Positions 1-64,000 of a stretch of DNA of 64,000 nucleotides are shown one piece after another. Below the pieces are notes generated by a model. That model did not search any database and had not been told where the DNA came from. It was given only the letters and a program-made list of their open reading frames with translations. A program made the translations under genes and the position numbers. Positions within the stretch are counted from its first letter, which is position 1, and every line of letters starts with the position of its first letter. This DNA is from an uncultured Clostridium sp. (lineage in GTDB: Bacteria; Bacillota; Clostridia; TANB77; CAG-508): contig CAOKPI010000002.1 in NCBI GenBank assembly GCA_948470605.1, positions 19,015-83,014 of the forward strand. The letters are read 5' to 3'.

Positions 1-273
1 GAAAGAATTAAACCATCTGAAATAAAGGATGAATTTGTAAATGGAAATAAAAAAGCAATCCTGATAACGGCTATTACTTGGCCAATTGCTATTATTACCC
101 AGTTAAGAGCTTATCAATTAGGAAATGTAACCATTGTTGCTCCCCTATGTGCCTTGTCAGTCATGTTAAATGTTCTTGTAGGATATTTATTTTTGAAGGA
201 AAAGGATAATTTATGGAGAAAGATTATTTCAGCTATTTTGATTATCATTAGTATTATACTAATTAAAATATAG
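1..273 (+). CDS. EamA/DMT-family transporter, C-terminal fragment; the 5' end lies outside the window
   Basis: Frame 1 is open from nt 1 to the TAG at 271-273. It encodes hydrophobic helices (..APLCALSVMLNVLVGYLFLKEK..) typical of EamA C-termini. Confidence 0.45.
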   Translation, partial: ERIKPSEIKDEFVNGNKKAILITAITWPIAIITQLRAYQLGNVTIVAPLCALSVMLNVLVGYLFLKEKDNLWRKIISAILIIISIILIKI

Positions 274-291
274 TAGGAGGAGAGATAGAAA

Positions 292-546
292 ATGGAAAAT
301 AAAGAGTTAGAGAAAGAAATTGAACAAATCAAACAAAGAAATCAAAAAGTAGAATTAGATAAAAAATGGGAGACAAGTGGAACAAGGAAAATATGTATTT
401 GTATATTAACTTATATGGTAGTTATTATCTATTCGTATTTAATTAATAAAATTAATAATATATTTTTAAGTTCTTTGGTGCCAGTTATTGGTTTTACATT
501 ATCTACTATATCTTTAAATTTTATTAGAAAGATATGGGAGAAATAG
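292..546 (+). CDS. hypothetical small membrane protein with a coiled-coil N-terminus and two TM helices
   Basis: 84-aa ORF preceded by a GGAGG RBS 8 nt upstream. It has a hydrophobic C-terminal half. Confidence 0.4.
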   Translation: MENKELEKEIEQIKQRNQKVELDKKWETSGTRKICICILTYMVVIIYSYLINKINNIFLSSLVPVIGFTLSTISLNFIRKIWEK

Positions 547-563
547 GAAAGGAGAATAGGGAT

Positions 564-962
564 ATGTTCAATATCAATCATATTGCTATTAGTGTAAGCA
601 ATAAAAAAGCAAGTGTAGAATTTTACAAAAAATTTGGATTTCAAGAATTTAAATCATAGGAAGCAGAAGATGGAAGTATAAAAATAGAAATGTTAAAGCT
701 AGAAAATACTGTATTAGAAATATTCTGTTATCAAGAACATACAAAATTACCAGAAACAGCTAAAAAGATAGCAACCGATTTACCAGTAATCGGAACTAAA
801 CATTTTGCACTTGGCGTAGAAGATATAGAAGAAGCTAAAAAATTTGTAATAGAAAATAATATTTGTAACGATGTTGAGCTAAAAGTAGGTAGATTAGGAA
901 AACCTTACTTTTTTATAGCTGACCCAGATGGAATTTTAGTTGAAATCATTGAAAATGGTTAA
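564..962 (+). pseudogene. VOC-family (glyoxalase/bleomycin-resistance fold) protein interrupted by an in-frame TAG at 657-659
   Basis: The ATG at 564 encodes MFNINHIAISVSNKKASVEFYKKFGFQEFKS, followed by TAG. The same frame then continues EAEDGSIKIEMLKLEN..HFALGVEDIEEAKKF..GILVEIIENG, giving about 132 aa in total, which is typical VOC domain size. Confidence 0.55.
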
Positions 963-974
963 AGGAGAAAAATC

Positions 975-1333
975 ATGAAATTAGTAAAAGAGTGTCAAGC
1001 ACGAAAAGTTCAAAATAGTGATAAATGTGAAGTTTTAGAGTATCCATTAGGAGATGAAGAGATTGATATAGCAATAGCAAATTTAAAAGGAAGATACCCA
1101 GATAGTGGCTATTGTGTAAATCAAGAGTGTAAGAATTAGTCTATGTGATAGAGGGAAAAGGAACATTAAACAAAAGAGAAGAAAAAGTCGAGTTTCAAAA
1201 GGGCGATGTTATATTGATAGACAAGGGAGAAGCTTTTTATTGGGAGGCCTATTGTACAATTGCAATGCCTTGCACGCCTGCTTGGTATAAAGAACAATAT
1301 AAATTAATAGAGGAACAAAGGAGACGATTATGA
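975..1333 (+). pseudogene. cupin-domain protein with a -1 frameshift near 1130-1139
   Basis: Frame 3 runs MKLVKECQ..GYCVNQECKN to a TAG at 1137. Frame 2 resumes with ELVYVIEGKGTL..GDVILIDKGEAFYW, the cupin G-x5-(H)-x-(H)-x3-E...G motif region. Joining the two frames needs one extra G (AAG GAA). Confidence 0.5.
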
Positions 1334-1854
1334 AAGTATTTTTGGTAAGACATGGACAGACAGATACCAACATAAATAATTTATATAATTTTAGAGGGGA
1401 AGATATCAATCAGAAAGGAATACAACAGGCCGAAGACCTAAGAGAAAAAATCAAAGATATGGATTTTGACATCATTTATTGTTCCCCATTATTAAGAGCT
1501 AGACATACAGCAGAAATAATAAATTCAAAGAATAAGGAAATCATAATAGATGATAGATTAGAAGAAAGAAAACATGGAAATCTTGAAGGAAAACCAATTG
1601 AATGCACGGAACGAGAGATTTACTGGAGCTATCCTACTAATGTTAGATATGGAACAGAAGAAACGGTTCAGAGCTTATTTGAAAGAGTAAACGATTTTCT
1701 AAAGGAATTAAAAAAGAAGGATTATGATAAAGTATTAGTGGTTGCTCACAAAGGAATTTCTAGGGCATTCCATGCCTATTTTGAGGGAATTCCAGAGGAT
1801 GGTAAATTATTATTAGGACTAGAAAATGCACATATAAAAGAATATCAATTGTAA
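1330..1854 (+). CDS. histidine phosphatase family protein (phosphoglycerate mutase-like; cobC/alpha-ribazole phosphatase-like)
   Basis: It has the N-terminal LVRHGQTDTN motif (RHG catalytic histidine) and the sequence CSPLLRARHTAEII. It is 174 aa. Confidence 0.8.
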   Translation: MKVFLVRHGQTDTNINNLYNFRGEDINQKGIQQAEDLREKIKDMDFDIIYCSPLLRARHTAEIINSKNKEIIIDDRLEERKHGNLEGKPIECTEREIYWSYPTNVRYGTEETVQSLFERVNDFLKELKKKDYDKVLVVAHKGISRAFHAYFEGIPEDGKLLLGLENAHIKEYQL

Positions 1855-1874
1855 TGATAGGAGGAAATTTTAAA

Positions 1875-2966
1875 ATGAACGAAAATGAAATCACAAGACC
1901 AACCGTAATGGAAATTAGCATAGATAATTTTAGATACAATATAGAACAAATCAAAAAGAGACTAAGTCCGAATACTACTATTATGCCAATCATCAAAGCC
2001 AATGCCTATGGAACCTATATCAATACCAGATTAGATGTTATCAAAGAGTTTGAAATAGTAGGTGTAGCAACCGTAGATGAGGGAGTTCAAATAAGAAAGC
2101 TTGGCTATCAAAAGGATATTTTTATTTTAAATCAACCAGCAATCAGTGAAATGAATAAAATTATAGAAAATGATTTAGTCATCGGTTTATCATCGAATAG
2201 ATTTATAGAAGCAATTGGAGAAAGAAATGAAAATATAAATGTTCATATTGAAATAGGAACAGGTATGGGAAGAACAGGAGTACATCCTTATAGAGTTGGT
2301 AATTATTTAAAAAAACTACCTAAAAATGTATCTGTTAAAGGAATTTATACTCATCTTTCGGTAGCTGATATAGATGATGAATATACTAAAAAACAATTAG
2401 ACTCATTTAATCATGCTGTAAAAGATACGAAAGATATATTAGGAGATGTAAAATATATTCATGCAGCTGCCTCAAATGCAATTATCAATTATCCAGAAGC
2501 ACAGTATAATTTAGTAAGACCAGGTATGATAATGTATGGTTATGAGTCAGGAGAAGGAATACAAGAAAAAATAACATTAAAACCAGTTGCCAAATTAAAA
2601 TCAAAAATAACGCTATTAAAAACAGTAGAAAAAGGAACTAGCATTGGTTATGGTAGAAGCTTTATGACGGCAAGAGAAAGTAAAATAGCAACGATTCCAA
2701 TTGGATATGCAGATGGTTTTCGACGAACCTTGTCTAACAATGGGCATGTAGTTATTCGTGGACACAAGGTTCCTATTGTTGGCAAAATTTGTATGGATGG
2801 ATTTATGGCAGATGTAACCGATTTGGAAGAGGTAGAGGTAGGAGATGATGTGTGGATTTGGGATAATGAACACATAACTTTAGATGAGGTGGCTCATAGA
2901 TGTAATACCATTAATTATGAGATAATAAGTACCATTTCGAATAGGGTTCCGAGAATATTTGTATAA
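1875..2966 (+). CDS. alr: alanine racemase
   Basis: It has the PLP-lysine motif IIKANAYGT, a GYGRSFM.. region, IPIGYADGF, and a C-terminal NYEIISTISNRVPRIFV. A GGAGG RBS lies 11 nt upstream of the ATG at 1875. Confidence 0.9.
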   Translation: MNENEITRPTVMEISIDNFRYNIEQIKKRLSPNTTIMPIIKANAYGTYINTRLDVIKEFEIVGVATVDEGVQIRKLGYQKDIFILNQPAISEMNKIIENDLVIGLSSNRFIEAIGERNENINVHIEIGTGMGRTGVHPYRVGNYLKKLPKNVSVKGIYTHLSVADIDDEYTKKQLDSFNHAVKDTKDILGDVKYIHAAASNAIINYPEAQYNLVRPGMIMYGYESGEGIQEKITLKPVAKLKSKITLLKTVEKGTSIGYGRSFMTARESKIATIPIGYADGFRRTLSNNGHVVIRGHKVPIVGKICMDGFMADVTDLEEVEVGDDVWIWDNEHITLDEVAHRCNTINYEIISTISNRVPRIFV

Positions 2967-2996
2967 ATGAGATAAGAGGGATAATACAATATAAAA

Positions 2997-3040
2997 AATG
3001 TCAAGTAATATACAATTATACTTGACATTCTTTTATATTT
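2997..3040 (+). terminator. rho-independent terminator downstream of alr
   Basis: An 11-bp perfect stem aatgtcaagta/tacttgacatt is followed by a T-rich tract. Confidence 0.7.
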
Positions 3041-3072
3041 TGAGACAATTAAGAGCTGTCCCTCTTGTCTCA
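3041..3072. repeat. solo TGAGACAA..TTGTCTCA hairpin of the CTGTCCC orientation; its last three nt are the SPFH stop codon on the minus strand
   Basis: The sequence is tgagacaattaagagctgtccctcttgtctca followed by TTTTTT. It belongs to the same family as the elements at 28981-29100 and 38295-38416. Confidence 0.6.
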
Positions 3073-3972
3073 TTTTTTATCATCTTTTACAATTTCCTTC
3101 ATGGCACCTAGTGAACTTAAAGCATTGGTTGCTTCAAAAGGAATAAATACTTTATTAGCATCGCCTTTAGCCACTTCTTCTAAAGCCTCTAAAGATTTTA
3201 GTTGAACTAGTTTATCATTTGGGTCTGCCTTTTTCATAGCATCATAAACCATTTGAATTTCTTTTGCTTTTGCATCAGCCACTTCTCTAATTGCCTGTGC
3301 TTCACCGGCAGCTCTTCTAATTCTAGCTTCTTTATCTGCTTCAGCCTCTAAAATAGCAGCTTGTTTTTTACCTTCAGCAATGGTAATTGCTGATTGTCTT
3401 TGGGCTTCTGATTCTAGAATCAAAGCTCTTTTATTTCTTTCGGCATTCATTTCTTTTTCCATGGCATCTCTAATATCAGCAGGTGGCGTAATATCTTTAA
3501 TTTCTACTCGGTCGATTTTACAACCCCATCGATCGGTTGCCTCATCAAGAACCACTCTTAATTGATTATTAATACCATCTCTTGAACTGAAAGTTTCATC
3601 TAAATCCATTTTACCGATAATATCACGAATCGTTGTAATTGCTAAGTATTCAATACCTTTCTTTAAACTTTGAATTTCATACACTGCTTTCGCAGGGTCT
3701 GTTATTTGGTAGAATACAACCGTATCAATTGTAATGGTAACATTATCTTTTGTAATAACGCCTTGAGGTGGAATGTCCATCGTTTGTTGTTTTAAACTAA
3801 CCACACTTCTTACATGGTCAAAAAATGGAATGATAATGGTAAGACCAGCATCTGCTACTTTGTAGAACTTACCTAACCTTTCAATAATATACACCTCAGA
3901 TTGTTTAACGATTTTGATAGACATAAATGCTATTACTAGAATAATAACAAGTAAAACTAATAAAAACCACAT
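3070..3972 (-). CDS. SPFH/band-7 (stomatin/prohibitin-like, QmcA/YqfA-type) membrane protein
   Basis: It has an N-terminal TM helix followed by an SPFH domain (IIERLGKFYKVADAGLTIIIPF..DTVVFYQITDPAKAVYEI). The C-terminal coiled coil is Ala/Glu/Lys-rich. Confidence 0.85.
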   Translation of the reverse strand: MWFLLVLLVIILVIAFMSIKIVKQSEVYIIERLGKFYKVADAGLTIIIPFFDHVRSVVSLKQQTMDIPPQGVITKDNVTITIDTVVFYQITDPAKAVYEIQSLKKGIEYLAITTIRDIIGKMDLDETFSSRDGINNQLRVVLDEATDRWGCKIDRVEIKDITPPADIRDAMEKEMNAERNKRALILESEAQRQSAITIAEGKKQAAILEAEADKEARIRRAAGEAQAIREVADAKAKEIQMVYDAMKKADPNDKLVQLKSLEALEEVAKGDANKVFIPFEATNALSSLGAMKEIVKDDKK

Positions 3973-4017
3973 AAATTTTCCTCCTTATCAAATTTATATC
4001 AAATTAATTATCTTCTG

Positions 4018-4455
4018 TTAATTTAGTTTTTGAAGGGGTGCAACAATTGCTTTGACACCTTTTATTTCCTTAATTTCTACTTCTGTACCTTGAGGAATAT
4101 TCATATCATCTAGTCCAATGGCAGACCAAATTTCTCCACCAACTTTCACTTGGCCAAGAGATTGAAGAGAATCAATGTCTTTTGTCACAATTCCTATTTT
4201 CCCAACCGTAGAATATACATTGGTTTGAATGGCATTTTTATTGTTGGCAAATTTTTTGACAAATGGTTTGGTTGCAAAAATTAAAATGGTGGAAGATATG
4301 ACGAACACAGAGGTTTGCATGATTATATTGTTAGTAAAGAAACTAACAACCATAGCTAATAAGGCTCCTATTGCAAACCAAAAAATTAGAAATCCTACTG
4401 TCATGATTTCAATGATTAGACAGATACCTGCTATAATTAACCAGATTTGCCACAT
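4018..4455 (-). CDS. NfeD-family membrane protein, the partner of the SPFH protein
   Basis: It has three N-terminal TM segments and a C-terminal OB-fold-like region (VGKIGIVTKDI..GQVKVGGEIWSA). It sits directly upstream of the SPFH gene in the same operon, which is the classic NfeD-SPFH arrangement. Confidence 0.75.
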   Translation of the reverse strand: MWQIWLIIAGICLIIEIMTVGFLIFWFAIGALLAMVVSFFTNNIIMQTSVFVISSTILIFATKPFVKKFANNKNAIQTNVYSTVGKIGIVTKDIDSLQSLGQVKVGGEIWSAIGLDDMNIPQGTEVEIKEIKGVKAIVAPLQKLN

Positions 4456-4731
4456 GAAAAATTCCTCCTTTGATGATAACTGTTACTATTATAGCATATA
4501 TTGGTAAAAAAGGGAATACTTTTATGTTAATTTTGGGAAATTCATGGAAAAAGTATTGACTTTTATGGATAACCATATTATCATAGTTTTATAAATTTAT
4601 TCAGATAATTTAAAATTCTAATATAATGCAGTTTGCATTAGTTTGCCAATCAAGAAAATCCCAAAATTAAAAAATAAAAAAGAAGAGTTTGGTATCTAAA
4701 TCATATACATCAATTTACTTTTTGATAAATA

Positions 4732-4760
4732 TTGACATATCAATAAAAATAAATTATAAT
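4732..4760 (+). promoter_or_regulatory. consensus sigma-A promoter for the Rpn-family gene
   Basis: TTGACA, a 17-nt spacer, then TATAAT. Confidence 0.6.
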
Positions 4761-4776
4761 AAAGGAGAAGTGATAG

Positions 4777-5784
4777 ATGAAAGAATTTAATTATCAAGAT
4801 TATTTAAAGTATCAAAAATTGAAAGCTAAAGAAAACAATAGTCTGTATGAATTACGAGAACCAGAGGAGAAATATCATGTACATCAACCACATGATAAAA
4901 TTTTTAAAACAGTGCTAAATGAAAAAAGGGAAATGGTGGAATTAATAAATAGAGTATTAGAGTTGAAAACAAAATTAAAGGAAGAAGAGATAGAAATATT
5001 TAATAATGAACATATCAGTTATATGTTTGAAGGTAGTGTATCAGATATCGTTTATAAAATGAAGGAAAAAGAAATATTTTTTTTAATTGAACATCAACAA
5101 AAAATTGACTATGATATGCCAAAAAGAATTTTAGAGTATGAAGTAGAAATTATAAAACAAGCAACGAGAGGAAAGAAGATGACAAAACAAGAACATAAGT
5201 TACCAAGAGTCATACCAATTGTTATCTATACTGGTAGTGGGAAATGGAATGTCGAGAAATATATAGAAGAGTGTCAAGAGATATTATCAAAGGCAGATTG
5301 CGTGAGGTTAGGAGAGTATTATGTATTAGATGTTAATAATTATACAAAGGAAGAATTGGAGAAAGATAATTTGTTTTTGTCTAAAATGTTGTTGCTAGAA
5401 AAATTAAAAACAGGAGAGGAAATATATCATATGTTAAATACTGCGATTGAGAAGGAAAATGACGAGAGAAATAAAGCTATTTTAAAAAGAATTATTGCTT
5501 TTATTTTAGATGAAAAGTTAAGTTTAGAAAATAGAGAAAAATTATTAAAAAAATTAGAAGGAGGAAAGAAAGATATGGTTTTAGAAGTGATTAGGAAAGA
5601 AAATGAAAGATTAATAAAAAAAGGAAAAGTAGAAGGGAAAATAGAAGGAGAAATAGAAATTTTAAAACGAGCGGTTAAAAATATGTTACAATTTGGAGAA
5701 GACGAAGAAAAAATTATGAAATATATCGGTATCAACAAAGAAGAATTAGGAAGAATAAAAAGAATGTTAAAAACAATTATTTGA
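4777..5784 (+). CDS. Rpn-family recombination-promoting nuclease/putative transposase (YhgA-like, PD-(D/E)XK)
   Basis: It has N-terminal HDKIFKTVL and FFLIEHQQKIDYDMPKRILEY motifs characteristic of Rpn/YhgA proteins. The C-terminus is a charged coiled coil. Confidence 0.7.
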   Translation: MKEFNYQDYLKYQKLKAKENNSLYELREPEEKYHVHQPHDKIFKTVLNEKREMVELINRVLELKTKLKEEEIEIFNNEHISYMFEGSVSDIVYKMKEKEIFFLIEHQQKIDYDMPKRILEYEVEIIKQATRGKKMTKQEHKLPRVIPIVIYTGSGKWNVEKYIEECQEILSKADCVRLGEYYVLDVNNYTKEELEKDNLFLSKMLLLEKLKTGEEIYHMLNTAIEKENDERNKAILKRIIAFILDEKLSLENREKLLKKLEGGKKDMVLEVIRKENERLIKKGKVEGKIEGEIEILKRAVKNMLQFGEDEEKIMKYIGINKEELGRIKRMLKTII

Positions 5785-5859
5785 TAAGTGAATAAAACCC
5801 AAAAAAATGTACATAACAATAAAAAGATAAATAACAGATAGAAAGAGAGTGCATTTTTT

Positions 5860-6054
5860 ATGGAAGATAAAACAAAAAAACAAGAAAAAGAGAAACAAGT
5901 AGAATATGGGATTGCAGAAGTAGGGGAGGATGCCACTAAATATGGAGAATTTATATCTTCCTACTTTGCTTGGGTATCGTTACCAGAACAAAAAGAAAAG
6001 GTAGAGGAATTACAAGATATTACCAAACAAAAACAAGATGAGACTGAAAAATAA
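5860..6054 (+). CDS. hypothetical small acidic protein
   Basis: 64-aa ORF with a weak RBS and no recognisable domain. Confidence 0.2.
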   Translation: MEDKTKKQEKEKQVEYGIAEVGEDATKYGEFISSYFAWVSLPEQKEKVEELQDITKQKQDETEK

Positions 6055-6123
6055 TTAAAACATAGCGAAAAAGAGAGAAAAAATAAGAAAAGAAATTGAA
6101 AATAAAATAAAAAGAAAGAAAAA

Positions 6124-6208
6124 GGTCAAAGAAGGTCAGAAAATAGTCTTGCAAAAATAAATAGGAGGAGTATAATATAGATTATAGGTCAAAGAAAGTC
6201 AAAGTCAG
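6124..6208 (+). promoter_or_regulatory. ctsR promoter region with two CtsR operator direct repeats, indicating autoregulation
   Basis: GGTCAAAGAAGGTCAGA lies at 6124-6140 and GGTCAAAGAAAGTCAAAGTCAG at 6187-6208. They flank TTGCAA at 6149-6154, a 16-nt spacer, and TATAAT at 6171-6176. Confidence 0.75.
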
Positions 6209-6249
6209 TTTAAAAATAAAAAATAAGACAAAACTAGGAAAAATGGGAG

Positions 6250-6702
6250 ATGAGAAAGTTGAGAATGTCAGATATGATAGAAGAATTCATCAAAGAACTT
6301 TTTGATGCAGAAGATAGCATAGAAATACAAAGAAATGAACTAGCAGAACAATTCAAATGTGTACCATCGCAAATCAACTATGTGATAGCAACGAGATTTA
6401 AACCATCACAGGGGTACTATGTAGAAAGTAGAAGAGGTGGAGGAGGTCATATCACTATTAAAAAAGTAAACAACACAAAATCTGACTATATCATGCATAT
6501 TATAAATAATATAGGAAATGAAATAACATCCAATGAAATAGATATATTGATTAGTGATTTTCTAACTTATGATGTCATAGAAGCCAAAGAAGCGAAACTG
6601 ATAAAAGTAGCAACCAGTGACAATGTCTTACAATTAGACAAAGATACAAAAGATAGCGTAAGAGCAAGAATCTTTAAGAATATGCTACTAAATCTAAGTT
6701 AG
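6250..6702 (+). CDS. ctsR: class III stress gene repressor CtsR
   Basis: It has the DNA-binding region CVPSQINYVIATRF and the glycine-rich ESRRGGGGHITIKKV motif. An alternative start lies at 6265. Confidence 0.9.
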   Translation: MRKLRMSDMIEEFIKELFDAEDSIEIQRNELAEQFKCVPSQINYVIATRFKPSQGYYVESRRGGGGHITIKKVNNTKSDYIMHIINNIGNEITSNEIDILISDFLTYDVIEAKEAKLIKVATSDNVLQLDKDTKDSVRARIFKNMLLNLS

Positions 6703-6738
6703 CTGTTCGAACGAAGTGAGTTACAGATAACTTATGCA
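6700..6738 (+). repeat. 39-41-nt conserved motif TAGCTGTTYGAA..GAGTTACAGATAACTTATGCA, copy 1, beginning with the ctsR stop codon
   Basis: A 22-nt core is identical to that at 40738-40759. The flanks are similar. Confidence 0.5.
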
Positions 6739-6795
6739 ATCGAATGAAAAGAGATTGTAAACCGTAAATGAATGGAAAAGAAGGAGGAATTCAAA

Positions 6796-7371
6796 ATGTT
6801 ATGTGATAATTGTGGAAAAAGAGAAGCAAATGTGAGATATTCAGAAAATATAAACGGAAGAAGAAAAGAATTAAATTTATGCGAAGAATGTAGTAAAAAA
6901 TTAGGAATTAACCATATGGATTTTAATATGCCAATTGATTTTTCTAGTTTTTTTGGGGAATTTTTAGAGGATTTTGCAACACCAGAATTCATGCCATTGC
7001 TTCATGAGATAAAAGCATTAAAATGTAATCAATGTGGTTCAACTTTTGAAGATATAGCTAATACAGGAAAATTAGGATGTGGTAATTGTTATGATGTGTT
7101 TGAAGAAAGATTAGACCCAATTATTCGAAGAATACAAGGAGCCAATCGACATGTGGGAAGAGTTGGAAAAGTGATTGATAGTAAAATAGAGGAAAAAATG
7201 GCGAAAGAAACGAATGTAAAAGAGGAAAAGGCAAACCAGCCAAAGGAAAGTAAGAAAGAAAAACAGTTAGAAAAATTACAAGAACAGCTGAAACAAGTGA
7301 TTAAAGAGGAAAAATATGAAGAGGCAGCTAAAATAAGGGATGAAATTAAAAAAATAGAAAAAGAAAATTAA
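6796..7371 (+). CDS. mcsA: McsA, activator of the protein-arginine kinase McsB (zinc-finger/UVR domain)
   Basis: CxxC pairs occur at CDNCGK, CEEC, CNQCG and CGNC. The C-terminal UVR motif is EEAAKIRDEIKKIE. A GGAGG RBS is present. Confidence 0.85.
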   Translation: MLCDNCGKREANVRYSENINGRRKELNLCEECSKKLGINHMDFNMPIDFSSFFGEFLEDFATPEFMPLLHEIKALKCNQCGSTFEDIANTGKLGCGNCYDVFEERLDPIIRRIQGANRHVGRVGKVIDSKIEEKMAKETNVKEEKANQPKESKKEKQLEKLQEQLKQVIKEEKYEEAAKIRDEIKKIEKEN

Positions 7372-7418
7372 AAAATTGCCAAAATGAATAACATTTAATC
7401 CAAAAAGGAGGTAGGAGA

Positions 7419-8432
7419 ATGAATTGGTATTTGCAAAGTAATGAAAATTCAGATGTAGCCCAAAGTACAAGAGTAAGGTTCGCTAGAAATTTACATGATG
7501 TTAGGTTTAATCTAACCAAAAAAGAAGAGATACAAGCCTTAGAAAATAAAGTAAAAGAAAATCTATATAACATAGGATATGGCTTACAATTTTTTCGATT
7601 ACAAGATATGGATGATATTACAAAAATGAGTTTAGTGGAAAAGAATCTGATTAGTCCCAATTTTGTTTTAAAAAAGAATGAGACAGGTAGTATTTTAATC
7701 AATGACGAAGAAAATATCTGCATTATGGTAGGAAATGAAGACCATTTGGAAATACAGGTATTTAGTTGTGGAATGGATTTAGAAAATACTTTGAATTTAG
7801 CCATTGAATTAGATGAGAAAATAGAAGAACTATTGGGATATGCGATTAGTAAAAAATATGGTTATTTGACAGCTTGTCCCAATAATGTGGGAACTGGTTT
7901 AAGGGCTTCTGTTATGGTACATTTACCAGCTCTTTCCAAAACAAAGAATACCAAAAAAGTGCTAGAAGCCATTAATAGTTTTGGTGTTAATATTAGAGGA
8001 GTATATGGCGAAAATACAGAGAGTACAGGAGATATGTATCAAATTTCAAATAAACAGACATTAGGAATGACAGAAAAAGAAATTGTGCAAAATCTGAAGG
8101 TGATTGTGGATAAGATTATCAAACAAGAGAGACAAGCAAGAAAAATTTTGGCAAAAGATGATATTGCTTTAGAGGATTTGATTTATCGTAGTTATGGAAT
8201 TTTAAGTAATTGCAAAAAGATTTCTTCTGAGGAGATGAGGTCACTGTTGTCTAATATTAAGTTAGGTACCGATTTGGGAATTTTGAAAGAATTGACGGAT
8301 TTAAAGGTACAAAAATTGTATTTGTATACAAAGCCTGCTAATTTGCAAAAGTTTGTGGGTGAACAGTATGAACCAATTGAACGTGATATTAAGAGGGCAG
8401 AGGTAGTTCAAGAGATTTTGAGGGAAAAATAA
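7419..8432 (+). CDS. mcsB: protein-arginine kinase McsB
   Basis: It has the guanidino-kinase active-site motif CPNNVGTGLRASVMVHLP. The gene order ctsR-mcsA-mcsB-clpC is as expected. Confidence 0.9.
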   Translation: MNWYLQSNENSDVAQSTRVRFARNLHDVRFNLTKKEEIQALENKVKENLYNIGYGLQFFRLQDMDDITKMSLVEKNLISPNFVLKKNETGSILINDEENICIMVGNEDHLEIQVFSCGMDLENTLNLAIELDEKIEELLGYAISKKYGYLTACPNNVGTGLRASVMVHLPALSKTKNTKKVLEAINSFGVNIRGVYGENTESTGDMYQISNKQTLGMTEKEIVQNLKVIVDKIIKQERQARKILAKDDIALEDLIYRSYGILSNCKKISSEEMRSLLSNIKLGTDLGILKELTDLKVQKLYLYTKPANLQKFVGEQYEPIERDIKRAEVVQEILREK

Positions 8433-8481
8433 ACGAACCTCACAAGGAGGTTCGTTGGTATTGGTAGTTATTTCAAGATTT

Positions 8482-8676
8482 CTAGTCGTTCCGTTCATTA
8501 GATAAATCTGATACAAACAAAGAAATCGAAAGAGTGGAAAACATAATGCATAAACAGATACAATACGTATCATTAGAAACCACAAATTGATCATGGAAGA
8601 GTCCAAGACCTACTATAAATATTAGTAGTGGCATGATATTCCACAGTTTCTTATTAAAAAATTTCAGTTTCTTCAT
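8482..8676 (-). CDS. hypothetical small membrane protein, antisense within the mcsB-clpC gap
   Basis: 64-aa ORF with an AAGGAGG RBS 9 nt upstream. It has two hydrophobic segments. Confidence 0.35.
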   Translation of the reverse strand: MKKLKFFNKKLWNIMPLLIFIVGLGLFHDQFVVSNDTYCICLCIMFSTLSISLFVSDLSNERND

Positions 8677-8832
8677 AATAGTTATACCTCCTTGTAAGTC
8701 TTCACCTAAAAAGGTGAGTTGAGAGGCACAGCCTCTGTTATTAGTTACTATAGCTAAAAGCTATACTTATATTATACCAAAATTAACATAAAAAATCAAA
8801 TATTGTCAGAAACACGAAAGGAGTGATAAAAA

Positions 8833-11283
8833 ATGACATATAAATTTACCAACAGAGCCAAAAAGGCAATCGAATTGGCAAACGAAGCAGCCATTGAATT
8901 AGGACACAACTATATAGGAACAGAACATGTTCTATATGGTCTAACAAAAGAAGGAAGCGGAGTGGCTTCCAAAGTATTAGGAAATCAAGAGGTGACACCA
9001 GATGGGGTAATTGATAAAATTGTAGAATTAATTGGACAAGAAGAGCCAATCACAGAAACTTTAGGTTTTACCCCAAGAACCAAGAGAGTCATTGAAAATG
9101 CTTTTATCGAAGCAAGAAAATTAGGCTATAACTATATTGGAACAGAACATTTATTAATCGGGATTTTAAGAGAAGGAGACTGTATTGCAGCCAGAATTTT
9201 ATTAGAACTAAATGTGAATATTCCAAGACTATACAATGAAATTGTCAAAGTCATCAATGAAGGGGAAGACTTACAAGGAGAAGAAAGAGACGGAAATGTC
9301 GAAAGAAAAACGGGAAGCTATAACCAAACCACTACTTTAAATCAATTTGGAGAAGACTTAACCAAAAAAGCAACAGAAGGCAAATTAGACCCTATCATAG
9401 GAAGAAAAGAAGAAATTGAAAGAGTCATTCAAATTTTATCTAGAAGAACCAAAAATAATCCTTGTCTCATTGGTGAGCCAGGTGTTGGAAAAACAGCAGT
9501 AGTAGAAGGATTGGCTCAAAAAATTATAGCAGGCGATGTGCCAGAAATTCTAAAAGACAAAAGAGTTGTTAGTATGGACATTTCAGGTATGGTAGCAGGA
9601 GCAAAATATAGAGGTGATTTTGAGGAAAGAATCAAAAAAGCATTGGCAGAAGTAAAAAAGGCAGGAGATATTATCTTATTTATTGATGAAATGCATACCA
9701 TTGTTGGGGCAGGAGCAGCAGAAGGAGCAATTGATGCCGCTAATATCTTAAAACCAATGTTAGCAAGAGGAGAAATTCAGCTAGTAGGAGCCACTACGTT
9801 AAATGAATATCGAAAATATATTGAAAAAGATGCTGCTTTAGAAAGAAGATTTAGTCCCGTTAATGTCAATGAGCCAAGTGAAAAAGATAGTATGCAAATA
9901 TTAAAAGGAATTCGAGATAAATACGAAGCTCATCATGGTGTAAAGATTACAGACGATGCCATTGAAGCAGCAGTAACGATGTCAGTTCGTTATATCAATG
10001 ATAGATTTTTACCAGACAAAGCCATTGATTTAATTGATGAGGCAGCATCAAAAGCAAAATTAAAAACTTTTACAGAGCCAGATAGTTTAAAGGAATTAGA
10101 AGAAAAAATAGAAGAAGCCCAGAAAGATAAAGAAGAAGCCGTTAGAACACAAAAATTTGAAAAGGCGGCAACTTTAAGAGACAAAGAAAAAGAATTAAAA
10201 GAAAAATATGAAAAAGAACAAAAGAAATGGAAAAATAAAAATACCAAACAAGTAACCGACATAGCAGAGGAAAACATAGCAGAGGTTATCAGCAATTGGA
10301 CAGGAATTCCAGCTAGCAAAATCACAGAAGATGAAAATGTTAGATTAAAAAACTTGGAAAAAAATCTACATGAAAGGGTAATTGGTCAAAATGAAGCAGT
10401 GGAAGCAGTAGCGAAAGCCATTCGTAGAGGAAGAGTTGGCTTAAAAGACCCGAAAAGACCAATCGGTTCCTTCCTATTTTTAGGACCAACAGGTGTGGGA
10501 AAAACGGAATTATCCAAAGCCTTAGCAGAAAGCTTATTTGGTGATGAAAATGCTATGATAAGAGTCGATATGTCAGAATTTATGGAACCACATTCGGTAT
10601 CCAAATTAATAGGTTCACCTCCTGGCTATGTTGGTTTTGATGAAGGCGGTCAATTAACCGAGAAAATAAGAAGAAAACCGTATTCTGTCATTCTATTTGA
10701 CGAAATAGAAAAAGCACATCCAGATGTCATGAATATGTTATTACAAATTTTAGAAGATGGACGTTTAACCGATAGTCAAGGAAGAACGGTAAACTTTAAA
10801 AATACAGTTATCATTATGACTTCTAATATTGGAGCTAGACTAATTACCGATAAAAAAGCATTAGGTTTTAGTCAAGTTAGAAGTGCAGAAGAAGATGCGA
10901 AAAAGGAATACGAAGAAACGAAAAGAGAAGTAATGGATACCTTAAAGAGAGAATTAAGACCAGAGTTTATTAATCGTATTGATGAGATTATTGTGTTCCA
11001 TAAGTTAACCGATACAGAAATTAGTGATATTATTGATATTATGCTAAAAGAGGTAACCAATCGATTGGCATTACAGAAGATAAAGATTGAACTAGAACCA
11101 GAAGTAAAAGAACTGATTGCTAGTAAAGGAATTGATAAAAATTTTGGAGCAAGACCTCTTAGAAGAACGATTCAAAGTTTGCTAGAGGATAAGTTGGCAG
11201 AGGAGATTTTGGATGGTAATTTGAAGAAGAATAAACTAGCTAAGGTTGGTGTAAAAGAAGAAAAAGTTGTTGTGAAAAAGTAA
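8833..11283 (+). CDS. clpC: ATP-dependent Clp protease ATP-binding subunit ClpC
   Basis: It has two N-terminal Clp-N repeats, two AAA+ modules (GEPGVGKTA and GPTGVGKTE), a UVR linker, and the sensor-2 motif GARPLRR. Confidence 0.95.
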   Translation: MTYKFTNRAKKAIELANEAAIELGHNYIGTEHVLYGLTKEGSGVASKVLGNQEVTPDGVIDKIVELIGQEEPITETLGFTPRTKRVIENAFIEARKLGYNYIGTEHLLIGILREGDCIAARILLELNVNIPRLYNEIVKVINEGEDLQGEERDGNVERKTGSYNQTTTLNQFGEDLTKKATEGKLDPIIGRKEEIERVIQILSRRTKNNPCLIGEPGVGKTAVVEGLAQKIIAGDVPEILKDKRVVSMDISGMVAGAKYRGDFEERIKKALAEVKKAGDIILFIDEMHTIVGAGAAEGAIDAANILKPMLARGEIQLVGATTLNEYRKYIEKDAALERRFSPVNVNEPSEKDSMQILKGIRDKYEAHHGVKITDDAIEAAVTMSVRYINDRFLPDKAIDLIDEAASKAKLKTFTEPDSLKELEEKIEEAQKDKEEAVRTQKFEKAATLRDKEKELKEKYEKEQKKWKNKNTKQVTDIAEENIAEVISNWTGIPASKITEDENVRLKNLEKNLHERVIGQNEAVEAVAKAIRRGRVGLKDPKRPIGSFLFLGPTGVGKTELSKALAESLFGDENAMIRVDMSEFMEPHSVSKLIGSPPGYVGFDEGGQLTEKIRRKPYSVILFDEIEKAHPDVMNMLLQILEDGRLTDSQGRTVNFKNTVIIMTSNIGARLITDKKALGFSQVRSAEEDAKKEYEETKREVMDTLKRELRPEFINRIDEIIVFHKLTDTEISDIIDIMLKEVTNRLALQKIKIELEPEVKELIASKGIDKNFGARPLRRTIQSLLEDKLAEEILDGNLKKNKLAKVGVKEEKVVVKK

Positions 11284-11287
11284 AAAA

Positions 11288-11325
11288 AGGGGAGACCTCA
11301 TATCAAGGTCTCTTCCCGATTTTGA
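11288..11325. terminator. bidirectional terminator after clpC
   Basis: The stem is gggagacct..aggtctc, followed by TTCCCGATTTT. Confidence 0.6.
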
Positions 11326-11605
11326 TGGACAGAATGCTCCACCAACTATTCTTATGGCCTGTAGGACCAAAAAGATAGTGTCTCATTTTAGGGGGATAAA
11401 TTGCTAATAAAATTCCCCATCCTAATCTGAGAACAATTTCCAGTTCATGCGGATGATCGTGATATTTCACAATGCTGCCTACACGGAAACGTTGTAAGCG
11501 TATCCGCAAGTACTTGGTGTCAATAAGAAGCAATTCTTTTCCTTCGGCTTCATCGCTATTAACAAATGTAGTGGAAGGAATGGATGTCCATTTTTCTTTA
11601 AACAT
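11303..11605 (-). CDS. cupin-domain protein with atypical GC-rich codon usage, including an in-frame CGG
   Basis: The cupin motif G-SIVKY-H-D-H-PHELE-IVLRLGWG is present. An AAAGGAG RBS lies 7 nt upstream of the ATG. Codons such as CGC, CTG, GGC and CGG are uncommon elsewhere in the window. Confidence 0.45.
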   Translation of the reverse strand: MFKEKWTSIPSTTFVNSDEAEGKELLLIDTKYLRIRLQRFRVGSIVKYHDHPHELEIVLRLGWGILLAIYPPKMRHYLFGPTGHKNSWWSILSIKIGKRP

Positions 11606-11859
11606 AAGTTGCTCCTTTCTGCCAGAAGAACTGGCAAATGCTACCAACAGTTGATTCATTATCATAATAACATATATTTACATAAAAATCAAACAGCGAA
11701 AATAGTTAATAATTTAAGGAATAGAGAGGTTCGTAAGAATTGTTGCAAAAAAGCAACTAATAGCGAAAAAAAAGGAAAAGAAAACAATAGAGTCACAAAA
11801 GAGCAATTTATGCGATGAAAAGTATCAAAAAAAGCTTGAAATTCAAAGAAAAATATTAT

Positions 11860-11897
11860 AAAATGCAAATACAGTTTAATTGTATTTGCATTTTTTC
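11860..11897. terminator. bidirectional terminator
   Basis: The stem is aaatgcaaataca..tgtatttgcattt, followed by a T run. Confidence 0.6.
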
Positions 11898-11914
11898 AAA
11901 TCTAAATCATTTTA

Positions 11915-12148
11915 TTATTTTTCATCCGAAAAACCAGCTAACCATGCAGGAGAAACCCCAAAGAAATTAGCCAATTTACGAATACCAGTTGGACCAATTT
12001 TGGTAATTTGCCCATTTGCATATTTAAAAATAGTACTTTTTGATTTAAAACCTAAACCTTCAGCCATTTGATTATAAGTAAGTTTAGATTCTTTTATTAA
12101 ATCTTTTAATCTTTCAATAAAAATTTCATCCAATATAAAAACCTCCAT
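11915..12148 (-). CDS. XRE-family HTH transcriptional regulator
   Basis: It has the HTH region LTYNQMAEGLGFKSKSTIFKYANG and the FGVSPAWLAG motif typical of Cro/C1-type regulators. Confidence 0.7.
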   Translation of the reverse strand: MEVFILDEIFIERLKDLIKESKLTYNQMAEGLGFKSKSTIFKYANGQITKIGPTGIRKLANFFGVSPAWLAGFSDEK

Positions 12149-12391
12149 AATTCATCATAGTAAAATTATAACATTTATTTTTATTTTTGTAAATAAAAAG
12201 TCGAAAAAAAGGATAAAAGGATATTACTATTGGATTTTATTCGGTTTATAAAAAGGTTTGTTCATTTGTTTTCTGTAAGATTATGATTATTATATTTCAA
12301 TCACATTATTTTTTATTAATTACAAAGAATATAAGAAAAAGATTTTTATATCAGGTATCACAAAAAATGAGACAAAAAAATCATCTAAAGA

Positions 12392-12420
12392 TTGACAAAA
12401 GACGAAAGATGTAGTAAAAT
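12392..12420 (+). promoter_or_regulatory. sigma-A-type promoter for the divergent small HTH gene
   Basis: TTGACA, a 17-nt spacer, then TAAAAT. Confidence 0.5.
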
Positions 12421-12451
12421 GTTTTCTAATAACAAACGAAAAGGAGGAAAA

Positions 12452-12691
12452 ATGATGGAACCAGAAATAGTAGGAAAAAGAATTAGGCAACTAATGGAAA
12501 AAAATGAAATAGAGGTAGAACAACTAGCTGATAAAATGAAATTAAATGTAACAGATTTAAAAAACAAATTAGATGGTAAAGAAGAATTTTATATTGATGA
12601 AATGATGAAAATAAAAACGATATTTCAATTAAGTAGTAGCGATTGTGACCAATTATTCTTTCAAGAAGAGATAGAAACAGAAAAAATTTAG
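12452..12691 (+). CDS. small XRE-like HTH protein
   Basis: A GGAGG RBS is present. The sequence VGKRIRQLMEKNEIEVEQLADKMKLNVTDL is HTH-like. It is divergent from the XRE gene at 11915-12148. Confidence 0.5.
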   Translation: MMEPEIVGKRIRQLMEKNEIEVEQLADKMKLNVTDLKNKLDGKEEFYIDEMMKIKTIFQLSSSDCDQLFFQEEIETEKI

Positions 12692-12762
12692 AGAAAACAA
12701 ATTTTGTAAAAAGCAACATTACAAAAAGATTGCAACAGAAAATATATTTAACGAAAACACCG

Positions 12763-12800
12763 AAAACTTAAAATACGTAAATTTAAGTTTCGGTGTTTTT
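12763..12800 (+). terminator. strong rho-independent terminator
   Basis: The stem is acaccgaaaacttaaa..tttaagtttcggtgt, followed by TTTTT. Confidence 0.7.
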
Positions 12801-12898
12801 AGATGATTTATTGATACAAAAGTTATCTTAAAAATATACATAAGGTTGCAAAACCCAAAAAACATGATATAATAGGACTACAAAAAAATAAAAAATGG

Positions 12899-14782
12899 GT
12901 GACAAACATGTTAGAAAAGATAAACTCGTCAAAAGATATAAAAAAGCTAAACATAGAACAAAAGAAACAATTAGCAGAAGAGATGAGAAAATACATATTA
13001 GAAATTGTATCCGAAAATGGAGGACATCTAGCTTCTAACTTAGGTGTGGTAGAATTGACGATTGCACTACACAGTGTATTTGACGTGCCAAAAGACAAAA
13101 TCGTATGGGATGTAGGACACCAGACATATGTACACAAAATCATAACAGGAAGAAGAGAAGAACTAAAAACCTTAAGAAAATTAAATGGATTGGCAGGGTT
13201 TCCAAAAAGTAAAGAATCAGATGCGGATTGTTTTAATACAGGACACAGTAGTACCTCTATTTCTGCTGCTCTTGGCATGGCAAGGGCAAGGGATATCAAA
13301 GGAGAGGACAACTCCGTATTAGCTGTTATAGGAGATGGCGCATTAACAGGAGGCATGGCTTTAGAAGCTCTTAATGATACTGGATGGAGTAAGACAAAGA
13401 TGACAGTTATCTTAAATGATAATGAGATGAGTATCTCTAAAAATATTGGTGGTATGAGTATGTTGCTTAGTAAATTACGAACCAAGAGGTCTTACAACAA
13501 ATCCAGTGATGCCGTTAAAAAGATGATTTTGAAGATTCCAAAAATAGGAGATGCTATTGTCAAAATAGTTATCAGAGTGAAAAGAAGTATTAAACAATTG
13601 GTGATTCCAAAGATGTTTTTTGAAGATATTGGTTTTCGCTATTTAGGACCAGTGGATGGGCATGATATAGCAGAATTAGAAAGAATGTTGAAGATTAGTA
13701 AGCGATTAAATGAACCAGTTTTGCTTCATGTTTTGACGAAAAAAGGAAAAGGCTATTCAATTGCAGAAAAGAATCCAGACAGATTCCATGCTACTGGACC
13801 ATTTGATTTAGAAACAGGAAAAAGTAAAAAAGAAAAGAAAAAAGATTATTCAAAAGTATTAGGAGAAAAATTAGTAGAGTTAGCTAAAAAAAATGATAAA
13901 ATTGTTGCTATTACAGCTTCTATGAAAGATGGGACAGGTCTTACTGAATTTGCTAAAGAGTTTCCAGATAGGTTTTTTGATATCGGAATTGCAGAACAAC
14001 ATGCCGTTGGAGTAGCGGCGGGTATGGCAAAAGAAGGAACTATACCAGTTGTGCCAATTTATGCTTCTTTTTACCAAAGAGCTTATGACCAAGTAATCCA
14101 TGATGTGGCAATGCAAGATTTGCCAGTCGTGATGTGTGTTGATCGAGCAGGCGTAATAGGAGCAGATGGAGAAACCCATCAAGGAACATTAGATATGTCA
14201 TTTTTTCGATTAGTTCCTAATTTGACCATTATGGCACCAAAGAATTTTAGAGAATTAGAAAAAATGTTAGAATTTGCGATTGACTTAAATAAACCAGTTG
14301 TTATTCGATACCCAAGAGGTGGAGAAGATGAATATAAAATGGAAAAACTGGAAAAATTAAATTTTGGAAAAGCAGAGATATTAAAAGAAGGAAAAGATGT
14401 AACCATCATAGCCATCGGAAAGACAGTAGCAAGAGCTATGAAAGTAGCAGAAAAAATTGAAAAAGAACAAAAGGGCATTTCAGTTGAGGTCATTAATACT
14501 AGATTTTTGAAACCGATTGATAAAGAAACAATCAAACAGTCAATTAAGAAAACGAAAAATGTGATAACGATGGAAGATGGAACTATTATGAATGGACTAG
14601 CTACAGCTGTAGAAGAAATTATACAGGAAGAAAAATTACAAGGAGTCAAAATGAAACATTATGCATATCCTGACCAGTATATTGAACATGGTAGTGTAGA
14701 GGAATTAGAAAAGATTTATGGAATGGATGAAGAAACAGTCATAAGGAATTTTAGGAAACAATTCGAAGAAGTTACTGTTTAG
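12899..14782 (+). CDS. dxs: 1-deoxy-D-xylulose-5-phosphate synthase
   Basis: It has TPP-binding motifs (GHSSTSISAALGMA and GDGALTGGMALEALN) and a transketolase-like C-terminus. The start is either GTG at 12899 or ATG at 12908. Confidence 0.95.
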   Translation: MTNMLEKINSSKDIKKLNIEQKKQLAEEMRKYILEIVSENGGHLASNLGVVELTIALHSVFDVPKDKIVWDVGHQTYVHKIITGRREELKTLRKLNGLAGFPKSKESDADCFNTGHSSTSISAALGMARARDIKGEDNSVLAVIGDGALTGGMALEALNDTGWSKTKMTVILNDNEMSISKNIGGMSMLLSKLRTKRSYNKSSDAVKKMILKIPKIGDAIVKIVIRVKRSIKQLVIPKMFFEDIGFRYLGPVDGHDIAELERMLKISKRLNEPVLLHVLTKKGKGYSIAEKNPDRFHATGPFDLETGKSKKEKKKDYSKVLGEKLVELAKKNDKIVAITASMKDGTGLTEFAKEFPDRFFDIGIAEQHAVGVAAGMAKEGTIPVVPIYASFYQRAYDQVIHDVAMQDLPVVMCVDRAGVIGADGETHQGTLDMSFFRLVPNLTIMAPKNFRELEKMLEFAIDLNKPVVIRYPRGGEDEYKMEKLEKLNFGKAEILKEGKDVTIIAIGKTVARAMKVAEKIEKEQKGISVEVINTRFLKPIDKETIKQSIKKTKNVITMEDGTIMNGLATAVEEIIQEEKLQGVKMKHYAYPDQYIEHGSVEELEKIYGMDEETVIRNFRKQFEEVTV

Positions 14783-14876
14783 TTCTTAGTACTTTTTATC
14801 AGAAAATTGATAATGAATAGTAATACTAGTCAGATGTGTTAATCTGGATATAATAAAGAAAGGAAACAGGAAAAAG

Positions 14877-15680
14877 ATGGATAAACAGCAACTATTAAAA
14901 GATTATAAAAAACAAGAAGATAAAATGTGCTTATCGCAAATATTAGATAAGATAGAATTTTCTAAAATGAGAGGAAAAATAGAATATACTGATTTTTTAG
15001 ACATGTATCAAATTTCTTTGGTAGAAAATTTCTTACGAAAAATCAAATTTGAAAATTATCAGTTATATGGGGGATATGAGGAAGCAGAAAGAAAAATTTT
15101 CATTGTTTTCCCAGATAAATATGATAAAAAGATGTTGGAAAAAAATTATCATAAAATGGTAAAAATAGTAAGAATTGAGCTGCCAGAAGAGGAACAAGGA
15201 AAATATTCTCATAGAAACTATTTAGGAGGCATTGTTAAACTAGGGTTAAAGAGAGAAAAGGTAGGAGATATTATAGTCAGTCAACAAGGGGCAGATATAA
15301 TTACAGTAGAAGATTTTGCAGATATATTAAAACAACAATTGCCATCACTGACAAGATTTGAAAATAGTTGTGTAACCATAGAAGAAATTTCCCAATTGAG
15401 GCAAAGAGAAATAAAAGTGGAACAAGTAAAAATTATAGTTCCTTCTTTAAGATTGGATAATTTTGTATCGGATTTAGCAAAAACCTCTAGGAGTAAAGCT
15501 TGTCAAATCATTGACCAAGAAAGAGTTTTTATAAATGGACAAAATGAGACAAAAGCTTCGAAACCATTAAAATTAAAGGATGTGATTACCATTAGGGGAA
15601 AAGGTAGGTTCATGATACAAGAATTTGCTGGCACAACGAGAAGTGGAAGAACGGTTGTCATAGTTGAAAAATATGTGTAA
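14877..15680 (+). CDS. YlmH-like RNA-binding protein with a C-terminal S4 domain
   Basis: The C-terminal S4 region is LRLDNFVSDLAKTSRSKACQIIDQERVFINGQ. The size of 267 aa matches YlmH. Confidence 0.65.
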   Translation: MDKQQLLKDYKKQEDKMCLSQILDKIEFSKMRGKIEYTDFLDMYQISLVENFLRKIKFENYQLYGGYEEAERKIFIVFPDKYDKKMLEKNYHKMVKIVRIELPEEEQGKYSHRNYLGGIVKLGLKREKVGDIIVSQQGADIITVEDFADILKQQLPSLTRFENSCVTIEEISQLRQREIKVEQVKIIVPSLRLDNFVSDLAKTSRSKACQIIDQERVFINGQNETKASKPLKLKDVITIRGKGRFMIQEFAGTTRSGRTVVIVEKYV

Positions 15681-15721
15681 AATGGAATTGTATATTGTCG
15701 AAAAAATACGATGAAATTTTC

Positions 15722-15750
15722 TTGACAAATGTTTTTATGGGATATATAAT
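15722..15750 (+). promoter_or_regulatory. consensus sigma-A promoter
   Basis: TTGACA, a 17-nt spacer, then TATAAT. Confidence 0.55.
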
Positions 15751-15806
15751 CTGGGTATTAGCTGTAGATAATACATGAAAATTGTAGAACGAAAGGAGGT
15801 AGAAAT

Positions 15807-16151
15807 ATGAAGCAAGAAGAAAGAGATGAACTGTTAATTAAGATAGTAAATGGACAAGAGGAATTATATAAAAGACAAGAAGAATTATTTAAAGGGCAGA
15901 AAGAATTAGTTAAAGGGCAAGAAGACTTATCTAACAATCAAAAAGAAATGAAAGAAGAATTAACAAGACTTGGAAATACAGTAGCAAAAATAGAATATGA
16001 GCATGGAACCAAAATAGACTTGATATTGGACGTCATAACAGGACATGGAGAAAGATTAGAGGAATACAGCAAGAGATTTGAAAAAGACGAAAAAATCATA
16101 GAAATGCAAGGATATAAGATTTTTGGAATAGAACAAAAAAACAAGACCTAA
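15807..16151 (+). CDS. hypothetical coiled-coil protein with repeated QEEL/KGQ heptads
   Basis: 114-aa ORF with an RBS. It is followed immediately by a terminator hairpin at 16151-16189. Confidence 0.45.
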   Translation: MKQEERDELLIKIVNGQEELYKRQEELFKGQKELVKGQEDLSNNQKEMKEELTRLGNTVAKIEYEHGTKIDLILDVITGHGERLEEYSKRFEKDEKIIEMQGYKIFGIEQKNKT

Positions 16152-16261
16152 AAGCCTATTTTATACACTGTACCAAAATAGGCTTTTTATCACTAAATTA
16201 TTTTAATTCTACAACGGTAACACCAGTTTCTCCCTCGCCAAAAGTTCCCAAGCGGAAAGAT

Positions 16262-18578
16262 TTAACATGAGGATTTCCTTTTAAAAATTGATGAATACCG
16301 ATTTCTTAATTTTCCAGTACCCTTACCATGAACAATTCTGACTGTTTGAAGCTTACTAAGAGAAGCATCATCTAAAAATTTATCAATCACAAAAATAGAT
16401 TCTTCCACATGTAATCCAATCACATTTATTTCTGATTTTATCATTCTGGTTTTTGAAATAGAAGAAACACTCGTATTATTTACAGCAGAAGAACTGGTAT
16501 TTTTATTCGTTTTATGGGGTAATGTTAGGAATGCAACTGACACATTCATTTTTAAATTTCCCACTTGTACTTGAACCTCATTGGATTTAGAAACATGAGA
16601 AAGCACGATACCATTTTGACCAAAACTTGTTATAAATACTTCCATATTTGGTTTAATATCCTTTGCTTCTAAAGCATTTTTTGAATTGGTTAAAGGATGG
16701 ATAGTATTTGTCATAGCAGTGAGAGGAATCTCTTTAATCTTAACATTTAATGTATTCCTAGCATTTTCTAAATCTTTTCTATTTGTAGAAGAAGACATTT
16801 CTTTTATCATGTGATTGGCATCTTCTTTTGCTTGTATCAAAATATTCCTAGCTTCTATTTTAGCATGTTGGATGATATCTTGTTCTTGTTGTTTTAATTC
16901 TTTATTTTCTTTTTCTAAAGATTTTCTTAAATTAGAAATACGTTCTAACTCCTGCGAAATTTGTAATTTTTCTTTTTCTAGGGAAGATTTGTTATCATAA
17001 ATATTTTTTAATAAGTTTTCGATATCAATTTGATTCGATGTCATAAAAGATTGGGCTTTTGCAACAATAGCTTCATCTAATCCCAATTTTCGACTAATGG
17101 CAAAAGCATTACTTTTTCCAGGAATACCAACTAGTAGTTTATAAGTAGGGCTTAGTGTGGAAAGATTAAATTCAACAGAAGCATTTTCAAAACCATCTGT
17201 TACTAAAGCATATTGTTTTAATTCCTGATAATGAGTGGTAGCAATTGTCAAGCTTCCCATTTCTTTAAAATAGTCTAATAAACTAATAGCAAGATTAGCT
17301 CCTTCTAAAGGGTCAGTACCAGAACCCAATTCATCTACTAAAATTAAGGAATTTTCAGTAGCTTGTTTTGTAATTTCTACGATATTTAGCATATGAGAAG
17401 AAAAAGTGCTCAAAGAATCAAGAATACTTTGGTCATCTCCAATATCAGCAAAAATTTGGTCAAAAACATAAACGCTAGAATTTTCATCACAGGGAATATT
17501 AAGACCACAGCATGCCATACAAGTTAAAAGACCGACGGTTTTTAGCGTAACCGTTTTACCACCTGTGTTGGGACCTGTGATTAATAATACAGAAAAATCA
17601 TTGCCTAAATCGATTGAAATAGGAACTACTTTTTCTTTATCAATAAAAGGATGCCTAGCATTTTTAAAATGGATTTCTTTTTTGGTAGTAATGATTGGTG
17701 TAGTAGCTTTTAGCGAGTTTGAGAATTTTGCTTTGGCAAAGATAAAGTCTAATTGGGCAATTAAAGTAACATCTAATTCTAATTCTTCACGATAAGGAGA
17801 AAATAATTCTGTTAATTCTTGCAGAATTTTTTCTATTTCTAATGTTTCTTCTTTTTTCAAACCATTTAATTCATTATTCATTTCAAAAACAGAAATAGGC
17901 TCGATAAAAACAGTAGAACCAGCATTAGAAATATCATGAATAAACCCTTTTATTTGAGAACGATATTCCTCTTTTATAGGAATGACAAATCTGTCATTTC
18001 GAAGGGTAACAATATTTTCTTGGATATATTTTGAATAAGTAGATGAGTGAAGCATGTCATTTAGTTTCGCTCGAATGTCTTGTTCTAATTTTTTTTGTTT
18101 TTTTCGTAAGGATTGTAATGTTTTGGAGGCTCTGTCATCGATGGTATCTTCATCCAAAATGCATTTTGATATTCTATCTGTTATACTTTTATTAGTATAT
18201 AGTTTTGAAAACAGATTAGCCAAAATGGGGTAGTCCGAGTTATCTAAAAAATCTTTCTTAAAATAATCTTTTAATTCTTGTGATAGCTGAAAAATATGAG
18301 CTAGATTTAAAAGAGATTTAGCAGATAAAGGATGATGGCTCTCTATTTTTTTTAATGCTATGGTAATGTCAGCAATTTCAAAAAAGGAAGGAGTGGTATT
18401 ACGGTAGGATAAATTAACAGCTTCACCGCGTTTCTTGTAACAGCTGTTCAACTTTTGCTTTTTCAATGCTAGGTACTAGGGTAGAAGCAAGTTGTTTTCC
18501 TTGTTTGGTAATACAAAAATTGCTTACCATTTCTACGATTTTATAAAATTCTAATTTTTCTAAAAAGTTTGTATTCAT
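16262..18578 (-). pseudogene. mutS2: endonuclease MutS2, disrupted by two +1 frameshifts near 18426-18428 and 16298-16300
   Basis: The true N-terminus MNTNFLEKLEFYKIVE..LLQET, with an AGGAGA RBS, runs into TGA right after CGG. The 734-aa central frame carries the MutS ATPase motif GPNTGGKTV. The Smr C-terminus ([23 protein letters not shown]) lies in a third frame. Each junction reads NNN-CGG-stop or continues as NNN-(C)GGT. Confidence 0.85.
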
Positions 18579-18652
18579 GATTCATCTCCTAAAAATTGAT
18601 AGTAGTATTATACCTAGATTTCTGATAATAGTCAATGTCAATTAACAGGTTT

Positions 18653-19043
18653 GTGACAAGAGGGGCGCCCTTTTTTGTCACACAAAATAATTCAAAAAAG
18701 GTTATTATGATTTTTTATTTGCAACTCCCAACATCACACAGTCTGTAAATTTTTAACAGACTGTAGTTCGTCGGTCCCCACGAATTGTTGCTTCATAAAA
18801 AATATAATAACCTTTGTGAGAAATAAAGGAAATGTGACAAGAGGGGAGTCCTTTTTTGTCACATAAAATAATTCAAAAAAGGTTATTATGATTTTTTATT
18901 TGCAACTCCCAACATCACACAGTCTGTAAATTTTTAACAGACTGTAGTTCGTTGGTCCCCGCGAATTGTTGCTTCATAAAAAATATAATAACCTTTGTGA
19001 GAAATAAAAGAAATGTGACAAAAAAGGGCGCCCCTCTTGTCAC
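18653..19043. repeat. tandem array of 2.15 copies of a 181-bp unit; each unit begins with a GTGACAA..GGGCGCCC..TTGTCAC hairpin and contains the ~110-bp core repeat
   Basis: Units start at 18653, 18834 and 19015, with about 95% identity between them. The terminal hairpin is inverted. The core matches the repeats at 25786-26007 (reverse complement) and 28104-28222. Confidence 0.8.
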
Positions 19044-19141
19044 AACCTATTAATTATGCACTTGCAAAAAAGACGAACTTATGATATAAAGGAAACAGAG
19101 AAAAGATAGAAAGAAAAACATCAGGAAAATGAGGTGAAAAA

Positions 19142-19876
19142 ATGATAAAGGCATATGCAAAATCAGATGTAGGCAGAATAAGAGAAGTGAATCAAGATTA
19201 CTATTATCTATCTGATTCATTAGACAAAGTACAGTTATACATGTTAGCAGATGGAATGGGAGGATATAATGGCGGAGAAATTGCTAGTGAATTAGCCATA
19301 CAGACGGCAAAGAGTTATATTGAGAATAATTTCGAAGAAGTAAGCAAAGATAAAGATAGTATTATTCAACTAGTTGCCAGTAGTATGGAATATGCTAATA
19401 TGGTGGTATATGAAAAGTCAAAAGAAAGTAAAGAATTAGAAGGAATGGGTACTACTTTAGAAATTTGTTTAATATATAATAACAGAGCATTTATCGGACA
19501 TATAGGGGATAGTAGAATTTACAGAATTCGAAAAGGATTTATGAGAAAATTAACACAAGACCATAGTTATGTTCAAAAGTTAGTAAAAGATGGAACCATT
19601 ACACAAGAAGAGGCAATTCATCATCCACAAAAAAACATGTTAATGAAAGCCTTAGGATGTAATGCATTTGTAGAGCCTGATGTTATGGTAAAGGGATTTT
19701 TAAAAGATGATATTATTGTAATGGGGTCAGATGGATTAACCAATATGGTTCCACAAGAAGAAATTTTTCGTTTAGCTAAAAAAGATATAGAACAAGCACC
19801 AAAAGAATTGGTAGAAATGGCAAATCAAAATGGTGGATATGACAATATAACAGTTGTTATTATAAAAAATATATAG
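19142..19876 (+). CDS. stp: PP2C-family Ser/Thr protein phosphatase (Stp/PrpC)
   Basis: It has the motifs GRIREVNQD, LADGMGGYNGGEIAS and GSDGL. Confidence 0.9.
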   Translation: MIKAYAKSDVGRIREVNQDYYYLSDSLDKVQLYMLADGMGGYNGGEIASELAIQTAKSYIENNFEEVSKDKDSIIQLVASSMEYANMVVYEKSKESKELEGMGTTLEICLIYNNRAFIGHIGDSRIYRIRKGFMRKLTQDHSYVQKLVKDGTITQEEAIHHPQKNMLMKALGCNAFVEPDVMVKGFLKDDIIVMGSDGLTNMVPQEEIFRLAKKDIEQAPKELVEMANQNGGYDNITVVIIKNI

Positions 19877-19914
19877 ACAGTCTACACACAAACATGATTT
19901 AAGGAGAGATAAAT

Positions 19915-21915
19915 ATGAATTTAGAAGGAAAACTATTAGGAAGTCGATATGAATTAGTAGAGAAAATCGGAAATGGTGGGATGTCTACTGTATATAAAGC
20001 GACAGATAAAGTTTTAAAAAGGGATGTAGCCGTTAAAATATTAAGAGATGAGTTCACAACCGATGAGGAATTTATCAAGAGATTTGAAGCAGAAGCACAA
20101 TCGGCAGCAAGATTAACACATCCTAATATTGTTTCTATTTATGATGTAGGAGCAGAGGGCAATTTATATTATATCGTAATGGAGTTAATTCAAGGAAAGA
20201 CATTGAAAGAAATTATTATAGAAGAAAGAGGACCACTACCTTGGAAATGGTCTGTTAATATAGCCATTCAGATTGCTTCCGCTTTGGAAACAGCCCACAG
20301 AAACAATATTGTTCATAGAGATATTAAACCACATAATATCATTATTACGGAAGATGGTATTGGAAAAGTTACGGATTTTGGAATAGCAAAAGCAGTTTCT
20401 AATTCTACAATTACAGCGTTTGGAACTACCATAGGTTCTGTCCATTATTTCTCGCCAGAACATGCGAGAGGTGGATTTACGGATGCAAAATCTGATTTAT
20501 ATTCGTTAGGTGTTGTTATGTATGAAATGGTAACAGGGAAAGTTCCATTTGATGCTGATACGCCAGTATCAGTAGCTTTGAAGCATATGCAAGAAGAACC
20601 AGAAGAACCAATTGTTATCAATCCTAATGTACCAACTGCTATTAATAAAATGATAATGAAAGCATTACAAAAAGATGCGACTTTAAGATATCAATCAGCA
20701 TCAGAAATGTTAGCGGATTTGAAAAGGTCTTTAAAAAATCCAGATGGAGATTTTGTCGAAGAATTAGAATACGATGCCACCGCTAGAACACAGAAAATTA
20801 ATACAGATATGTATGGTGAGATAGATGATAGACCAAATAGCAGAAATAAAAAAGGAAAAAAAGAAGGTAAATTCAAACAATTTATTAAAAATCATAAAGC
20901 CATTAGTGTAGTAGTAGGATTAATTGTATTGTTTGCATTGAGTTTAGGTGGGACATTAGCAGTATTAAATGTAACCAATCCTGCTGAAGTAGAAATGCCA
21001 AATGTAGTTGGATTATCCAAAGAAGAAGCACAAAAACAGATTGAGGCAGCTAAATTGGTATTTGAGATAGAAAAAGAAGAATACAATAAAGATGTACCAG
21101 AGGGATATGTTATTTCACAAGACCCAACTTATATGGAAAGATTTAATAAAGTAAAAGAGAAGAGTATAGTAAGTGTTATTATTAGTAAAGGACAAGAAAA
21201 AGCAAAAGTACCAAATGTAAAAGGAAAAGAAAAAGAAGAAGCAATTAAACTAATAGAAGATGCTAAGTTAAAAGCAGAGGTAGTAGAGGAAAATAGTAAG
21301 ACAGTAAAAGAAGGATATGTGATTAGCCAGGAAACAGACCCAGATGCAGAGGTTTTTGCAGGAGATACAGTTATCATTCATGTTAGTACAGGCGTAGAAA
21401 AGGCAACTGTTCCAGATGTTGTGGGAAAGACACAAGCAGAAGCAAAAAAAGCATTGGAAGCACAAGGCTTTGTGGTAAGTGTAACCAATTCAGAAGATAG
21501 TTCAAAAGCGAAAGATGTTGTGTTAAAACAAAGTTTAGATGCTGGGAAGACAGTAGAAAAAGGAAGTGCGATAACTTTAACAATTAATAATGTAAAGCAA
21601 ACAAAAGATTTATCTGTTAATATCAATGTAAAGGCTATTACAGGAGGATATACAGAAGATGAGAAGAAAAATGAAAATGGAAATACAACAACGACAAGTA
21701 AAAAAAGTAAGACGGTAACTGTTAAAGTAAATAATGAAACTAGAACGGGAATTAGTAAAAATGAATCAAATTTTTCCATTACTTTATCAGGAAAAGAAGA
21801 GGAAGAAATTACAGTAAAAGTTGTGATTACTGAACCAGATGGAAATGTAATACATAGTTCGGAAAGAAAAGTGACTTTTGGAAAACAAGATTCAATATCA
21901 TTTAGTAAAAAATAA
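19915..21915 (+). CDS. prkC: Ser/Thr protein kinase with extracellular PASTA repeats (PrkC/StkP)
   Basis: The kinase subdomains are GNGGMSTVY, VAVK, HRDIKPHN and DFG. A TM helix follows, then three PASTA-like repeats (PNVVGLSKEEA, VPNVKGKEKEEA, VPDVVGKTQAEA). Confidence 0.9.
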   Translation: MNLEGKLLGSRYELVEKIGNGGMSTVYKATDKVLKRDVAVKILRDEFTTDEEFIKRFEAEAQSAARLTHPNIVSIYDVGAEGNLYYIVMELIQGKTLKEIIIEERGPLPWKWSVNIAIQIASALETAHRNNIVHRDIKPHNIIITEDGIGKVTDFGIAKAVSNSTITAFGTTIGSVHYFSPEHARGGFTDAKSDLYSLGVVMYEMVTGKVPFDADTPVSVALKHMQEEPEEPIVINPNVPTAINKMIMKALQKDATLRYQSASEMLADLKRSLKNPDGDFVEELEYDATARTQKINTDMYGEIDDRPNSRNKKGKKEGKFKQFIKNHKAISVVVGLIVLFALSLGGTLAVLNVTNPAEVEMPNVVGLSKEEAQKQIEAAKLVFEIEKEEYNKDVPEGYVISQDPTYMERFNKVKEKSIVSVIISKGQEKAKVPNVKGKEKEEAIKLIEDAKLKAEVVEENSKTVKEGYVISQETDPDAEVFAGDTVIIHVSTGVEKATVPDVVGKTQAEAKKALEAQGFVVSVTNSEDSSKAKDVVLKQSLDAGKTVEKGSAITLTINNVKQTKDLSVNINVKAITGGYTEDEKKNENGNTTTTSKKSKTVTVKVNNETRTGISKNESNFSITLSGKEEEEITVKVVITEPDGNVIHSSERKVTFGKQDSISFSKK

Positions 21916-22008
21916 AAAGTAGAAAAAAGTTCCAGTTAGATAATTACTAATTGGACTTTTTATATATAAAATAGTATAATAGAATTGCTTTAATCAAAAG
22001 GAGGGTTC

Positions 22009-22911
22009 ATGCAAGGAATTATCATAGAAAATATCGCTAATTTATATCGAGTTTCCCCACTTACTCCCGGAACCAGTGGGGACAAAATCTATGAAGCAAC
22101 GGCGAGAGGAAAATTCAAAAAAGAAGAAATCTCACCTGTTGTAGGGGACTTTGTTGAATTTGAAATCACAGATGAGGTAAACAAAAAGGCAGTTATCAAC
22201 CAAATATTAGATAGAAAAGTGTATGTAAAAAGACCTAAACTTGCTAATATTACACAAATTGTATTTGTTGTTTCTAGCAAAGACCCTAAGCCAGATTTAT
22301 TGATGTTAGATAAACAATTAGCATTTGCTGAGTTCTTGGGAATTAAATCATTAATTGTATTAAATAAAACAGATTTAGATAGTAAAAAAGAATTTAAAGC
22401 AATTCGAGAAATATATGAGAACATAGGCTATGATGTTATAGAAACAGAAGCAAAAAATCAAAAGGGAATTGACCAACTAAAACATAAATTAAAAAATAAT
22501 GTCAACGCATTTTCTGGCAATTCAGGAGTGGGAAAATCTACTTTGATAAATGGTATTTTTGGACAAGATATGACATTAGAGGGAGAAATTAGTCAAAGGA
22601 ATAAAAGAGGAAAAAATACAACAACAGCTATTAAGTTATATCAAATAGATGATAATACTTATATTGCTGATACACCTGGATTTTCAACATTTTCTATGGA
22701 AGAAATTAAAAGGAAAGAATTAGCCAATTACTTTGTGGAATTTAAAAGTAAGATTGCAAATTGTGAGTTTGTGGGTTGTACTCATATTAAAGAGGAGAAT
22801 TGTGGTATCAAAAAAGCAATACAAAATGGAGAAATTTATCCAGCAAGATATGAAAGATTTTGTAAAATACAACAACAATTAAAAGAAAGAGAGGAAAAAA
22901 AGAAATGGTAG
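22009..22911 (+). CDS. rsgA: ribosome small-subunit-dependent GTPase A
   Basis: It has the circularly permuted GTPase motifs VLNKTDL, GNSGVGKSTLIN and DTPGF, and the zinc finger CEFVGCTHIKEENC. Codons 16-24 (nt 22054-22080) are a GC-rich hairpin homologous to the MITE terminal inverted repeats. Confidence 0.9.
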   Translation: MQGIIIENIANLYRVSPLTPGTSGDKIYEATARGKFKKEEISPVVGDFVEFEITDEVNKKAVINQILDRKVYVKRPKLANITQIVFVVSSKDPKPDLLMLDKQLAFAEFLGIKSLIVLNKTDLDSKKEFKAIREIYENIGYDVIETEAKNQKGIDQLKHKLKNNVNAFSGNSGVGKSTLINGIFGQDMTLEGEISQRNKRGKNTTTAIKLYQIDDNTYIADTPGFSTFSMEEIKRKELANYFVEFKSKIANCEFVGCTHIKEENCGIKKAIQNGEIYPARYERFCKIQQQLKEREEKKKW

Positions 22912-23573
22912 AAATTTCAACATCTATATTATCCATTCAAGAGGGAAAAGAAGCAGAAAGTTTTTTTCAATTGGAGGCAGCAAAAACAGATTATTTTCAT
23001 ATTGATGTTATGGACGGGAAATTTGTGGAAAAAAATACCTATGAAAAAATGTTAAATCATGCATCTTATATTAAAAGGATTTCTAATTTGCCACTAGATG
23101 TACATCTAATGGTAGAGGATATAAAAACAGCAATAGATGACTTTTTAGCAGTAGAACCTAATATTATTACCTTTCATTTAGAGGCTTGTAAAAATAAAGA
23201 AGAGGTCTTTGAAATGATTCGCTATATAAAAGAAAATAATGGTAAAGTAGGAATTGCCATAAAACCAAATACTAAAATAGAAGAAGTGTATGAGTTTTTA
23301 CCTTATATTCATATGTGTTTGATTATGACAGTAGAGCCTGGAAAGGGAGGACAAAGTTTATTGCCAGATACATTAATTAAGATAGCCACTTTGAAAAAGT
23401 ATGAAGAAGAACAAAATTTGGAATTGGATATACAAGCAGATGGAGGTATTAATTTAAAGACGGCTCCAGATGTGAAAAACGCAGGTGCTAATGTTTTGGT
23501 AGCAGGAACGGCCATTGTTATGGCAAGAGATTTTAAAGTGATTATAGATGAATTAAAAACAACAAAAAAATGA
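22905..23573 (+). CDS. rpe: ribulose-phosphate 3-epimerase
   Basis: It has the motifs HIDVMDGKFV and VEPGKGGQS and follows rsgA, which is the conserved gene order. Confidence 0.85.
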   Translation: MVEISTSILSIQEGKEAESFFQLEAAKTDYFHIDVMDGKFVEKNTYEKMLNHASYIKRISNLPLDVHLMVEDIKTAIDDFLAVEPNIITFHLEACKNKEEVFEMIRYIKENNGKVGIAIKPNTKIEEVYEFLPYIHMCLIMTVEPGKGGQSLLPDTLIKIATLKKYEEEQNLELDIQADGGINLKTAPDVKNAGANVLVAGTAIVMARDFKVIIDELKTTKK

Positions 23574-23600
23574 TAAATTTTTAAATTTATCATTTTTTTG
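23571..23600 (+). terminator. rho-independent terminator after rpe
   Basis: The stem is tgataaattt..aaatttatca, followed by T7. Confidence 0.6.
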
Positions 23601-23614
23601 TTCTATAAAAATAG

Positions 23615-24769
23615 TTATTCTGCCTTTTTTTCTTTTAAAACAATATTAGAAACTATCATTCCTAATCCTAAGACATTGGCTACAAATCCAACAAGAGAAC
23701 CAACAAAAGGAATTAGGTTAATAGCCCATAAGATAAGACTTGCTAGAACTAATATACCAAACCTAACATTTCTTTTTTCAATCTTTAATTGTTGACAAAC
23801 GATATTGTTTATCGCAAGGATAAAGATGGAACTACTAATCATCATTAAAATAACTAATGTTACAAGTAGTAATAATGCTAGCTTAGAAGTTAATCCTAAC
23901 ATAAATAATAGAATAGCCACTATAATACTAGCAATTGGTGTTAAGATTCCAAATCCAATAACAGGTAAGATTTTCTTGGTTGTTAATAAAGAAACGGTAT
24001 TTTCCAAGAATTTAGGTGCACGCCATAAGCATAATAGCCAAATAACGATGACAGTAACAAGGAAAGTTCCTAAAGACATAATTTGCTTTTGAAAAGTATT
24101 ATTATCAAAAGACATTTCTTTTTCAAAGGTAGTTTCTCCTGCAACGACTCCTTCTGGAATAGAAATCTCTTGCTTTACTGAATAGGTTAAATTACCATTA
24201 ATAACACCTTGTGTATCAGTATCTTGTGAAAAATTAACGTTTTCACAATCTACATAAGCATTTCTTCCAATTGTACCGAAGATATTAACAGTATTAGAGC
24301 CTACTCGAATGTCTCTATACACCTCTCCGTTAATGGTAGTGTTTTCAGATGCTGCATATAAATCATAAACAGCTCCTGTTATAGTAACATTTTTAGAGAA
24401 AGTAAATAAGTTACTAAAAATATAGCCATCTTCTTCAATAGTAACTGTATTAGCACAGATAAAAGCATCTCCGCCAACTTGTGATTTAATAGTAACGTGA
24501 TTTGCTACGACAAATAAATTTCCATCAATAATATAATCAATGGTGACATCGTCGCCAGTTAGGTAAACATCAGACCTTTTAAAATTTTCATCACTTGTAT
24601 CAGTGGCATCAAGTTCAGAATTGTTGTTGGTCAAATCCACGGGTTGAGTTGCTTCATTTGGGGTTGCTGTATCATCAGCAGTTTCATTTTCTGCTCTTAC
24701 AATAGGAAAAGTAAGGGCTACCATAATTACCATTAAAATAGCAATTATTTTAAATTTGTTTTTTAACAT
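23615..24769 (-). CDS. hypothetical exported/membrane protein with an N-terminal signal peptide, a beta-rich repetitive extracellular domain and a C-terminal 4-TM region
   Basis: The signal peptide is MLKNKFKIIAILMVIMVALTFPIVRA. Repeats of the form VTI..G..V are present. Four TM helices occupy the last 150 aa. Confidence 0.55.
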   Translation of the reverse strand: MLKNKFKIIAILMVIMVALTFPIVRAENETADDTATPNEATQPVDLTNNNSELDATDTSDENFKRSDVYLTGDDVTIDYIIDGNLFVVANHVTIKSQVGGDAFICANTVTIEEDGYIFSNLFTFSKNVTITGAVYDLYAASENTTINGEVYRDIRVGSNTVNIFGTIGRNAYVDCENVNFSQDTDTQGVINGNLTYSVKQEISIPEGVVAGETTFEKEMSFDNNTFQKQIMSLGTFLVTVIVIWLLCLWRAPKFLENTVSLLTTKKILPVIGFGILTPIASIIVAILLFMLGLTSKLALLLLVTLVILMMISSSIFILAINNIVCQQLKIEKRNVRFGILVLASLILWAINLIPFVGSLVGFVANVLGLGMIVSNIVLKEKKAE

Positions 24770-24840
24770 GTAAATTCCTCCTTAAAATTTTATATATGAT
24801 ATGTAAAAAATATATATCTTTATTGTCTTTTTGTCAATGG

Positions 24841-25100
24841 ATTACAATTTTAAGTTTCGACTTTTTGCAAGTGAGGGTGGTCATATATCATTTTTGCAAC
24901 ACTGCGTAAGCGACCAGCTAACGCATACTGCCACTGTAATAAGCAAGCTTTAACAGTGGACAGCAAAACGAGCGAAACGAGTGCGATTGGAGCAACGTAC
25001 AGACTAGTATATTTTATTTTGGAAGTTGCGACACACAAAGTGTAAAAAAATGATATATGACCACCCTCACTTGCAAAAAGTCGAAACTTGAAATTACAAT
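24841..25100. mobile_element. 260-bp non-coding element with 55-bp near-perfect terminal inverted repeats and a GC-rich ~150-bp core, abutting the nth stop codon
   Basis: 24841-24895 is the reverse complement of 25046-25100 with 2-3 mismatches. The core GC content is well above the local background. No credible ORF is present: the 115-aa ORF at 24850-25197 is a palindrome artefact. Confidence 0.6.
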
Positions 25101-25735
25101 TATTTTTTAGCTTGATAAAACTTGCAAAGTTGATTGACAACACAAGTATCACATTTTGGCTTTCGTGCGCTACAAGTATTTCTTCCATGCCATACAAAAA
25201 TATGATTGATATCTTTTAAATATTCTTTTGGGAAAATTTTTAATAAATCCTGTTCTACCTTTTCAGGTTGTTTTTCTTTGGATAAACCAATTAGATTTGC
25301 TATTCTTTTTGCGTGCGTATCTACTGCAATTCCTTCTGCTATCCCAAACACTTCCAATAAAATAACATTGGCACTTTTTCTTCCAACACCAGCTAAACTG
25401 GTTAATTCATCCATCGTATGAGGAACTTGACCATCAAAATTTTCTAGAACTTGTTTGGCACATAATTTGATGTTTTTCGCTTTGTTTTTATAAAATCCAC
25501 AGGGATGGATGAGTTGCTCTAATTCATGAATGTCAATGTCTGCAAAGTCTTGAATGGTTTGACAACGTGAGAAGAGAGCAGGTGTTGTTAGGTTGACTCT
25601 TTCATCTGTACATTGGGCAGAAAGCATGACGGCAACGACTAATTCGAAAGGCGTTTTGAAATCTAGACTACAAGTGGCATCTGGGTATCTTTCTTTTAAT
25701 TGCTTAATTAAAGTAATGGCATCTTGTTTTTTCAT
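25100..25735 (-). CDS. nth: endonuclease III
   Basis: It has the HhH-GPD motif LTSLAGVGRKSANVIL and the 4Fe-4S cluster C-x6-C-x2-C-x5-C at the C-terminus (CSARKPKCDTCVVNQLC). Confidence 0.9.
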   Translation of the reverse strand: MKKQDAITLIKQLKERYPDATCSLDFKTPFELVVAVMLSAQCTDERVNLTTPALFSRCQTIQDFADIDIHELEQLIHPCGFYKNKAKNIKLCAKQVLENFDGQVPHTMDELTSLAGVGRKSANVILLEVFGIAEGIAVDTHAKRIANLIGLSKEKQPEKVEQDLLKIFPKEYLKDINHIFVWHGRNTCSARKPKCDTCVVNQLCKFYQAKK

Positions 25736-25785
25736 AACATCATCTCCTCGTATGTATTTTACAAAATAAAAGAGAATTCTTCAAT

Positions 25786-26007
25786 GTCCCCACTGGTTCC
25801 GGGTTTAAATGGGGATGCAATTGTAATTATATTTTAAATTAAAAGTTTATTCTATTTTTTATACAGTAACAATTCGGGGGGACCAGCAAGCGTACAGTCT
25901 GTTAAAGATTTACAGACTGTGCGATGCTGGGAGTTACAAATAAAAACTAGAATAAACTTTTTTATAAAAATTAATGCATCCCATTTAAACCCGGAACCAG
26001 TGGGGAC
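25786..26007. mobile_element. 222-bp MITE-like element with nested inverted repeats: an outer ~32-bp repeat GTCCCCACTGGTTCCGGGTTTAAATGGGGATG and an inner ~15-bp repeat, surrounding the conserved ~110-bp core in reverse orientation
   Basis: 25786-25820 is the reverse complement of 25973-26007. The core at 25861-25975 matches the reverse complement of 18706-18810. There is no ORF. Confidence 0.75.
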
Positions 26008-26087
26008 ATTTTCTAATTCTACATAAAGAGGAACAAATAAAGAGAAAAAATAATATAATATACAAAAACAAGGGAGGTAATAATCGT

Positions 26088-26237
26088 ATGGTAAGATTAT
26101 TTAGGAAAACATTAGCTATTTGTTTAATTGGTTTAGGATTAGGAATTTTATTAGTATTATTACTTCCGATAACAGGTTGGCTATTTATCATTGGAGTTGC
26201 TGTAATTTGTGTTGGTTTTATGTGGCTAGCATGTTAA
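26088..26237 (+). CDS. hypothetical 49-aa two-TM small membrane protein
   Basis: A GGGAGG RBS lies 8 nt upstream. The sequence is MVRLFRKTLAICLIGLGLGILLVLLLPITGWLFIIGVAVICVGFMWLAC. Confidence 0.35.
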   Translation: MVRLFRKTLAICLIGLGLGILLVLLLPITGWLFIIGVAVICVGFMWLAC

Positions 26238-26257
26238 GTAAAAAAGGAGGTATACAT

Positions 26258-26332
26258 ATGACAGTAGTTGTAAAAAAAGTTCCTAAGTTTTTAAGGGGAT
26301 TTGTTAAATTTATATTTGGGATTAAAGATTAA
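26258..26332 (+). CDS. hypothetical 24-aa cationic amphipathic peptide
   Basis: An AAGGAGG RBS lies 8 nt upstream. The sequence is MTVVVKKVPKFLRGFVKFIFGIKD. A terminator follows. Confidence 0.3.
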   Translation: MTVVVKKVPKFLRGFVKFIFGIKD

Positions 26333-26368
26333 TAAAAATCAGCTTTCGTTACAAACAAAAAAAGAGCT

Positions 26369-26566
26369 TTAGGCTCTTTTTACTTTACCATCTTTCAAAC
26401 ATTTTGCACATACATAAATTCTTTTTGTTTGACCATTTATCTCAGCTTTCACTCTTCTTAAATTAGGTTTCCAAGTACGAGGAGACCTTTTACTGATATG
26501 AGAACGAGTGATGCTAAGTTTATTTCCATGACTTGCTGTCTTTTGACAAAGTTCACATACTGCCAT
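26369..26566 (-). CDS. rpmB: 50S ribosomal protein L28
   Basis: The sequence MAVCELCQKTASHGNKLSITRSHISKRSPRTWKPNLRRV.. matches the L28 family, with the C-x2-C..C-x2-C zinc ribbon. An AGGAGG RBS is present. Confidence 0.85.
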   Translation of the reverse strand: MAVCELCQKTASHGNKLSITRSHISKRSPRTWKPNLRRVKAEINGQTKRIYVCAKCLKDGKVKRA

Positions 26567-26669
26567 TCTTAATTGCACCTCCTAAATCTTCTTAATAAAT
26601 TGACTAGTAACAAGTTTAACACAAATTTTCAGAAAAAACAAGTATTTTTTGAAAAATATCAAAAATTCC

Positions 26670-26697
26670 TTGCAAAATAGGAAAAATGTGGTATAAT
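26670..26697 (+). promoter_or_regulatory. tig promoter with an extended -10
   Basis: TTGCAA, a 16-nt spacer, then TGgTATAAT. Confidence 0.5.
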
Positions 26698-26784
26698 AAA
26701 TAAGTTGTTATTGCTCAATTACATTAAAAATAGAATGAAAGAGCGGAGCAATCAATCAACTGATAAAAGAAAGGATTGAAAAGG

Positions 26785-28071
26785 ATGAATTGTAAAGTAG
26801 AAAAAACAAAAAACGCAAATGAAGTAAAATTAGAAATAACAGTGGAAGCTGAAAAATTTGATGAAGCCATTAAAAAAGTATATTTTAAAAGTGCAAAATA
26901 TTTCAACATACCAGGATTTAGAAAAGGAAAGGCGCCAATGCAAATCGTAGAAAAATATTATGGAAAAGAAATCTTCTACGAGGATGCCTTTAATGAAATA
27001 GTACAAGATGCTTTAGAAGAAGCAGTGGAAGAAAATAAATTAGAAATCGTTAGTAGACCTGACATAGAGGTAACACAAATTGAAAAGGGAAAAGACTTAA
27101 TTTTTGAAGCAATCATGCAAACGAAGCCAGAAATTAAGCTTGGAAAATATAAAGGTATAGAAATTAAAAAAGTTGAGTATAATGTAACGGATGAAGACAT
27201 TGAACATGAATTAGGACATATGCAAGAACACAATTCAAGACTTATCTCAATCGAAGATAGACCAGTAGAAAGTGGAGATATTGCAACCATCGATTTCGAG
27301 GGATTTGCAGATGGGAAAGCATTTGAAGGTGGAAAAGCAGAAGGTCATGAATTAGAAATTGGAAGCAATAGTTTCATTCCAGGATTTGAAGACCAAGTGA
27401 TTGGAATGAAAATTGAAGAAGAAAAAGACATCCAAGTAAAATTCCCAGAGGAATATTTTTCAAAAGATTTAGCGGGAAAAGATGCAATCTTTAAAGTAAA
27501 AGTTCATGAAATTAAGAAAAAAGAATTACCAGAATTAGATGATGAATTTGCGAAAGACGTGAGTGAATTTGATACCTTAAAAGAATTAAAAGAAAGTATC
27601 AAAGAAAAACAACAAAAACAAAATGACGAAAAAGCAAAATACGAAACACAAGAAGCGATTATAAAAGCTGTTTGTGAAGATATTCAAGTAGAAATTCCAT
27701 CTGGAATGGTAGAATCAGAAATTGATAATATGTTAAAAGACATTGAACAAAGATTGTTTTATCAAGGTTTGAAATTAGAACAATATCTTCAAATGATGGG
27801 TAAAACCGAAGAAGAGATGAAAAAAGAATATGAACCTCAAGCAATAGAAGGAATTAAATCAAGATTGGCTTTAGAGGCAGTTATTAAAGCTGAAAAAATA
27901 GAGGCAACAGATGAAGAAATAGATGAAAAATTAAAAGAAATGGCTAAGAACTACGGAAAAGAAAATGATGAAGAATTCTTGAAAAATGAAAATGTAAGAA
28001 ATTATTTGAAACAAGGATTAGCATCAGAAAAAGCAATTGATTTCTTAGTGGAAAATGCAAAAATAAAATAA
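26785..28071 (+). CDS. tig: trigger factor
   Basis: The N-terminal ribosome-binding signature is GFRKGKAP. A central FKBP-type PPIase region is present. It is 429 aa. Confidence 0.95.
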   Translation: MNCKVEKTKNANEVKLEITVEAEKFDEAIKKVYFKSAKYFNIPGFRKGKAPMQIVEKYYGKEIFYEDAFNEIVQDALEEAVEENKLEIVSRPDIEVTQIEKGKDLIFEAIMQTKPEIKLGKYKGIEIKKVEYNVTDEDIEHELGHMQEHNSRLISIEDRPVESGDIATIDFEGFADGKAFEGGKAEGHELEIGSNSFIPGFEDQVIGMKIEEEKDIQVKFPEEYFSKDLAGKDAIFKVKVHEIKKKELPELDDEFAKDVSEFDTLKELKESIKEKQQKQNDEKAKYETQEAIIKAVCEDIQVEIPSGMVESEIDNMLKDIEQRLFYQGLKLEQYLQMMGKTEEEMKKEYEPQAIEGIKSRLALEAVIKAEKIEATDEEIDEKLKEMAKNYGKENDEEFLKNENVRNYLKQGLASEKAIDFLVENAKIK

Positions 28072-28103
28072 CTAATTAATAATTTTATAAAAGTTTATTA
28101 TAT

Positions 28104-28222
28104 TTTTATTTGTAACTCCCAACTGCATAACAGACTGTAAACAAAATTTCTAAAAATTTTGTACAGTCTATAATTTGTCGGTCCCCCCGAATTGTTACTA
28201 CATAAAAATATAATAAATTTTA
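28104..28222 (+). repeat. solo copy of the ~110-bp core repeat (variant with an extended central hairpin)
   Basis: The sequence is TTTATTTGTAACTCCCAAC..ACAGACTGT..ACAGTCT..GTCGGTCCCCCCGAATTGTTACTACATAAAAATATAATAA. Confidence 0.7.
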
Positions 28223-28364
28223 CAAAAAATATTACAAGTAATAAGATGAAAGGTTGGGGTATAAATTAAGAGGTTAAATTTTAATCCCAGCTTTTTGGAT
28301 TTTATGCTTTTTTATCATTAAAATGTATCTTAATGGATTGATACAAAAAACAAGGAGGAAAATT

Positions 28365-28970
28365 ATGTTAGAAAAAAATAGTTTAGTACCTTATGTAATT
28401 GAGCAAACAAGTAAAGGAGAGAGGTCTTATGATATTTTCTCAAGATTATTAAAAGACAGAATTATATTTTTAGGAGAAGATGTAAATCCAACTACATCTA
28501 GTTTAATCATTGCACAATTATTATTTTTGGAATCAGAAGACCCAGACAAAGACATTAATTTATATATTAATTCACCAGGAGGTTCTATTACAGATGGAAT
28601 GGGAATTATAGACACGATGAATTATATCAAATGTCCAGTTTCTACGATATGTGTAGGAATGGCGGCCAGTATGGGAGCAGCGCTTTTAGCAGCTGGGGAA
28701 AAAGGAAAGAGATTTGCCACACCAAATGCTGAAATTCTAATTCATCAACCATTAATTGGTGGTGGTGGAATTTCAGGGCAAACAACTGAAGTAAAAATTC
28801 ATGCAGACCACTTAGTAAAAACCAGAGATAAATTAAATAAATTCTTAAGTGATAGAACAGGTCAAACTATAGAAACGATCCAAAAAGATACAGAAAGAGA
28901 TAACTATATGACAGCAGAAGAAGCCTTAAAGTATGGCTTGATAGATGGTATTATGGATAAGAGAAAATAG
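28365..28970 (+). CDS. clpP: ATP-dependent Clp protease proteolytic subunit
   Basis: The catalytic-triad context is GMAASMGA (Ser), HQP (His) and a downstream Asp. A GGAGG RBS is present. Confidence 0.95.
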
Positions 28971-28980
28971 AAAGAAAAAT

Positions 28981-29100
28981 GAGACAAGAGGGACAGATTT
29001 CTTTTGTCTCATAAATTTGGATAGAAAAATGTCGAATAAAGAAAATGATAAAAAACGACAAAAAATGTGAGACAAAAGAAACCTGTCCCTATTGTCTCAA
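28981..29100. repeat. 120-bp MITE-like element made of two 32-nt TGAGACAA..GGGACAG../..CTGTCCC..TTGTCTCA hairpins in mutually inverted orientation around a conserved 56-nt spacer, directly upstream of clpX
   Basis: Hairpin A lies at 28981-29012 and hairpin B at 29069-29100. The copy at 38295-38416 has about 90% similarity. Confidence 0.75.
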
Positions 29101-29121
29101 AGGAGAAAGGAAAAATAGAAA

Positions 29122-30447
29122 ATGGCGAAAAATGATACACCAAAAAGTGTGAGATGCTCTTTTTGTGGAAAAGCACAAGAAAATGTTAGAAAAATAGTCG
29201 CTGGACCAGGCGTATATATTTGTGATGAATGTGTAGAACTTTGTACCAGTATTATAGAAACAGAATTATATGATGACGAAAAAGCAGGATATACATTAAA
29301 TGAATTGAATGATATTCCTAGTCCTAAGGAGATTAAACAAGTATTGGATGATTATGTAATAGGGCAAGAAGAGGCGAAAAAGACGTTGTCAGTAGCTGTG
29401 TATAATCATTATAAAAGGGTTGCTCATGAGGAAAATGCTGCTAAAGATGATGTGGAAATTCAGAAAAGTAATATTTTGCTTTTGGGACCAACTGGTTGTG
29501 GAAAGACTTTATTGGCAAGAACTTTGGCTAAAATCTTAAATGTACCATTTGCTATAGCAGATGCGACTACCCTAACAGAAGCAGGGTATGTGGGAGAAGA
29601 TGTAGAAAACATCTTATTAAAGTTGATTCAAGCAGCGGATGGTGACATTGAAAAAGCGGAAAAAGGAATTATTTATATTGATGAAATTGATAAAATAACA
29701 AGAAAATCTGAAAATCCATCGATTACTAGGGATGTCAGCGGAGAGGGGGTGCAGCAAGCACTATTAAAAATTATTGAAGGAACCGTTGCATCTGTTCCAC
29801 CACAAGGGGGAAGAAAACATCCGAATCAAGAATTGCTTCAAATTAATACAGAAAATATATTAATTATTTGTGGAGGAGCTTTTGAAGGATTAGAAGACAT
29901 CATAAAAGATAGAACAGGAGAAAAAGCGATTGGATTTGGAAGCCAAATTAAGAGTAAAAAAGAAATCAAACAATATGAAATTTTCCAAGAATTATTGCCA
30001 CAAGATTTATTGAAATTTGGTTTGATACCAGAGTTTATAGGAAGATTACCAATTATTGCAACATTAAAAGAATTGGATAAAGAGGCTTTGGTTAAAATAT
30101 TGGTAGAACCTAAAAATGCATTAGTAAAACAATATCAAAAGTTATTCCAAATTGATGATGTGGAATTAAACTTTGAGCAAGAAGCCATTGAAGCAATTGT
30201 AGAAAAGGCAATTGAAAGAAAGACAGGAGCAAGGGGACTTCGTTCAATCATAGAGGAGATTATGAGAGATATTATGTATGAAATACCTTCTAATCCAAAT
30301 ATTGAGAAGTGTACTATAACAAAGGATACGGTTTTAAATCGAAAAGGACCAGAAACGGTTATTAATAAAGAAAAAACGGTTCGTAAACCAATGGTGAAAA
30401 AGAAAAGACAAGTGCCAGATAAACAGGATGAAAAAGAAACAGCGTAA
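29122..30447 (+). CDS. clpX: ATP-dependent Clp protease ATP-binding subunit ClpX
   Basis: The N-terminal zinc finger is CSFCGK..CDEC. The Walker A motif is GPTGCGKT. The IGF-like loop is GFG. Confidence 0.95.
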
Positions 30448-30492
30448 GGCTGTTTTTTGTATATAAAAATTCTTGTTCAAAAAAAAGAATGA

Positions 30493-30521
30493 TTTGACAT
30501 TATGTAAAACAAATGATATAA
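30493..30521 (+). promoter_or_regulatory. consensus sigma-A promoter
   Basis: TTGACA, a 17-nt spacer, then TATAAT. Confidence 0.55.
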
Positions 30522-30567
30522 TAGGTATATCTTAAAAACTAACAACACTAGAAAGTGAGGTAGAAAA

Positions 30568-31182
30568 ATGGATAAAACATCAAAGAAAGTAACATCAAAC
30601 AAGTGGCGGATTGTCACAAATATAAGTTTTGGGGTGATTTTACTTGTATTATTTGTACTTACGTGCAAAATGGAATGTATCAATCAGCAATTGAAAAATA
30701 ACAATGCATTAATACAAGAAAATACAAGTGCATTGTTACAAGTAAGGAATGACACTATAAGAGCAGACTGTTACTGTGAACTAATTCACTATGCCAATGA
30801 CGAGGAAGATGAGAAAAGAGGAATACCTAAGTATGATTATTTCACAACGGAGTATGGTACACTTAATATAAATCCATCTGACAATGTGTATGAAGCAAAA
30901 AAAAGAAAAAATTTGCTATATACATCAGAAGAGGTTCCTTCAGAGATTAAATTTCGTTTTACAAATGAACTTCTTGGTTTTTATGAGAATTATCAGTTTG
31001 TCGCCATTTCACCTAATGGTGAAGAGCAGATAATTAAACCCGTCAAACTCGAATGGGATCATGGTCCTGGTACAGGTTTTAGAATATGGCAATTTAAATT
31101 ATGCGAACGAGGGACATATATCATCGACTTGAGAAATTTAGATGATACGACTCAACACCAATACTTTTCCTTAATTTGGTAA
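30568..31182 (+). CDS. hypothetical membrane-anchored protein (N-terminal TM, ~170-aa extracytoplasmic domain); uses an in-frame CGG Arg codon
   Basis: 204-aa ORF with an RBS and a TM helix at residues 14-33. No known domain was recognised. Confidence 0.5.
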   Translation: MDKTSKKVTSNKWRIVTNISFGVILLVLFVLTCKMECINQQLKNNNALIQENTSALLQVRNDTIRADCYCELIHYANDEEDEKRGIPKYDYFTTEYGTLNINPSDNVYEAKKRKNLLYTSEEVPSEIKFRFTNELLGFYENYQFVAISPNGEEQIIKPVKLEWDHGPGTGFRIWQFKLCERGTYIIDLRNLDDTTQHQYFSLIW

Positions 31183-31443
31183 ATTTATTGCAAACATGAG
31201 AAAAGGCTACATACAAATGTATGGAGTCTTTTTCTCTTACCAACTATTTTTGATTTTAGCGGAATTAGAAAAAATGAAAGAGAATACAGAAGAATATTCT
31301 CATCAAGATGAAATAGGTGTAGATACAAATCCATTTTCTAGCGATTATGAAGATGCGAATACATAAATAAATTACAAAAAGATAAAAAGAAGTTATCTAA
31401 ATTAGATAAAACAGAATATATTAAATCAAAGGAGGAATCCACC

Positions 31444-31938
31444 ATGAAATATATTCCATACAACAGACCAGCAGTCGTAAACTATGCACAAAAATGGGCC
31501 TTTTCACGAAATCCTAAATACTATAATTTTGACAATGTAGGAGGAGACTGCACCAGTTTTGCTTCCCAATGCATTTATGCAGGAAGTCAAAAAATGAATT
31601 ACACAAAAGATTTCGGTTGGTATTACATCAATGGCAATAACAAATCGCCATCCTGGAGTGGAGTTGAATACTTACATCAATTTTTAATAAACAATAAAGG
31701 GATTGGACCGCAAGCAATTGAAACCGCTCAAAATAAAATAGAAATAGGAGACATTGCACAATTATTATTTGAAGGAGAACAATTTGGTCATACTTTAGTC
31801 ATTGTTGCTATTCAAAATAAGTTTACATTACAAGGTATTAAAATTGCTTCTCATACATTAGATAGTTTTGATAAACCAATAGCAGAGTACAATTTCCAAA
31901 AAATTAGATGGCTCCATATTGAAAAAATAGGTGTTTAA
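31444..31938 (+). CDS. putative amidase-domain protein (papain-like Cys/His fold related to NlpC/P60/CHAP; 'Amidase_6'-like)
   Basis: The Cys motif is GGDCTSFASQCIYAG. The His context is FGHTLVIVAI. A GGAGG RBS is present. Confidence 0.55.
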   Translation: MKYIPYNRPAVVNYAQKWAFSRNPKYYNFDNVGGDCTSFASQCIYAGSQKMNYTKDFGWYYINGNNKSPSWSGVEYLHQFLINNKGIGPQAIETAQNKIEIGDIAQLLFEGEQFGHTLVIVAIQNKFTLQGIKIASHTLDSFDKPIAEYNFQKIRWLHIEKIGV

Positions 31939-32014
31939 GAGAAAATTAATATTTTCTCTATTTTTTATTCATAAAGTTTGTGATATACTTAAGACAACAA
32001 AGGGGAAATGAAAA

Positions 32015-32710
32015 ATGTATAATATATTAGTTGTAGATGATGATAAAGAAATTGTAGGAGCCATTGAAATTTACTTAAAAAAAGAAGGATATAACATATT
32101 AAAAGCATACAATGGAAAGCAAGCACTAAAAGTCATACAAGAAAATGAAATTCATCTTGTTATATTAGATATCATGATGCCAGAAAAAGATGGAATTGAA
32201 ACATTAGAAGAAATCAGAAAAGATAAAAGCATACCAGTTATTTTGTTATCTGCCAAATCAGAAGATTATGACAAAATAGGAGGATTGAATTCAGGAGCAG
32301 ATGATTATATTACGAAACCATTTAATCCATTAGAATTAATTGCCAGAGTCAATTCCCATTTAAGGAGATATGTCAGTTTAGGTTCGCTAGAAAAAAGAGA
32401 TAGTAGCAAAATTTATCAAACTGGTGAATTAATCATCAATGATGAAACTAAAATCGTAACAGTAGATGGAAAAGAAGTTAAATTGACAGCAACCGAATTT
32501 AATATTTTAAAATTTTTATTGGAAAACAAAGGCAAAGTATATTCGATACCAGAAATTTATGAAAATGTGTGGAAAGAAGAAGGTTTTGGAGCAGAAAATA
32601 TTATTGCAGTTCATATTAGACATATTCGAGAAAAGATAGAAATTAATCCCAAAGACCCGAAATATCTAAAGGTGATTTGGGGAGTTGGCTATAAAATAGA
32701 AAATATTTAG
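32015..32710 (+). CDS. OmpR/PhoB-family response regulator
   Basis: The receiver domain has VVDDD.. and LDIMMP. The winged-helix output domain has LTATEFNILKFLLENKGKVYS and VHIRHIREKIE. Confidence 0.9.
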   Translation: MYNILVVDDDKEIVGAIEIYLKKEGYNILKAYNGKQALKVIQENEIHLVILDIMMPEKDGIETLEEIRKDKSIPVILLSAKSEDYDKIGGLNSGADDYITKPFNPLELIARVNSHLRRYVSLGSLEKRDSSKIYQTGELIINDETKIVTVDGKEVKLTATEFNILKFLLENKGKVYSIPEIYENVWKEEGFGAENIIAVHIRHIREKIEINPKDPKYLKVIWGVGYKIENI

Positions 32711-32713
32711 GAA

Positions 32714-32746
32714 ATGTGGGACATTATCTACGTCCCCATGTCCCAA
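32714..32746. repeat. REP-like hairpin TGGGACAT-TATCTACGTCCCC-ATGTCCCA between the response regulator and the kinase
   Basis: It contains the reverse complement of GGGGACGTAGATA, the same core as the elements at 51877-51904 and 53414-53448. Confidence 0.65.
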
Positions 32747-32757
32747 AGGAGGTAGTA

Positions 32758-34801
32758 ATGGAAAAAGCGAGAGAATCCAGTGTATTAAAAATTTTGTGTT
32801 ATATTCTTATCCCAATATTAGTAGCAATATTAGGGCTTAGTATATTGCATATGACATTTTTAAGTGAATTTGAAATTACAGAAGGACAAACGCAGTATTC
32901 AGAAACAGAAAATTTTGCTAATAATTATTTGTATTTTTTTATCAATAAAATACAACAGTGTCAAAATGTAGAACAATTAGATGATGAGGTAGAACAATAT
33001 AGTAATTTTTTGAACTTAGAAGACTCACAAGGCAATACCTTTTATTATTTGAATAATCAAAGAAATTTTAACTATTATAATGGAATAGATGCTTATATTA
33101 ATTATGTAATTATTGATAGACAGACGCGGAAAAATGTTTACCAACATAAAGAGTAATAATTATGAAGAAGTAAAAAACAACATGAAACATCAAGAGATAT
33201 ATTGGAATTGTGTCAATCATAAAATAGAAACAAATTTAACTTATATCAATGAAGATAACATCAAATATAATTATAATTATCGTAATTCTAGTTATGGTAG
33301 TAACCATTCACAAAAAACCAAAGAATTCGGAGATTATGATATTTATAGTTCTTATCAAGAAGATAAAACACTACAAGCAACTAATTTTTTATTCAATAAA
33401 AATGTGTATGATTTTATGTTACAGCATAATCAATTACCAATTTTTAGTTGCTTGATAAGTGTTATAGGATTGATTGTTATAGCGATTTATCTTTTTTGGG
33501 CAATTGGGTATCAAAAAGGAGAAAAAGGAATTAGTTTAAATTCTATTGACAAAGTACCTTATGAAATAATTTGTATCATCAGTTTTAATGTTTTAGCGAT
33601 AGCAATTACCGTTCTTGTAAATGCTTTTGATATATATACGTATTACGTAGTGGCAATCTTTTATCTAATAGCTTATGTAATCGGATATCTAGCATGTGCT
33701 ATATGGGGAATTACCACCATAAAAAGAATCAAAGCAAAAACATTTTGGAAAAGTTTTATAAGTTATAAGGTGATAAAGTGGCTTTATCAAAAGATAAAGA
33801 AATGTATCAGTGAAATGGAACAAAAAACATCTTCTAGTAAAAAAGTTTTCTGGTATTATTGGGGATTTGTTGTTATTAGTGTTGTTTTAGCTACTATGAT
33901 AGGAACTGGCATCAGTCTGATTTTATTAGGAGGATTTTGGCTTTGGGTATTTTATCGACTAAGAAGATATAACAGACAGCAAGGGGAAATAAAAGAAGCT
34001 TTAGAAAAAATTTATGAAGGAAAAACCGATATTTATTTAGATAAGGAAGAAATGGAAGGTATTTTAAAAGAAATGACAGTCTATATCAATGATATAGCAG
34101 GTGGTTTCTCAAATGCAATTGAAGAAAGCTTGCAATCAGAAAGATTAAAAACCGAATTGATTACCAATGTATCACATGATATCAAAACACCATTAACGTC
34201 TATTATTAACTATGTGGATTTATTGAAAAAGGAAGAGATTCCAAACGAAAAAGTAAAAGAATACATTGACATTTTAGATAAGAAATCTTACCGATTAAAG
34301 AAACTAACAGAAGATTTAGTAGAAGCCTCTAAGGTATCTTCTGGTAATGTGAAATTAAATATCGAAGAAATTAATTTAAAAGAACTGATTCATCAAAGCA
34401 TCGGGGAGTTCAAAGACCGATTGGAAGCAAAAGATTTACAAATAGAAATCAGTATGCCAGAGGAAGATATTAAAATACAAGCCGATAATCGTTATATGTA
34501 TCGTGTGATTGAGAATTTATTGAGTAATATTACCAAATATGCATTAGATGGTTCCAGAGTGTATATTGATTTGAAAAAGGAAAAAAACAAGATAGAAGTT
34601 AGTATGAAAAATATTTCAAAAGATAAGTTAAATATTAGTAGTGATGAGTTAATGCAAAGATTTGTGAGAGGTGATAAGTCAAGATATACAGAGGGTAGTG
34701 GTTTGGGATTATCTATTGCTAAGAGTTTGACAGAATTACAAGATGGCAAGTTTATGATTCATATTGATGGGGATTTGTTTAAGGTGGTTATGGAATGGTG
34801 A
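32758..34801 (+). pseudogene. sensor histidine kinase (TM1, extracytoplasmic domain, 5 TM, HisKA, HATPase_c) disrupted by a +1 frameshift at CGG 33127-33129
   Basis: Frame 1 (MEKARESS..IIDRQTRKN..*) overlaps frame 2 (..IDRRGKMFTNIK..) by 44 nt. The H-box is SHDIKTPL and the N/G boxes are NLLSNITKYA and GSGLGLSIAK. Reading CAG ACG (C)GGA AAA restores ..RQTGKMFTNIK... Confidence 0.8.
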
Positions 34802-34957
34802 CATGATATAAAATTATTTTGACCAATTTGATAATAATAATCCAAAAACCTTGAAAGAAAAAACAAAAGTATGATAGAATAAAAAATGGTAAAAGAGTAG
34901 ATGCTAAAATAATTCTTTTCCGACCAGATTTGTGACTAGGAAGGAATGAAATAAACC

Positions 34958-35638
34958 ATGAAAAAATTAATTGCCATTATCATAATTTTAGTAATCATTT
35001 TTGTGGGTATGGTTGTATACAAAAACGTTGCTATCAATACTAGCAATAACATTAGTATACAAGAAATCAGCCAAATAGAAACTTATATAACCAAAATTTA
35101 TATGTGGAAAGAAATAACAGGACAAGCACTACCAAACTTTGAGGATATTAATCAAGCAGAAGATGTATGGATATGGGAAGTAGTCAAAAAAAACTTAGAA
35201 GATTATGAATTTTTTTACGAAGAGATACAAGAAAAAGCAAAAGACCTATTTGGAGAAAGATTGACAAAGGAATTTCCAAAAGAAGGAACCGAATATATTA
35301 TCTATGATGAAAAAAACGATAAATATTATGCCGTGGGAATGGGATTAGACCAATTAGAGGATTTGTTTTTATTAAATGAAATTCAAAAAACACCAAATGG
35401 ATACGAGGTGGAAATCATTGAGTATTTAGAAGACTATTCACAGACATTAAATGAAGAAGATGATTTTGTTATTATTAGAAATATAAAGGAAGAAGAAATT
35501 GGGAGAGTTAATAGTACAGAGGAAGAAAAAGTAAAAGAAATGGTTAAGAATCATATAGATAAATTGAGTAAAAAAAAGATAGTTTTAAAATTAGAGAATG
35601 AAAAGTTACAGGTAGAGAAAGTTTATGAAATAGAATGA
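34958..35638 (+). CDS. hypothetical membrane-anchored protein
   Basis: 226-aa ORF with an N-terminal TM helix. The remainder is acidic. Confidence 0.45.
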   Translation: MKKLIAIIIILVIIFVGMVVYKNVAINTSNNISIQEISQIETYITKIYMWKEITGQALPNFEDINQAEDVWIWEVVKKNLEDYEFFYEEIQEKAKDLFGERLTKEFPKEGTEYIIYDEKNDKYYAVGMGLDQLEDLFLLNEIQKTPNGYEVEIIEYLEDYSQTLNEEDDFVIIRNIKEEEIGRVNSTEEEKVKEMVKNHIDKLSKKKIVLKLENEKLQVEKVYEIE

Positions 35639-35661
35639 TTTTGGGGACGGAGGAAAAAATC

Positions 35662-36573
35662 ATGATGGGAGATGGAATGTTACAAGGATTAGAAAAATGC
35701 AAAATATGCCCACATGAATGTCAAGTCAATCGAAATAAGGAGAAGGTGGGAAGATGTAGAGCAACAGACAAAGTACGAATTGCTTTATATAGTACACATG
35801 ATTTTGAGGAACCATGTATTAGTGGAGAAAAAGGCTCTGGGACAGTCTTTTTTTCAAATTGCAATTTGAATTGTATTTATTGTCAAAATTATGAAATCAG
35901 TCAATTAGGTAAAGGAAAAGATATTACCATAGAAGAATTAGCTGATATTTTTTTAAAGCAACAAGAAAATGGAGTAGAAAATATTAATTTGGTAACACCT
36001 ACTAGTTATGTGTTGCAAATCATAGAAGCAATAAAAATAGCAAAACGAAAAGGATTGATTATCCCTATTGTATACAATACAAATGCTTACGAGAAAGTCG
36101 AAACACTAAAATTATTAGAAGGATATATCGATATTTATTTACCGGATTTAAAATATGCAGAAGACAGTTTAGGAGTGGAATATTCTAACATAAATGATTA
36201 TTTTGAGATAGCGACAGAAGCAATTCAAGAAATGATTCGACAAGTGGGAATACCAAAATTGAATGAAAAGGGTATCATGCAAAAAGGCGTTATGGTTAGG
36301 CATTTAGTTCTGCCCAATTATCTTGAAAACAGTAAAAAAGTTTTAAAATGGATAAAAGAAGATTTGCCAAGTAAAATATATGTTAGCATTATGGCTCAAT
36401 ATTTTCCAACTTATCAGGCTAAAAAAGTGAAAAAGCTAAATCGAAAATTATCAAAACAGGAATGGCAAGAAATACAAGAGTACATAGAAGAATTAGGAAT
36501 TGATAATGGTTATGTGCAAGAACTGGGAGAACATGAGGAGGAATATGTGCCAAAATGGGAATTTGATAAGTAA
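35662..36573 (+). CDS. radical SAM protein, PflX-like (pyruvate formate-lyase activating enzyme homologue family)
   Basis: An N-terminal Cys cluster is present at CKICPHEC..GRC. The radical SAM motif is CNLNCIYCQN. Confidence 0.65.
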   Translation: MMGDGMLQGLEKCKICPHECQVNRNKEKVGRCRATDKVRIALYSTHDFEEPCISGEKGSGTVFFSNCNLNCIYCQNYEISQLGKGKDITIEELADIFLKQQENGVENINLVTPTSYVLQIIEAIKIAKRKGLIIPIVYNTNAYEKVETLKLLEGYIDIYLPDLKYAEDSLGVEYSNINDYFEIATEAIQEMIRQVGIPKLNEKGIMQKGVMVRHLVLPNYLENSKKVLKWIKEDLPSKIYVSIMAQYFPTYQAKKVKKLNRKLSKQEWQEIQEYIEELGIDNGYVQELGEHEEEYVPKWEFDK

Positions 36574-36864
36574 TGTCGAAAATTGCGATGAAAATAAATT
36601 GAATTTGCTTGCAGTTGGAGATAATTGTTTGTATAATAGAAATAAGTTTTATCAATTAGGGGGTTTTTAAGCTTTAGTAGAAGCATGATTCCCTTTTTTA
36701 TGTCAAATTTTAAATCGTTGTAGTTCAGTCATAGTAACTTTTATAAGAATTTGTTTTTGTAGTTAGAACAGACTGGAACTTTAAATCGAAATAAAAATCA
36801 AAAAAGTGTAAAAATAATTGACAATACGTATCATACGTAGTAAAATAAGAAAGAAGGCGATTCA

Positions 36865-36948
36865 TTGAAATTTAAACAAATAGAAAAACTCTTATTAAAA
36901 GATGGTTGGTATCTATATAAAATTAAAGCAAGTAGGCTTAAAAGATAA
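36865..36948 (+). pseudogene. hicA: truncated hicA toxin remnant (27 codons)
   Basis: LKFKQIEKLLLKDGWYLYKIKAS matches the HicA N-terminal dsRBD-like region but stops before the catalytic GSHH region. An RBS is present. It lies immediately upstream of hicB. Confidence 0.35.
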
Positions 36949-36966
36949 AGTGAAGGAGTGTAAAAT

Positions 36967-37377
36967 ATGAAATTAGTTTATCCAGCAAATTTTTATTATG
37001 AAGAAGATGGAGGATATAGTGTAGAAATACCAGATTTATTAGGGTGTGTAACACAAGGAGAAAATTTAGAAGAAGCTATGGAAATGGCACAAGATGCGGC
37101 ATTAGGATGGATATTAACAGCTATTGAAGCAGAAGAAGAAATACCAAAACCATCACAAATAGAACAAATCAAATTAGAAGGAAATGGATTTAAGACATTA
37201 CTTTTATTAGATATTGACCAATATACCGAAAAATATGGAACAAAAAAATCGATTAAGAAAACATTGACAATTCCAGAATGGCTAAATAAAAGAGCGGAGA
37301 AAATAGGAATTAATTTTTCACAAGTATTACAAGAGTCTCTATTAAATAAAATTGTAAAAACAGAACGAAAAAAGTAG
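36967..37377 (+). CDS. hicB: HicB-family antitoxin (UPF0150 N-domain plus C-terminal DNA-binding tail)
   Basis: The HicB fold signature is YPANFYYEEDGGYSVEIPDLLGCVTQGENLEEAMEMAQDAL. Confidence 0.7.
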   Translation: MKLVYPANFYYEEDGGYSVEIPDLLGCVTQGENLEEAMEMAQDAALGWILTAIEAEEEIPKPSQIEQIKLEGNGFKTLLLLDIDQYTEKYGTKKSIKKTLTIPEWLNKRAEKIGINFSQVLQESLLNKIVKTERKK

Positions 37378-37435
37378 AAATTTAAATCATAATATGATAT
37401 ACTTTGAAAAACAGCAAATAAAGGGAGGAATAAAA

Positions 37436-38293
37436 GTGACACAAGCAGACAAGCATTTTATAGAAACCTGTAAAGAAATTATTGAAAATGGTTATTCATC
37501 AGAAGGAACCAATGTACGTACTAGATGGGAAGATGGAACCGAAGCAAATTATGTATCCATCTTAGGAGTGTCCAATCAATACGATGTGGGAAAAGAATTT
37601 CCCATGATTACTTTAAGAAACAATACCAATACCGTAAAAAGAGCAATTGATGAAGTATTATGGATATGGCAAAAAAAATCCAATAAAATTGAAGAATTAA
37701 ATTCACATATCTGGGACCAATGGGCAGATAGTGAAGGAACCATCGGAAAAGCCTATGGTTATCAAATGGGAAAAAAGTACGAATTTAAGACAAAAGAAGG
37801 AATCCAAGAAATGGACCAAGTAGATTATGTCTTATATTTATTAAAAAACGACCCATCGAGTCGTAGAATTATGACTAACATATTTAATCATGCAGAATTA
37901 AAAGATATGAATTTAGAACCATGTGTATATGGCACACAATGGTTAGTAAAACAAGGAAAATTACACCTAATTTTAAATCAACGTTCACAAGATATGCTAG
38001 CAGCAAATGGCTGGAATGTCATGCAATATGCAGCAATACAATATATGTTCGCACAAGTAGCAGAATTAGAGATGGGAACTTTAACCCACAATATAGGAGA
38101 TTGTCATATTTATGATAGACATATACCTTTAGTAAAAAAATTAATAGAAGCAGAAAGTATGGACGCTCATCCAAAACTAATCATAAAAAATCCAACGAAA
38201 AATTTCTATGATTTTAAAGTAGAGGATTTCGAAATAGAAGGATATGCTTATAATAAAACAGTTAAATTAGGAAAAATTCCAGTAGCGGAATAA
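37436..38293 (+). CDS. thyA: thymidylate synthase (ThyA, long form)
   Basis: The active-site Cys lies in LEPCVYGTQWL. Further motifs are LNQRSQDMLAANGWN and GDCHIYDRH. The start is GTG with a GGGAGG RBS. Confidence 0.9.
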   Translation: MTQADKHFIETCKEIIENGYSSEGTNVRTRWEDGTEANYVSILGVSNQYDVGKEFPMITLRNNTNTVKRAIDEVLWIWQKKSNKIEELNSHIWDQWADSEGTIGKAYGYQMGKKYEFKTKEGIQEMDQVDYVLYLLKNDPSSRRIMTNIFNHAELKDMNLEPCVYGTQWLVKQGKLHLILNQRSQDMLAANGWNVMQYAAIQYMFAQVAELEMGTLTHNIGDCHIYDRHIPLVKKLIEAESMDAHPKLIIKNPTKNFYDFKVEDFEIEGYAYNKTVKLGKIPVAE

Positions 38294-38294
38294 A

Positions 38295-38416
38295 ATGAGA
38301 CAATGGGGACAGGTTTGAATTGTCTCATAAATTAAGTAGAAAAATGTCAAAATAAGAAGAAGACACAAAAAGTGACAAAAAAAGTGAGACAATTGAAACC
38401 TGTCCCTATTGTCTCA
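38295..38416. repeat. second full copy of the 120-bp double-hairpin TGAGACAA element, between thyA and folA
   Basis: Hairpin A lies at 38295-38327 and hairpin B at 38385-38416. The spacer is about 85% identical to the copy at 28981-29100. Confidence 0.75.
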
Positions 38417-38436
38417 AAAAGGGAGGAAAGTAACAG

Positions 38437-38931
38437 ATGTTAAGTATCGTAGTAGCAAAAGCAAAAAATAATATTATAGGAAGAGAAAATAAATTAGTAT
38501 GGAAATTACCAGCAGATTTACAACATTTTAAAGAATTAACAACTGGACATGTTATCATTATGGGAAGAAAAACGTTTGAATCATTAGGAAGAGTATTACC
38601 CAATAGAAAACATATTGTTTTTAGTCAAAATCCTGATTTTAAGGTAAATGATGAAAATGTACAAGTGGTTCATTCGATGTTAGAAATACAACAATATATA
38701 GAAGATGAAAAGGAGAATTTTGTTATTGGTGGTGCCATGATTTATAATTTGTTGATGCCACATATAACGAAAATGTATGTAACAGAAATTGAGGAAGAAT
38801 TTGAAGGAGATGCTTTTTTTCCAAGAATTAATACAGAAATTTGGCAAGAAACCAGTAGAGAGAAAGGTCCAAAAGATGAAAAAAATAATTTAGATTATGA
38901 CTACGTAACCTATGAGAAAATAGTAAAATAG
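38437..38931 (+). CDS. folA: dihydrofolate reductase
   Basis: It has the motifs IVAKAKNNIIGRENKLVWKLPADLQHFK and GRKTFES. It is 164 aa. Confidence 0.9.
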   Translation: MLSIVVAKAKNNIIGRENKLVWKLPADLQHFKELTTGHVIIMGRKTFESLGRVLPNRKHIVFSQNPDFKVNDENVQVVHSMLEIQQYIEDEKENFVIGGAMIYNLLMPHITKMYVTEIEEEFEGDAFFPRINTEIWQETSREKGPKDEKNNLDYDYVTYEKIVK

Positions 38932-38991
38932 AGAGAACTACATGTTGCAAGCAAACAAATATCTTGTTCATGGGGAAGGACTGATAGAAAA

Positions 38992-39561
38992 GTGAAAATA
39001 ATTGGCATAACAGGGAAATCTGGTAGTGGAAAGTCTACTTTGACAGATTTACTGTCAAAAGAAATGCAATGTAACAGTGTTAATATTGACAAAATAGGAC
39101 ATAAAGCAACAAATAATCAAGAGATTGCCCAAAAATTGTGTGCTATTTTTGGCAATGAGATATTAGGGGAAGATGGCAATATTGATAGAAAAAAGTTAGG
39201 AAATATTGTTTTTTCGAGTAAAGAAAAGATGGCTATTTTGACGGATATGACTTGGGATTATATGCAAGTAATGATGGATGATATATTAGAAAAAGAGACA
39301 GGAGATGTGATTATCTTAGAATGGGCTTTATTGCCAATCAGTAAATATTGGGAAAAATGTGATATCAAAATATTAATGCAATCAAATGATGATGAAAGAA
39401 AGAACAAAGTAATGCAAAGAGACCATATATCAGAAGAGTATTTTCTGAAACGAGAGGAAGGTTGCATTGATTATGCACCATATGATTTTGATTTGATTTT
39501 TGAAAATGATTATCAGTTACAAACGATGGAGAAAAAAGTTGAAATAGTAATGAAAAAATAG
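38992..39561 (+). CDS. coaE: dephospho-CoA kinase
   Basis: The P-loop is IGITGKSGSGKST. Other CoaE-like segments are GNEILGEDGNIDRKKLGNIVF. The start is GTG. Confidence 0.75.
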   Translation: MKIIGITGKSGSGKSTLTDLLSKEMQCNSVNIDKIGHKATNNQEIAQKLCAIFGNEILGEDGNIDRKKLGNIVFSSKEKMAILTDMTWDYMQVMMDDILEKETGDVIILEWALLPISKYWEKCDIKILMQSNDDERKNKVMQRDHISEEYFLKREEGCIDYAPYDFDLIFENDYQLQTMEKKVEIVMKK

Positions 39562-39691
39562 ATAAGAAGAAATAATATTTTCTGTGCGATTCATTAACTA
39601 CAGAAATCATACAGAATAGTAAAAAGAAAGATAAAAAAGAATAGTAAAAAAGCTTTTGGTTAGAATAAATTTATCAAGGGAGGATAAAAAG

Positions 39692-40690
39692 ATGTTCAAA
39701 CCAAAAGCTATTTATTTTGAAAAAGAAATCATAAACTATCCATTAGGAAAAGAATTAATGGAAAAATATCAAGACATCCCAAAAGTGGAAATTGAGAACC
39801 ATAACAATATTGAGGAAATGAGAAAAAATTCAAACAAAGAATTTGCTAATATGAAAAAAAATCTAATTATAGGAGTTAGAAAAACACATAAATTTGTAGA
39901 AAATCATAAAACATCAGATTACTTAGTACCCTATACTTCATCAGGTTGTACAGCAGCATGTATGTATTGCTATTTGGTGTGTAATTACAACAAATGTGCT
40001 TATTTGCGTTTGTTTGTGAATCGAGAACAAATGCTAGAAAAAATCATCAAAACCTCTGAAAAGGCAGAAAAAGAGTTGACTTTCGAAATTGGAAGTAATA
40101 GTGATTTGATTTTAGAAAATACGATTACGAATAATTTAGTTTGGACGATTGAAAATTTTCAAAATGCCAAACAAGGAAAATTAACCTTTCCAACTAAATT
40201 TGATATGGTAGATTCCATTTTACCACTCAATCATCAAGGAAAAGTTACTATTAGAATGAGTGTAAATCCAGAGGAAATCATTAACAAAGTAGAGTTTGGA
40301 ACTTCTCGATTAAAGGGGAGAATAGAGGCAATTAATAAGCTAAAAGAAGCGGGGTATCCCATTGGGATTTTGATTGCTCCTGTTATTTTGGTAGAAAATT
40401 GGAGAGAATTATATTTACAGTTAATTCAAACCTTATATGAAGAATTGTCTGAGAAAGTAAAAAAAGATGCGTTTTTTGAAATTATTTTTATGACTTATAG
40501 TTATGTGCATACGAAAATAAATGAGGAGGCTTTTCCAAATGCTATTAATTTGTATGATAAGCAAATGATGACAGGTCGAGGGCGTGGTAAGTATTGGTAT
40601 AAGAACGATATACGAAGCAATGCAGAATTGTTTTTGCGAGAACAAATGAAAAAGTATTTTCCTAATAATAAGATTGAATATATTGTTTAA
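39692..40690 (+). CDS. splB: spore photoproduct lyase (radical SAM)
   Basis: It has the motif VPYTSSGCTAACMYCYL (CxxxCxxC) and the SplB-specific cysteines. A GGGAGG RBS is present. Confidence 0.85.
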   Translation: MFKPKAIYFEKEIINYPLGKELMEKYQDIPKVEIENHNNIEEMRKNSNKEFANMKKNLIIGVRKTHKFVENHKTSDYLVPYTSSGCTAACMYCYLVCNYNKCAYLRLFVNREQMLEKIIKTSEKAEKELTFEIGSNSDLILENTITNNLVWTIENFQNAKQGKLTFPTKFDMVDSILPLNHQGKVTIRMSVNPEEIINKVEFGTSRLKGRIEAINKLKEAGYPIGILIAPVILVENWRELYLQLIQTLYEELSEKVKKDAFFEIIFMTYSYVHTKINEEAFPNAINLYDKQMMTGRGRGKYWYKNDIRSNAELFLREQMKKYFPNNKIEYIV

Positions 40691-40718
40691 TGATTTTGAA
40701 CATGATTTTGGAGATGAG

Positions 40719-40759
40719 TAGCTGTTTGAAGCAAAGCTGAGTTACAGATAACTTATGCA
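40719..40759 (+). repeat. second copy of the TAGCTGTTYGAA..GAGTTACAGATAACTTATGCA motif
   Basis: A 22-nt core is identical to that at 6717-6738. It lies 30 nt after the splB stop. Confidence 0.5.
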
Positions 40760-40961
40760 GAGGCTCGGAGAAAAAAATCATGATAGAGATAGAGTTAAAT
40801 GTAAAAATTTTTGCATTTTTTAAATTACTAATTTATAAATTTCATGAATTAGTAATCCTCGATAATTAAGAATCACATATAATTTATGTGATTTTTATTA
40901 TAGGATAAGAATGTTCTAGAATTTCCTATCATAAAAATTTTGGTGATTTTTTAGGAATCGG

Positions 40962-41089
40962 TTGACAAATCTGATTTTTTATAATATAATACTTTCGCTT
41001 ATGAATAAATCTTAAACTTCTCCCCGGTAGTTTTAGAATGAATTCATAAAAACAAAAACCAAAAAAGAAATAGGAGGGTAAGTATTACC
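40962..41089 (+). promoter_or_regulatory. rplM promoter (TTGACA-17-TATAAT) plus a ~95-nt 5' leader, a candidate r-protein L13 autoregulatory leader
   Basis: The hexamers are consensus. The leader is long and untranslated before a GGAGGG RBS. The L13-leader assignment rests on position only. Confidence 0.4.
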
Positions 41090-41527
41090 ATGAATAATAC
41101 TACATATAGTGCAAAACGTGGCGAAATTGAAAGTAAGTGGTATATTATCGATGCAACAAATAAACCACTTGGTAGAGTAGCAACAGAAGCTGCAAAATTA
41201 TTAAGAGGAAAACACAAACCAACATATACACCTAATATTGATACAGGTGACCATGTTATTATATTAAATTGTAAGGATGTTATTTTAACAGGAAACAAAT
41301 TAAATCAAAAAATTTATAGACATCACTCAGGTTATATTGGAGGAATGAAAGAAGTTCCTGCCAAAGTAATGCTTGAAAAAAATCCAGAAAAAGCAATGAC
41401 TTTAGCTGTTAAAGGAATGTTACCTCATAACTCTTTAGGAAGAGCACAGGCTAAAAAATTAAGAGTGTATGCTGGAGCAGAACATGAAAATCAAGCACAA
41501 AAACCAGAAGTATGGGAGGTAAAGTAA
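41090..41527 (+). CDS. rplM: 50S ribosomal protein L13
   Basis: It contains [29 protein letters not shown] and follows the L13 signature. Confidence 0.95.
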
Positions 41528-41528
41528 A

Positions 41529-41930
41529 ATGGCTAAAAAAGAAAATATAGTTTTCTATGGTACAGGTAGAAGAAAAAGTTCTATTGCTAGAGTAAGGCTA
41601 GTTGAAGGAACTGGAAAGATAACAATTAATGGAAAAGATATTGACGAATTTTTCGGATTAGAAACTTTAAAAGTTATCGTTAGACAACCATTAACTGTTA
41701 CAAATACAACTGCAAAATATGATGTGATTGCAACTGTTAAAGGTGGCGGATTTACAGGTCAAGCAGGAGCGATTCGTCATGGTATAGCTAGAGCTTTAAA
41801 TGAAGCTAATTCAGAATATAGACCAGCTTTAAAATCAAATGGATTCTTAACAAGAGATTCTCGTATGAAAGAAAGAAAGAAATATGGTCTTAAAAAAGCT
41901 CGTAAAGCTCCACAATTTTCAAAAAGATAG
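41529..41930 (+). CDS. rpsI: 30S ribosomal protein S9
   Basis: It contains [19 protein letters not shown] and the C-terminal tail [17 protein letters not shown]. Confidence 0.95.
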
Positions 41931-41935
41931 AATTT

Positions 41936-41977
41936 ATAAAAAACCTCAGAAGTTCAAAATTTCCGAGGTTTTTTATT
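41936..41977 (+). terminator. rho-independent terminator after rpsI
   Basis: The stem is cctcagaa..ttccgagg, followed by TTTTTT. Confidence 0.65.
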
Positions 41978-41989
41978 AGTGTTATATAG

Positions 41990-42542
41990 TTATATTTTAT
42001 TAATTGCAAAACATTTCTTTCCTAAATCTTTTATAGAAGCTCCTAAATGGTACATTTCTTTATTATCAATAATCATAAATCTATCATGAAATTTATCCGT
42101 TTTAGCAACCTTTAATGTTGAATATTCTTTATTGAATTTTTTAATATCTATATTTTGTATATTATTTTTTTCTGATGTTAATATTGAAACTGCTACATTT
42201 TTATTTTTCTTTACTAACATTTTTAAAATGCTATCATCAATATAATTATTTATAATTAAAATTTTCTTTTTTGCTTTTTTGATAATATCAACTATTAAAC
42301 TATAAGCAGCATATATTTGTCCTTGAAAAAATACTTTTTGTTTTATATTTTCTTCTTGTTGTAATTGATTAAATATCTCATCGAATTTTTTTATCATGTT
42401 CTAATATCTTATATTCCATATTAGTAAGTCTTTCAAACATTTGCCTATTAGAAGATATGAATTTTCTCATTTCTATAAAAGTATTTACAATTCTTATACT
42501 AGCATTAACTGCAATTTCGCTTTTTAACAATCCTGCTAGCAT
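41990..42542 (-). pseudogene. N-terminally truncated and frameshifted remnant of an ORF6N-domain (phage Rha/KilA-N-related) family gene
   Basis: The upstream frame (MLAGLLKSEIAVNASIRIVNTFIEMRKF..ILEHDKKIR*) and the 135-aa ORF (MIKKFDEIFNQL..HDRFMIIDN..GASIKDLGKKCFA) join across an A7 run at 42386-42392. Similarity to the C-terminal two-thirds of ORF6N-family proteins is from memory. The N-terminal DNA-binding domain is absent. Confidence 0.45.
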
Positions 42543-42720
42543 CGTTATTCCATATTAGTAAAAACATATTTTTTTATTTTATTTTCCATAATTTTCACAT
42601 CCTTGTTTTAAACTATATACAGCATAAAATATTTGTTTGCAATTGTCAATTCTTTTATTTAATTTTTTACAATTAAAAATATAAAGATAAAGAGTTAAGC
42701 ATCTCTTCTATAACAAAAAA

Positions 42721-42760
42721 AGCGAATACCTACTTTAGAAATTTCTTGTAGGTGCTCGCT
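42721..42760. terminator. bidirectional terminator
   Basis: The stem is agcgaatacctac..gtaggtgctcgct, flanked by A7 and a T run. Confidence 0.6.
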
Positions 42761-42796
42761 TTTCTTACTTTGGGTTAAACATGATTTTCGCTCGTA

Positions 42797-43285
42797 TCAG
42801 ATGATGTCTGAGATTAATTTCGACAACACGTCTGCCATTATATTTGCCCTTTCGTTTTTGTCGATTTTCATACGAGTCATTAGTCCTTCGCAATTTATTT
42901 CTAACTGTTTCCTTTCCGCATCAGTAAAGGGCGAAACAAAATGAAGCTCAATACGTTTACATCCCCAGACAGTAACAATGTGGATGTCTATTTCCCCGTA
43001 TTTTTCCACATATATAGTTATGGAACTATAGTCTGCAGGATAGTACTTCCTTTCATCTCTTATGTTGGCATTTTGCCAACGATAAAGTTGCACACATGGT
43101 GCTGGTTGCTCTAACTTTGCATATCCCTGATACTTTGTCTCTTGCATATTCTCAAAAATTTCACTCAATTTCCGTGATAACTTTTTGAGTTCTTTAGCAG
43201 ACATATGTACCTGTGCCTCAGGAAACTGCGTTGTAAGTTGCTTGAAGATTTCTTCTAATGTAGGATATTTAATTTGTGTGTTCAT
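42797..43285 (-). CDS. hypothetical protein (162 aa) with GC-richer codon usage and an in-frame CGG
   Basis: A GGAGG RBS is present. No recognisable domain was found. Codon usage is atypical. Confidence 0.45.
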   Translation of the reverse strand: MNTQIKYPTLEEIFKQLTTQFPEAQVHMSAKELKKLSRKLSEIFENMQETKYQGYAKLEQPAPCVQLYRWQNANIRDERKYYPADYSSITIYVEKYGEIDIHIVTVWGCKRIELHFVSPFTDAERKQLEINCEGLMTRMKIDKNERANIMADVLSKLISDII

Positions 43286-43424
43286 GTTTTACCTCCTTGC
43301 CTTTACTAGGCTCTGAAAAAATTGTTATAAGCTACCATACATATATTATAAAACATTTTACATAATATTGCAAGTTTTAATGGAAAATGAAAAAACTCCT
43401 AATTTTATAGGAGTTCTCTTTAAA

Positions 43425-43595
43425 TTAATAATTGTTATTTCTTTGTTGTTTTCTAGCTCTTCTGCAATCTGCACATCTTACTGGTTGATTTTCAAAACCT
43501 TTTTCAGCATAAAATTGTTGTTCTCCAGCTGTAAAAGTAAATTCTGAACCACAATCTCTGCAAGTAAGAGAAATATCTTCATAATTTGTTTCCAT
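43425..43595 (-). CDS. small zinc-ribbon protein (CxxC..CxxC, 'probable zinc-ribbon' family)
   Basis: An AAAGGAGG RBS is present. The sequence is METNYEDISLTCRDCGSEFTFTAGEQQFYAEKGFENQPVRCADCRRARK... A terminator follows. Confidence 0.5.
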   Translation of the reverse strand: METNYEDISLTCRDCGSEFTFTAGEQQFYAEKGFENQPVRCADCRRARKQQRNNNY

Positions 43596-43753
43596 TATAT
43601 AAACCTCCTTTTTAGAATGATTTGAATTATTTTTTTACTTAACCAATCTAAAGAGAAGGGAAATAACTTAAAATAAATTCATATGAGTTTCTTTTTTGAA
43701 ACTTAACTAACTATATCATAATAAAGCAAGAAATACAAGCAAAATGTATCATT

Positions 43754-44495
43754 TTATTCAATTATTTCTAAAGCATCACTATTTCCATTGATACCTTCTA
43801 AATTATAATAAGTATTAGGAATATTGCCAACAATTACATTTTCCATTAATAAGACTTGATTGGTAATTTCTCGTGAAATATTATCAAATGGTGTTAAGAT
43901 ATTCACATTACATTTTACTTGTAAATATACTCTATGTAAGGTCTGATTGATTCCTTGTGCTGTAAATTCACTTCTTAAATCTGTTTCAACATCGCCAACA
44001 GAGGTTATTGTTATTTTGACGCCAGGACCTCTTCCTGCCAACATTTTAAAACCAGTAAAACTACCGAATGGCAATCTCTATATGCTCTCTACCTTTGTGA
44101 TCGATTTCTTCTTGAATTTTATTAGCCACGTCAGAAATAATTTCATTTATGGGTATGACATTTGACCTTATCATCGTAATATTGCCATTGTTGTCTTTAT
44201 CAATTGAAAATAGTTCATCATAAGTATGCTGTTTCATTACATTAGTTGCCTGTTCGTTAGATACCATAGTGGCTATTGACTTTGCTCTATTTTCGCATAG
44301 TGTATCAAAAATAGGTAATACAGCATCCAAAATAAGTTTCATGGTAGCAAAAGCTATGACTAAAATAATGAATAGTGTAGACATCTTTTTAGCTTTTTCA
44401 CTTTGCATTTTTTTTCTAGAGTGTACGATAATTTTAGGGATTCTAATTCTTGGTCTAGAATAAATCTTATGCATAAGTAATTCCTGTTTTAACAT
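43754..44495 (-). pseudogene. yunB: sporulation protein YunB with a +1 frameshift at CGG (plus-strand CCG 44064-44066)
   Basis: The N-ORF ends ..GREHIEIAIR* with ATT CGG TAG. The C-ORF resumes PFGSFTGFKMLAGRGPGVKITITSVGDV..GINQT.., which is the YunB family signature. Skipping the C gives ..IAIGSFTG... Confidence 0.7.
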
Positions 44496-46014
44496 AGCGA
44501 GGAATAAATAGTTTTTGCCCTATATCAATTCTGTTTTCGTCCTCAATACCATTGGTTCTTACAATATCATCCACAGTACTGCCATATCTTTTAGCAATTT
44601 GCCATAAGGTATCTCCTTTTTTAACAAGATAAAGAATTAGGCTATAATCTTCGGCTTCTCTTTCACCATTTGTTTGAATTTCATTCATAATATTCATATT
44701 GGTATTTCGATACATATCTGTATGCATCATTAAATCTATGTTGCTAGAAACCATTCCGCCATCTTGAAGGATAAAATCTTGATTAGCAACTTCTACATCT
44801 AATTTGCAATTAATATTTTCAGAATCCTCTACACCATCAAGGGTATATTCAAATGGTATTTTTGAATTTCGTATCTCCATTTGTAGGTCTTGATTGGATA
44901 GCATAAAGTTAATTTCTAATGTACCAGTATATACAATTCGATTGGCTAAATTATCTTGTTTTTCGATAATAGGATTAACATCTACGTCAATTATATTTTT
45001 ATTTTCTATGCCATCTATTTCTACTTTTTCTCTGATTTGCTTCATTTCCTTACGAGTTTGCTTATTGGTTATGGTGGTTATTTTCTTTTTGTTGAACTCA
45101 AGATTTTCGCAAGGACTATATAGGTCTTGAATGAGATTAATTTGTTTTTCTTCATATACAATAGCAACAACTCCCATTTCTAATTCAATATAAATGGAAT
45201 GTTCTTCAGGTGCATTTGGTTTGATAATCATATTTTTGATTTCATAATCTAAATCACAGATATTTTCTTCTGTTACATTTGGTATATCAACAAAACCAAC
45301 AATTGGTATTTTGGTATCAATAGAGTTGACTCTATTATCCTCTGTTAAATACATTATTTTTATTTTTGCTTCTGCTTTGGCTAAAATTTTGTTGTAACTT
45401 ACTTTGACATCTTTGTCGACAATCGCAATATCTGTTTTTAATATCTCGGCTAAGTTGTCAATTGTATCAATAGAAATATTGTCTTTTGTATAAATTTTAT
45501 TTTCGCCCATTCCCACCAAAGAATTAACACGTAAATCCTCTTTTAACATTTGTATGCCTTCTGCATTTTGGATATTGTTTACAATTTCTACCTCTTCTTT
45601 TGCATATATCTTGATGTCTATTTCTAAAGTGGCTTTGATTCCTATTTTTCTTCCATTGATTACTTTACATTCGATGGATTTTAATTTCGTTTGTACGACA
45701 GATTCCATTCCTTCTCCTGCATTGGAAACAGGAATTATCTCTGAAAAGTCTAGACTGGTATTAATTCCTCTAACCTTGTCTTGGGAGTCATCTGCTAAAT
45801 ACATAATATTGGTATTAATATTTCCGTCAATTCTGACTTTTTCATCTAATACGTCTTTTTTATAGATACATACAACCCCACTTGTACAAATTGTGTTTAA
45901 AATATCTGGCTTAGAATCTGGAACTATCATATCTCCTTCTACCATTATGATGTCCTTTTTAGAAGCGATTAATTTATTTACACATAAGTTTTCGTTTACT
46001 GTTTCTAAAACCAT
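44467..46014 (-). CDS. DUF3794/SPOCS-repeat protein with a C-terminal LysM domain (SpoVID-like spore morphogenesis protein)
   Basis: The C-terminal LysM is YLVKKGDTLWQIAKRYGSTVDDIVRTNGI. The N-terminus has repeated beta-rich SPOCS-like modules. Confidence 0.6.
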   Translation of the reverse strand: MVLETVNENLCVNKLIASKKDIIMVEGDMIVPDSKPDILNTICTSGVVCIYKKDVLDEKVRIDGNINTNIMYLADDSQDKVRGINTSLDFSEIIPVSNAGEGMESVVQTKLKSIECKVINGRKIGIKATLEIDIKIYAKEEVEIVNNIQNAEGIQMLKEDLRVNSLVGMGENKIYTKDNISIDTIDNLAEILKTDIAIVDKDVKVSYNKILAKAEAKIKIMYLTEDNRVNSIDTKIPIVGFVDIPNVTEENICDLDYEIKNMIIKPNAPEEHSIYIELEMGVVAIVYEEKQINLIQDLYSPCENLEFNKKKITTITNKQTRKEMKQIREKVEIDGIENKNIIDVDVNPIIEKQDNLANRIVYTGTLEINFMLSNQDLQMEIRNSKIPFEYTLDGVEDSENINCKLDVEVANQDFILQDGGMVSSNIDLMMHTDMYRNTNMNIMNEIQTNGEREAEDYSLILYLVKKGDTLWQIAKRYGSTVDDIVRTNGIEDENRIDIGQKLFIPRYVKTGITYA

Positions 46015-46081
46015 TTGGTTTACCTCCTTTTTTTTTCTTTATAACATGTATATTAGGAGGTAGATAAGTTTATGACAAAAA

Positions 46082-46113
46082 TCTGTGACAACAGGGGCGT
46101 CCCTTTTTGTCAC
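46082..46113. repeat. GTGACAA..GGGGCGTCCC..TTGTCAC hairpin, the same family as the 18653 array hairpins
   Basis: tgtgacaacaggggcgtccctttttgtcacat. Confidence 0.6.
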
Positions 46114-46282
46114 ATTCAAATTATTGATAAAAGGTTATTATAGTAAAAAAAAACAGAGAGAACTCTGTTTTTTATATTGTAGGAAAGTTCTCCTAGTAGG
46201 AGGGCTTTCTGTACAAGATAAATATGGGAATTTATAGAATTTCTTTGCGGTTGCCACCGCTTAGAAATTCTTAAATTCGTTT

Positions 46283-46579
46283 TTATAAAACTGTTTTTTT
46301 TCTTTTGTTTTCCACTGCTGGAGGAATTAATGGGGAATAGGAGTCTCCATCAAAAACCTCAACTTCAACGGTTCTAGTTAATACATCTGTATAACTATAA
46401 GTAACATTTCTATCATTTTCTTCATATTTTACAATGAAAATATTTGGATAGGCTTTTTCTATTGTAGCTTCTTTTTCAAAGGCTTTACTTCTTCCTAAAG
46501 AGCCTTTTACGATTATCTTTTGACCCACTTTATCTAAGATGTCTGTTTTTAGATTTGTTATATCTGTACGACAAATCAT
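46283..46579 (-). CDS. veg: Veg (biofilm formation stimulator, DUF1021)
   Basis: The sequence KIIVKGSLGRSKAFEKEATIEKAYPNIFIVKYEE..VTYSYTDVLTRTVEV matches the B. subtilis Veg family. Confidence 0.8.
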   Translation of the reverse strand: MICRTDITNLKTDILDKVGQKIIVKGSLGRSKAFEKEATIEKAYPNIFIVKYEENDRNVTYSYTDVLTRTVEVEVFDGDSYSPLIPPAVENKRKKTVL

Positions 46580-46772
46580 GTAATCACCTCTCCCTTAAGA
46601 TGGCTTGATTATAGCATTTTCTACCCAAATTGTCAAAAAAGACAAAGTTTTGTCAAATACCTTTATCTAACTGATTTCAAGGGATTTAGCGTTTTTAGAC
46701 TTGTAATTTACAGTTATATTACAATTATATTACAGAAACATTAAGTTGGGTTATATTTATTTATAAATTGAA

Positions 46773-47628
46773 TTAATTTAATTCTTTTATCATCTTTCCA
46801 TTGGCTCCTATTCCACTTACACCTTTCTTTCCATCTCTTAGTTCTTTGGCAATATCATCTATTGTGACATATTTATATTTTTCGGTGAATGCAATTTTTT
46901 CTGCAATTACTAAAGGATCTAGAAAATCAATTAATATTCTGGCAGGGGAAGAGGCAAAATTTGCTCCAGCTGAAATAATGGCTTCAAAATAACTTTGACA
47001 AGCACCGAGCAAAGATAACGAGATGATTGTTAGTTTCTTGGTCAAATTTTCTTGCTTCTTTAACAGTTTGAATAAAATATTTGGAATTTCTATAATTGTA
47101 GATATTGTTATAGTCTCTTCCTTTTTTTATCATGCCATCATGTCCAGTTATAACAAGTATATCAGGATTGTATTTTTGTAATAGACGATAGATGACTCTT
47201 GGTTGTCGATATTCGGGTATGTTTTTTACAATGGCATTTAAGCCTAATTTTTTATAATAATAATAGGATTTTTGACTATATTTTCTATCGCCATCTAAGT
47301 GTAGTATTTTTCCTGTTATGATTTTTTCTTTATTTCTACTATTTTGACTGAGTATTCCGATTTTGTATTCATCTGTATTCCTTTTTTCTTTTGTTTCTGT
47401 TATTTTACTGTTCATTTTAGAATGGAAAGTTTCTATCTTTCTATTTACGGTTTGTTTGTCAACTATTTCTAAATCTTCTATATCACTATCTACTTCAATT
47501 CTGTCAACAAGTCCTTTTAAGATGGCAATTTTTTTGGGGGGTGTATTGATAATATTTTTTACCATAAATAAAATATCTTTTTCATAAGATTTTCTTGCTA
47601 CAATATCTCCTTTTTTAATTTGATTCAT
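46773..47628 (-). pseudogene. yabG: sporulation-specific protease YabG with a +1 frameshift at CGG (plus-strand CCG 47005-47007)
   Basis: The N-ORF ends ..NNHLVIFARCLSKLF* with GCT CGG TGC. The C-ORF contains GACQSYFEAIISAGANFASSPARILIDFLDP. Skipping the C restores the conserved YabG active-site region VIFAGACQSY. yabG-veg adjacency matches B. subtilis. Confidence 0.8.
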
Positions 47629-47743
47629 GTTATCACCTCTTAATATGAGATATTATATTCTATGTCAGATTTTGTCGATTAGTGAATAAAAGATAAACGG
47701 CATATGAAAAAGTTATTTCAATTTAGCGAAATAACTTTATAAT

Positions 47744-48163
47744 TTACTTATCTAATTTTAAAGTAACAAATTTATCATAAAAATCAGGAATTTGTTTTTG
47801 TAGACGAATTGGTCTTAAATTTAAATCTGTAAAGCAATGTTTGGTTTCACCTATTAAAATTAAATTACCAGTATTTTTATTTGTTATATGATAACCCATC
47901 GTCAAACGAACGCCATTAAATTCTTTTACAAAAGGTTGAATTGTTATCAAATCATCAAATGTAACATGTGATTTATAATCACAATTAACACCTAAAACAG
48001 GAATCATAACACCTTGCGCCTCAAAAGCAGAATAAGGCATATTATGGGCAGCTAACATTTCACATCTAGCTTCTTCTAAAAAACGAATATAATTGGAGTG
48101 GTGAACAACTCCCATTCTATCTGTTTCGTAATAATTAATTTTTCTTTCAAAAGTAAAGTTCAT
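47744..48163 (-). CDS. acyl-CoA thioesterase (hotdog fold, YbgC/4HBT family)
   Basis: The sequence YYETDRMGVVHHSNYIRFLEEAR is the typical 4HBT N-terminus. Confidence 0.7.
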   Translation of the reverse strand: MNFTFERKINYYETDRMGVVHHSNYIRFLEEARCEMLAAHNMPYSAFEAQGVMIPVLGVNCDYKSHVTFDDLITIQPFVKEFNGVRLTMGYHITNKNTGNLILIGETKHCFTDLNLRPIRLQKQIPDFYDKFVTLKLDK

Positions 48164-48312
48164 AGTAATTAAATCCTTTCAATTTTTATTCATTTTTACT
48201 ATATTGTAGTATATCATAAAAAAGATTTCGTGTAAAACTGAAACTTAAATCTGAAAAATAATAGATATTTAATTAGAAACGTGATATAATCGAGAAAAGA
48301 GAGGAGAAAATC

Positions 48313-51300
48313 ATGTCAAAATTTGTGCATTTACATATCCACAGTGAATTCAGTTTACTAGATGGAGCCAATCGAATCAAAGACTTACCAGTACGAGCCA
48401 AAGAATTAGGAATGGAGGCCATAGCCATCACTGACCATGGAGCGATGTATGGAGCCATTGATTTTTATAAAGCTTGTAAAAAAGAAGGCATCAAGCCAAT
48501 CATTGGATGTGAGGTCTATGTAGCACCAAGAAGCCGTTTTGATAAAGAGCCAAATATCGATAATCGATACAATCACTTAATCTTATTGGCAAAAAATCAG
48601 CAAGGATATCAAAATTTGAGTAAACTAGTCTCCATTGGATTTGTAGATGGTTATTATTATAAACCTCGTATCGACATAGAGGTATTAGAAAAATACCACG
48701 AAGGATTAATATGCTTAAGTGCTTGTTTAGCAGGTTCTGTCAATCAATCCTTATTAAAGGGAGACAATGAAAAGGCAGAAGAAATTGCACTTTGGCATAA
48801 AAAAGTATTTGGAGAAGATTATTATATTGAAATTCAAAACAATGGGATAAAAGAACAAGTTTTGGCTAACCAAAAATTAATTGCTTTAGCTAGAAAATTA
48901 GAGATTCCACTAGTAGCCACCAATGATGCCCATTATCTAAAAAGGGAAGATGCCTATAATCACGAAGTTTTACTTTGTATTCAAACAGGTAAAAGAATGA
49001 GTGATATGGACCGAATGCGTTTTGAAACAGATGAATTATATGTGAAATCACCAGAAGAAATGATAGAGTATTTCAAATCCTTTCCAGATGCGATTGAGAA
49101 TACCGTTAAAATTGCAGAAAAATGTAATGTGGAATTTGAATTTGGTCATACCATTTTGCCAAATTACGATGTGCCAGAAGAATTTCCAACTCATTATGAT
49201 TATTTTAAAAAATTATGTGATGATGGTATTAAAAATAGATATGGGGAAAATCCTTCTCAAGAAATATTAGATAGGATGGAATATGAACTTGGTGTCATTC
49301 AAAAGATGGGATATGTCGATTATTTCCTAATTGTATGGGACTTTATTCATTATGCCAAAACACATGGGATACCAGTAGGACCAGGAAGAGGTTCAGGAGC
49401 AGGTTCCATTATTGCCTATGCTATTGAAATTACAGATATTGACCCTATGAAATATGGTCTTCTTTTTGAAAGATTTTTAAATCCAGAAAGAATTAGTATG
49501 CCTGACTTTGACGTAGATTTTTGTTATGAACATAGACAAGATGTAATTGACTACGTATCTGAAAAATATGGACATGACCATGTGTCTCAGATTATCACAT
49601 TTGGAACGATGGCAGCTAAAATGGTTATCCGAGATGTAGCAAGGGTGCTAGATGTAGCTTATGCAGAAGCAGATAGTTTGGCAAAAATGATACCAAATGA
49701 ATTGCATATTACCATTCAAAAGGCATTAGAACAAAATAAAGAACTAAAAGAACGATATGAAACAGATGAAACGGTAAAAAAAGTATTAGATATTGCGATG
49801 GCATTAGAAGGAATGCCAAGACAGGCATCCACACACGCTTGCGGAGTGGTCATCACCAAAGAACCAGTTGATACTTATGTGCCATTGTATGTTCGAGATG
49901 ACCAAATTTCAACCCAATACATCATGACAACTTTAGAGGAATTGGGCTTATTAAAAATGGACTTTTTAGGATTAAGAACCTTGACTGTTATTCAAGATAC
50001 CATTGATTTAGTGAAAGAAAATAGGGGAATTGATGTCGAATTTGACAAAGAAATGGCAGACCCAAAGGTATATAAACTATGGCAAGAGGGAAAATCCTGT
50101 GGCATATTCCAATTTGAGTCACAAGGTATGACAAATTTCATGAAGGAACTAAAACCAGACTGTTTAGAAGACTTGATAGCAGGAGTATCTCTATACAGAC
50201 CAGGGCCAATGGACCAAATTCCAAGATATGTAAAAGGAAAACTAAATCCGGGACACAATGAATATACCCATCCACGATTAGAGCCAATCCTAAATGTAAC
50301 TTATGGTTGTATGGTTTATCAAGAACAAGTTATGCAGATTGTACGTGATTTAGCTGGCTATTCACTAGGAAGAGCTGACTTAGTAAGAAGAGCCATGGGA
50401 AAGAAAAAGCTAGACGTCATGGCAAAAGAAAGAGAAGTATTTATCCATGGACAAGTAGACGACGAAGGCAATGTAGTTGTGCCAGGATGTGTTAGAAATG
50501 GAATTGACGAAGCATCCGCCAATAAAATATTTGATGAAATGGCAGAATTTGCGAAATATGCCTTCAATAAATCACATGCAGCTTGTTATGCTGTCATTGC
50601 TTACCGAACTGCTTACTTAAAAGCTTATTACCCAGCAGAATTCATGGCAGCTACCCTAAATAGCTTTTTAGGAAACTTAGACAAAATACCACAATATATT
50701 GATGAATGCAAATTACTTGGCATCGAAATATTGAAACCAGAAATCAACAAAAGTGATGCTAAATTTACCACTGAATATGATGGCGAGTTTGGCGAGTCAG
50801 ACCCAAAGTTGCCAATAAGCAAAAAACAATCAACCACAGAATTATTATCACAGTCAAAAGCTAAGATTCGTTTTGGTTTAGGAAGTATTAAAAATGTGGG
50901 AACTGTGCCAGTTAATAGCGTTGTCAAAGAAAGAAGAGAAAATGGACCTTATAAGAGTTTCACCGATTTTTGTGAGAGAATAGCAGATGAAGCGGTTAAT
51001 AAAAAATGTATCGAAAGTTTAATAAAAGCAGGGGCTTTTGACGAATTTGAACAGACAAGAAGTACTTTATTAGCTTCTTTTGAAGGAATTATCGATTCGA
51101 TTCAAAGTAGTAAGAAAAGAGGTTTAGCGGGACAAGTTTCCATGTTTGATTTAGGCTCTGAACAAGAAAAAGAAGAAATGAATGAGGTTAAATATAAGTT
51201 TTATGAACAAGAAGAAATGTCAAATAAAGAGTTGTTGTCCATTGAAAAAGAAATGCTGGGAATTTATATTTCTGGTCACCCATTGGAAAAATTGAGAAGT

Positions 51301-51894
51301 CAAATTGATGCACAAGCAACTATTAATACTATGCAATTACGAGAGTTAGATGAGCAGATGAGTTCACAAATGTTAATGGAAGAAGGAGTAAGAAATGAGA
51401 AACCAAAATTTGTGGATGGGCAAAAAATAAAATATATAGGAATTATTACTTCGATTAAAAAGAAATATACAAAAAATAATAAGATTATGGCTTTTGTTAC
51501 GATAGAAGATTTATATGGTACAGCTGAAATCATTGTATTTGAGAATGCTTACTTAACAGCAGGTAAGAGTTTAGTGGAAGAAAATATTGTTGTGGTCCAT
51601 GGTCGTTTGAGCATTCGAGAAGATGATACGACTACTATTATTGCTAATGAATTAAAAGATTTTGGCAATCAAAAACAGAAGATTTTTACCCTTGATATTA
51701 CAAATGCTAATGACGAACAAAAGGAAAAGTTAAGAGGGGCTTTGCGATATTTTAATGGGGATAGAAATAATATGAATGTGCAAATTAGGATAGAAGAAGA
51801 ACTAAAACCATGTGGACAGATTTATTGGACAGAGCAGATTCAAGGAGTGTTTGAAGATATTTTGGGAAAAGAAAATGTGGACATGGGGACGTAG
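48313..51894 (+). CDS. dnaE: DNA polymerase III alpha subunit (DnaE-type)
   Basis: The PHP domain is HLHIHSEFSLLDGA. The polymerase core motifs are GPGRGSGAGS and PDFDVDF. An OB-fold C-terminus is present. It is 1193 aa. The last 5 codons and the stop lie inside a REP-like hairpin. Confidence 0.95.
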   Translation: MSKFVHLHIHSEFSLLDGANRIKDLPVRAKELGMEAIAITDHGAMYGAIDFYKACKKEGIKPIIGCEVYVAPRSRFDKEPNIDNRYNHLILLAKNQQGYQNLSKLVSIGFVDGYYYKPRIDIEVLEKYHEGLICLSACLAGSVNQSLLKGDNEKAEEIALWHKKVFGEDYYIEIQNNGIKEQVLANQKLIALARKLEIPLVATNDAHYLKREDAYNHEVLLCIQTGKRMSDMDRMRFETDELYVKSPEEMIEYFKSFPDAIENTVKIAEKCNVEFEFGHTILPNYDVPEEFPTHYDYFKKLCDDGIKNRYGENPSQEILDRMEYELGVIQKMGYVDYFLIVWDFIHYAKTHGIPVGPGRGSGAGSIIAYAIEITDIDPMKYGLLFERFLNPERISMPDFDVDFCYEHRQDVIDYVSEKYGHDHVSQIITFGTMAAKMVIRDVARVLDVAYAEADSLAKMIPNELHITIQKALEQNKELKERYETDETVKKVLDIAMALEGMPRQASTHACGVVITKEPVDTYVPLYVRDDQISTQYIMTTLEELGLLKMDFLGLRTLTVIQDTIDLVKENRGIDVEFDKEMADPKVYKLWQEGKSCGIFQFESQGMTNFMKELKPDCLEDLIAGVSLYRPGPMDQIPRYVKGKLNPGHNEYTHPRLEPILNVTYGCMVYQEQVMQIVRDLAGYSLGRADLVRRAMGKKKLDVMAKEREVFIHGQVDDEGNVVVPGCVRNGIDEASANKIFDEMAEFAKYAFNKSHAACYAVIAYRTAYLKAYYPAEFMAATLNSFLGNLDKIPQYIDECKLLGIEILKPEINKSDAKFTTEYDGEFGESDPKLPISKKQSTTELLSQSKAKIRFGLGSIKNVGTVPVNSVVKERRENGPYKSFTDFCERIADEAVNKKCIESLIKAGAFDEFEQTRSTLLASFEGIIDSIQSSKKRGLAGQVSMFDLGSEQEKEEMNEVKYKFYEQEEMSNKELLSIEKEMLGIYISGHPLEKLRSQIDAQATINTMQLRELDEQMSSQMLMEEGVRNEKPKFVDGQKIKYIGIITSIKKKYTKNNKIMAFVTIEDLYGTAEIIVFENAYLTAGKSLVEENIVVVHGRLSIREDDTTTIIANELKDFGNQKQKIFTLDITNANDEQKEKLRGALRYFNGDRNNMNVQIRIEEELKPCGQIYWTEQIQGVFEDILGKENVDMGT

Positions 51895-51904
51895 ATGATG
51901 TCCC
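51877..51904. repeat. REP-like hairpin GTGGACATGGGGACGTAGATGATGTCCC overlapping the dnaE stop
   Basis: It carries the GGGGACGTAGAT core in plus orientation and is inverted relative to the copy at 53414-53448. Confidence 0.65.
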
Positions 51905-52011
51905 TATTTGTGCCTTTTTCTATAAAAAATTATGAGAAATAGTGTTGAGGTGAAATTTTTTGTTAATGAAATAAGTAATAAATGATAAGAATTTTGAAAG
52001 AGGAAACGATT

Positions 52012-52350
52012 ATGGAAAAAATTGAAATGTTAGAAGGAATTTTGAATAGTTATCCATATCCTATTGTTTTTGTAGATAATGATTATAGGATTAGATTTAT
52101 GAATAAAAATGCACAATACCATTATCGCAAAAAGGGAAAAAATCTAATAGGAAAGAGCATATTTGATTGTCATAATGAAAAATCTATTGGAAAAATAAAA
52201 AACACTTATGAAGAAATTAAAAAAACTGAAAAAGATGTATTTATATTTGTAAATTCTAGAAATCAAAGAGTTTATATGCAAGGTGTCAAAAATCAAAAAG
52301 GCGAATGGATAGGATTTATAGAAAGATTTGAATTAAACTTGCAAATGTAA
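52012..52350 (+). CDS. small PAS-domain protein
   Basis: The sequence YPIVFVDNDYRIRFMNKNAQ..GKSIFDCH is a PAS-fold signature. It is 113 aa. Confidence 0.5.
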   Translation: MEKIEMLEGILNSYPYPIVFVDNDYRIRFMNKNAQYHYRKKGKNLIGKSIFDCHNEKSIGKIKNTYEEIKKTEKDVFIFVNSRNQRVYMQGVKNQKGEWIGFIERFELNLQM

Positions 52351-52364
52351 ATAAAATAAGATTG

Positions 52365-52425
52365 CTACACTGCAATGGTTTCATTTATTTGTGAGAAAGT
52401 AAAATGAAACCATTGTAGTGTAGTA
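52365..52425 (+). terminator. very long hairpin (22-bp stem, 1 mismatch) after the PAS gene; a terminator or structured RNA
   Basis: ctacactgcaatggtttcattt..aaatgaaaccattgtagtgtag. Confidence 0.5.
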
Positions 52426-52574
52426 ATTTCTATCACTTATTATACTATGCTATTAAACAAAGCTTTTCAAAATATTTAAACATAGGATATTTAAAAATTC
52501 ACAAAAAAGCGTGCAATTTTATGGGAAATGTGATACCATAATTATACGAAAATCATTTTAATAATTTTATCAAG

Positions 52575-53414
52575 TTGTTTTATTCAAATAATTTTAATCA
52601 TGAACTAAATCCAATCATTAAAAAACAAAAAGAGGAGGTGAATGCCATACCGAGAGTAGCAAGAAAAAATCATATAAGTCAATATTTTCATATTGTTGTT
52701 AAGGGAATAAATGCAGAATATATATTTAGAAAAAAAGAGTATATGGAAAAATATAAGAATTTATTGAAAAAGAATGCAAAGAATCATCAAATCAATATAC
52801 TTGCTTACTGTATTATGAATAATCATGCCCATATATTATTATATACAAAAGAAAAAACTGAAATGGCTAGTTTTATGCAAAAAACCAATACTAGCTATGC
52901 TAAATATTATAATTTTTATGAAGATAGAGAGGGATATGTTTTTAAAGGACGATATTATACACAAAATATTTTATCATTAAAACAATTATATAATTGTTTG
53001 GTTTATATCCATAAAAATCCAATAAAGGCAAATTTAGTAACCAAAATGGAAGATTATCCGTTTTCAAGTTATCACGAATTCTTTAAAGATAAAGAGATAA
53101 TAGATGAACAAAGTATAAAATTGTTAGAATTAAAATTAGATAATTATTATAATGATTTAATAAAAATACATAGAATGGAAGATATTACAGATATATTTGA
53201 TATAAAAGAATACATAGATGCCCAACAAATCTTAAGAGAATATGAAAATAATTACAAGCAACCAATTAAAAAATTGAAGGAACAAAACGAAATTTTAGAA
53301 AAGATAATTGTTGATTTAAATGAAAAGGCAGGAATGCCAATTAGAAAGATAGCAGAAAAGATAAGTGTTAATAAAAACAAAGTGAATAAAATTTTAAAAG
53401 AAAAAAGAAAATAG
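52575..53414 (+). CDS. Y1 HUH transposase-family protein (IS200/RAYT-like REP-associated tyrosine transposase) with a C-terminal HTH-like extension
   Basis: The HUH motif is NNHAHILL. The catalytic Tyr context is FKGRYYTQNI. The N-terminal FHIVVKG is typical of the Y1_Tnp fold. The gene is flanked by inverted GGGGACGTA[G/C]AT hairpins. Confidence 0.65.
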   Translation: MFYSNNFNHELNPIIKKQKEEVNAIPRVARKNHISQYFHIVVKGINAEYIFRKKEYMEKYKNLLKKNAKNHQINILAYCIMNNHAHILLYTKEKTEMASFMQKTNTSYAKYYNFYEDREGYVFKGRYYTQNILSLKQLYNCLVYIHKNPIKANLVTKMEDYPFSSYHEFFKDKEIIDEQSIKLLELKLDNYYNDLIKIHRMEDITDIFDIKEYIDAQQILREYENNYKQPIKKLKEQNEILEKIIVDLNEKAGMPIRKIAEKISVNKNKVNKILKEKRK

Positions 53415-53448
53415 GGGACAAAATGTACGTCCCCATGTCCTCCATGTC
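53414..53448. repeat. REP-like hairpin GGGGACAAAATGTACGTCCCC plus ATGTCC repeats between the transposase stop and the mgtA stop
   Basis: The reverse-complement core is GGGGACGTACAT, inverted relative to the copy at 51877-51904. Confidence 0.65.
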
Positions 53449-56109
53449 CTAAATCCATTCACCATATTTTTTCATATAAATCTTTTTAGCAAAAATGGCC
53501 ACAAAGCAATAAAGAAGAGTAATTGCAAAAATCAAGAAAATATATTTTGTAGCAATTGGTACAAATCCAAGTAAATTTCCTAAACCAGTAAAAGGAACCA
53601 AAATTCCAATAATAATTAAAGAAATAGAGGAAATATAAACAGCTTTATGGGCATTACTTTGTACAAATGGCAATTTAGCGGTACGAATGATATGCATGCC
53701 TACTAAATTGGAGGTGATGCTATAACTAAACCAAATGGTTTGGAAAGTAGCGACATCTCTTACTTGGAAAATGAACCAAAGAGAGGCAAATACAAGCATA
53801 TCAAAGGCAGAGCTAAGTGGTCCCATAAAAAACATAAATTCTTTTAGACTCTTGATGGAAAATGTTTTTGGCTTCTGTAAAGATTCTTTGTCTACATGGT
53901 CAAAAGGTAAAGTCAATTGTCCAAAATCATATAATAAACCTTCTACTAATAATTGAATAGGTGTTTCTGGTAAAAAAGGTAGCAAAGCACTAGCAATGAC
54001 GACAGAAACGACTTCTCCAAAGTTGAAACTAGTTGCTAATTTAATATATTTCATAAGATTCACATAGGTACGTCTTCCTTCTGTGACACCATCTAGTAAT
54101 ACATTTAAGTCTTTTTCTAATAAGATAATATCAGCAGCTTCTTTGGCAATATCAACTGCGGTATCAACAGAAATTCCAACATCGGAATTGGTAAGGGAAG
54201 GGCTATCATTAATGCCATCTCCCATATAGCCTACGACATTTCCGGATTCTCTTAAAAGCCTTACAATTCTAGCTTTTTGAATTGGAGAAAGTTTGGCGAA
54301 TATATTGGTTTTCTTCAATAATCGTAAAACAGCAACATCGGTTAATTTATCCAGTTTACTTCCTAATACAATATTTTTAGAGTTAATACCGACTTTATTA
54401 CAAATACATCTTGTAACTTCTGCATTATCTCCTGTTAAAACCATGACACGAATGCCAGCACGATTTAATTTTTCGATGGACTCTTTGGCACTTTCCTTTG
54501 GAGGGTCTAAAAATCCAATAAATCCTAATAATATCATATTTTTTTCGTCAGCCACTGAAAAGTTTTCGATGTTAGTAATATCATTTTTTTGACATACAGC
54601 TACGACTCTTAGTCCATCTTCATTTAATTTCTTGCTAATTTGTCTGATATTTTCTTTGATTTCTTTCGTGATAGGAGAAACTTTTCCTTTATAATCAATC
54701 ATGGTACAAATGCTTAGAATTTCTTCCACAGCACCTTTGGTGATTAATTGCTTTTTTGTACCATCACTTACGACAACAGATAAACGCCTACGAGAAAAGT
54801 CAAAAGGAATTTCATCTATTTTTTTATATTTTTCTGAAATCTCTTTCATGTTATTTTCAAAAGCTCTTTGGATAACAGCTTCATCAATATTTCCTTTTAA
54901 TCCAGTTTGAAAGTAGGAATTTAAAAAGGCATGTTTTAAAACTCTAGTATCTTCTTCTCCTTGAACATCTAGATATTTTTCTAATACAATTTTATCCTCT
55001 GTTAAGGTTCCTGTTTTATCGGTACATAAGATGTTCATAGCACCAAAATTCTGAATGGAATCTAGCTTTTTCACAATGGTTTTTTTCTTAGACATTCGGA
55101 TAGCACCTTTGGACAAGCTAGAGGACAAAATAACAGGTAATAGGAGAGGGGTAATCCCAATGGCGATTGCCACAGCAAAAGTAAATGCTGTAATGATATC
55201 ATGTTTCCAAGCGTTTAGTAAAAAGACGATAGGAATCATGATTAACATGAAACGAATTAACAATCTACTAATGCTTTCAATTCCTTTTTGGAAAGCGGTT
55301 TTAGGTTTTCCAAGAGTTAGGGTGTGAGCTACTTTACCAAAGTAAGTAGAGTCAGCTGTTTTGATGACAATTCCTTTGGCACTTCCTGAAATAACATTAG
55401 TTCCCATGAAACAAATGGTGTCTAAGTCTGCAATACTATCTAAATTTTCTATCGATGTTTCGGTTTCCACAAGCTTTTTAACACTATCGGATTCACCAGT
55501 TAAAGAGGATTGTCCAACATATAAATCTTTTGCCTCAATTACTCTTAAGTCAGCTGGAATCATACTACCAGCAGAAAGAAATACGACATCTCCTAAGGTG
55601 ATTTCACGAATGGGAATTTCAATTTTTTCTCCATTACGAAGCACAGTGGTTGTGGTTGCTACCAGCTGTTTTAATTCTTCTGCTGCTTTATTAGAACGAT
55701 ATTCCTCGAAAAAGTCTAATAAAGTGCTTGCTGTGACTAAGATAGCAATTACAATAATATTGGCATAACTTGGCGTGGGTGGCAAATAAATATCGGTATA
55801 AATTAAAATAGCTACAATCCCAAGTAAAATACAATTAAAAGGGGTAAATAGGCTTTCTAAAAAATAGTGATACCACTTTTTGGGTTTGGCTTGCTTAATT
55901 TCATTCAATCCTAAATTACGAAGCCTTTCTTCTGCTTCACTAGAGGAAAGTCCTTCTTCTTTTACTTTGTATTTTTTAATAAAATCTTCTTTGGGCAATG
56001 TGGCTTCTTGCCCATATAATTTAGTAACATTTACTTCGTCTTTGGTTGTATTGTTTGACAAATTAATCATCTCCATTTTTCTTAGTTCTAGGAAAGTGCA
56101 TTTATGCAC
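53449..56109 (-). CDS. mgtA: magnesium-translocating P-type ATPase
   Basis: The phosphorylation site is CTDKTGTLT. Other motifs are MLTGD and GDGINDSPSL. Ten TM segments are present. The start is GTG at 56109 or ATG at 56076. Confidence 0.9.
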   Translation of the reverse strand: MHKCTFLELRKMEMINLSNNTTKDEVNVTKLYGQEATLPKEDFIKKYKVKEEGLSSSEAEERLRNLGLNEIKQAKPKKWYHYFLESLFTPFNCILLGIVAILIYTDIYLPPTPSYANIIVIAILVTASTLLDFFEEYRSNKAAEELKQLVATTTTVLRNGEKIEIPIREITLGDVVFLSAGSMIPADLRVIEAKDLYVGQSSLTGESDSVKKLVETETSIENLDSIADLDTICFMGTNVISGSAKGIVIKTADSTYFGKVAHTLTLGKPKTAFQKGIESISRLLIRFMLIMIPIVFLLNAWKHDIITAFTFAVAIAIGITPLLLPVILSSSLSKGAIRMSKKKTIVKKLDSIQNFGAMNILCTDKTGTLTEDKIVLEKYLDVQGEEDTRVLKHAFLNSYFQTGLKGNIDEAVIQRAFENNMKEISEKYKKIDEIPFDFSRRRLSVVVSDGTKKQLITKGAVEEILSICTMIDYKGKVSPITKEIKENIRQISKKLNEDGLRVVAVCQKNDITNIENFSVADEKNMILLGFIGFLDPPKESAKESIEKLNRAGIRVMVLTGDNAEVTRCICNKVGINSKNIVLGSKLDKLTDVAVLRLLKKTNIFAKLSPIQKARIVRLLRESGNVVGYMGDGINDSPSLTNSDVGISVDTAVDIAKEAADIILLEKDLNVLLDGVTEGRRTYVNLMKYIKLATSFNFGEVVSVVIASALLPFLPETPIQLLVEGLLYDFGQLTLPFDHVDKESLQKPKTFSIKSLKEFMFFMGPLSSAFDMLVFASLWFIFQVRDVATFQTIWFSYSITSNLVGMHIIRTAKLPFVQSNAHKAVYISSISLIIIGILVPFTGLGNLLGFVPIATKYIFLIFAITLLYCFVAIFAKKIYMKKYGEWI

Positions 56110-56252
56110 TTGACATAGAAATAAATTATGCGAAGGTTAGATTTTCTTACCATTTTATGGCTTAGAAAATCTTAGCTCCGTTTTTTATTTATAAAGATTA
56201 TACCACTATTTTCAAAAGATTACACAAAAATATAGAAAAAAATATAAAAATA

Positions 56253-56284
56253 TGAGACAATGGGGACAGGTATTAGTTGTCTCA
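56253..56284. repeat. solo TGAGACAATGGGGACAGG..TTGTCTCA hairpin (A orientation) 27 nt upstream of the aminopeptidase start
   Basis: It is near-identical to hairpin A at 38295-38327. Confidence 0.7.
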
Positions 56285-56310
56285 TAAATTGAGAAGAAAA
56301 GAGAGGTATT

Positions 56311-57417
56311 ATGAAAGATACAAGAATTGAAAAATTAGCGAATCAGTTATTAACCTATTCCATTCAGATAAAACAAGGGGAAAATGTTTTAATTGAATTA
56401 TTGGGAGAAGATGGCAGTCCTTTAGCAAAAGAATTGATAAAAAAAGCGGAAGAGTTAGGAGCCAAACCATATTTTAATATTGTAAATTATGAAATTTTAC
56501 GAGTGATGTTAGAAAAAGCCACAGAGGAACAAATAAAATTATATGCCAAGCATGACCAAATGAGAATGAAAGATATGGATGCCTATATAGGAATAAGAGC
56601 TAATTCAAATAGTAGTGAATTAAGTGGAATACCAAAAGATAGGATAGAATTATATAATAAGTACTATACGGTTCCCGTTCATTTTGAAGAGAGAGTGAAA
56701 AATACAAGATGGTGTATTTTAAGATATCCAAATGCTTCCATGGCACAAATGGCAAAAATGAATCAAGATGAATTGGAAGATTTTTATTTTAAAGTATGTA
56801 ATATAGATTATGCTAAGATGTCAAAAGCAATGGAGGCATTGAAAGATTTAATGAATCGTACAGATAAGGTGCATATTTTAGGAGATGGAACAGATTTAAC
56901 ATTTAGTATCAAAGGAATTCCAGCAGAGAAATATGTGGGGACATTTAATATTCCAGATGGCGAAGTAGCAACTGCACCAGTTAAGACAAGTGTGAATGGC
57001 TATATTTCCTATAATACAGAAACAACGTATAATGGAATTACTTTTCATAATATTAGGTTTGAATTTAAAGAGGGTAAAATTGTAAAGGCAACTTCTAATA
57101 AGACAAAAGAATTAAATGAGATATTGGATGTAGATGAGGGAGCAAGATATATTGGAGAGTTTGCCTTGGGATTGAATCCATATATGGAAAAACCAATAGG
57201 GGATACGTTATTTGATGAGAAGATTAAAGGTAGCTTTCATTTTACACCAGGTGATAGTTTAGAAGAGAGTGATAATGGCAATCGTTCTAGCATTCATTGG
57301 GATATTGTGAATATACAAACTCCTGAACATGGCGGAGGAGAGATTTATTTTGATGGCGTATTGGTTAGAAAAGATGGTAGATTTGTTTTACAAGAATTGG
57401 AGAATTTAAATCCATAG
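56311..57417 (+). CDS. aminopeptidase, M29 family (AmpS/PepS-like)
   Basis: M29-like segments occur throughout (..GENVLIE.., ..EFALGLNP.., ..HFTPGDS..). It is 368 aa. Confidence 0.8.
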   Translation: MKDTRIEKLANQLLTYSIQIKQGENVLIELLGEDGSPLAKELIKKAEELGAKPYFNIVNYEILRVMLEKATEEQIKLYAKHDQMRMKDMDAYIGIRANSNSSELSGIPKDRIELYNKYYTVPVHFEERVKNTRWCILRYPNASMAQMAKMNQDELEDFYFKVCNIDYAKMSKAMEALKDLMNRTDKVHILGDGTDLTFSIKGIPAEKYVGTFNIPDGEVATAPVKTSVNGYISYNTETTYNGITFHNIRFEFKEGKIVKATSNKTKELNEILDVDEGARYIGEFALGLNPYMEKPIGDTLFDEKIKGSFHFTPGDSLEESDNGNRSSIHWDIVNIQTPEHGGGEIYFDGVLVRKDGRFVLQELENLNP

Positions 57418-57477
57418 ATTGACATAATAAAAATAAGAGGATATAATATTACTATCATACATAAAGGAGGTAACGAA

Positions 57478-57975
57478 ATGACTACTAGAACAGAAAATAT
57501 AGAACGGCTAATGAAGGAATATAGTAGCCAACTTATCAGGTTTTGGGAAGAAGGTGAACTAGAGTTTTCAGACTATAATAAGTGGATTGAGTTTATAGCT
57601 GTGTATTTTACACGGCACTATAAAGACCACTTGGAGTATTGGAAAGCAACAGCTGTCGATGACAAAGATGAGTACCGATACTGGGAAAGAAAGATAGCCA
57701 CAGAGTTGGAGACAATGTACCATGTAGTTAAAGGTGCAATTGAAGAACAGTACAACATATGTACAAAAAAGCAATCATGGCTGGCAAAATTGGGAATTCG
57801 GAAAGATAGAATTCTCATGGACACAAGGAAAAATACAGAGGTATATAGAAAGATATTAGAAAATATAGGAGAAAGTCATCTATCTCCTAATAATATGTTT
57901 TTTTCTAATGTTAGATATATACTGGAGTTTGATGAAGGCAAAAGCAGTTACCGAATGTCTAGAGAATTTTTGTAA
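57478..57975 (+). CDS. hypothetical protein with GC-richer codon usage (three in-frame CGG codons)
   Basis: 165-aa ORF with an RBS and no recognised domain. Its codon usage differs from the core genes. Confidence 0.45.
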   Translation: MTTRTENIERLMKEYSSQLIRFWEEGELEFSDYNKWIEFIAVYFTRHYKDHLEYWKATAVDDKDEYRYWERKIATELETMYHVVKGAIEEQYNICTKKQSWLAKLGIRKDRILMDTRKNTEVYRKILENIGESHLSPNNMFFSNVRYILEFDEGKSSYRMSREFL

Positions 57976-58115
57976 TCTATAACCTGAATTTGATAAAAAT
58001 AAAAGGAGAGGGGCGATAAGTAGAGCCTTTCTCCTTTTAAACTAATAAGAAAATCATATATGAATAAAGTGAAATCATATGATATAGTATATGATTTTAG
58101 AAGGAAGTGATTTTT

Positions 58116-58931
58116 ATGTTTTATATTCCATCTAGTGATAATGCTAATATAGCGGTATATGAATTGAATCCAAGAGCCGATAAAACAATAGTATTAGTGC
58201 ATGGTTGGCCACTATCCCATAAGATGTTTGAGTATCAATTGCCAGATTTAATACAAGCTGGATATAGAGTAATAAGCATTGATTTAAGAGGATTTGGTGC
58301 TTCCGATGTAACAAGCAATGGATATGATTACAATCAATTTGCAACAGATTTATATTATGTTATTTATGCATTAAATCTAATGAATTTTGATTTATTGGGA
58401 TTTTCTATGGGAGGCGCTATCGTTACTAGGTATATGAAATTATATAGAGGTTATGGTGTGAGGAAATTGTGTTTATGTGATGCAGCTGTTCCGTCCTATT
58501 GTAAATCCATGAATAATCCGTATGGTCAAACGATAGAAGCGACGAATCAGTTAATAGAATTGGCATATAAAGATAGACCAGCTCTGAATGAATATTTTGG
58601 AGGTATATTTTTTTATAAACAGCCTTCCAAACCTTTTAAAGATTGGATGCAAAATTTGAATAATAGTGCTTCTGGATTAGGAGAAATGAATTCATTAATT
58701 GAGTTAAGAGATGAAAATACATTTAATGATTTAAAATATATTTCTGTGCCAACTGGGATTTTTCATGGAAAAGAAGACAAAATATGTCCTTTTCCTATGG
58801 CAGAGATTATGCATAAACAGATTCAGAATTCAACGGTATTTCCTTTTGAGCGTTCTGGACATGGAGCTTTTTATGATGATAAAGAGAATTTTAATAAAAC
58901 TTTGATACAATTTTTGGAGGAAAAAAGATAA
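58116..58931 (+). CDS. alpha/beta hydrolase
   Basis: The nucleophile elbow is GFSMGG. The motif HGWPLS is present. The C-terminal His context is SGHGAFYD. Confidence 0.8.
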   Translation: MFYIPSSDNANIAVYELNPRADKTIVLVHGWPLSHKMFEYQLPDLIQAGYRVISIDLRGFGASDVTSNGYDYNQFATDLYYVIYALNLMNFDLLGFSMGGAIVTRYMKLYRGYGVRKLCLCDAAVPSYCKSMNNPYGQTIEATNQLIELAYKDRPALNEYFGGIFFYKQPSKPFKDWMQNLNNSASGLGEMNSLIELRDENTFNDLKYISVPTGIFHGKEDKICPFPMAEIMHKQIQNSTVFPFERSGHGAFYDDKENFNKTLIQFLEEKR

Positions 58932-59050
58932 GCATAACAAATATATTATGAAAAGTCTTCATAAAACATTGACAAATCTATCAATAAATTAGATAATCTG
59001 TTAAGACAAAGAAGTTATCATACAATTGGTGAAATAGGAGGAAAAATAAT

Positions 59051-64000: not shown

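Follow-up and report, generated by a model that had tools for sequence, protein, structure and literature searches.

Bacterial interspersed mosaic elements (BIMEs) of enterobacteria consist of alternating repetitive extragenic palindromes (REPs) and other conserved motifs, vary between strains in tandem copy number and have IHF and gyrase as known binding partners. ERIC/IRU, Correia elements, RUP and the Rickettsia palindromic elements are palindromic intergenic repeats as well, with an unknown mobiliser. The reference systems in which REPs, or inverted REP pairs (REPINs), occur together with a RAYT transposase are those of E. coli and Pseudomonas (Nunvar 2010; Bertels & Rainey 2011, PMC3116915; Bertels 2017, PMC5581495), and the literature consulted on REP/REPIN-RAYT deals almost only with Proteobacteria. 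A RAYT group extending to Clostridia has been recorded, with abundant REPs being linked only to groups 2 and 3 (PMC5581495). In a study that makes no mention of Clostridia or Firmicutes, the REP super-families are defined by a tag, GTAG (or CGTC), which marks one end of the palindrome (PMC3733652).

In a stretch of 64,000 nucleotides from an uncultured Clostridium sp. (the window, which is the whole of the DNA analysed here), a repeat block is situated at 18652-19044 between mutS2 and stp. We consider this block to be probably a mosaic palindromic repeat of a REP/RAYT system in uncultured low-GC gut Clostridia. Its anatomy is well defined, it belongs to a dispersed family, a REP-flanked RAYT gene is present in the same window, and the repeat is polymorphic in copy number and in orientation. 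The closest known kind is a REP/REPIN-RAYT system with a BIME-like mosaic organisation, most defining features of which are found here: numerous short extragenic hairpins, the repetition of REPs as inverted pairs, a HUH/Y1 gene that is single-copy, stands amid housekeeping genes and has inverted REPs on its flanks, and some REPINs resembling a RAYT locus from which the gene has been deleted (L168). The window thus contains a clear counterpart of REP/REPIN-RAYT in uncultured gut Clostridia. It differs from the reference systems in this clostridial host, in the coexistence of several stem families and in a RAYT protein with an extra C-terminal domain (an extension of about 100 aa). It also differs in a large module inside the REPIN, a 120-nt hairpin (hereafter the core) that is widely conserved, nested in many REPINs and also multiplying alone. 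Moreover, the REP families are unified by a loop motif and not by their stem: the GTAG/CGTC end tag is no general feature, the conserved motif being GGGGAC(G) inside the loop and not GTAG at the foot, and GTAG follows this loop motif only in GGACAT-type REPs. This mismatch concerns the definition of the super-families and not the REP concept itself. The system is therefore a tractable case for studying how a RAYT recognises its substrate and whether such repeats are selfish or domesticated.

The likeness to BIMEs lies in the mosaic of REPs in alternating orientation and in the strain-variable tandem copy number, whereas the sequences are unrelated and the non-REP module is here a 120-nt hairpin that is also dispersed by itself. 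To ERIC/IRU, Correia elements, RUP and the Rickettsia palindromic elements the core is similar in being a long imperfect palindrome of about 120-150 nt that is intergenic, occurs in both orientations, is conserved across species and encodes no transposase. This resemblance is one of general form only, as the core has no sequence similarity to these elements, has an asymmetric centre instead of termini as its conserved part, and is often nested in REP pairs. IS200/IS605 elements likewise have an enzyme of the Y1/HUH superfamily, hairpin substrates and an orientation bias relative to gene and replication strand, but no tnpA/tnpB element with left and right ends is found here, and for the RAYT of the window the IS200 model scores far under the RAYT model. 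The features discussed below are collected in Table 1.

Table 1. Positions of repeats, promoter-like sites and the RAYT gene in the window
Feature	Position	Strand	Remarks
Promoter-like TTGACT-17-TATAAT facing mutS2	18635-18607	-	Strong, 11/12; directly left of the array; promoter scan
Tandem units, each REP + spacer + core + spacer	18652-19013	+	Junction is the 8-nt TGTGACAA common to REP(+) and REP(-)
REP hairpin H, copy 1	18652-18682	+	TGTGACAA-GAGGGGCGCCCTTTT-TTGTCACA; left inverted-repeat arm
Core, copy 1	18697-18815	+	Long AT-rich stem; P1 GCAAC/GTTGC, bulge TCCCCACGAATT, P2 CCAAC/GTCGG, P3 ACAGTCTGT/ACAGACTGT
REP hairpin H, middle copy	18833-18863	+	GAGGGGAGTCC; 2 substitutions; start of the duplicated unit
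Core, copy 2	18878-18996	+	
REP hairpin H, inverted	19014-19044	-	Right inverted-repeat arm; 32/32 complementary to 18651-18682
Promoter-like TTGCAA-17-TATAAA facing stp	19062-19090	+	Directly right of the array; read by eye from the sequence
Second composite	25786-26007	-	Inverted pair of TCCCCAC..GTGGGGA-type REPs around the core at 25842-25963
Core copy	25842-25963	-	Recurrence search in the window
Diverged core	28078-28231	+	Extended tip hairpin; no REP flanks; orthologous to a copy in L025
REPIN of TGAGACAA-type REPs	28979-29099	.	Inverted pair, no core
Second TGAGACAA-type REPIN	38295-38416	.	No core
Solo REP H + spacer + first 12 nt of core stem	46084-46141	+	AAAGGTTATTAT
REP upstream of RAYT gene	51879-51903	+	GGACAT-GGGGACGTAGATG-ATGTCC
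RAYT-like HUH/Y1 transposase gene	52575-53414	+	279 aa; HAH residues 84-86, YIHKNP tyrosine motif at 144
REP at RAYT stop codon	53410-53440	-	GGACAT-GGGGACGTAGAT type, inverted

The array consists of two tandem 181-bp units (18652-18832 and 18833-19013), which a gap-free repeat finder aligned at 97% identity with differences at 6 of the 181 positions, and which Tandem Repeats Finder reported as 18652-19021 with period 181, 2.0 copies, 96% matches and a score of 698. The arms 18651-18682 and 19014-19045 were found to be 100% complementary over 32 nt. A composite repeat bounded on both sides by inverted hairpins, as stated in the original prediction, was thereby confirmed. Matches to the hairpin GTGACAAGAGGGGCGCCCTTTTTTGTCAC in the window start at 18653 (+, no mismatches), 18834 (+, 2 mismatches), 19015 (-, none) and 46085 (+, 3 mismatches), compared to none in shuffles. 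The earlier observation that both parts recur elsewhere in the window also held, cores being present at 25842-25963 and 28078-28231 and the hairpin at 46084-46114, with 0 such matches in shuffles.

Two independent assemblies from two other samples, L156 (ERZ14212252) and L157 (ERZ14651024), contain the same tandem as the window: their contigs continue from mutS2 across the first unit and the middle hairpin, in its variant form GAGGGGAGTCC, and on into the second unit, with identical variant bases. A conspecific contig from yet another sample, L165 (ERZ14212272), carries a single REP(+)-core-REP(-) unit in the orientation of the window. The comparison of copy number between strains that had been suggested with the original prediction thus yielded real variation, with two units in the window, L156 and L157 and one in L165. 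The collapse to one copy by which a false duplication was to be recognised did not occur, since L156 and L157 read through the array with the same variants. The array is a genuine, strain-variable tandem duplication, for which both chance and mis-assembly are excluded; more precisely, it is a local duplication of a dispersed repeat, with one extra 181-bp copy of the basic REP(+)-core-REP(-) unit.

That the unit was falsely duplicated in assembly, or that the array is a degenerate CRISPR, can for all practical purposes be dismissed. Repeats do commonly collapse or become duplicated in assemblies, and contigs of other samples break here, but the 6 differences between the units argue against an artefact, and the two independent assemblies with the same junction and variants already refute it. 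Short-read contigs carrying stp break exactly at the REP hairpin, as is expected for a dispersed repeat. In practice, such repeats hence break short-read MAG assemblies exactly at hairpins. As to CRISPR, which the original prediction had rightly rejected, the period is 181 bp, the 'spacers' are not unique and are in fact identical cores, and no cas genes adjoin the array, whose neighbours are mutS2, stp, prkC and rsgA.

On the left of the array, the minus-strand gene mutS2 starts at 18578. It was earlier described as disrupted, and indeed a 1-nt frameshift near its N-terminus (18423-18466) splits it into a 51-aa and a 734-aa ORF. The same split is present in L082, a relative with about 94% identity, and in 19 or more contigs of other samples, which points to a fixed pseudogene or a recoding site; the frameshift is unrelated to the array. 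On the right, stp starts at 19142 and is followed by prkC, rsgA and rpe. A further REP, of the TCCCCAC..GTGGGGA type, is located at 22050-22085, in the gap that separates prkC from the probable true start of rsgA; the listed rsgA ORF, with its start at 22009, would run through it. The promoter-like site facing stp is missing from the list of the scan tool because its final -10 base is A. Situated between two divergent promoter-like sites, the array probably lies outside both the mutS2 and the stp transcript. The suggestion that it affects the expression of stp-prkC or mutS2 was accordingly not supported, an influence via spacing, supercoiling or cruciform formation being possible. These repeats create strain-level polymorphism of length and orientation in promoter regions, here that of mutS2 and the stp-prkC operon.

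Orientation differs between relatives: in L082, the orthologous spacer contains a single unit, with its interior turned around with respect to the genes on either side, and at a second pair of orthologous loci (L023 compared to L048) orientation differs as well. Together with the 32-bp perfect inverted repeats around the segment and the quasi-palindromic nature of the hairpin, which is reminiscent of a recombinase site, this could indicate an inverton, in which phase variation of stp-prkC or mutS2 expression would arise from a recombinase inverting the DNA between the two opposed hairpins. However, the interior is reached by 8 conspecific contigs, every one of which has the orientation of the window, and orientation differs only between species-level relatives, so that inversion looks rare and fixed instead of a fast switch. 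Moreover, a convincing internal promoter is lacking (only 9/12 matches, with a number of sites equal to the shuffle expectation), no invertase gene was found beside any of the approximately 113 core copies, and many unrelated intergenic sites, convergent gene ends included, have this architecture too. We therefore regard an inverton as very improbable and return to the REP/RAYT reading.

The GTGACAA...GTCAC hairpin of the array is a REP. A census of hairpins of one design (a stem of 6-10 bp and a loop of 13-22 nt that starts with (G)GGGAC or GGGGCG and mostly has a T-rich end) yielded 14 in the window compared to 0.68 in shuffles. GGGGAC is the most over-represented hexamer of the window, with 18 occurrences where 4.2 are expected. 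The stem families in the window are GTGACAA, GAGACAA(T), GGGACAT, ATGATTTT and TCCCCAC, and the density of REPs in related MAGs reaches 3.7 per 10 kb. Inverted REP doublets are found in the array and at 25786-26007, 28979-29099 and 38295-38416, and the comparison with L025 gives one pair of a filled and an empty site, the REPIN at 28979-29099 being missing from the orthologous site of this relative. Where the window has the second composite (25786-26007), L025 has only a solo decayed hairpin. The site at 46077-46280 is occupied in the window by a solo REP H, a 12-nt remnant of the core stem and other sequence, and in the close relative L074 (972-1140) by a core devoid of REPs. The composite in its single-unit form REP(+)-core-REP(-) is common, occurring in L023, L082, L088 and L165, and REP(+)-spacer-core-spacer-REP(-) is thus the normal unit of a REPIN/BIME-like mosaic. 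As a separate observation, the position of the solo GGGACAT-type REP at 32717-32745 is taken in L025 (7493-7745) by two inverted REPs around a different cargo of about 200 nt, which is richer in GC and has long terminal inverted repeats of its own.

At a distance of 33 kb from the array, the ORF at 52575-53414 is likely the transposase gene of the REP/RAYT system. It matches Pfam Y1_Tnp (PF01797) with 38.8 bits (cut-off 23), and its best NCBIfam match is NF047646, 'REP-associated tyrosine transposase', over the full profile with 70.4 bits (E 1.4e-19), which falls just below the equivalog cut-off of 80. The IS200 model gave 21 bits only, and a search with an approximate IS200 query gave a single weak match, leading to this same ORF. 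The only PDB match is 4ER8, the E. coli TnpA-REP, and H84, H86 and Y144 are invariant in 12 homologues. At E <= 1e-10, 197 homologues were found; among the best 120 of these 197, most are about 255 aa long and the few that have a source name are from Clostridia MAGs.

In eight further contexts that were inspected in other Clostridia (L145, L147, L149, L152, L154, L166, L167 and L168), the RAYT homologue is a single gene among housekeeping genes, with a REP 5' and its reverse complement 3' of the gene in 7 of the 8; for L166, the closest REP copy on the downstream side is some 330 nt off, beside the gene that follows. These REPs have the stem-GGGGACG-TTTT-stem design (e.g. AGACAAGGGGACGGAGCTTTTGTCT and GGGAAATGGGGACGTTTTTCTTTTCCC), several of them, such as AGACAAGGGGACGGAGCTTTTGTCT, being close to H, and their likeness makes H an evident member of this design. 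The RAYT gene of the window is flanked by GGACAT-type REPs and not by the GTGACAA type of the array, and RAYT genes in other genomes by AGACAA-type REPs, which are very close to H. In L168 (13908-14152), a REPIN has as its interior a repeat of the 5' leader belonging to the contig's own RAYT gene, and this REPIN therefore appears to be a derivative from which the gene was deleted. No core was found beside RAYT in the contexts sampled. Two further features of the window were seen between the upstream REP and the RAYT gene: a 122-aa ORF with a PAS domain (51982-52350) and, in the gap between both genes (52362-52432), a hairpin CTACACTGCAATGGTTTCATTT...AAATGAAACCATTGTAGTGTAG whose arms, about 22 nt long, pair with one mismatch and enclose a loop of 21 nt.

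These observations can be combined in a model in which two inverted REPs form a REPIN-like unit, in this lineage with the conserved core of about 120 nt filling its interior, and in which a single-unit allele such as that of L165 would be the starting state for the array. The quasi-palindromic REP has TGTGACAA at its start in either orientation, REP(+) or REP(-), and unequal exchange or replication slippage at these 8 nt, between the start of REP(-) and that of REP(+), would produce REP(+)-core-REP(+)-core-REP(-) with, as deduced from the sequences, a period of exactly 181 bp. The same short direct repeats could mediate the precise loss of a doublet to a solo REP, for instance at 25.8 kb and 32.7 kb when the window is compared to L025, and the long inverted arms might allow an occasional inversion of the interior. 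By analogy with E. coli TnpA-REP and IS200/IS605, we infer that REPs are mobilised by RAYT: the RAYT-type HUH tyrosine transposase encoded at 52575-53414 would act on REP hairpins that are extruded in single-stranded DNA, assuming that one RAYT enzyme serves several REP stem families.

The terminal inverted repeats and the presence of filled and empty sites among relatives would also suit an ordinary MITE, moved by the cut-and-paste action of a DDE transposase on terminal inverted repeats and leaving target-site duplications, the more so as direct repeats AGAAAG (6 nt) and CCAAAAAG (8 nt) stand at two insertion borders. Yet these direct repeats are unequal in length, ambiguous and explicable by hairpin arms, one of them being the arm of a REP-like hairpin. 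The pairs of filled and empty sites have ambiguous or diverged borders and revealed no clear target-site duplications or target rule. Furthermore, the ends of the unit vary by copy and species whereas the centre is conserved, which is the reverse of DDE MITEs, and no DDE transposase or parent IS with such ends was present in 870 kb of loci. An ordinary MITE is thus a highly unlikely origin, and movement of REPs by a RAYT enzyme remains our preferred reading.

Cores, about 120 nt long, make up a dispersed family of their own and are also found alone. Scanning one genome per species with two conserved core motifs as query gave at least 108 loci; among the matches listed (80), all are from uncultured Clostridia or Clostridium MAGs, representing at least 18 assemblies. 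A scan of viral contigs for the core gave 0 matches. A full-text search of the literature found no description of the core or the REP motifs. The 111 distinct copies that were aligned come from 18 or more species-level MAGs and share the fold of a single long hairpin, with an AT-rich outer stem that varies between copies and stays complementary. The inner part comprises P1 (GYAAC/GTTRC), P2 (CCARY/RYTGG) and P3 (ACAGTCTGT/ACAGACTGT), with an asymmetric internal loop between P1 and P2 (TC at the 5' side, TCCCCNCGAATT at the 3' side), a second internal loop between P2 and P3, and a variable tip that sometimes bears an extra hairpin of 20-30 nt. The asymmetric bulge TCCCCNCGAATT is kept in nearly all copies.

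The stems covary strongly: 95.6% of the stem cells are paired, compared to 85.4% in shuffles and 30-47% with slid partners, double changes number 333 against 99.6 +/- 6.9 in shuffles, and 19 of the 28 pairs show compensatory changes. Such very strong covariation, together with the bulge that is unchanged between covarying stems, could be the sign of a structured RNA formed by the core or by the unit in its entirety, for instance a terminator or stabiliser acting in cis, a site of processing or a family of small RNA genes; the array would then be an RNA gene or a UTR element that has been duplicated. With respect to the genes on either side, the intergenic cores are co-directional in 52 cases and opposite in 17 (16 are convergent and 12 divergent), and many begin shortly past the stop codon of the upstream gene, both of which would suit an RNA. 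So would the motif ACTCCCA, intact in 9 out of 9 further cores from a metagenome scan with P3 only, in which the bulge was nearly intact as well; as this P3-anchored sample was not chosen on ACTCCCA, conservation of the motif is not a mere selection effect.

Conversely, Rfam gave 0 matches in the window at the gathering thresholds, and at E <= 10 its best match was an unrelated one of 22 bits. A quarter to a third of the cores are antisense to their neighbours, copies are gained and lost between close relatives, and the units of the array, with divergent promoter-like sites to their left and right, are probably part of neither transcript. The orientation of cores is also biased with respect to GC skew (74:39), as expected for transposition of single-stranded DNA; from GC skew, a bias tied to the replication strand could not be told from one tied to transcription. 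Wobble states on one side of a pair are rare and strand-symmetric (by our own count about 31 G-T and about 31 A-C cells). In the cores L020:2660-2786 and L092:47-179, the second internal loop has become a perfect palindrome (AAGCTT/AAGCTT and AAGATT/AATCTT, respectively), a conversion that suggests template-directed correction of a quasi-palindrome. The rare, symmetric wobbles and these two palindromes fit a Watson-Crick DNA palindrome with template-directed correction better than an RNA-specific structure. We therefore lean toward a role of the core at the DNA level over one as RNA, and consider the structured RNA explanation for the array improbable. Of the more specific RNA candidates, a riboswitch or 5'-UTR element was weakened by an upstream stop that is nearer than the downstream start and by an orientation bias of only 3:1, and HDV-like and hammerhead ribozymes, T-loops and K-turns were dropped by eye, the order of motifs being unfit.

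How the core itself spreads may differ from how the REPs do. Of 107 cores, some 25-30, or roughly a quarter to a third, have an inverted pair of REPs at symmetric distances on both sides, these REPs being of the family present in the host itself. In the CALXBW genome, cores are numerous and REPs are at chance level, so something else may move or maintain the core. In 870 kb of loci, no gene such as a transposase, reverse transcriptase or recombinase was recurrently found beside cores, the only recurrent neighbours being orthologous housekeeping clusters. Close relatives differ at core sites, where the core is present, absent or replaced, and many orthologous cores persist between species with flanks that are 76-90% identical. 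With ascertainment allowed for, the divergence of these cores is about that of the flanking, mostly coding DNA, and since they are no more conserved than their flanks, selection at the level of the locus is not proven. It is conceivable, if rather doubtful, that the core is a new and selectively maintained structured module, acting as single-stranded DNA or RNA, and not a passive filler; if so, this module and the multi-family REP population would jointly be the first described Firmicutes REPIN-RAYT system with conserved cargo. GTCCCC within the bulge TCCCCNCGAATT is the exact complement of the REP loop motif GGGGAC, and the core could be a second substrate, a partner or a regulator of RAYT, or an element that the host has domesticated, with conservation at orthologous sites in different species.

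Two other types of sequence share part of the core, a resemblance that we judged to be coincidental, so that neither the phage-like, promoter-linked element with the P3 hairpin nor the long tandem arrays were retained as relatives. The hairpin ACAGTCTGTAA..AACAGACTGTA also forms part of another conserved element, which is about 150 nt long, has the T7-promoter-like AAGACTCACTTATAT at its end and occurs in environmental metagenomes (L120, L121/L138, L128, L134, L135/L140 and L137); in L128 this element, which has no Rfam match, is located between the 5S rRNA and tRNA-Asn. Five further loci (L118, L123, L124, L133 and L136) are long tandem arrays built on CCAAACAGTCTGTAAGTATCCCCTGTGCCAAACAGACTGTAA, with periods of 80-325 nt and up to 20 copies.

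Follow-up and report, generated by a model that had tools for sequence, protein, structure and literature searches.

A REP-like palindromic repeat unit read in frame within the rsgA gene of an uncultured Clostridium

Codons 16-25 of the rsgA gene in a 64,000-nt stretch of DNA from an uncultured Clostridium sp. (referred to below as the window) correspond to one unit of a high-copy family of short palindromic repeats, designated family A, which is dispersed through the genomes of a group of related low-GC Clostridia. By comparison at the nucleotide level we show that the segment belongs to this family. The interpretation that we prefer, and to which we assign a probability of roughly three in four, is that the ten codons represent one complete REP-like unit of a mobile family, which was acquired ancestrally and has since been carried as a passenger. 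In the following, the evidence for the membership of the family is given together with the variation of the same loop in related RsgA proteins, after which the ways in which the unit may have arrived, and may have been maintained, are weighed against each other.

The hairpin segment of rsgA and its repeat family

The solved structures that are homologous to the RsgA protein encoded in the window are those of the RsgA/YjeQ/YloQ proteins, i.e. 1U0L (4e-54), 1T9H (7e-51) and 6ZHL. In the AF2 model (mean pLDDT of 81) residues 18-27 form a coil between the OB-domain strands at residues 12-17 and 28-32, and the inserted segment aligns with the loop LDESEDSDKV of YloQ. The initial annotation of this DNA had placed the in-frame segment in a variable loop of the OB domain, between the conserved GxYxV and CxxRG motifs, and the codons (TCC CCA CTT ACT CCC GGA ACC AGT GGG GAC) do represent an in-frame insertion in this loop, which connects OB strands 1 and 2. 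Its qualification of rsgA as essential, on the other hand, is an overstatement, since neither E. coli nor B. subtilis strictly requires the gene, important though it is.

The similarity between the segment and the palindromic element of 222 nt located at 25786-26007 had originally been described as consisting of 18 nt that equal the right terminus of the element and 8 nt that equal the start of its left terminus. Both identities are exact: the 18-mer CCCGGAACCAGTGGGGAC is found at 22066-22083 (+), 25990-26007 (+) and 25786-25803 (-), and TCCCCACT recurs at 25787-25794. The similarity is nevertheless not limited to these 18 + 8 nt, as 28 out of 31 bases are collinear between positions 22054-22084, TCCCCAcTTActCCCGGAACCAGTGGGGACA, and the entire terminal unit of the element at 25785-25815, TCCCCAtTTAaaCCCGGAACCAGTGGGGACA, and a variant of the unit found elsewhere (locus L027) is identical to the rsgA copy at 30 of the 31 bases. 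No further copies of the 18-mer were found in the window, even with up to three mismatches allowed; the chance expectation derived from shuffled sequence is 0.01 matches and none of the 100 shuffles reached three. Given the peptide, the probability of the codons of the segment is 7e-8 under the codon usage of the genome, and the GC content of the unit is 63%, as compared to a genome GC3 of 0.225. The exact RsgA protein of the window is present on eight contigs, and the DNA of the unit is identical in the four that were read; since each of these four comes from a separate metagenome assembly, the unit is no assembly artefact. The low chance expectation of the exact 18-mer, the identity of the DNA across assemblies and the improbable choice of codons together confirm the observation. 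At the level of RNA the segment is predicted to fold into a hairpin of -12.5 kcal/mol with a stem of 8 bp, instead of the 7 bp initially reported, although this fold is not better than that of composition-matched shuffles (z -1.4). The features discussed here and below are listed in the table.

Table. Location of the rsgA unit, the composite element and the RAYT-like gene with its flanking hairpins within the window.
Feature	Position	Strand	Evidence
rsgA, ribosome small-subunit-dependent GTPase A, 300 aa, host gene	22009..22911	+	ORF; Pfam RsgA_N + RsgA_GTPase; PDB homologs; AF2 model
Solo 31-nt REP-like palindromic unit (family A), in-frame peptide (V)SPLTPGTSGD, rsgA codons 16-25	22053..22083	+	Exact 18-mer; 28/31 to terminal unit of the 222-nt element; nhmmer
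5' arm of the rsgA hairpin, TCCCCACT	22054..22061	+	RNA fold (paired with 22075-22082)
3' arm of the rsgA hairpin, AGTGGGGA	22075..22082	+	RNA fold (paired with 22054-22061)
Family-A unit, left end of the composite element	25786..25816	-	nhmmer E 3.9e-13
Palindromic core of the 222-nt element, separate module	25817..25977	.	Inverted matches elsewhere in the window without A units
Family-A unit, right end of the composite element, one C missing in the 5' arm	25978..26007	+	nhmmer E 7.2e-12
Family-D hairpin GGACATGGGGACGTAGATGATGTCCC, contains GTAG, left of the PAS and RAYT-like gene pair	51879..51905	+	Repeat match
RAYT-like Y1 (IS200-type) transposase gene, C-terminal HTH	52575..53414	+	Pfam Y1_Tnp; NCBIfam REP_Tyr_transpos; HUH/Tyr motifs
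Family-D hairpin GGGGACAAAATGTACGTCCCCATGTCC, right of the RAYT-like gene	53412..53450	+	Repeat match

The unit of family A is a hairpin of 31 nt, composed of GTCCCCA, a loop of 17 nt and TGGGGAC, with a stem of 7 bp. The consensus of 150 aligned copies reads (a)(t)GTCCCCA-TTTAA(A/T)-CCCGGAACCAGTGGGGAC(a/g)(t). All of these copies carry the exact 18-mer; the left arm lay outside the search pattern and is, despite that, conserved in about 95-99% of them, and the loop is conserved to the same degree as the stem. The base that precedes GTCC is a T in 99 of the 150 copies and a C (which yields CGTC) in 36, and none of the 150 contains GTAG. A search of the window with a profile of the 150 units, using nhmmer, recovered the rsgA copy at 22052-22084 (E 1.3e-10), and the same kind of search yielded 220 units in the collected loci; in the window it gave no units beyond the three already described.

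In the genome scan for the 18-mer, which covered one genome per species, more than 114 stretches were present among the matches listed. Nearly all of these reside in a set of about ten low-GC MAGs that are related to each other, carry the label uncultured Clostridium sp. or Clostridia bacterium and are in several cases derived from mouse gut, and only five chance matches were located in unrelated genomes. In total, more than 150 copies of family A are present across the approximately ten related low-GC Clostridia MAGs. The species of the window itself was absent among the matches of the genome scan, the best loci being 80-86% identical. The 18-mer was not found in the viral contigs that were searched, the 222-nt element had no match in the plasmid collection that was searched, and no carrier of horizontal spread emerged from these viral contigs and plasmids. 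Rfam, applied at its gathering thresholds, returned nothing anywhere in the window.

Most family-A units are located outside long ORFs. The majority are solo; in addition there are inverted doublets with spacers of 10-250 nt (e.g. in L010, L012, L073, L081, L091, L099 and L110) and tandem arrays with a period of 31-40 nt. A reading of the tandem arrays as CRISPRs was rejected, because such periods would leave 'spacers' of only 0-9 nt. Mosaic clusters, in which different types of palindromic unit follow each other in alternating orientation, were observed in L011, L108, L088 and in rsgA loops. The rsgA copy is a slightly off-consensus variant of the family, and its CACTT variant is found in solo intergenic units as well (L024, L027, L039, L075 and L120).

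The 222-nt element had been regarded as the MITE that was parent to the rsgA segment. Judged from the distribution of its parts it is instead a composite, formed by two inverted family-A units around a separate palindromic core. Inverted matches to the core are found at 18686-18765 and 18867-18946 (80 nt, 81%) and at 28175-28208, and the core module is present without family-A units at 28077-28234 and, twice in tandem and between other hairpins, at 18652-19045. The ends of the element are inverted repeats of 31 nt and the fold of the whole reaches -73 kcal/mol (z -15.7). The flanking AT...AT may be a duplication of 2 bp or else belong to the palindrome as its extension, and no parent IS that bears these ends was seen.

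Variation of the RsgA loop and of the unit in relatives

In the RsgA proteins of outgroups, which derive from other gut metagenomes and are 64-74% identical, the position of the segment is invariably occupied by an AT-rich turn of 5-8 residues (e.g. KTENGI, KVEDTI and KVQNKT). When metagenomes were scanned for more rsgA DNA, only relatives at 74% identity or less were retrieved and all of these have short loops, which settles that the short turn is the ancestral state. Proteins without the insert are found among the closer relatives as well (P0063 and P0094, with KSDK and KGNNNY), and at the DNA level L005 and L006 provide empty rsgA sites. Relatives that lack the insert thus exist, and as the outgroups have turns of 5-8 residues the ten codons are an addition. 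Alignment with the outgroups shows that the rsgA segment is an insertion and that it is located at a hypervariable hot spot: among 120 closer homologs (70-95% identical) the length of the loop ranges from 5 to 40 residues. Loops of the A-type have peptides of the form SPxxPGTSGD. The peptides of B-type loops, e.g. CQKGPSPMA, derive from a second unit, ATTGCCAAAAAGGnCnnCCCC..TGGCAAT, that has the same 7 + 17 + 7 architecture as family A and is itself a dispersed intergenic repeat. Tandem combinations of units occupy the loop in P0007, P0065 and P0100, and there are chimeric loops in L194, where B-type arms enclose an A-type loop, and in L008, where a B unit is followed by a partial A unit. Neither a target-site duplication nor a clean empty/filled pair was resolved at the rsgA site, the ancestral turn being unalignable base by base. 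At the nth-proximal site, which was checked for an empty/filled pair, L105 is empty but has flanks that are too diverged, and other relatives carry other elements there.

Four of the six frames of the unit are open in at least 82% of the units, and frame +1, i.e. the one used in rsgA, is open in 136 out of 136; the unit encodes a peptide that is rich in Pro, Gly, Ser and Thr. Not all rsgA copies are in frame. In L105 and L125 the 15 N-terminal codons and the remainder of the gene are in different frames across the unit, and the start that was called is an ATG at the 5' edge of the unit in L125 (ATGTCTCCA...) and an ATG inside the unit in L105. N-terminally truncated calls account for 12 of the 120 RsgA homologs, including six diverged clusters of 286 aa with an intact downstream ORF. 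The frameshifted variants may represent a real loss of strand beta1, or they may be MAG errors at repeats; the latter is possible because the tilS gene of L051 is likewise frameshifted, between its two units.

Within the window rsgA is the only gene affected, and the other copies of the hairpin families are all intergenic. In related MAGs, a test for ORFs that span units revealed units inside tilS in four cases, where they separate the SGGxDS motif from the remainder of the PP-loop domain. The identity of tilS was established by family search in two of these MAGs (L047 and L024), with TIGR02432 at 186-187 bits. Units are in frame also in a large GH94/cyclic-glucan-synthase-like protein (judged by eye) of two MAGs, and differ between these two species. 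The search for other in-frame occurrences of the 18-mer, which had been suggested at the outset, was therefore successful in the related MAGs, i.e. for tilS and the GH94-like gene.

There are signs of recent turnover. The strain-level relative L123 is 94.8% identical to the window at the nucleotide level over 5.8 kb and is devoid of the neighbouring palindromic element at 24849-25091. In rsgA, 9 of the 30 sites of its unit are changed, as compared to 6.5% elsewhere in the gene (P = 9e-5). Conversely, the 18-mer is identical in the rsgA genes of the window, L088 and L105, whereas third codon positions elsewhere are only 54-60% identical between these genes, and the same codon is used at only about 62% of the conserved residues. 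The identity of the 18-mer in the face of such diverged third positions implies that a single old neutral insertion does not suffice on its own and that re-templating or selection is needed in addition. At the 12 stem positions of six rsgA copies there is one pair of changes (C:G to T:A, in L125), of which each is synonymous and compensates the other, as compared to 12 variable columns among the 18 outside the stem (Fisher P = 0.011, for a small sample that is not phylogenetically independent). Four further rsgA copies weaken the pattern, as they contribute one mismatch (C.A in L192), three T.G pairs (in L191 and L193) and one fully compensated arm swap (L194, which is fully paired with different arms). 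The conservation of the stem and the 18-mer could be explained either by selection acting on the hairpin or by re-templating from copies elsewhere in the genome.

RAYT-like transposases and the arrival of the unit

The window contains a gene for a Y1 transposase-like protein that scores 38.8 bits against Pfam Y1_Tnp (cutoff 23); the same protein reaches 70.4 bits against NCBIfam REP_Tyr_transpos (cutoff 80), versus 21 bits for IS200. REP_Tyr_transpos is the best NCBIfam match for the RAYT-like proteins in general, those of the relatives included, at 66-75 bits, which is below the equivalog cutoff of 80 bits. The HUH (HAH) and Tyr (YIHxNP) motifs are invariant across these proteins. A single-sequence search of the PDB with the RAYT-like protein returned nothing, and a profile search yielded a weak match to TnpArep 4ER8 (E 0.031). 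The homologous genes in L025, L047, L051, L060 and L086 share 41-46% identity with that of the window where tblastn aligns them locally and 36-42% when the full alignment is counted, and the loci that contain them had been captured by means of the 18-mer alone. The number of RAYT-like genes per MAG is at least two.

In L025, L047 and L051 the RAYT-like gene is positioned between dnaB and tilS. An inverted A unit follows dnaB and is separated from the RAYT-like gene by about 120 nt, and beyond this gene a tandem pair of A units with the opposite orientation is located inside tilS. The layout is the same in L024, where the RAYT-like gene is degraded. Gene order in these relatives shows a REPtron layout, i.e. 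a Y1 transposase gene flanked by inverted units of family A. In the window itself the RAYT-like gene and the PAS gene are flanked by family D, not family A. GTAG is present only in the family-D hairpin beside this gene, and when the family-D hairpins were searched as a dispersed family few copies were obtained.

Family A is a high-copy and mostly intergenic repeat family of a clade of uncultured low-GC gut Clostridia. By analogy, we infer that its units most likely spread by single-strand, hairpin-guided transposition of the REP/REPIN kind, because inverted units flank a RAYT-type Y1 (HUH) gene in related genomes; short-patch gene conversion between copies may have acted in addition. In REP/RAYT and IS200/IS605 systems the units move as single-stranded hairpins. 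The ancestor of the clade would have gained a unit at the tip of the hairpin that strands beta1 and beta2 form in the OB domain of RsgA, where the prior turn had 5-8 residues. As the frames of the unit are open and the surface loop is tolerant, the unit would simply have been translated, as SPLTPGTSGD, and then have been carried as a passenger that is presumably neutral for RsgA. Against this interpretation weigh the small number of family-A units in the window, namely three, the family-D hairpins beside its own RAYT-like gene, the lack of a GTAG tag in family A, the scores of the RAYT-like proteins below the equivalog cutoff together with their weak match to 4ER8, and the search for a target-site duplication or a clean empty/filled pair at rsgA, which yielded neither.

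As an alternative to transposition, short-patch gene conversion or template switching from other genomic copies could have brought the unit to rsgA or be holding it close to the family consensus, the rsgA loop then acting as a recombination sink for hairpin swaps; in our estimate this alternative is unlikely. It accords with the identity of the 18-mer in three species whose synonymous sites elsewhere are near saturation, with the variable hexamer of the rsgA copies, which matches variants of the genomic units (e.g. AATGAAA in L105 and L073/L092), with the chimeric units of L194 (B arms, A loop) and L008 (B and partial A), and with the 9 of 30 sites at which L123 departs from a 95%-identical relative. 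It leaves the first arrival at a site without homology unexplained, however, while the decayed copies of L007, L123, L192 and L193 imply that homogenisation is not general, and no donor was tied to a recipient. More improbable is that the rsgA hairpin has been co-opted and is kept by selection at the level of DNA or RNA, for instance to bind RAYT or, as a fold of the mRNA located 45 nt into the ORF, to tune the translation or stability of rsgA. The single compensatory synonymous change in the stem of the six copies, set against the variability outside the stem, argues for such a role, as do the complete pairing of L194 despite its different arms and the retention of rare GC-rich codons. The sample is nevertheless small and phylogenetically non-independent, L192 has a mismatch and L191 and L193 have T.G pairs, many relatives are without the hairpin or have a different unit, the fold does not surpass that of the shuffles, and re-templating from genomic copies gives stem conservation too. 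The term 'domesticated', which the initial annotation had applied to the segment, is not supported in this respect: no evidence of function was found, the loop is hypervariable and the unit breaks the frame in some relatives. A wider notion, which we consider improbable, though slightly less so than co-option as such, is that the stem is kept at the nucleotide level, by selection or by re-templating, and that the RsgA loop and the tilS site are part of a host-integrated REP/RAYT system of Clostridia that diversifies protein loops, and would extend to alternative forms of RsgA with a truncated N-terminus, the start of which is an ATG at the 5' edge of the inserted unit or within it.

The segment had also been proposed to be either a solo repeat or an excision footprint of the MITE, in which its two termini were joined and the interior was lost. 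The solo copy is the part that stands, as the segment is one 31-nt unit and solo is the commonest form of the family. The footprint is very improbable. It would account for the correspondence of TCCCCACT to the start of the left terminus, and of the 18-mer to the right terminus, of the 222-nt element, but the 30 nt are collinear with a single complete hairpin unit, including the middle TTAnn (28/31, and 30/31 to L027), the CACTT variant is known from solo intergenic units and the 222-nt element is itself composite. Moreover, Y1 transposases of the IS200/IS605 type excise without a footprint. Finally, a derivation in the reverse direction, in which the repeat family and with it the termini of the element arose from the rsgA segment, has practically no probability left, and the same applies to a match by coincidence or convergent coding. 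Beyond the shared sequence nothing speaks for either; the former is contradicted by the existence of more than 150 copies, spread over about ten species, by the outgroup rsgA genes without the segment and the empty ancestral sites, and by the off-consensus state of the rsgA copy, and coincidence by the 0.01 matches expected and the codon probability of 7e-8. The ancestral acquisition of a complete unit, subsequently carried as a passenger, is therefore the reading that we retain.

Relation to known repeat systems

The rsgA loop can be viewed as a natural tolerance experiment, in which one position of a protein has accommodated between 5 and 40 residues, units of several repeat families, chimeras and what look like frameshifts. 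For the annotation of genomes the units are of practical relevance, since in MAGs they give rise to spurious start codons (ATGTCCCCA...), to gene calls that are split and to broken contigs.

REP/REPIN-RAYT systems have been described in Pseudomonas and Escherichia (Bertels & Rainey 2011, PMC3116915; Bertels et al. 2017, PMC5581495), and RAYTs of Group 1 were noted in Clostridia, yet not tied to abundant REPs (PMC5581495). Family A resembles these systems in that it is a short imperfect palindrome (31 nt) of high copy number that is mostly located between genes, in the frequency of inverted doublets (REPINs), in the Y1/HUH transposase gene that is flanked by inverted units in relatives, and in its confinement to a clade and absence from the viral and plasmid collections searched. 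It differs in that the GTAG tag is lacking, in that the stem has 7 bp and the loop of 17 nt is as conserved as the stem, in its Clostridia hosts, with at least two RAYT-like genes per MAG and one REPtron flank inside tilS, and in the repeated colonisation of one protein loop, that of RsgA, by several families. Abundant REP/REPIN-like repeats together with a RAYT-type transposase are hereby extended to uncultured gut Clostridia, where the REP-RAYT tie is new.

Translation in frame is shared with the Rickettsia palindromic elements (RPE), which are found as in-frame inserts in protein-coding genes (PMC10969869, PMC3733652). In both cases a mobile palindrome is translated within conserved housekeeping proteins that have insert-free homologs, and the insert is located in a surface loop. 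No relation in sequence is claimed; the phylum is a different one, the unit comprises 31 nt (10 aa) as compared to about 150 bp for RPE-1, and a single loop is struck repeatedly by several families, sometimes out of frame. Membership of family A in RPE-1 to RPE-10 is implausible because phylum, GC content and unit length all differ, and the likeness is one of manner of working.

Intragenic REPs of the GTAG and CGTC types, which may be single, dimeric or clustered, encode 10-80 residues inside known genes, and no Firmicutes were reported in the survey concerned (Di Nocera et al. 2013, PMC3733652). The CGTC REPs have stems of 8-9 bp, loops of 4-5 nt and a CCA tail (PMC3733652), none of which is found in family A. 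The location of units inside known genes and the presence of several families per genome are common to both; the genes concerned differ, being replication/repair genes in the case of the intragenic REPs and rsgA, tilS and, by eye, a GH94-like gene in the present case. The mosaic clusters with alternating orientation (L011, L108, L088 and the rsgA loops) are similar to the BIMEs (bacterial interspersed mosaic elements) of E. coli, which are composed of GTAG REPs and located outside genes. In-frame translated palindromic repeats inside genes are, taken together, a kind already known from Rickettsia and other bacteria, to which rsgA and tilS add a clear example, from beyond Rickettsia and Proteobacteria, in which conserved translation-related genes have selfish palindromes translated within them.

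Repeat units within reading frames of relatives

In several relatives the reading frame of rsgA is shifted by the inserted unit (L125, 2950-3080; L105, about 5650-5780 on the minus strand; L-numbers denote loci from related MAGs): a stop closes the first 15 codons and the remainder is called from an ATG that lies inside or beside the inserted repeat, as in the rsgA of L125, the start of which is found next to or within the repeat (ATGTCTCCA...). The RsgA proteins in this group are P0016, P0021, P0024, P0025, P0027, P0031, P0050, P0059, P0067, P0073, P0074 and P0090. Throughout the diverged clusters the downstream ORF is intact, and the frame-shifted genes may represent true N-terminal truncation, recoding or MAG error.

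The A unit (the 31-nt REP-like palindromic unit) also occurs in other genes. The gene order dnaB, inverted A unit, RAYT-like gene (an IS200-type Y1 transposase gene), tilS is kept at four loci (L025, 1690-2900; L047, 3960-5160; L051, 2790-4000; L024, 1830-2520), where tilS carries two tandem A units in frame at codons of about 60-85; the transposase gene of L024 is degraded, and in L051 there appears to be a frameshift between the two units of tilS. Likewise in frame, and translated as NPEPVGT, are the A units within a large protein of L037 (about 7200-7290) and L039 (about 1900-2000), judged by eye to be GH94/cyclic-glucan-synthase-like, in which the sequence and copy number of the units differ between the two MAGs. 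Finally, the last ~40 codons of an ABC-type ATPase ORF, which looks SufC-like, consist of two tandem A units (L104, 2144-2205); the repeat appears to have taken the place of its C-terminus or to have lengthened it.

Intergenic palindromic elements

The 260-nt palindromic element of the window, the 55-nt arms of which are 95% complementary (AAGTTTCGACTTTTTGCAAGTGAGGGTGGTCATATATCATTTTT...), is missing from L123, a 94.8%-identical relative, and a member of its family occupies the nth-proximal site of L007; it is therefore a recent insertion polymorphism. When window positions 25700-26080 were aligned with L105, L007, L008 and L088, the intergenic spot upstream of nth was empty in L105 and was occupied in the window, L007, L008 and L088 by palindromic elements that differed from one sequence to the next; this spot is therefore an intergenic insertion hot spot. 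The interior of the composite element at 25786-26007 is the same module as the core of a 181-nt unit, tandemly duplicated elsewhere in the window with 97% identity between the copies, each of which is edged by a 31-nt hairpin (TGTGACAAGAGGGGCGCCCTTTTTTGTCACA).

Hairpin families and transposase-like genes of the window

Repeat elements and associated genes in the window
Feature	Position	Remarks
Third hairpin family, TGAGACAATGGGGACAGGTTTGAATTGTCTCA	3038-3078, 28980-29099, 38296-38416, 56253-56286	
ORF with YhgA-like putative transposase domain	4777-5784	PF04754, E 9e-23
Tandem duplication of 181-nt unit	18652-19045	
Palindromic element	24841-25100	
Bare copy of core module	28077-28234	between tig and clpP
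Third family-D copy	32709-32743	between response-regulator gene and next ORF
PAS and RAYT-like gene pair with enclosing hairpins	51879-53450	
Small PAS-domain gene	51982-52350	adjoins RAYT-like gene
RAYT-like Y1 transposase gene	52575-53414	C-terminal HTH

A family-D hairpin (GGACATGGGGACGTAGATGATGTCCC) and its inverted partner enclose the PAS and RAYT-like genes as a pair. Hairpins of the third family often form inverted doublets within short intergenic gaps, and the genes flanking them were taken, from the N-terminal sequences read, to be the putative pairs clpP-clpX and thyA-folA. The motif GGGGAC/GTCCCC is common to this family and to families A, B (the second dispersed hairpin repeat, found in rsgA of relatives) and D.

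Follow-up and report, generated by a model that had tools for sequence, protein, structure and literature searches.

The spacer between nth, the gene for endonuclease III, and a membrane-protein gene in an uncultured Clostridium sp. is occupied by a long inverted repeat enclosing an interior richer in GC than the surrounding DNA, which raises the question of whether a mobile element has landed there or whether the locus encodes a structured RNA. A first-pass annotation of the 64,000-nt stretch of DNA analysed here (the window) had left both alternatives standing, a MITE or an RNA gene, and our results support the former through dispersed copies, target duplications, empty sites, remnants, and the lack both of a conserved open reading frame and of an Rfam match. 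With a probability that we put at about 85%, a DNA transposon of 244 bp and of the non-autonomous kind (a MITE) has inserted here in an AT-rich 8-mer resembling ATTGCAAT and duplicated it. It is a new family of a known kind, previously undescribed in uncultured low-GC Clostridia, and offers clean filled, empty and remnant sites at one locus.

Both flanking genes lie on the minus strand, as had been described: nth at 25100-25735 (211 aa; Pfam HhH-GPD and HHH), and on the other side a gene for a DUF8173 membrane protein at 23615-24769. The feature ends at position 25100 and overlaps the nth stop codon TAA (25100-25102), which bears out the claim that it is inserted exactly at that codon; the shared position is the third and final base of the codon and the last base of the right-hand duplication. 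A promoter-like site for the DUF8173 gene (TTGACA-17-TATATT, 11/12; 24809-24837, minus strand) starts 3 nt past the duplication and is conserved in relatives that do not have the element. The 8-mer used as insertion target is bounded on one side by the final base of the nth stop codon; on the other side, 3 nt separate it from the -35 hexamer of the DUF8173 promoter.

The 55-nt inverted repeat noted earlier at 24841-24895 and 25046-25100 is real; in a repeat search its arms were 95% complementary and 150 nt apart, and its three mismatches were confined to the 11 nt farthest from the interior. At the outside of each arm, 8 nt form a perfect direct repeat, ATTACAAT, at 24841-24848 and 25093-25100, and the element proper is therefore 24849-25092, a length of 244 bp, with 47-nt terminal inverted repeats that differ by one mismatch (TTTAAG... 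vs TTCAAG...). The 260 bp originally assigned to the feature stand in extent, as 8 + 244 + 8, and what had been described as 55-bp arms resolves into 47-nt arms and 8-bp duplications. The left duplication is assigned from the sequence and from the single ATTGCAAT at an empty site in a related contig, L010; because the next base is T on both sides, a target duplication of 9 bp is equally possible.

Other copies were sought by scanning a genome collection with a 20-mer from the arm, which matched one MAG (CAOKVW01, ‘uncultured Clostridium sp.’) and yielded contigs L006 and L007; contigs of further relatives were found through nth homologues. An exact look-up of the nth protein returned contigs of the same strain, of which L001 and L002 carry an identical element. 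Related genomes, at least four in number, yield five full copies in all, which occupy four different places; one MAG has two of them. Beside the 244-bp copy in the window, the others measure 192-194 bp and about 225 bp. The window itself has one copy only, and a 24-mer from the arm occurs there at just two places, namely the two arms (0 expected in shuffles). On L006, a full copy at 6782-6975, between a superoxide-dismutase-like gene and an MBL-fold gene, has the same arms, a core shorter by 50 nt and a flanking perfect 8-mer, TTCATTAT. In L026, whose nth is 87% identical, a short-core copy (5309-5500) occupies the nth/DUF8173 spacer, and the perfect 8-mer on either side of it is another one, TTAAATTT. 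Perfect target duplications of 8 bp (9 bp possible) thus accompany three copies, those of the window, L006 and L026. A short-core copy upstream of nth on L012 (9747-9938) has an imperfect flanking repeat (ACAAATGAGG / ACAAATAGGG), and a copy on L007 (7520-7744; hereafter L007b), compared with the window by BLAST, has a core 85.6% identical, different arms and no target duplication.

Sites without the element complete this picture. L010, which encodes an nth protein 97% identical to that of the window, has an empty site (...AAAAAATAATTGCAATTTATTGACA...) with one copy of the target, ATTGCAAT, and its spacer of 78 nt equals 330 - 244 - 8. In L034, L035, L027 and L030 the element is absent from the orthologous place, the spacer is short and the same TTGACA promoter is present; L012 also lacks an element downstream of nth, but its spacer differs. 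Conversely, the window is empty at 32716-32745, where L007 carries copy L007b. L007 holds in addition a 67-nt remnant (117-183; hereafter L007a) at the orthologous nth site, flanked by ATTACAAT, the nth genes being about 94% identical in nucleotide sequence; the core has been lost through a deletion that lies between two TTGCAA microhomologies. An apparent arm fragment occupies the nth/DUF8173 spacer of L018. From the pattern of empty, filled and remnant sites among relatives it follows that the empty state is ancestral, that the insertions in the window and in L026 are independent events and that copies decay by internal deletion. The search for further copies and empty sites that had been proposed at the outset, with its five copies at four places and the single target in L010, therefore favours a MITE. 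Homologues of the MBL-fold gene that flanks the L006 copy provided no exact empty counterpart of that site, relatives without the element carrying a different insert there. Beside the L007 remnant, the start of the contig (L007:1-48) differs from the window at the expected DUF8173 start codon, with homology beginning at the ribosome-binding site; this could reflect a rearrangement or a chimeric contig end.

Alignment of the five copies also revealed an ordered interior. Inward of the left terminal repeat (24849-24895) lies a core block, GCAACACTGCGTAAGCGACCA (24896-24916), in which ACACT (24899-24903) pairs with AGTGT (25039-25043), so that the stem runs on into the core as ACACU/AGUGU, a pair kept in L007b through a two-sided change. 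There follow an optional 50-nt module of two small hairpins (24917-24966, from alignment and fold), which the window and L007b copies have and those of L006, L012 and L026 lack; a block, CGAGTGCGATTGGAGCAAC (24978-24996), invariant in all five copies; a hairpin, GCAAC...GTTGC (24992-25029), with a conserved stem base and a variable distal part; a third block, GTTGCGACACACAAAGTGT (25025-25043), nearly invariant with one substitution in L007b; and the right terminal repeat (25046-25092), ending in ...CGAAACTTGAA. Read on the nth strand, the blocks are ACAC.TTGTGTGTCGCAAC, GGTTGCTCCAATCGCACTCG and TGGTCGCTTA.GC.GTGTT, each invariant or nearly so in the five copies.

The interior had been described as far more GC-rich than its surroundings; it is richer, at 44% over the 150-nt core and 39.8% over the whole element compared with 30.8% for the window, but ‘far more’ overstates the difference, the GC content peaking at 49% in a 100-nt interval. 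The earlier statement that there is no ORF requires qualification too, since one minus-strand frame is open through the whole element; in the other copies stops or indels break this frame, and no frame is open across all of them. A small protein or type I toxin read from the open frame was rejected for this reason, and a chimeric six-frame translation of two copies, compared with a protein collection for spurious ORFs on other copies, gave no match. Either strand folds into one long hairpin that contains the interior, with free energies of -116 and -123 kcal/mol (z = -15 and -16 against dinucleotide shuffles). The Rfam comparison suggested with the first description found nothing consistent, at the gathering threshold across the window or in relaxed scans of three copies. 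Matches of the L026 copy to models of plant MITE-derived MIR hairpins, all below the gathering score, reflect only a generic AT-rich hairpin and no homology. An intrinsic terminator was considered and rejected, there being no U-tract after the stem on the nth strand. Small size, terminal inverted repeats, target duplication, non-coding sequence and dispersed, polymorphic copies together constitute the features of a MITE, in a family that is mobile, deletion-prone and marked by shared termini of 11-18 nt (TTYAAGTTTCGRYTTTTT).

The arms vary among copies in an unusual manner. The outer 11 nt (TTTAAGTTTCG, consensus TTYAAGTTTCG) are kept in four copies, the fifth, L007b, having a degenerate version; across the five copies the outer 11 nt and the inner 14 nt or so are conserved and the middle is variable. 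Pairing is nevertheless almost complete within each of four copies, with 46/47 Watson-Crick pairs in the window and 47/47 in each of L006, L012 and L026, that is 187/188 in total with no G·T. When these four copies are compared, 3-14 of the 47 arm positions show a change in both arms and 0-1 a change in a single arm. Two-sided changes affect 21/47 arm pairs, a number reached by none of 500 shuffles and compared with 2-5 in slid controls, and 23/64 when all tested pairs of arms and core helices are taken together; the core helices are nearly invariant and therefore carry little covariation information. The L007a remnant, too, has exchanged CGAC for CAAC in both arms. As many of the arm exchanges are transversions and wobble pairs are missing, we infer a cause at the level of DNA: one arm would be copied from, or corrected against, the other, by hairpin or template-switch correction, with selection on an RNA stem less likely. 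Template switching at quasi-palindromes is established in E. coli genetics. The internal blocks are better conserved than the middles of the arms, which is atypical for a MITE; most simply, the blocks would be cis-acting sequences required for propagation, although the pattern is also what one might see if the element harboured an RNA or a protein-binding module.

It is very improbable that the locus is instead a structured non-coding RNA gene, in which the core is closed by the long stem, serves the host at this position and keeps its arms paired through selection on RNA. Such a gene would agree with the strong fold, with two-sided changes in 23 of 64 pairs and with three core blocks conserved in five copies, as well as with two exchanges, one from G-C to A-U, seen by eye in the hairpin of the optional module, and another in the ACACU/AGUGU extension, and with weak, inward-facing promoter-like hexamers at the same arm positions across copies (TTTGCA-16-TATCAT; TTTACA-16-TATAAT by eye in L026). 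However, the orthologous site is empty in L010, L034, L035, L027 and L030, the core is deleted in L007a, copies with target duplications sit at unrelated loci, the 50-nt module is optional, and the sequence has neither an Rfam match nor a terminator after the stem on the nth strand. Arms in which 187 of 188 pairs are Watson-Crick, with no G·U and many transversions, are also unlike the product of selection on RNA. A single-copy RNA gene at an orthologous locus, the form in which the alternative was first raised, is refuted by this presence and absence among relatives; of the two signs by which it was to be recognised, compensatory change does occur in the arms, in Watson-Crick form only, and conservation as a single-copy locus does not. 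Strict Watson-Crick covariation can arise in mobile DNA, so covariation of the arms is, by itself, no evidence for an RNA gene. If an HUH/Y1 transposase moved the hairpin in single-stranded form, as with REP/RAYT or IS200/IS605-derived elements, this would account for the conservation of arm pairing rather than arm sequence; a Y1_Tnp gene flanked by REP-like hairpins is present in the window (52575-53414), and L007b lies between two inverted REP copies. The Y1 transposases of IS200/IS605 and REP are not known to make a target duplication and insert beside a fixed short motif, whereas three copies here have 8-bp duplications of different sequence, the empty site has a single target, no fixed short motif is common to the left flanks and the REP family differs in sequence (GGGACAT...); this route is hence most unlikely.

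Inverted repeats around some 150 bp, directly upstream of a gene for a surface or membrane protein and with promoter-like hexamers in the arms, might equally suggest a switch in which a recombinase recognises the repeats and inverts a promoter controlling that gene. One orientation is nevertheless shared by the window, L001 and L002, three assemblies of the strain made independently, direct repeats lie outside the inverted ones, the same element recurs at unrelated loci, the native promoter stands outside the element and is conserved in relatives without it, and no recombinase is encoded among the neighbouring genes, leaving such a switch scarcely credible. An assembly artefact, the chimeric fold-back of a contig by the assembler, has a negligible probability: two contigs of the same strain, L003 and L004, do dissolve into poly-G inside the element and the contigs of several relatives break inside a copy, but the window agrees exactly with L001 and L002, two full-length contigs assembled independently, and diverged copies occur in other assemblies made with other assemblers. 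The G-rich stretches (L003:3655-3738 and L004:2115-2162) begin about 19 nt into the element and look like a read failure or poly-G artefact, and the relatives' contigs L013-L017 start 29 or 54 nt inside a copy. Hairpins of this sort break short-read assemblies and sequencing reads, which makes them relevant to the quality of MAGs.

If the element is a MITE, a DDE-type transposase encoded elsewhere would act on it in trans, binding the conserved termini and making staggered cuts of 8 or 9 bp; we infer this mechanism from the target duplication. Neither the window nor about 350 kb of sequence from relatives contained an autonomous element bounded by these termini, and we found no transposase gene next to termini of the TTYAAGTTTCG type. 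Plasmids and phages had no BLAST match to the element or to one arm, and viral contigs, scanned for the arm, for two core patterns and for the terminal motif, yielded at most single chance-level matches that had no inverted partner. A 19-mer from the arm had two chance matches in JGI metagenomes, with no further similarity. A Pfam scan of the larger ORFs in the window detected two transposase-like genes, neither of which is a DDE transposase, and the literature, when searched for comparable MITEs in Clostridium, yielded plant and unrelated papers only.

Bacterial MITEs such as Correia/NEMIS of Neisseria and ERIC/IRU of enterobacteria are non-coding, intergenic sequences of 100-300 bp with terminal inverted repeats and a target duplication; they form long hairpins when co-transcribed, lie near promoters or gene ends, and vary in presence or absence among strains. 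The present element resembles them in size, intergenic and non-coding character, inverted repeats, duplication, hairpin, position at a promoter or gene end and polymorphism, but it duplicates 8 (or 9) bp rather than TA and has no sequence similarity to them. It also departs from bacterial MITEs in its 47-nt arms, near-perfectly paired in each copy yet different between copies, and in internal blocks more conserved than the arm middles. The 8-9-bp duplication is of the same length as in MITEs derived from ISL3, IS256, IS1595, IS6, IS66 and ISAs1, whereas the termini, TTYAAGTTTCG, are unlike the ends known for these families, for example those of ISL3 (GGCTCTT), IS6 (GG...) or IS66 (GTAAGCG). 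REP/BIME sequences with their RAYT (the REPtron) are likewise intergenic repeats that form hairpins with preserved pairing, and a RAYT-like gene with REPs is found at 51879-53440 of the window; REPs, however, are about 20-40 nt long, are not known to make a target duplication and have another sequence, whereas the element has duplications and a core of 100-150 nt. Eukaryotic foldback elements and MITE-derived loci of miRNA precursors similarly combine long, near-perfect arms with a short unique loop, although there is no homology and the host here is bacterial.

The first-pass annotation, which saw no similarity of the interior to the other repeat families, must be amended in that the terminal motif is common to elements with unrelated interiors, namely an element of about 310 nt and an insertion in the greA spacer, both in relatives, and a hairpin at 12768-12815 of the window. 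A motif shared across unrelated interiors suggests a superfamily served by one kind of transposase. The element of about 310 nt lies upstream of nth (L026:4310-4625, L025:482-790, L020:1-110 and L018:1-60), with arms of about 65 nt, termini TTTAAGTGTCAGCTTTTT / ...AAAAAACTGAAACTTAA, the same terminal motif and an unrelated interior, and ends 2-3 nt before the -35 hexamer of nth, TTGACA. The insertion in the greA intergenic spacer (L026:14830-14970, L028:10267 and L019:10652) starts with TTCAAGTTTCGGTTTTTTCAAT, like the arm of the L026 copy, and has a different interior and no matching right end; it is absent from L018:10540-10742 (...TTTTCTTCAAGTTTAATCC...). The window hairpin at 12768-12815 (AAAACACCGAAAACTTAAAATACGTAAATTTAAGTTTCGGTGTTTTT) has the terminal motif TTTAAGTTTCGG in both arms and resembles a terminator, with a stem and a T-run; a superfamily member may have collapsed to this form, or the resemblance may be fortuitous.

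Several insertions lie close to promoters. By eye, the L026 copy is arranged as duplication + TTA + TTGACA, that of L006 as duplication + TAA + TTGCCT-17-TAAATT, and a 38-nt mini-hairpin upstream of nth in L034 and L035 as TAGAATT + AA + TTGACT. In the short nth/DUF8173 spacer the spot beside the promoter may perhaps be the sole position tolerated, and promoter-proximal targeting, with few independent cases, is a lead only. A more ambitious reading seems to us unlikely: that the element, rather than being a mere deletion product of an IS, propagates through a DNA hairpin in which arm is regenerated from arm in the course of transposition or between its rounds, carries a conserved module of about 100 nt that is either a protein-binding platform acting in cis or a small RNA, and is one branch of the TTYAAGTTTCGRYTTTTT superfamily, which prefers to land 2-3 nt upstream of sigma-70 -35 hexamers. 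The sites behind this last component are the promoters of the DUF8173, nth and MBL-fold genes, and if true it would imply that the transposase of the element directs it to promoters.

As to the host, read-through from nth into the element would give a stem of about 50 bp, a likely substrate of RNase III, and the element would cut off the DUF8173 promoter from its upstream DNA; as the insertion touches a DNA-repair gene at its stop codon and a promoter at its upstream edge, it may affect the stability of the mRNA or the setting of the promoter. Directly upstream of the nth promoter the window has another hairpin element, unrelated to the first (25773-26020), with 41-nt arms (TCCCCACTGGTTCCGGGTTTAAATGGG...) that are 90% complementary and no obvious target duplication. 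The same spot is occupied in L012 by the family studied here, in L026 and L025 by the other family, of 310 nt, and in L034 and L035 by the 38-nt mini-hairpin; the stretch just before the -35 hexamer of nth is a hot spot for insertions.

Hairpin repeats of other kinds are also dense in this genome. The Y1_Tnp ORF of the window (52575-53414, plus strand; 279 aa; IS200-like transposase, E = 1.2e-9) is flanked by inverted REP-like hairpins, GGACATGGGGACGTAGAT...ATGTCC, at 51879-51933 and 53386-53440. The whole interval looks like a RAYT with its REPs, a REPtron from which the GGGACAT...ATGTCCC hairpins at other places of the window, such as 32716-32745 and 22054-22091, probably derive. A second transposase-like ORF, of 335 aa (4777-5784), matches Pfam Transposase_31, a YhgA/Rpn-like putative transposase or recombination-promoting nuclease (E = 9e-23), and has near it members of a TGAGACAA...TTGTCTCA repeat family (3033-3110). 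Further intergenic repeat families are found at 18651-19045, 28962-29101, 38289-38432, 56235-56300 and 46084-46125; one consists of a 181-bp tandem pair bounded by hairpins of the form TGTGACAAGAGGGG(C/A)G(C/T)CC...TTGTCACA, and another is dispersed, with the form TGAGACAA-GGGACAG-TTGTCTCA.

Follow-up and report, generated by a model that had tools for sequence, protein, structure and literature searches.

An apparently undescribed family of small, very probably mobile palindromes with an invariant bulged core in AT-rich uncultured gut Clostridia

The 222-bp palindrome described here is a member of a widespread family of short, non-coding mobile repeats, apparently not described before, that occurs in AT-rich uncultured gut Clostridia and has elements of 130–260 bp. 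We put the probability at about 0.6 that it is one copy of a family of small non-autonomous mobile palindromes, the core of which lies here in a REPIN-like hairpin context. That the family itself is mobile non-autonomous DNA is very probable. At the centre of each element is an asymmetric structured module, the A-core. It is more strongly conserved than the transposon ends of the family and persists without them; simple DDE-MITE biology predicts otherwise. Our best guess is that the conserved core is a protein-recognition structure needed for propagation, and the main rival to this guess is an RNA role for the bulged hairpin.

The palindrome lies at positions 25786–26007 of the 64-kb stretch of DNA that we analysed (hereafter the window), which has 31% G+C and carries mostly housekeeping genes. 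The order is mutS2, a repeat array at 18652, a PP2C phosphatase gene, prkC, rsgA, rpe, a membrane protein gene, a second type of element (B), nth, the 222-bp element, a small membrane protein gene, rpmB, tig, a solo core, clpP and clpX. The only open reading frames inside the elements are spurious 42-aa frames. The 222-bp unit is a near-perfect palindrome in which outer and inner pairs of arms surround an asymmetric centre. The outer inverted repeat arms (41 nt, 90% complementary) occupy 25773–25813 and 25980–26020, and the 32-mer quoted for them in the preliminary description is located at 25786–25817 and 25976–26007. The inner arms (32 nt, 84%) occupy 25831–25862 and 25940–25971. With both arm pairs mapped and the core placed on the minus strand, the nested inverted repeats around a reverse-oriented core that had been proposed from the letters alone are borne out. 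The parts of the unit are as follows.

25786–25817: left arm of the outer repeat, a REP-like hairpin unit, H2 (GTCCCCACTGGTTCCGGGTTTAAATGGGGATG); the minus strand bears the CATCCCCAT signature
25831–25862: inner arm, the 3' strand of stem P1 in the orientation of the core; P1 covaries
25866–25937, minus strand: A-core, with stem P2, the invariant 12-nt bulge TCCCCNCGAATT, stem P3, stem P4 and apical loop, as delineated by covariance model, fold and motif
25940–25971: inner arm, the 5' strand of stem P1 in the orientation of the core; P1 covaries
25976–26007: right arm of the outer repeat, H2', an inverted copy of H2

The 222-nt unit folds far more stably than its shuffles, both as RNA (–107 kcal/mol, z = –15) and as DNA (–71.5 kcal/mol, z = –15.6).

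The window holds four copies of the same core. A covariance model derived from an alignment of 98 A-core copies, which is also the basis of the anatomy given below, finds exactly four strong matches in the 64 kb when run with its filters off (98–141 bits). The reverse strand scores 19–44 bits only, and the centre is thus truly asymmetric. The 19-nt motif GGTCCCCNCGAATTGTTRC likewise has four occurrences in the window and none in 100 shuffles. By blastn, the minus-strand core at 25842–25963 matches 18694–18815 and 18875–18996 at 85% and 28078–28216 at ∼72%. The copies, with the elements that carry them, are:

18652–19045, plus strand: composite array H1-A-H1-A-H1'
18652–18682, 18833–18864 and 19014–19045: H1 hairpins of the array, the last one inverted
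18690–18821 and 18871–19002, plus strand: A-cores of the array (129.9 and 130.2 bits)
25836–25967, minus strand: A-core of the 222-bp unit (140.6 bits)
28082–28228, plus strand: solo A-core between tig and clpP, with P1 arms only and an enlarged apical hairpin (98.4 bits)

The array is a tandem repeat with a period of 181 nt, 2.0 copies and 96% identity. Divergent gene pairs flank both the array and the 222-bp element, and a co-directional pair flanks the solo copy. Model, blastn and motif thus agree with the earlier proposal of one core at four loci in three architectures, including the solo copy at 28104 with its enlarged central hairpin.

The A-core is a 72–115-nt asymmetric stem-loop module placed at the exact centre of a long stem. 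Two sequences, GTAACTCCCA and GGTCCCCNCGAATTGTTAC, are invariant within it; across the 98 copies the invariant blocks read GTAACTC..A and GGTCCCC.CGAATTGTT.C (the second also written GGTCCCCNCGAATTGTT.C). Between and around these blocks are stems whose sequence varies while their complementarity is kept. P1, the long AT-rich outer stem, differs even among copies of one genome. P2 is GTAAC/GTTAC, or GCAAC/GTTGC in four copies, and is followed by the one-sided 12-nt bulge, which does not vary. P3 is CCAGC/GCTGG, with one pair that is G-C in 51 copies and A-T in 37, and it continues into a 2-bp extension that by eye covaries as GC/GC, GA/TC, AC/GT and AT/AT. P4 is ACAGTCTGT/ACAGACTGT, with variants that include ACCAGCTGT/ACAGCTGGT, and closes on an apical loop of 3 to more than 100 nt. 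The P4 hairpin had been named as conserved and as part of a candidate recognition structure: its structure is indeed kept, through compensatory variants, but its sequence is not.

This pattern is strongly supported by covariation. Of the 33 pairs that RNAalifold returns, 22 show compensatory double changes. The proportion of pair cells that are paired is 96.0%, against 80.7% in column shuffles (none of 500 reaches the observed value), and falls to 37–49% when the partners are slid by 1–3 columns. The covariation score is 0.381 versus 0.112.

Strong covariation and invariant unpaired nucleotides would also be expected of a structured RNA. The core might be a non-coding RNA gene or a cis-acting RNA (a stabiliser, terminator or processing site) present as host-selected paralogues. 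Several observations fit: all four window copies keep the core where the transposon ends are gone, the copy between tig and clpP recurs at the same site in one related locus (L046), and the model separates the two strands as widely as noted above. Core orientation also tends to follow that of the flanking genes (45:15 counted over gene pairs, 67:28 by locus). This bias hints at constraint at the level of transcription or replication, two effects that are inseparable here because GC skew follows gene strand. A strand test of the stems themselves speaks against an RNA: mismatches of the G-U and A-C types are about equally frequent (roughly 30 versus 28, no bias), so that the pairing carries no strand-specific RNA signature. 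No Rfam family matched at gathering thresholds across the whole window, and none matched the cores at E values up to 5. A promoter and terminator scan gave no excess and nothing specific to the core. Moreover, the genes on either side of the copies at 18652 and 25786 diverge, so that read-through transcription is not expected there. The distribution and the ends of the family, to which we now turn, weigh against an RNA gene more heavily still.

A scan with the 19-nt motif over one genome per species returned at least 113 loci in about 23 species-level metagenome-assembled genomes (MAGs) of gut Clostridia; four of the loci listed are chance matches inside genes of GC-rich organisms. The carriers are uncultured Clostridia, a few of them labelled Bacilli, from rabbit, mouse and other guts, and in one MAG the 219 kb retrieved contain 37 cores. 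Searches of phage genomes, plasmids and viral contigs, whether with the element of the window, with a full-length one or with the core motif, gave chance AT-rich matches only. The census bears out a dispersed, non-coding, multi-copy family. The preliminary description had set against mobile DNA the case of no further copies together with conservation at orthologous positions; what we find is very many copies. Their distribution is patchy: among 80 metagenome loci carrying the tig of relatives (protein 78–89% identical, ∼10-kb flanks), only six have a core, in diverged form. A core is present between tig and clpP in L046, and the corresponding gap in L077 is too short to hold one.

Complete members of the family, found elsewhere than in the window, are ∼230–260 bp long and have 12–14-bp inverted repeats, GTWACWRTTCAS, at both ends. 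These GTWAC... termini lie 51–60 nt outside P2, mostly 54–56. Directly outside them are 8-bp AT-rich direct repeats, perfect (8/8) in nine copies (ATTATTTT, TATAAATT, TATATTAA, TTTTAGAA, AAAATAAT, AATAAATA, TTCTAAAA, TACTACTA and ATATAAAA) and matching at 7/8 in four more, with three further cases recognized by eye. Shifted controls gave no perfect repeat. This termini-specific test was used in place of a generic search for inverted repeats with target duplications, which we discarded as palindromic low-complexity noise (22 observed, 16–20 in controls). An orthologous empty site has a single copy of the AT-rich target region and fits simple insertion. More generally, an orthologous site may be occupied in one genome and vacant in another, the insertion polymorphism that a mobile family should leave.

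The ends resemble those of a known transposon group. The published element ISDge4 (IS66 family, ISBst12 group) is bounded by the terminal repeats GTGACTACTCAGCA/GTAACTGCTCAGCA and has a direct repeat of 8 bp (PMC12898284). The family ends, GTAACTATTCAG / GTTACTGTTCAG, can be set beside its GTAACTGCTCAGCA / GTGACTACTCAGCA, a comparison with one published element; its repeats agree with GTTACTGTTCAG at 11 of 12 positions. Since inverted-repeat ends and 8-bp duplications like those of ISDge4 occur together, the family is a genuine MITE. It is apparently a new MITE family with IS66/ISBst12-like ends, probably mobilized in trans by an IS66-type DDE transposase. An autonomous partner with the same ends was sought in the window, the pattern-scan loci L001–L113, plasmids, phages and viral contigs, and none was found. 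Neither the window nor these pattern-scan loci hold an IS66-type transposase, and no terminal-repeat pair encloses a transposase in the window and the retrieved loci. A looser terminal-repeat pattern returned mostly noise, and the only multi-copy open reading frames in L001–L113 are orthologues between MAGs. One locus, L108, was considered as an autonomous element and rejected, its housekeeping genes lying between two separate MITEs.

Target duplications and terminal inverted repeats, dozens of copies per genome at non-orthologous sites, and the presence of half copies and collapsed remnants are all difficult to reconcile with host-selected RNA genes, and we consider it unlikely that an RNA function by itself accounts for the family. 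Mobility and an RNA role are nevertheless compatible with each other.

The census and the duplications also contradict a reading without any transposition, in which the repeats are palindromes generated by the host, for example bidirectional terminators duplicated by slippage or template switching. This reading can call on the terminator-like score of H1, on arms and apical hairpins that change symmetrically between close relatives and on the tandem duplication at the 18652 locus. It does not account for the same invariant core at unrelated loci in about 23 species, for the target duplications or for copies between divergent genes, and we regard it as very improbable.

The window copies of the family differ from its complete members in one important respect. 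All four lack both the GTWAC ends and a target duplication; at 18652 and 25786 the duplication test matches at 1–2 of 8 positions (2/8 at 25786). By eye, positions 28068/28242 may preserve a decayed 6/8 duplication. The 222-bp unit had been described as a MITE bounded by its outer repeats, with target-site duplications to be looked for. The family is indeed mobile and its 8-bp duplications are present in other genomes, but the outer repeats are not classical MITE ends: they show the 2/8 match and occur elsewhere as single hairpins.

What brackets the core and P1 in the 18652 and 25786 loci is instead an inverted pair of short hairpins. H1 (TGTGACAAGAGGGGCGCCCTTTTTTGTCACA) is found at 18652, 18833 and 19014, and H2 at 25786 and 25976. 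A further copy of H1, at 46084, is joined to the first 13 nt of an A arm and looks like a collapsed remnant. A solo unit of the H2 type lies within a gene:

22054–22084: solo H2-type hairpin within the rsgA coding sequence

It adds about 5–6 residues to the protein relative to all relatives. H3 is found at 32718, 51879 and 53414, and H4 at 56252 together with two homologous doublets (28979–29099 and 38295–38416); further GGGGAC/GTCCCC hairpins lie at 35637 and 63970. All these H hairpins have GGGGAC/GTCCCC in or beside the loop, and they occur as singlets and REPIN-like doublets across the window. The hexamer GTCCCC/GGGGAC occurs 18 times in the 64-kb window (4.3 expected from shuffles) and CRTCCCCAT four times (0.42 expected), three times in H3 units and once in the outer repeat of the 222-bp unit. 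ACGTCCCCATGTCC has three occurrences in the 64 kb.

The window also encodes a candidate enzyme for these hairpins. A Pfam and NCBIfam scan of its unassigned proteins gave two transposase-related matches, a YhgA/Rpn-type protein (4777–5784) and a 279-aa Y1/HUH protein.

51879–51904, minus strand: H3 hairpin on the upstream side of the RAYT-like gene, in the opposite orientation to the downstream hairpin and overlapping the end of dnaE
52575–53414, plus strand: gene for a RAYT-like Y1 (HUH) tyrosine transposase, assigned by PF01797, NCBIfam, PDB and synteny
53414–53449, plus strand: REP-like hairpin directly 3' of the RAYT-like gene (GGGGACAAAATGTACGTCCCCATGTCC...)

The 279-aa protein matches PF01797 (E = 1e-9), scores 70 bits with the REP-associated tyrosine transposase model NF047646 (below its curated cut-off of 80) and 21 bits with the IS200 model, and contains the HAH and YIHKNP motifs. 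In the PDB it matches a single entry, E. coli TnpA_REP (4ER8). The gene is single-copy. Its locus (dnaE, PAS, RAYT-like, P-type ATPase) is fixed in the six contigs displayed of the 12 that carry it; the PAS gene separates the upstream hairpin from the RAYT-like gene. Inverted hairpins bearing CGTCCCCATGTC also flank an orthologue with 76% identity (L207), which has them on both sides, and a homologue with 46% identity at a different locus (L210), which has two upstream and one downstream, inverted. A single-copy gene flanked by inverted hairpins is the arrangement that defines REP–RAYT systems, and the RAYT-like protein is therefore, by motif and arrangement, a candidate for the enzyme that acts on the REP-like hairpins. 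The earlier statement that the window has no matching transposase thus stands for the expected DDE enzyme, which was not found, but goes too far for the hairpins, since a RAYT-like gene with CRTCCCCAT hairpins is present. RAYTs of group 1 have been reported in Clostridia, a strong association with REPINs having been found for groups 2 and 3 only (PMC5581495). A link between the RAYT-like protein and the A-core itself is at most suggested by a common 6–9-nt motif and by co-occurrence.

One could go further and read the whole family, A-core included, as REP/REPIN DNA that moves as a single-stranded hairpin, with the bulge GGTCCCC as the recognition or cleavage site of a RAYT-like HUH enzyme. The reverse complement of the bulge, AATTCGNGGGGACC, does contain the GGGGAC of H1–H4 and of the loops of the RAYT-flanking hairpins. 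The arms are conserved in structure rather than in sequence, every core occupies the middle of a palindrome, and composites with REP flanks lack target duplications in several MAGs. HUH transposition makes no such duplications, though, and many copies have perfect 8-bp ones together with IS66-like ends. Moreover, the genomes richest in A-cores have no excess of GGGGAC hairpins (0.27–0.32 per 10 kb), so the A-core does not need them. No RAYT homologue was seen among the A-core loci of the pattern scan and the tig-related loci searched (L001–L200), a small sample. We give this extension to the entire family a low probability. We prefer the narrower reading of a MITE family whose core has, in the window, come to lie between REP-like hairpins; that the 222-bp unit is a family core within a REPIN-like doublet, in a genome with a REP–RAYT-like system, we hold at a little under even odds.

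Comparison of related genomes reveals how such composites change. The H1-A-H1' arrangement recurs in L044 in another genomic context, with similarity that begins and stops exactly at the H1 ends, and the composite has therefore moved as a unit. Four orthologous comparisons contrast one hairpin in one genome with a hairpin-core-inverted hairpin in the other. The H2-A-H2' of the window corresponds to one H2-like unit at the L046 site, where the solo hairpin is ∼70% identical to the window arms and the flanks are ∼95% identical. Reciprocally, L046 has H3-B-H3' where the window has the solo H3 at 32718, with identical flanks. The composite in L070 corresponds to a solo unit in L075, and where L044 has the composite, L102 retains an H1 and, inverted, half of a core. 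These states are explained by deletion between the short direct repeats that the hairpin stems form, combined with inversion between the arms; the solo-hairpin sites may be deletion products or landing pads, and the change may have run in either direction. Between genomes with 98% protein identity, the arms and the apical hairpin also differ in a symmetrical way, which suggests copy replacement or arm-to-arm templating and not independent compensatory mutation. Same-species contigs (L114, L115, L117 and L119) have equal-sized elements at the sites that each covers, with flanks 96–100% identical. The family had been called actively rearranging; this holds between closely related species but not between contigs of the same species.

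The A-core is not the only module of its kind, and the window holds a second such core, B, as well as a third repeat, C.

24841–25100, plus strand: B-core element, with 55-nt complementary arms around a different conserved asymmetric core

The conserved sequence of B is GCGTAAGCGA...GATTGGAGCAACTTAC...GGAAGTTGCGACACACAAAG. It is nested in the apical loop of an A element in L008, L030 and L049, and in the opposite orientation in L050. Repeat C (46166–46283 in the window) is nested in an A element in L044. The term modular, used of the family at the outset, is therefore well chosen, modules being both nested and swapped. The cores are found within IS66-like shells, within REP doublets and as naked copies that keep just a stem, and B also sits, in either orientation, in the apical loop of A; their position is always the exact centre of a palindrome. 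These observations raise a bolder idea, that the A-core (and likewise B) is a self-contained structure-specific module whose propagation is independent of any one transposon. The module might be a hairpin inserted at the apex of hairpins or cruciforms, or the palindromes might be built by arm-templated synthesis, and a structure-recognizing enzyme (a RAYT-like HUH protein or another) might read the invariant GGTCCCCNCGAATT bulge. We think this reading as a whole improbable. If it were true, the bacterial mobile element so described would have palindromes, not sequences, as both its target and its product.

The mechanism that we favour is more conventional. Complete members would be cut or copied in trans by a DDE transposase, most likely an enzyme of the ISBst12 group of the IS66 family. 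The 222-bp unit would be a doublet of the REPIN type that has captured a MITE core as its spacer. REPIN-like composites of this sort may move or convert as single-stranded hairpins, without target duplication. Collapse of the palindrome would then lead to their decay, and recombination between the arms to their inversion.

These findings have practical and mechanistic consequences. The alignment (A1) and the covariance model (R1) provide a name and a model for an abundant unannotated repeat, one that breaks the assemblies of small AT-rich gut Clostridia genomes (L114 and L207 end beside or in such repeats). The same structured module in DDE-type and in hairpin-flanked shells is a natural case for asking what is selected in a MITE, and the invariant bulged hairpin is a concrete candidate ligand for a transposase or host factor. 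A REP–RAYT-like arrangement is, moreover, documented in Firmicutes.

How does the family compare with known systems? It is close to the MITEs of the IS66/ISBst12 type. Like them it is small, non-coding, multi-copy and intergenic, its ends begin GTAAC/GTGAC and resemble GTAACTGCTCAGCA, and it has an 8-bp duplication. It differs in that its best-conserved part is the internal structured core and not the ends, in that its parent element was not found in the DNA searched, and in that the window copies have neither ends nor duplications.

The mosaic in the window can be likened to BIME-1, where a conserved linker lies between two palindromic units in inverted orientation. With REP, REPIN and BIME sequences and their RAYTs it shares short hairpins with a conserved motif, present as singlets and as inverted doublets around a spacer, inverted hairpins that flank a single-copy Y1/HUH gene, and the lack of target duplication (Bertels 2017, PMC5581495). 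The host, by contrast, is a Firmicute with 31% G+C, the window hairpins are heterogeneous (H1–H4), the spacer is a 120–140-nt MITE core with a stem of its own, and the protein, which at 279 aa and with a C-terminal extension is longer, falls short of the curated RAYT cut-off.

Integron attC sites invite comparison at the level of structure: they too keep structure while sequence varies, some of their unpaired bases are conserved, their terminal structure is variable, and AAC...GTT forms the base of their stem. We rejected an attC identity: the consensus RYYYAAC/GTTRRRY is unmatched (TTGTAAC / GTTACTG), cassette arrays and an integrase are absent, and the copies are dispersed among housekeeping genes. 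A ribozyme, a retron RNA, a plasmid single-strand origin and a dif site were also dropped, for motif mismatch, wrong context or lack of an Rfam match. The Rickettsia palindromic elements, palindromic repeats in frame within protein-coding genes, have a parallel in the H2 hairpin of rsgA, which is only ∼31 nt long and belongs to another family in another host.

Finally, ERIC, Correia (NEMIS), pneumococcal BOX and RUP elements are imperfect intergenic palindromes of 100–250 bp, of which BOX is modular; repeats of this type can fold in transcripts and have internal insertions at fixed points. The A family has no sequence similarity to them and lives in a different host clade. Its own hallmarks are the invariant one-sided bulge and the nesting of B in the apical loop.

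A RAYT-like gene in the window is bracketed by short REP-like hairpins of the H1–H4 class, which carry GGGGAC/GTCCCC in or beside the loop:

52575-53414, + strand: RAYT-like Y1/HUH transposase gene, with hairpins at 51879-51904 and 53414-53449

One hairpin lies directly 3′ of the gene (53414-53449); the other is inverted and lies upstream, beyond a PAS gene (51879-51904), and both contain ACGTCCCCATGTCC. The gene occupies a fixed locus in the 6 contigs compared (12 contigs carry it), and the same flanking-hairpin pattern surrounds RAYT-like homologues of other Clostridia (L207 and L210). The interval separating the RAYT-like gene from the PAS gene also contains a 67-nt near-perfect palindrome (52361-52427; TACACTGCAATGGTTTCATTT.../...AAATGAAACCATTGTAGTGTA), for which no second copy was found among the sequences compared (the window and the retrieved loci).

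The hairpins also occur in pairs:

28979-29099 and 38295-38416: two REPIN-like H4 doublets, homologous to each other (a further H4 hairpin lies at 56252-56290)

Each doublet consists of two inverted H4 hairpins (ATGAGACAA..GGGAC..TTGTCTCAT) separated by a spacer of about 55 nt, and one of the two sits between clpP and clpX.

Alongside A, the conserved asymmetric folded core of the MITE family, there is a second core, B:

24841-25100: B-core element, 55-nt complementary arms enclosing a second conserved asymmetric core

The direct repeat ATTACAAT is present at both ends of this element. B is dispersed across related MAGs, and at four loci it is nested, in both orientations, in the apical loop of A. 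The window and L046 differ at one orthologous site whose flanks are identical: a single H3 hairpin (32718-32744) in the window corresponds to H3-B core-H3′ (7450-7790, longer by 258 nt) in L046. This difference arose either by insertion or by a deletion between direct repeats of GGGACAT.

At 46084-46283, a solo H1 hairpin joined to 13 nt from the start of an A arm looks like a collapsed remnant; a third repeat, C (GCGAATTTAAGAATTTCTAAGCGGTGGCAACCGC...), comes next. An A element of L044 has a nested copy of C. The IS66-like ends, which are the terminal inverted repeats of full-length A-family members in other genomes, are used by several MITE families, because the same GTTACWATTCAC ends are present on two other short elements (L019, 1366-1618, and L062, 1381-1504) whose interiors differ. 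A GGGGCGAACACTGTTCGCCC hairpin lies within one of the two.

Among contigs of related assemblies, L114 starts just after the H1-A-H1-A-H1′ array (18652-19045 in the window) and L207 starts inside an H3 hairpin; therefore, these repeats fragment short-read assemblies of the lineage. Directly adjoining the array is mutS2 (16262-18578, − strand), which appears as two overlapping frames, 16262-18466 and 18423-18578; this may reflect a frameshift or a sequencing error. Elsewhere in the window lies a further gene of note:

4777-5784, + strand: YhgA/Rpn-family ‘Transposase_31’ protein of the PD-(D/E)XK recombination-promoting nuclease type

Homologues of this protein are found at two tig-linked loci, L147 and L152.

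Some hairpins overlap coding sequence. The H3 hairpin at 51879-51904 overlaps the 3′ end of dnaE, and the TAG stop of the 1193-aa ORF is inside its loop; in one related contig the product is called as 1197 aa. Within rsgA, an H2 hairpin lies in frame (22054-22084), and the protein has 2–6 (mostly 5–6) extra loop residues (SPLTPGTSGD) relative to 12 of the 12 relatives compared. This in-frame hairpin recalls the Rickettsia palindromic elements.

What the first reader, a model, noticed from the sequence alone, without database searches (positions are those of the whole stretch)
28981..29100. A 120-bp double-hairpin TGAGACAA element lies immediately upstream of clpX and of folA, with solo hairpins before an aminopeptidase and at the alr/SPFH junction
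Two full copies (28981-29100 and 38295-38416) each consist of hairpin A (TGAGACAA-tGGGGACAGGtttgaa-TTGTCTCA), a conserved ~56-nt spacer, and hairpin B, which is the same stem with the loop reverse-complemented (..CCTGTCCC..). B ends 20-22 nt before the start codon and overlaps the RBS region. Solo A lies at 56253-56284, 27 nt before the M29 aminopeptidase. A solo B-like copy at 3041-3072 supplies the SPFH stop codon. The architecture is that of a terminal-inverted-repeat MITE whose repeats are themselves hairpins. Its repeated placement in 5' UTRs of proteostasis and folate genes also allows for a cis-regulatory RNA or operator role: the outer stems form a 9-bp palindrome with 14-16-nt spacing. 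I do not recognise it as a known riboswitch or named repeat.
Basis: seen in the sequence. Interest (0 to 1): 0.6.

Follow-up and report, generated by a model that had tools for sequence, protein, structure and literature searches.

The report
REP-like mobile hairpin repeats, not riboswitch
The 120-bp double hairpins before clpX and folA are copies of a small mobile palindromic DNA repeat that relatives show to be tied to a RAYT-type tyrosine transposase; they were recently inserted between genes and are not a conserved regulatory RNA or operator.

Summary
Six TGAGACAA-N16-TTGTCTCA hairpins lie in the window, where shuffles give none. They form two 120/121-bp doublets (28980-29099, 38296-38416) and two solo copies (3041-3072, 56253-56284).

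They are not a conserved leader RNA.
- Close relatives have empty clpP-clpX and thyA-folA junctions.
- Downstream genes in other genomes are functionally unrelated.
- Rfam gives only spurious long-hairpin hits.

In related low-GC gut Clostridia, the same hairpin pair with the same sub-terminal motifs (TGTCG / CGACA) flanks a single ~250-aa Y1 (HUH) transposase with a C-terminal HTH. That gene sits in a conserved recD2-comFC slot and is closest to E. coli TnpA_REP (RAYT). The loop core GGGGACAG fits the published TIR motif GGGGWSAS of "TIRYT/TIRtron" elements.

The 120-bp unit is therefore an internally deleted, REPIN-like derivative. Its two arms covary, and the whole unit folds into one ~31-bp hairpin.

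Copies cluster at cistron boundaries. The hairpin's TGA often serves as the stop codon, and the other arm abuts the next ribosome-binding site. I attribute this mostly to selection in compact genomes.

Nearly the same hairpin is abundant in Atopobiaceae (Actinomycetota).

Verdict: new member of a known kind; moderate interest.

The parts
28980..29099 (+). Full 120-bp element between clpP and clpX: arm A 28980-29011, spacer 29012-29067, arm B 29068-29099
   Evidence: Folds as one long A:B hairpin, -49.5 kcal/mol, z -11.2. The site is empty in relatives L124-L133 and L158. It is filled, in the same orientation, in L001-L005 and L079.
29030..29034 (+). Sub-terminal motif TGTCG(AA), 18 nt inside arm A
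   Evidence: Conserved in 15 aligned short elements. Present at the same place next to the transposase-carrying units in L083, L033 and L208.
29056..29067 (+). Sub-terminal motif CGACAAAAAATG directly inside arm B
   Evidence: Conserved in the aligned short elements. Also found just upstream of arm B of the transposase units in L083, L204 and L208.
38296..38416 (+). Full 121-bp element between thyA and folA: arm A 38296-38327, spacer 38328-38384, arm B 38385-38416
   Evidence: Long hairpin -55.9 kcal/mol, z -10.7. The site is empty in L210/L211 (ThyA 95% identical, 47-nt spacer), L212 (18 nt) and L214 (13 nt).
56253..56284 (+). Solo hairpin (GGGGACAG loop on + strand), 26 nt upstream of the M29 aminopeptidase start
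   Evidence: Followed by TAAATT like the A arms of the full elements.
3041..3072 (-). Solo hairpin. Read on the - strand it has the GGGACAG loop, and its TGA is the stop codon of the SPFH gene (3070-3972, -)
52638..53414 (+). RAYT-family Y1 transposase gene (Y1_Tnp plus C-terminal HTH). It is a paralogue, 45-47% identical over its N-terminal ~140 residues to the hairpin-flanked transposases of relatives, and is not itself flanked by TGAGACAA hairpins.
   Evidence: tblastn. Pfam and NCBIfam. The identical protein P0241 is called from TTG 52575, but orthologues P0242-P0244 start MNFIARVARK, which favours GTG 52638. Whether it acts on these hairpins is unknown.

Best explanation
The TGAGACAA hairpin is a repetitive extragenic palindrome of the REP/TIR type.

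The 120-bp double hairpin is a REPIN-like, non-autonomous mobile element. It is an internally deleted copy of a 'TIRtron', in which the same two inverted hairpins flank a single-copy RAYT/TIRYT-class Y1 (HUH) tyrosine transposase.

The likely mechanism is inferred from the IS200/IS605-RAYT family. In single-stranded DNA the arms fold, either each on itself or A against B as one ~31-bp hairpin. The transposase recognises the hairpin with its GGGGACAG core and the nearby TGTCG/CGACA motifs, then cuts and rejoins one strand. This spreads copies in trans.

The clpX and folA copies are recent insertions into the few bases between a stop codon and the next ribosome-binding site. They are co-transcribed with their operons.

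I attribute their exact placement and common orientation mainly to purifying selection in a compact genome:
- Only insertions at cistron boundaries survive.
- The element's terminal TGA gives an immediate stop.
- Only the orientation that does not put the hairpin-plus-U-tract (terminator-like) side on the sense strand is tolerated inside operons.

Any effect on clpX or folA expression would be a by-product or a secondary co-option. Candidates are the long duplex acting as an RNase III or stability element, or altered translational coupling. Such an effect is not the reason the sequence is there.
For: Shown:
1. Six copies in 64 kb, none expected by chance.
2. The same hairpin is multi-copy in many species of two clades. 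One Clostridia MAG gave at least 5 stretches and Tractidigestivibacter montrealensis at least 10.
3. In L033, L083, L204 and L208 the hairpin pair flanks a ~250-aa Pfam Y1_Tnp protein. The sub-terminal motifs match the 120-bp element: A-N17-19-TGTCG ... CGACAaaa-B.
4. That protein has invariant HUH (NHxH) and YIHxNP motifs plus a C-terminal HTH. It scores 67-76 bits on NCBIfam REP_Tyr_transpos against 17-24 bits on IS200. Its best solved relative is E. coli TnpA_REP 4ER8 (E 2.4e-5), against 0.14 for ISDra2 TnpA.
5. It occupies the same recD2-[gene]-comFC slot in six species.
6. The loop GGGGACAG fits the GGGGWSAS TIR motif published for TIRYT/TIRtron elements and TnpA_REP subclass 2.1 with C-terminal HTH (PMC3733652, PMC6006769).
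7. Orthologous sites are empty in close relatives, and in the reverse direction filled in relatives but empty here.
8. The whole element folds into one A:B hairpin. The arms covary across 15 elements: 96.7% of cells paired, 9 pairs changed on both sides, 0 of 500 shuffles as high.
9. No sigma-70-like promoter lies inside the element. The reverse complement of B plus its T-run is terminator-like on the antisense strand.

Inferred: the transposition chemistry, the selection-based origin of the position and orientation bias, and any effect on expression.
Against: - No hairpin-flanked transposase has been seen in the window's own genome. The recD2-comFC locus is not in the window. The one RAYT-family gene present (52638-53414) is a 45-47% identical paralogue without these hairpins at its ends.
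- The proteins fall just below NCBIfam's RAYT cut-off (67-76 bits against 80).
- The hairpins lack the GTAG tag of classical REPs.
- Copy number per complete genome was not measured.
- The position bias is very strong. The hairpin's TGA closes an ORF of at least 80 codons in about 20 of 69 low-GC hairpins and 51 of 99 high-GC hairpins, against 1.2% and 13.6% of all TGAs. B-type arms precede a ribosome-binding site 14:2. A host function or a targeted insertion mechanism could contribute to this.
- No transposition event was observed directly.
Confidence: 0.85

Rival explanations
1. A cis-regulatory RNA (riboswitch or leader) in the 5' UTRs of clpX, folA and the M29 peptidase, sensing a common signal.
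For: The hairpins lie immediately upstream of ribosome-binding sites. The predicted structure is strong. The A:B pairing covaries.
Against: - The element is absent from the same junctions in close relatives.
- Downstream genes elsewhere are unrelated: KAP NTPase, RmlC, M48 peptidase, PurD, AccC, pentapeptide protein, radical SAM, DUF951, SufBD, RelA.
- Stems and the GGGACAG core are conserved as sequence, while the inner stem GGGAC/GTCC is lost without compensation in this lineage.
- Rfam gives no gathering hit, and only plant miRNA-hairpin noise at E-value level.
- The ribosome-binding site is not sequestered.
- Copies also occur at gene 3' ends and around a transposase gene.
Confidence: 0.03
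2. An operator for a DNA-binding regulator (8-bp inverted half-sites TGAGACAA/TTGTCTCA, 16 bp apart) that defines a regulon.
For: Perfect palindromic half-sites, repeated GRGACAR motifs and proximity to gene starts.
Against: - There are too many copies, many of them at 3' ends or overlapping stop codons.
- The associated genes have no functional coherence.
- Presence and absence differ among close relatives.
- No promoter-like sites overlap the element.
- The only protein consistently linked to the hairpins is a Y1 transposase.
Confidence: 0.03
3. An invertible promoter switch (inverton): the 32-bp inverted repeats are recombinase sites that flip the 56-bp spacer.
For: Inverted repeats flank a short segment just upstream of genes in a gut bacterium. 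The same repeat occurs at several loci, as with master invertases.
Against: - The spacer has no promoter-like site.
- All six independent assemblies of the clpX copy have the same orientation.
- In 12-13 of 15 species-level copies the spacer has the same orientation relative to the flanking genes.
- The repeats flank a Y1 transposase, and no invertase association was seen.
Confidence: 0.02
4. An ordinary MITE derived from a DDE-type insertion sequence (TG...CA ends) and mobilised by that IS, with the Y1 gene being a passenger.
For: The ends are TG...CA. The size, the TIRs and the presence/absence polymorphism are MITE-like.
Against: - No target-site duplication and no consistent flanking target are visible in about 50 copies.
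- The only coding sequence found between the repeats with matching sub-terminal motifs is a Y1 HUH transposase, in a syntenic single slot in six species.
- The core motif matches the published TIRYT TIR consensus.
Confidence: 0.05
5. The repeats are maintained because the host uses them as intercistronic punctuation: stop codon donor, 3' stabiliser or terminator in one orientation, processing stem in the other. Transposase-driven spread is only their origin.
For: - Strong enrichment at stop codons and next to ribosome-binding sites, with strong polarity: 19:3 and 14:2.
- In the low-GC clade, 42 of 74 readings in the GGGACAG sense are followed by a T-run, against 22 of 74 in the other sense.
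- The two anti-oriented short elements sit 103-219 nt from the next start, whereas 10 of 13 co-oriented ones sit within 26 nt.
Against: - The same pattern is expected from purifying selection alone in compact operons.
- T-runs are rare after the Atopobiaceae palindromes (11 of 197 readings).
- Relatives do without the element at the same junctions.
- No expression data exist.
Confidence: 0.25

Closest known systems
REPIN-RAYT systems (REP doublets forming hairpins with a single-copy REP-associated tyrosine transposase; Pseudomonas, E. coli BIMEs)
   Same: - A short palindromic repeat occurs as solo copies and as inverted doublets that fold into one long hairpin, with covarying arms.
- The transposase is a Y1 HUH enzyme closest to TnpA_REP and is flanked by the repeats.
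- The transposase gene is syntenic across species.
- Copies are extragenic and mostly just downstream of genes.
   Different: - No GTAG tag.
- The transposase carries a C-terminal HTH and falls just under NCBIfam's RAYT cut-off.
- The hosts are low-GC Clostridia and Atopobiaceae rather than Gammaproteobacteria.
- Published surveys link abundant repeats mainly to RAYT groups 2 and 3 (PMC5581495).
TIRtrons / TIRYT (Di Nocera et al. 2013, PMC3733652), equivalent to TnpA_REP subclass 2.1 with C-terminal HTH (Quentin et al. 2018, PMC6006769)
   Same: - A RAYT-like gene with a C-terminal HTH is flanked by long inverted repeats sharing GGGGWSAS; here the core is GGGGACAG.
- Some published TIRs are self-complementary and form moderately abundant dimeric repeat families.
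   Different: - This particular TIR sequence and these hosts are not named in the text I searched; their figures and supplements were not checked.
- Here the TIR is a complete hairpin with an invariant 8-bp outer stem.
- Quentin et al. found no REP-like sequences near subclass 2.1 genes, whereas here they are evident.
Correia elements (NEMIS/CREE) of Neisseria
   Same: Intergenic elements of about 100-150 bp with TIRs, co-transcribed with neighbouring genes and folding into long duplexes that can be RNase III substrates. (This rests on my own knowledge of that literature.)
   Different: Correia elements have TA target duplication, carry promoter and IHF sites, and have no known Y1 transposase. 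None of these features was seen here.
IS200/IS605 elements and their palindrome-associated miniature derivatives
   Same: A Y1 HUH transposase acting on sub-terminal hairpins, with no target duplication and an orientation bias.
   Different: - IS200/IS605 ends are not inverted repeats of each other.
- The proteins here score far better on RAYT than on IS200 models.

Membership tests
REP/REPIN-RAYT system | Short palindromic repeat present in many extragenic copies per genome | tested here: inconclusive
   There are 6 copies in 64 kb against 0 expected, and several 8-kb stretches per genome in a truncated scan. No complete genome could be counted.
REP/REPIN-RAYT system | Inverted doublets that fold into one long hairpin (REPIN) | tested here: met
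   Minimum-free-energy structures pair A with B over about 31 bp. The arms covary in 15 elements.
REP/REPIN-RAYT system | Transposase gene flanked by the repeats in inverted orientation | tested here: met
   Seen in L033, L083, L204 and L208. Not seen in the window's own genome, because that locus lies outside the window.
REP/REPIN-RAYT system | Y1 HUH fold with HUH and catalytic Tyr motifs, closer to TnpA_REP than to IS200 TnpA | tested here: met
   NHxH and YIHxNP are invariant. NCBIfam REP_Tyr_transpos gives 67-76 bits (cut-off 80) against 17-24 bits for IS200. PDB 4ER8 matches at E 2.4e-5 against 0.14 for 2XM3.
REP/REPIN-RAYT system | Single-copy, vertically inherited transposase gene | tested here: inconclusive
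   The gene sits in the same recD2-comFC slot in six species. Copy number per genome and tree congruence were not tested.
REP/REPIN-RAYT system | GTAG (or CGTC) tag at one foot of the palindrome | tested here: not met
   The flanks of about 170 copies show no GTAG or CGTC tag. Conserved TGTCG/CGACA motifs lie 7-19 nt inside the arms instead.
TIRtron / TIRYT (TnpA_REP subclass 2.1) | RAYT-like protein with a C-terminal HTH extension | tested here: met
   The proteins are about 250 aa, with weak HTH_7/HTH_23/HTH_24 matches at the C-terminus and a conserved ISRAxLYR segment.
TIRtron / TIRYT (TnpA_REP subclass 2.1) | Flanking inverted repeats containing GGGGWSAS | tested here: met
   GGGGACAG is at 38305-38312 and 56262-56269. 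The other four window copies have AGGGACAG. The motif definition comes from PMC3733652 and PMC6006769.
DDE-type MITE | Target-site duplication and TIRs shared with a DDE insertion sequence | tested here: not met
   No duplication or common target is visible in the flanks. No DDE IS with these ends was met in the loci.
Riboswitch / conserved leader RNA | Conserved at orthologous 5' UTRs, coherent downstream genes, structure-preserving covariation at orthologous sites | tested here: not met
   Orthologous sites are empty. Downstream genes are unrelated. Rfam gives nothing.
Invertible promoter (inverton) | Both orientations present in populations, with a promoter inside | tested here: not met
   All 6 assemblies have the same orientation. 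No promoter-like site lies inside. Read-level data were not available.

The most novel reading that the evidence does not exclude
A RAYT-REPIN system of the HTH-bearing (TIRYT / group-1-like) class, so far thought to be poor in repeats, has built sizeable repeat populations in two unrelated gut lineages: low-GC Clostridia and high-GC Atopobiaceae. They use an almost identical hairpin, for example TGAGACAAAGGGGACAGGTTCATTTGTCTCA in Olsenella against TGAGACAATGGGGACAGGTTTGAATTGTCTCA here. This implies either inter-phylum transfer of a system described as vertically inherited, or an unusually constrained recognition sequence. Its copies would have been co-opted as cistron-boundary punctuation: stop-codon donor, orientation-dependent terminator, and processing stem next to ribosome-binding sites.
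Probability: 0.25. Interest if true: 0.6.

Novelty: new member of a known kind. Interest (0 to 1): 0.35.

Why it matters
- **Annotation.** It removes a false lead: there is no new riboswitch or proteostasis/folate regulon here.
- **Taxonomic reach.** It adds a clear REP/REPIN-like family, with its transposase, in uncultured gut Clostridia and in Atopobiaceae. REPIN-RAYT biology has been worked out almost entirely in Proteobacteria.
- **Class of transposase.** For the HTH-bearing RAYT class, published surveys found few or no associated repeats.
- **Practical use.** These repeats break assemblies, create presence/absence markers between close species, alter gene ends by donating stop codons or short C-terminal tails, and may change operon expression.
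- **Open question.** The near-identity of the hairpin across two phyla gives a concrete test case for horizontal transfer of such systems.

Tried and rejected
- **Rfam.** At gathering thresholds the whole window gave nothing. At E-value level the two repeat regions gave only plant miRNA-precursor and similar chance matches caused by long hairpins.
- **tRNA/tmRNA scan.** None found.
- **Literature search** for the exact hairpin strings found no relevant paper.
- **Single-sequence search of the transposase against PDB** gave no hit. Only the profile search worked.
- **Promoter scan.** No sigma-70-like site lies inside either element or before the M29 gene. My hand-found weak -35/-10 candidates (GGGACA-N16-TAAATT) were dropped.
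- **Target motif or target-site duplication.** I inspected the flanks of about 50 low-GC copies and found no consensus. An AAAATAGAAA repeat on both sides of the clpX copy is probably purine-rich chance.
- **TA-target hypothesis.** The idea that insertion into the TA of TAA stop codons explains the TGA stops was rejected, because the base after the hairpin is often C or T.
- **Look-up of the window's RAYT paralogue from GTG 52638.** Not on record, because the collection calls it from TTG 52575.
- **recD2/comFC in the window.** tblastn found neither, so the expected home of the cognate transposase lies outside the window.
- **80 ClpX loci from more distant Firmicutes** (403 kb) contain no such hairpin.

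Full report
**1. What is in the window**

The pattern TGAGACAA-N(10-20)-TTGTCTCA occurs six times: 3041-3072, 28980-29011, 29068-29099, 38296-38327, 38385-38416 and 56253-56284. It never occurred in 100 dinucleotide-preserving shuffles (sequences).

Two pairs form 120- and 121-bp units (28980-29099 and 38296-38416). In each, the right hairpin (B, loop CTGTCCC) is the reverse complement of the left one (A, loop GGGACAG). A conserved A-rich spacer lies between them.

The coordinates given were one base off. B abuts the ribosome-binding site rather than overlapping it. The window is about 30% G+C. It matches metagenome contigs of an uncultured gut bacterium.

**2. The hairpin is a widespread repeat**

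I scanned one genome per species for TGAGACAA-N(1-4)-GGGACAG-N(5-9)-TTGTCTCA. The hits fall into two clades.
- Low-GC MAGs labelled uncultured Clostridium or Clostridia, including Clostridium sp. CAG:452, carry 31-34-nt hairpins like those here.
- High-GC Atopobiaceae (Olsenella, Tractidigestivibacter, Parolsenella) mostly carry an invariant 29-nt perfect palindrome, TGAGACAAAGGGACAGTCCCTTTGTCTCA. They also carry inverted doublets of TGAGACAAAGGGGACAGGTTCATTTGTCTCA.

Several stretches come from the same genome: at least 10 in T. montrealensis and at least 5 in one Clostridia MAG. Isolated hits occur in Solirubrobacteraceae, Salipaludibacillus and a Lachnospiraceae MAG.

**3. Link to a transposase**

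In the low-GC loci, A...B pairs flank either a 50-75-bp spacer (15 short elements, 116-139 bp overall) or a gene.

In L033 and L083 the enclosed gene is a 246-253-aa protein with a Pfam Y1_Tnp (IS200-like) domain. L096 has the same gene with a hairpin at its stop codon. The window (52638-53414) and two Atopobiaceae loci hold more distant homologues.

The gene-carrying units have the same sub-terminal motifs as the 120-bp element: A, 17-19 nt, TGTCG ... CGACAaaaa, then B. The short element therefore looks like an internally deleted copy.

The proteins have these properties:
- Invariant NHxH (HUH) and YIHxNP (catalytic tyrosine) motifs and a C-terminal helix-turn-helix.
- 67-76 bits on NCBIfam 'REP-associated tyrosine transposase' (cut-off 80), against 17-24 bits on IS200.
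- As a profile, the best solved relative is E. coli TnpA_REP (4ER8, E 2.4e-5), far ahead of ISDra2 TnpA.
- A family of more than 500 such proteins exists in metagenomes.

In three further species the gene lies in the same slot between recD2 (yrrC) and a comFC-like phosphoribosyltransferase. Hairpin A overlaps the recD2 3' end and hairpin B overlaps the comFC 5' end. Sequence after B in L033 and L083 also encodes the comFC CGICG motif. A single syntenic gene flanked by its repeats is the signature of RAYT-type systems.

**4. What is known**

Di Nocera et al. (PMC3733652) described 'TIRtrons'. These are RAYT-like genes ('TIRYT') flanked by long inverted repeats that share GGGGWSAS. Some are self-complementary and form moderately abundant dimeric repeat families.

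Quentin et al. (PMC6006769) equate these with TnpA_REP subclass 2.1, which carries a C-terminal HTH, and quote the motif GGGG[AT][CG]A[CG].

The loop here, GGGGACAG, fits exactly at 38305 and 56262. The other copies have AGGGACAG.

Bertels et al. (PMC5581495) report that abundant flanking repeats go mainly with RAYT groups 2 and 3, and that group 1 also occurs in Clostridia.

I found no paper containing this hairpin sequence.

**5. Mobility**

*clpP-clpX junction.* Relatives with 72-84% identical ClpX have only 3-30 nt including the ribosome-binding site, or an unrelated AT-rich spacer. They have no element. The element is present only in the window, in five contigs of the same species, and in L079 (about 91% DNA identity).

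*thyA-folA junction.* L210/L211 are syntenic, with ThyA 95% identical and DNA 84-90% identical. Their spacer is 47 nt with no element. L212 has 18 nt and L214 has 13 nt.

*Reverse cases.* L107 and L055 carry a hairpin at the 3' ends of genes whose orthologues in the window (ending at 11283 and 53449) have none.

These are insertion polymorphisms between close species.

**6. Why it is not a leader RNA, operator or inverton**

- Genes that follow a ribosome-binding-site-adjacent hairpin in other genomes are unrelated: KAP NTPase, RmlC, M48 peptidase, PurD, AccC, pentapeptide protein, radical SAM, DUF951, SufBD and RelA.
- The conserved parts are sequence (outer stem and GGGACAG). The inner GGGAC/GTCC stem seen in most species is lost without compensation in this lineage.
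- Rfam gives nothing meaningful.
- The ribosome-binding sites stay unpaired in the predicted folds.
- There is no promoter-like site in the element.
- All six assemblies of the clpX copy have the same spacer orientation.

The A:B arms do covary across 15 elements: 96.7% of cells paired, 9 pairs changed on both sides, 0 of 500 shuffles as high. But these are paralogous copies at different loci. Matched arms are the expected property of a REPIN-type DNA hairpin.

**7. Placement and orientation**

*Stop codons.* The hairpin's terminal TGA closes an ORF of at least 80 codons in 22 of 69 low-GC hairpins; at least one of these is an antisense artefact. The figure is 51 of 99 for high-GC hairpins. 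The controls are 1.2% and 13.6% of all TGAs. The GGGACAG loop is in the sense of that gene 19:3.

*Ribosome-binding sites.* The CTGTCCC sense precedes a ribosome-binding site 14:2.

*Orientation.* Of 15 short elements, 12-13 have the same spacer orientation relative to the flanking genes. By my arithmetic the one-sided binomial P is about 0.004 for 13 of 15. Ten of these have B within 26 nt of the next start. The two oppositely oriented elements sit 103-219 nt from the next start.

*Terminator-like side.* The reverse complement of B followed by CATTTTTTG is terminator-like. In the low-GC clade, T-runs follow 42 of 74 GGGACAG-sense readings against 22 of 74 in the other sense.

My reading is an inference. 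In compact operons only insertions between a stop codon and the next ribosome-binding site survive, or insertions into the last codons in the frame that reads the element's TGA. Other frames give short C-terminal tails, as at recD2. Inside operons, only the non-terminating orientation survives. Strand-specific single-strand transposition may add to the bias. I found no target motif or target duplication.

**8. Consequences for clpX and folA (inferred, not shown)**

Both elements are transcribed within their operons. They can form either two local hairpins or one duplex of about 31 bp (-49.5 and -55.9 kcal/mol).

Such a duplex is a plausible RNase III or stability determinant and could change translational coupling. 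However, relatives lack the element, so it is not required for expression of these genes.

**9. Limits**

- The cognate hairpin-flanked transposase was not seen in this genome. The recD2-comFC locus is outside the window. The RAYT-family gene in the window is a paralogue without these hairpins.
- Copy number per genome, single-copy status, and the direction or reality of transfer between Clostridia and Atopobiaceae were not tested.

Noticed in passing
window 18652-18682, 18833-18863, 19014-19044, 46084-46114; also L079 6210-6240 and L210 2164-2194: A second hairpin family, TGTGACAA-N15-TTGTCACA, with loop GAGGGGCGCCCTTTT. The outer stem is one base different from the TGAGACAA family. Three copies, the third inverted, bracket two 181-bp tandem units upstream of a PP2C phosphatase gene. 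This may be the repeat of another RAYT, possibly the window's paralogue at 52638-53414.
   Followed up: partly
window 28085-28225; copies within 18690-18830 and 18871-19010, and 25842-25964 (-); L007 4938-5057: A 141-bp element between tig and clpP with a 20-bp terminal stem and internal hairpins (RNA fold -36.2 kcal/mol, z -8.3). It is multi-copy, with no Rfam match. L079 (about 91% identical genome) keeps only its last ~35 bp, so it is another mobile or decaying MITE-like repeat in the same operon region.
   Followed up: partly
L208 ~9680, L204 ~9655, L083 ~4110, L033 ~6405, L206 ~9610 (recD2 3' part): In five species the recD2 (yrrC) reading frame breaks at the same place. It reads HKAQRK then TGA in one frame, and the conserved GSEFDVV...TRAKK... 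helicase end continues in the +1 frame (DNA CAYAAAGCACARCGGAAGYGAR). This is a conserved apparent +1 frameshift or split gene, right next to the transposase slot.
   Followed up: partly
window 52575-52650: The start of the RAYT-family gene is ambiguous. The collection calls it from TTG 52575 (279 aa). Orthologues begin MNFIARVARK, which points to GTG 52638, overlapping the AGGAGG. The nearby ATG 52642 is out of frame.
   Followed up: partly
window 53415-53447: The hairpin GGGGACaaaatgtacGTCCCC lies between the convergent RAYT-family gene and the P-type ATPase gene. At the orthologous ATPase 3' end, L055 carries a full TGAGACAA hairpin instead. This may be a degenerate relative of the repeat or simply a shared terminator.
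   Followed up: partly
Atopobiaceae loci, e.g. L038 2769, L040 7149, L072 6707, L121 3017: Many 29-nt palindromes are flanked by partial copies of themselves (e.g. TGAGACAAAG[TGAGACAAAGGGACAGTCCCTTTGTCTCA]...CCTTTGTCT). This looks like insertion of one palindrome into another. L090 and L046 show similar nesting in the low-GC clade.
   Followed up: no
L034 ~3990-4020 (shown on - strand): The Atopobiaceae RAYT homologue in L034 is preceded by a variant palindrome, TGATACGAAGGGACTGTCCCTTCGTATCA. It has the same GGGAC/GTCCC core and TGA...TCA ends but a different stem. In L206 the stems also differ while GGGGACA is kept. This suggests the core is the recognised part.
   Followed up: no
window 52362-52425: A very long perfect hairpin (about 22 bp stem: CTACACTGCAATGGTTTCATTT...AAATGAAACCATTGTAGTGTAG) lies after the PAS-domain gene and upstream of the RAYT-family gene. 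It is probably a terminator and was not examined.
   Followed up: no
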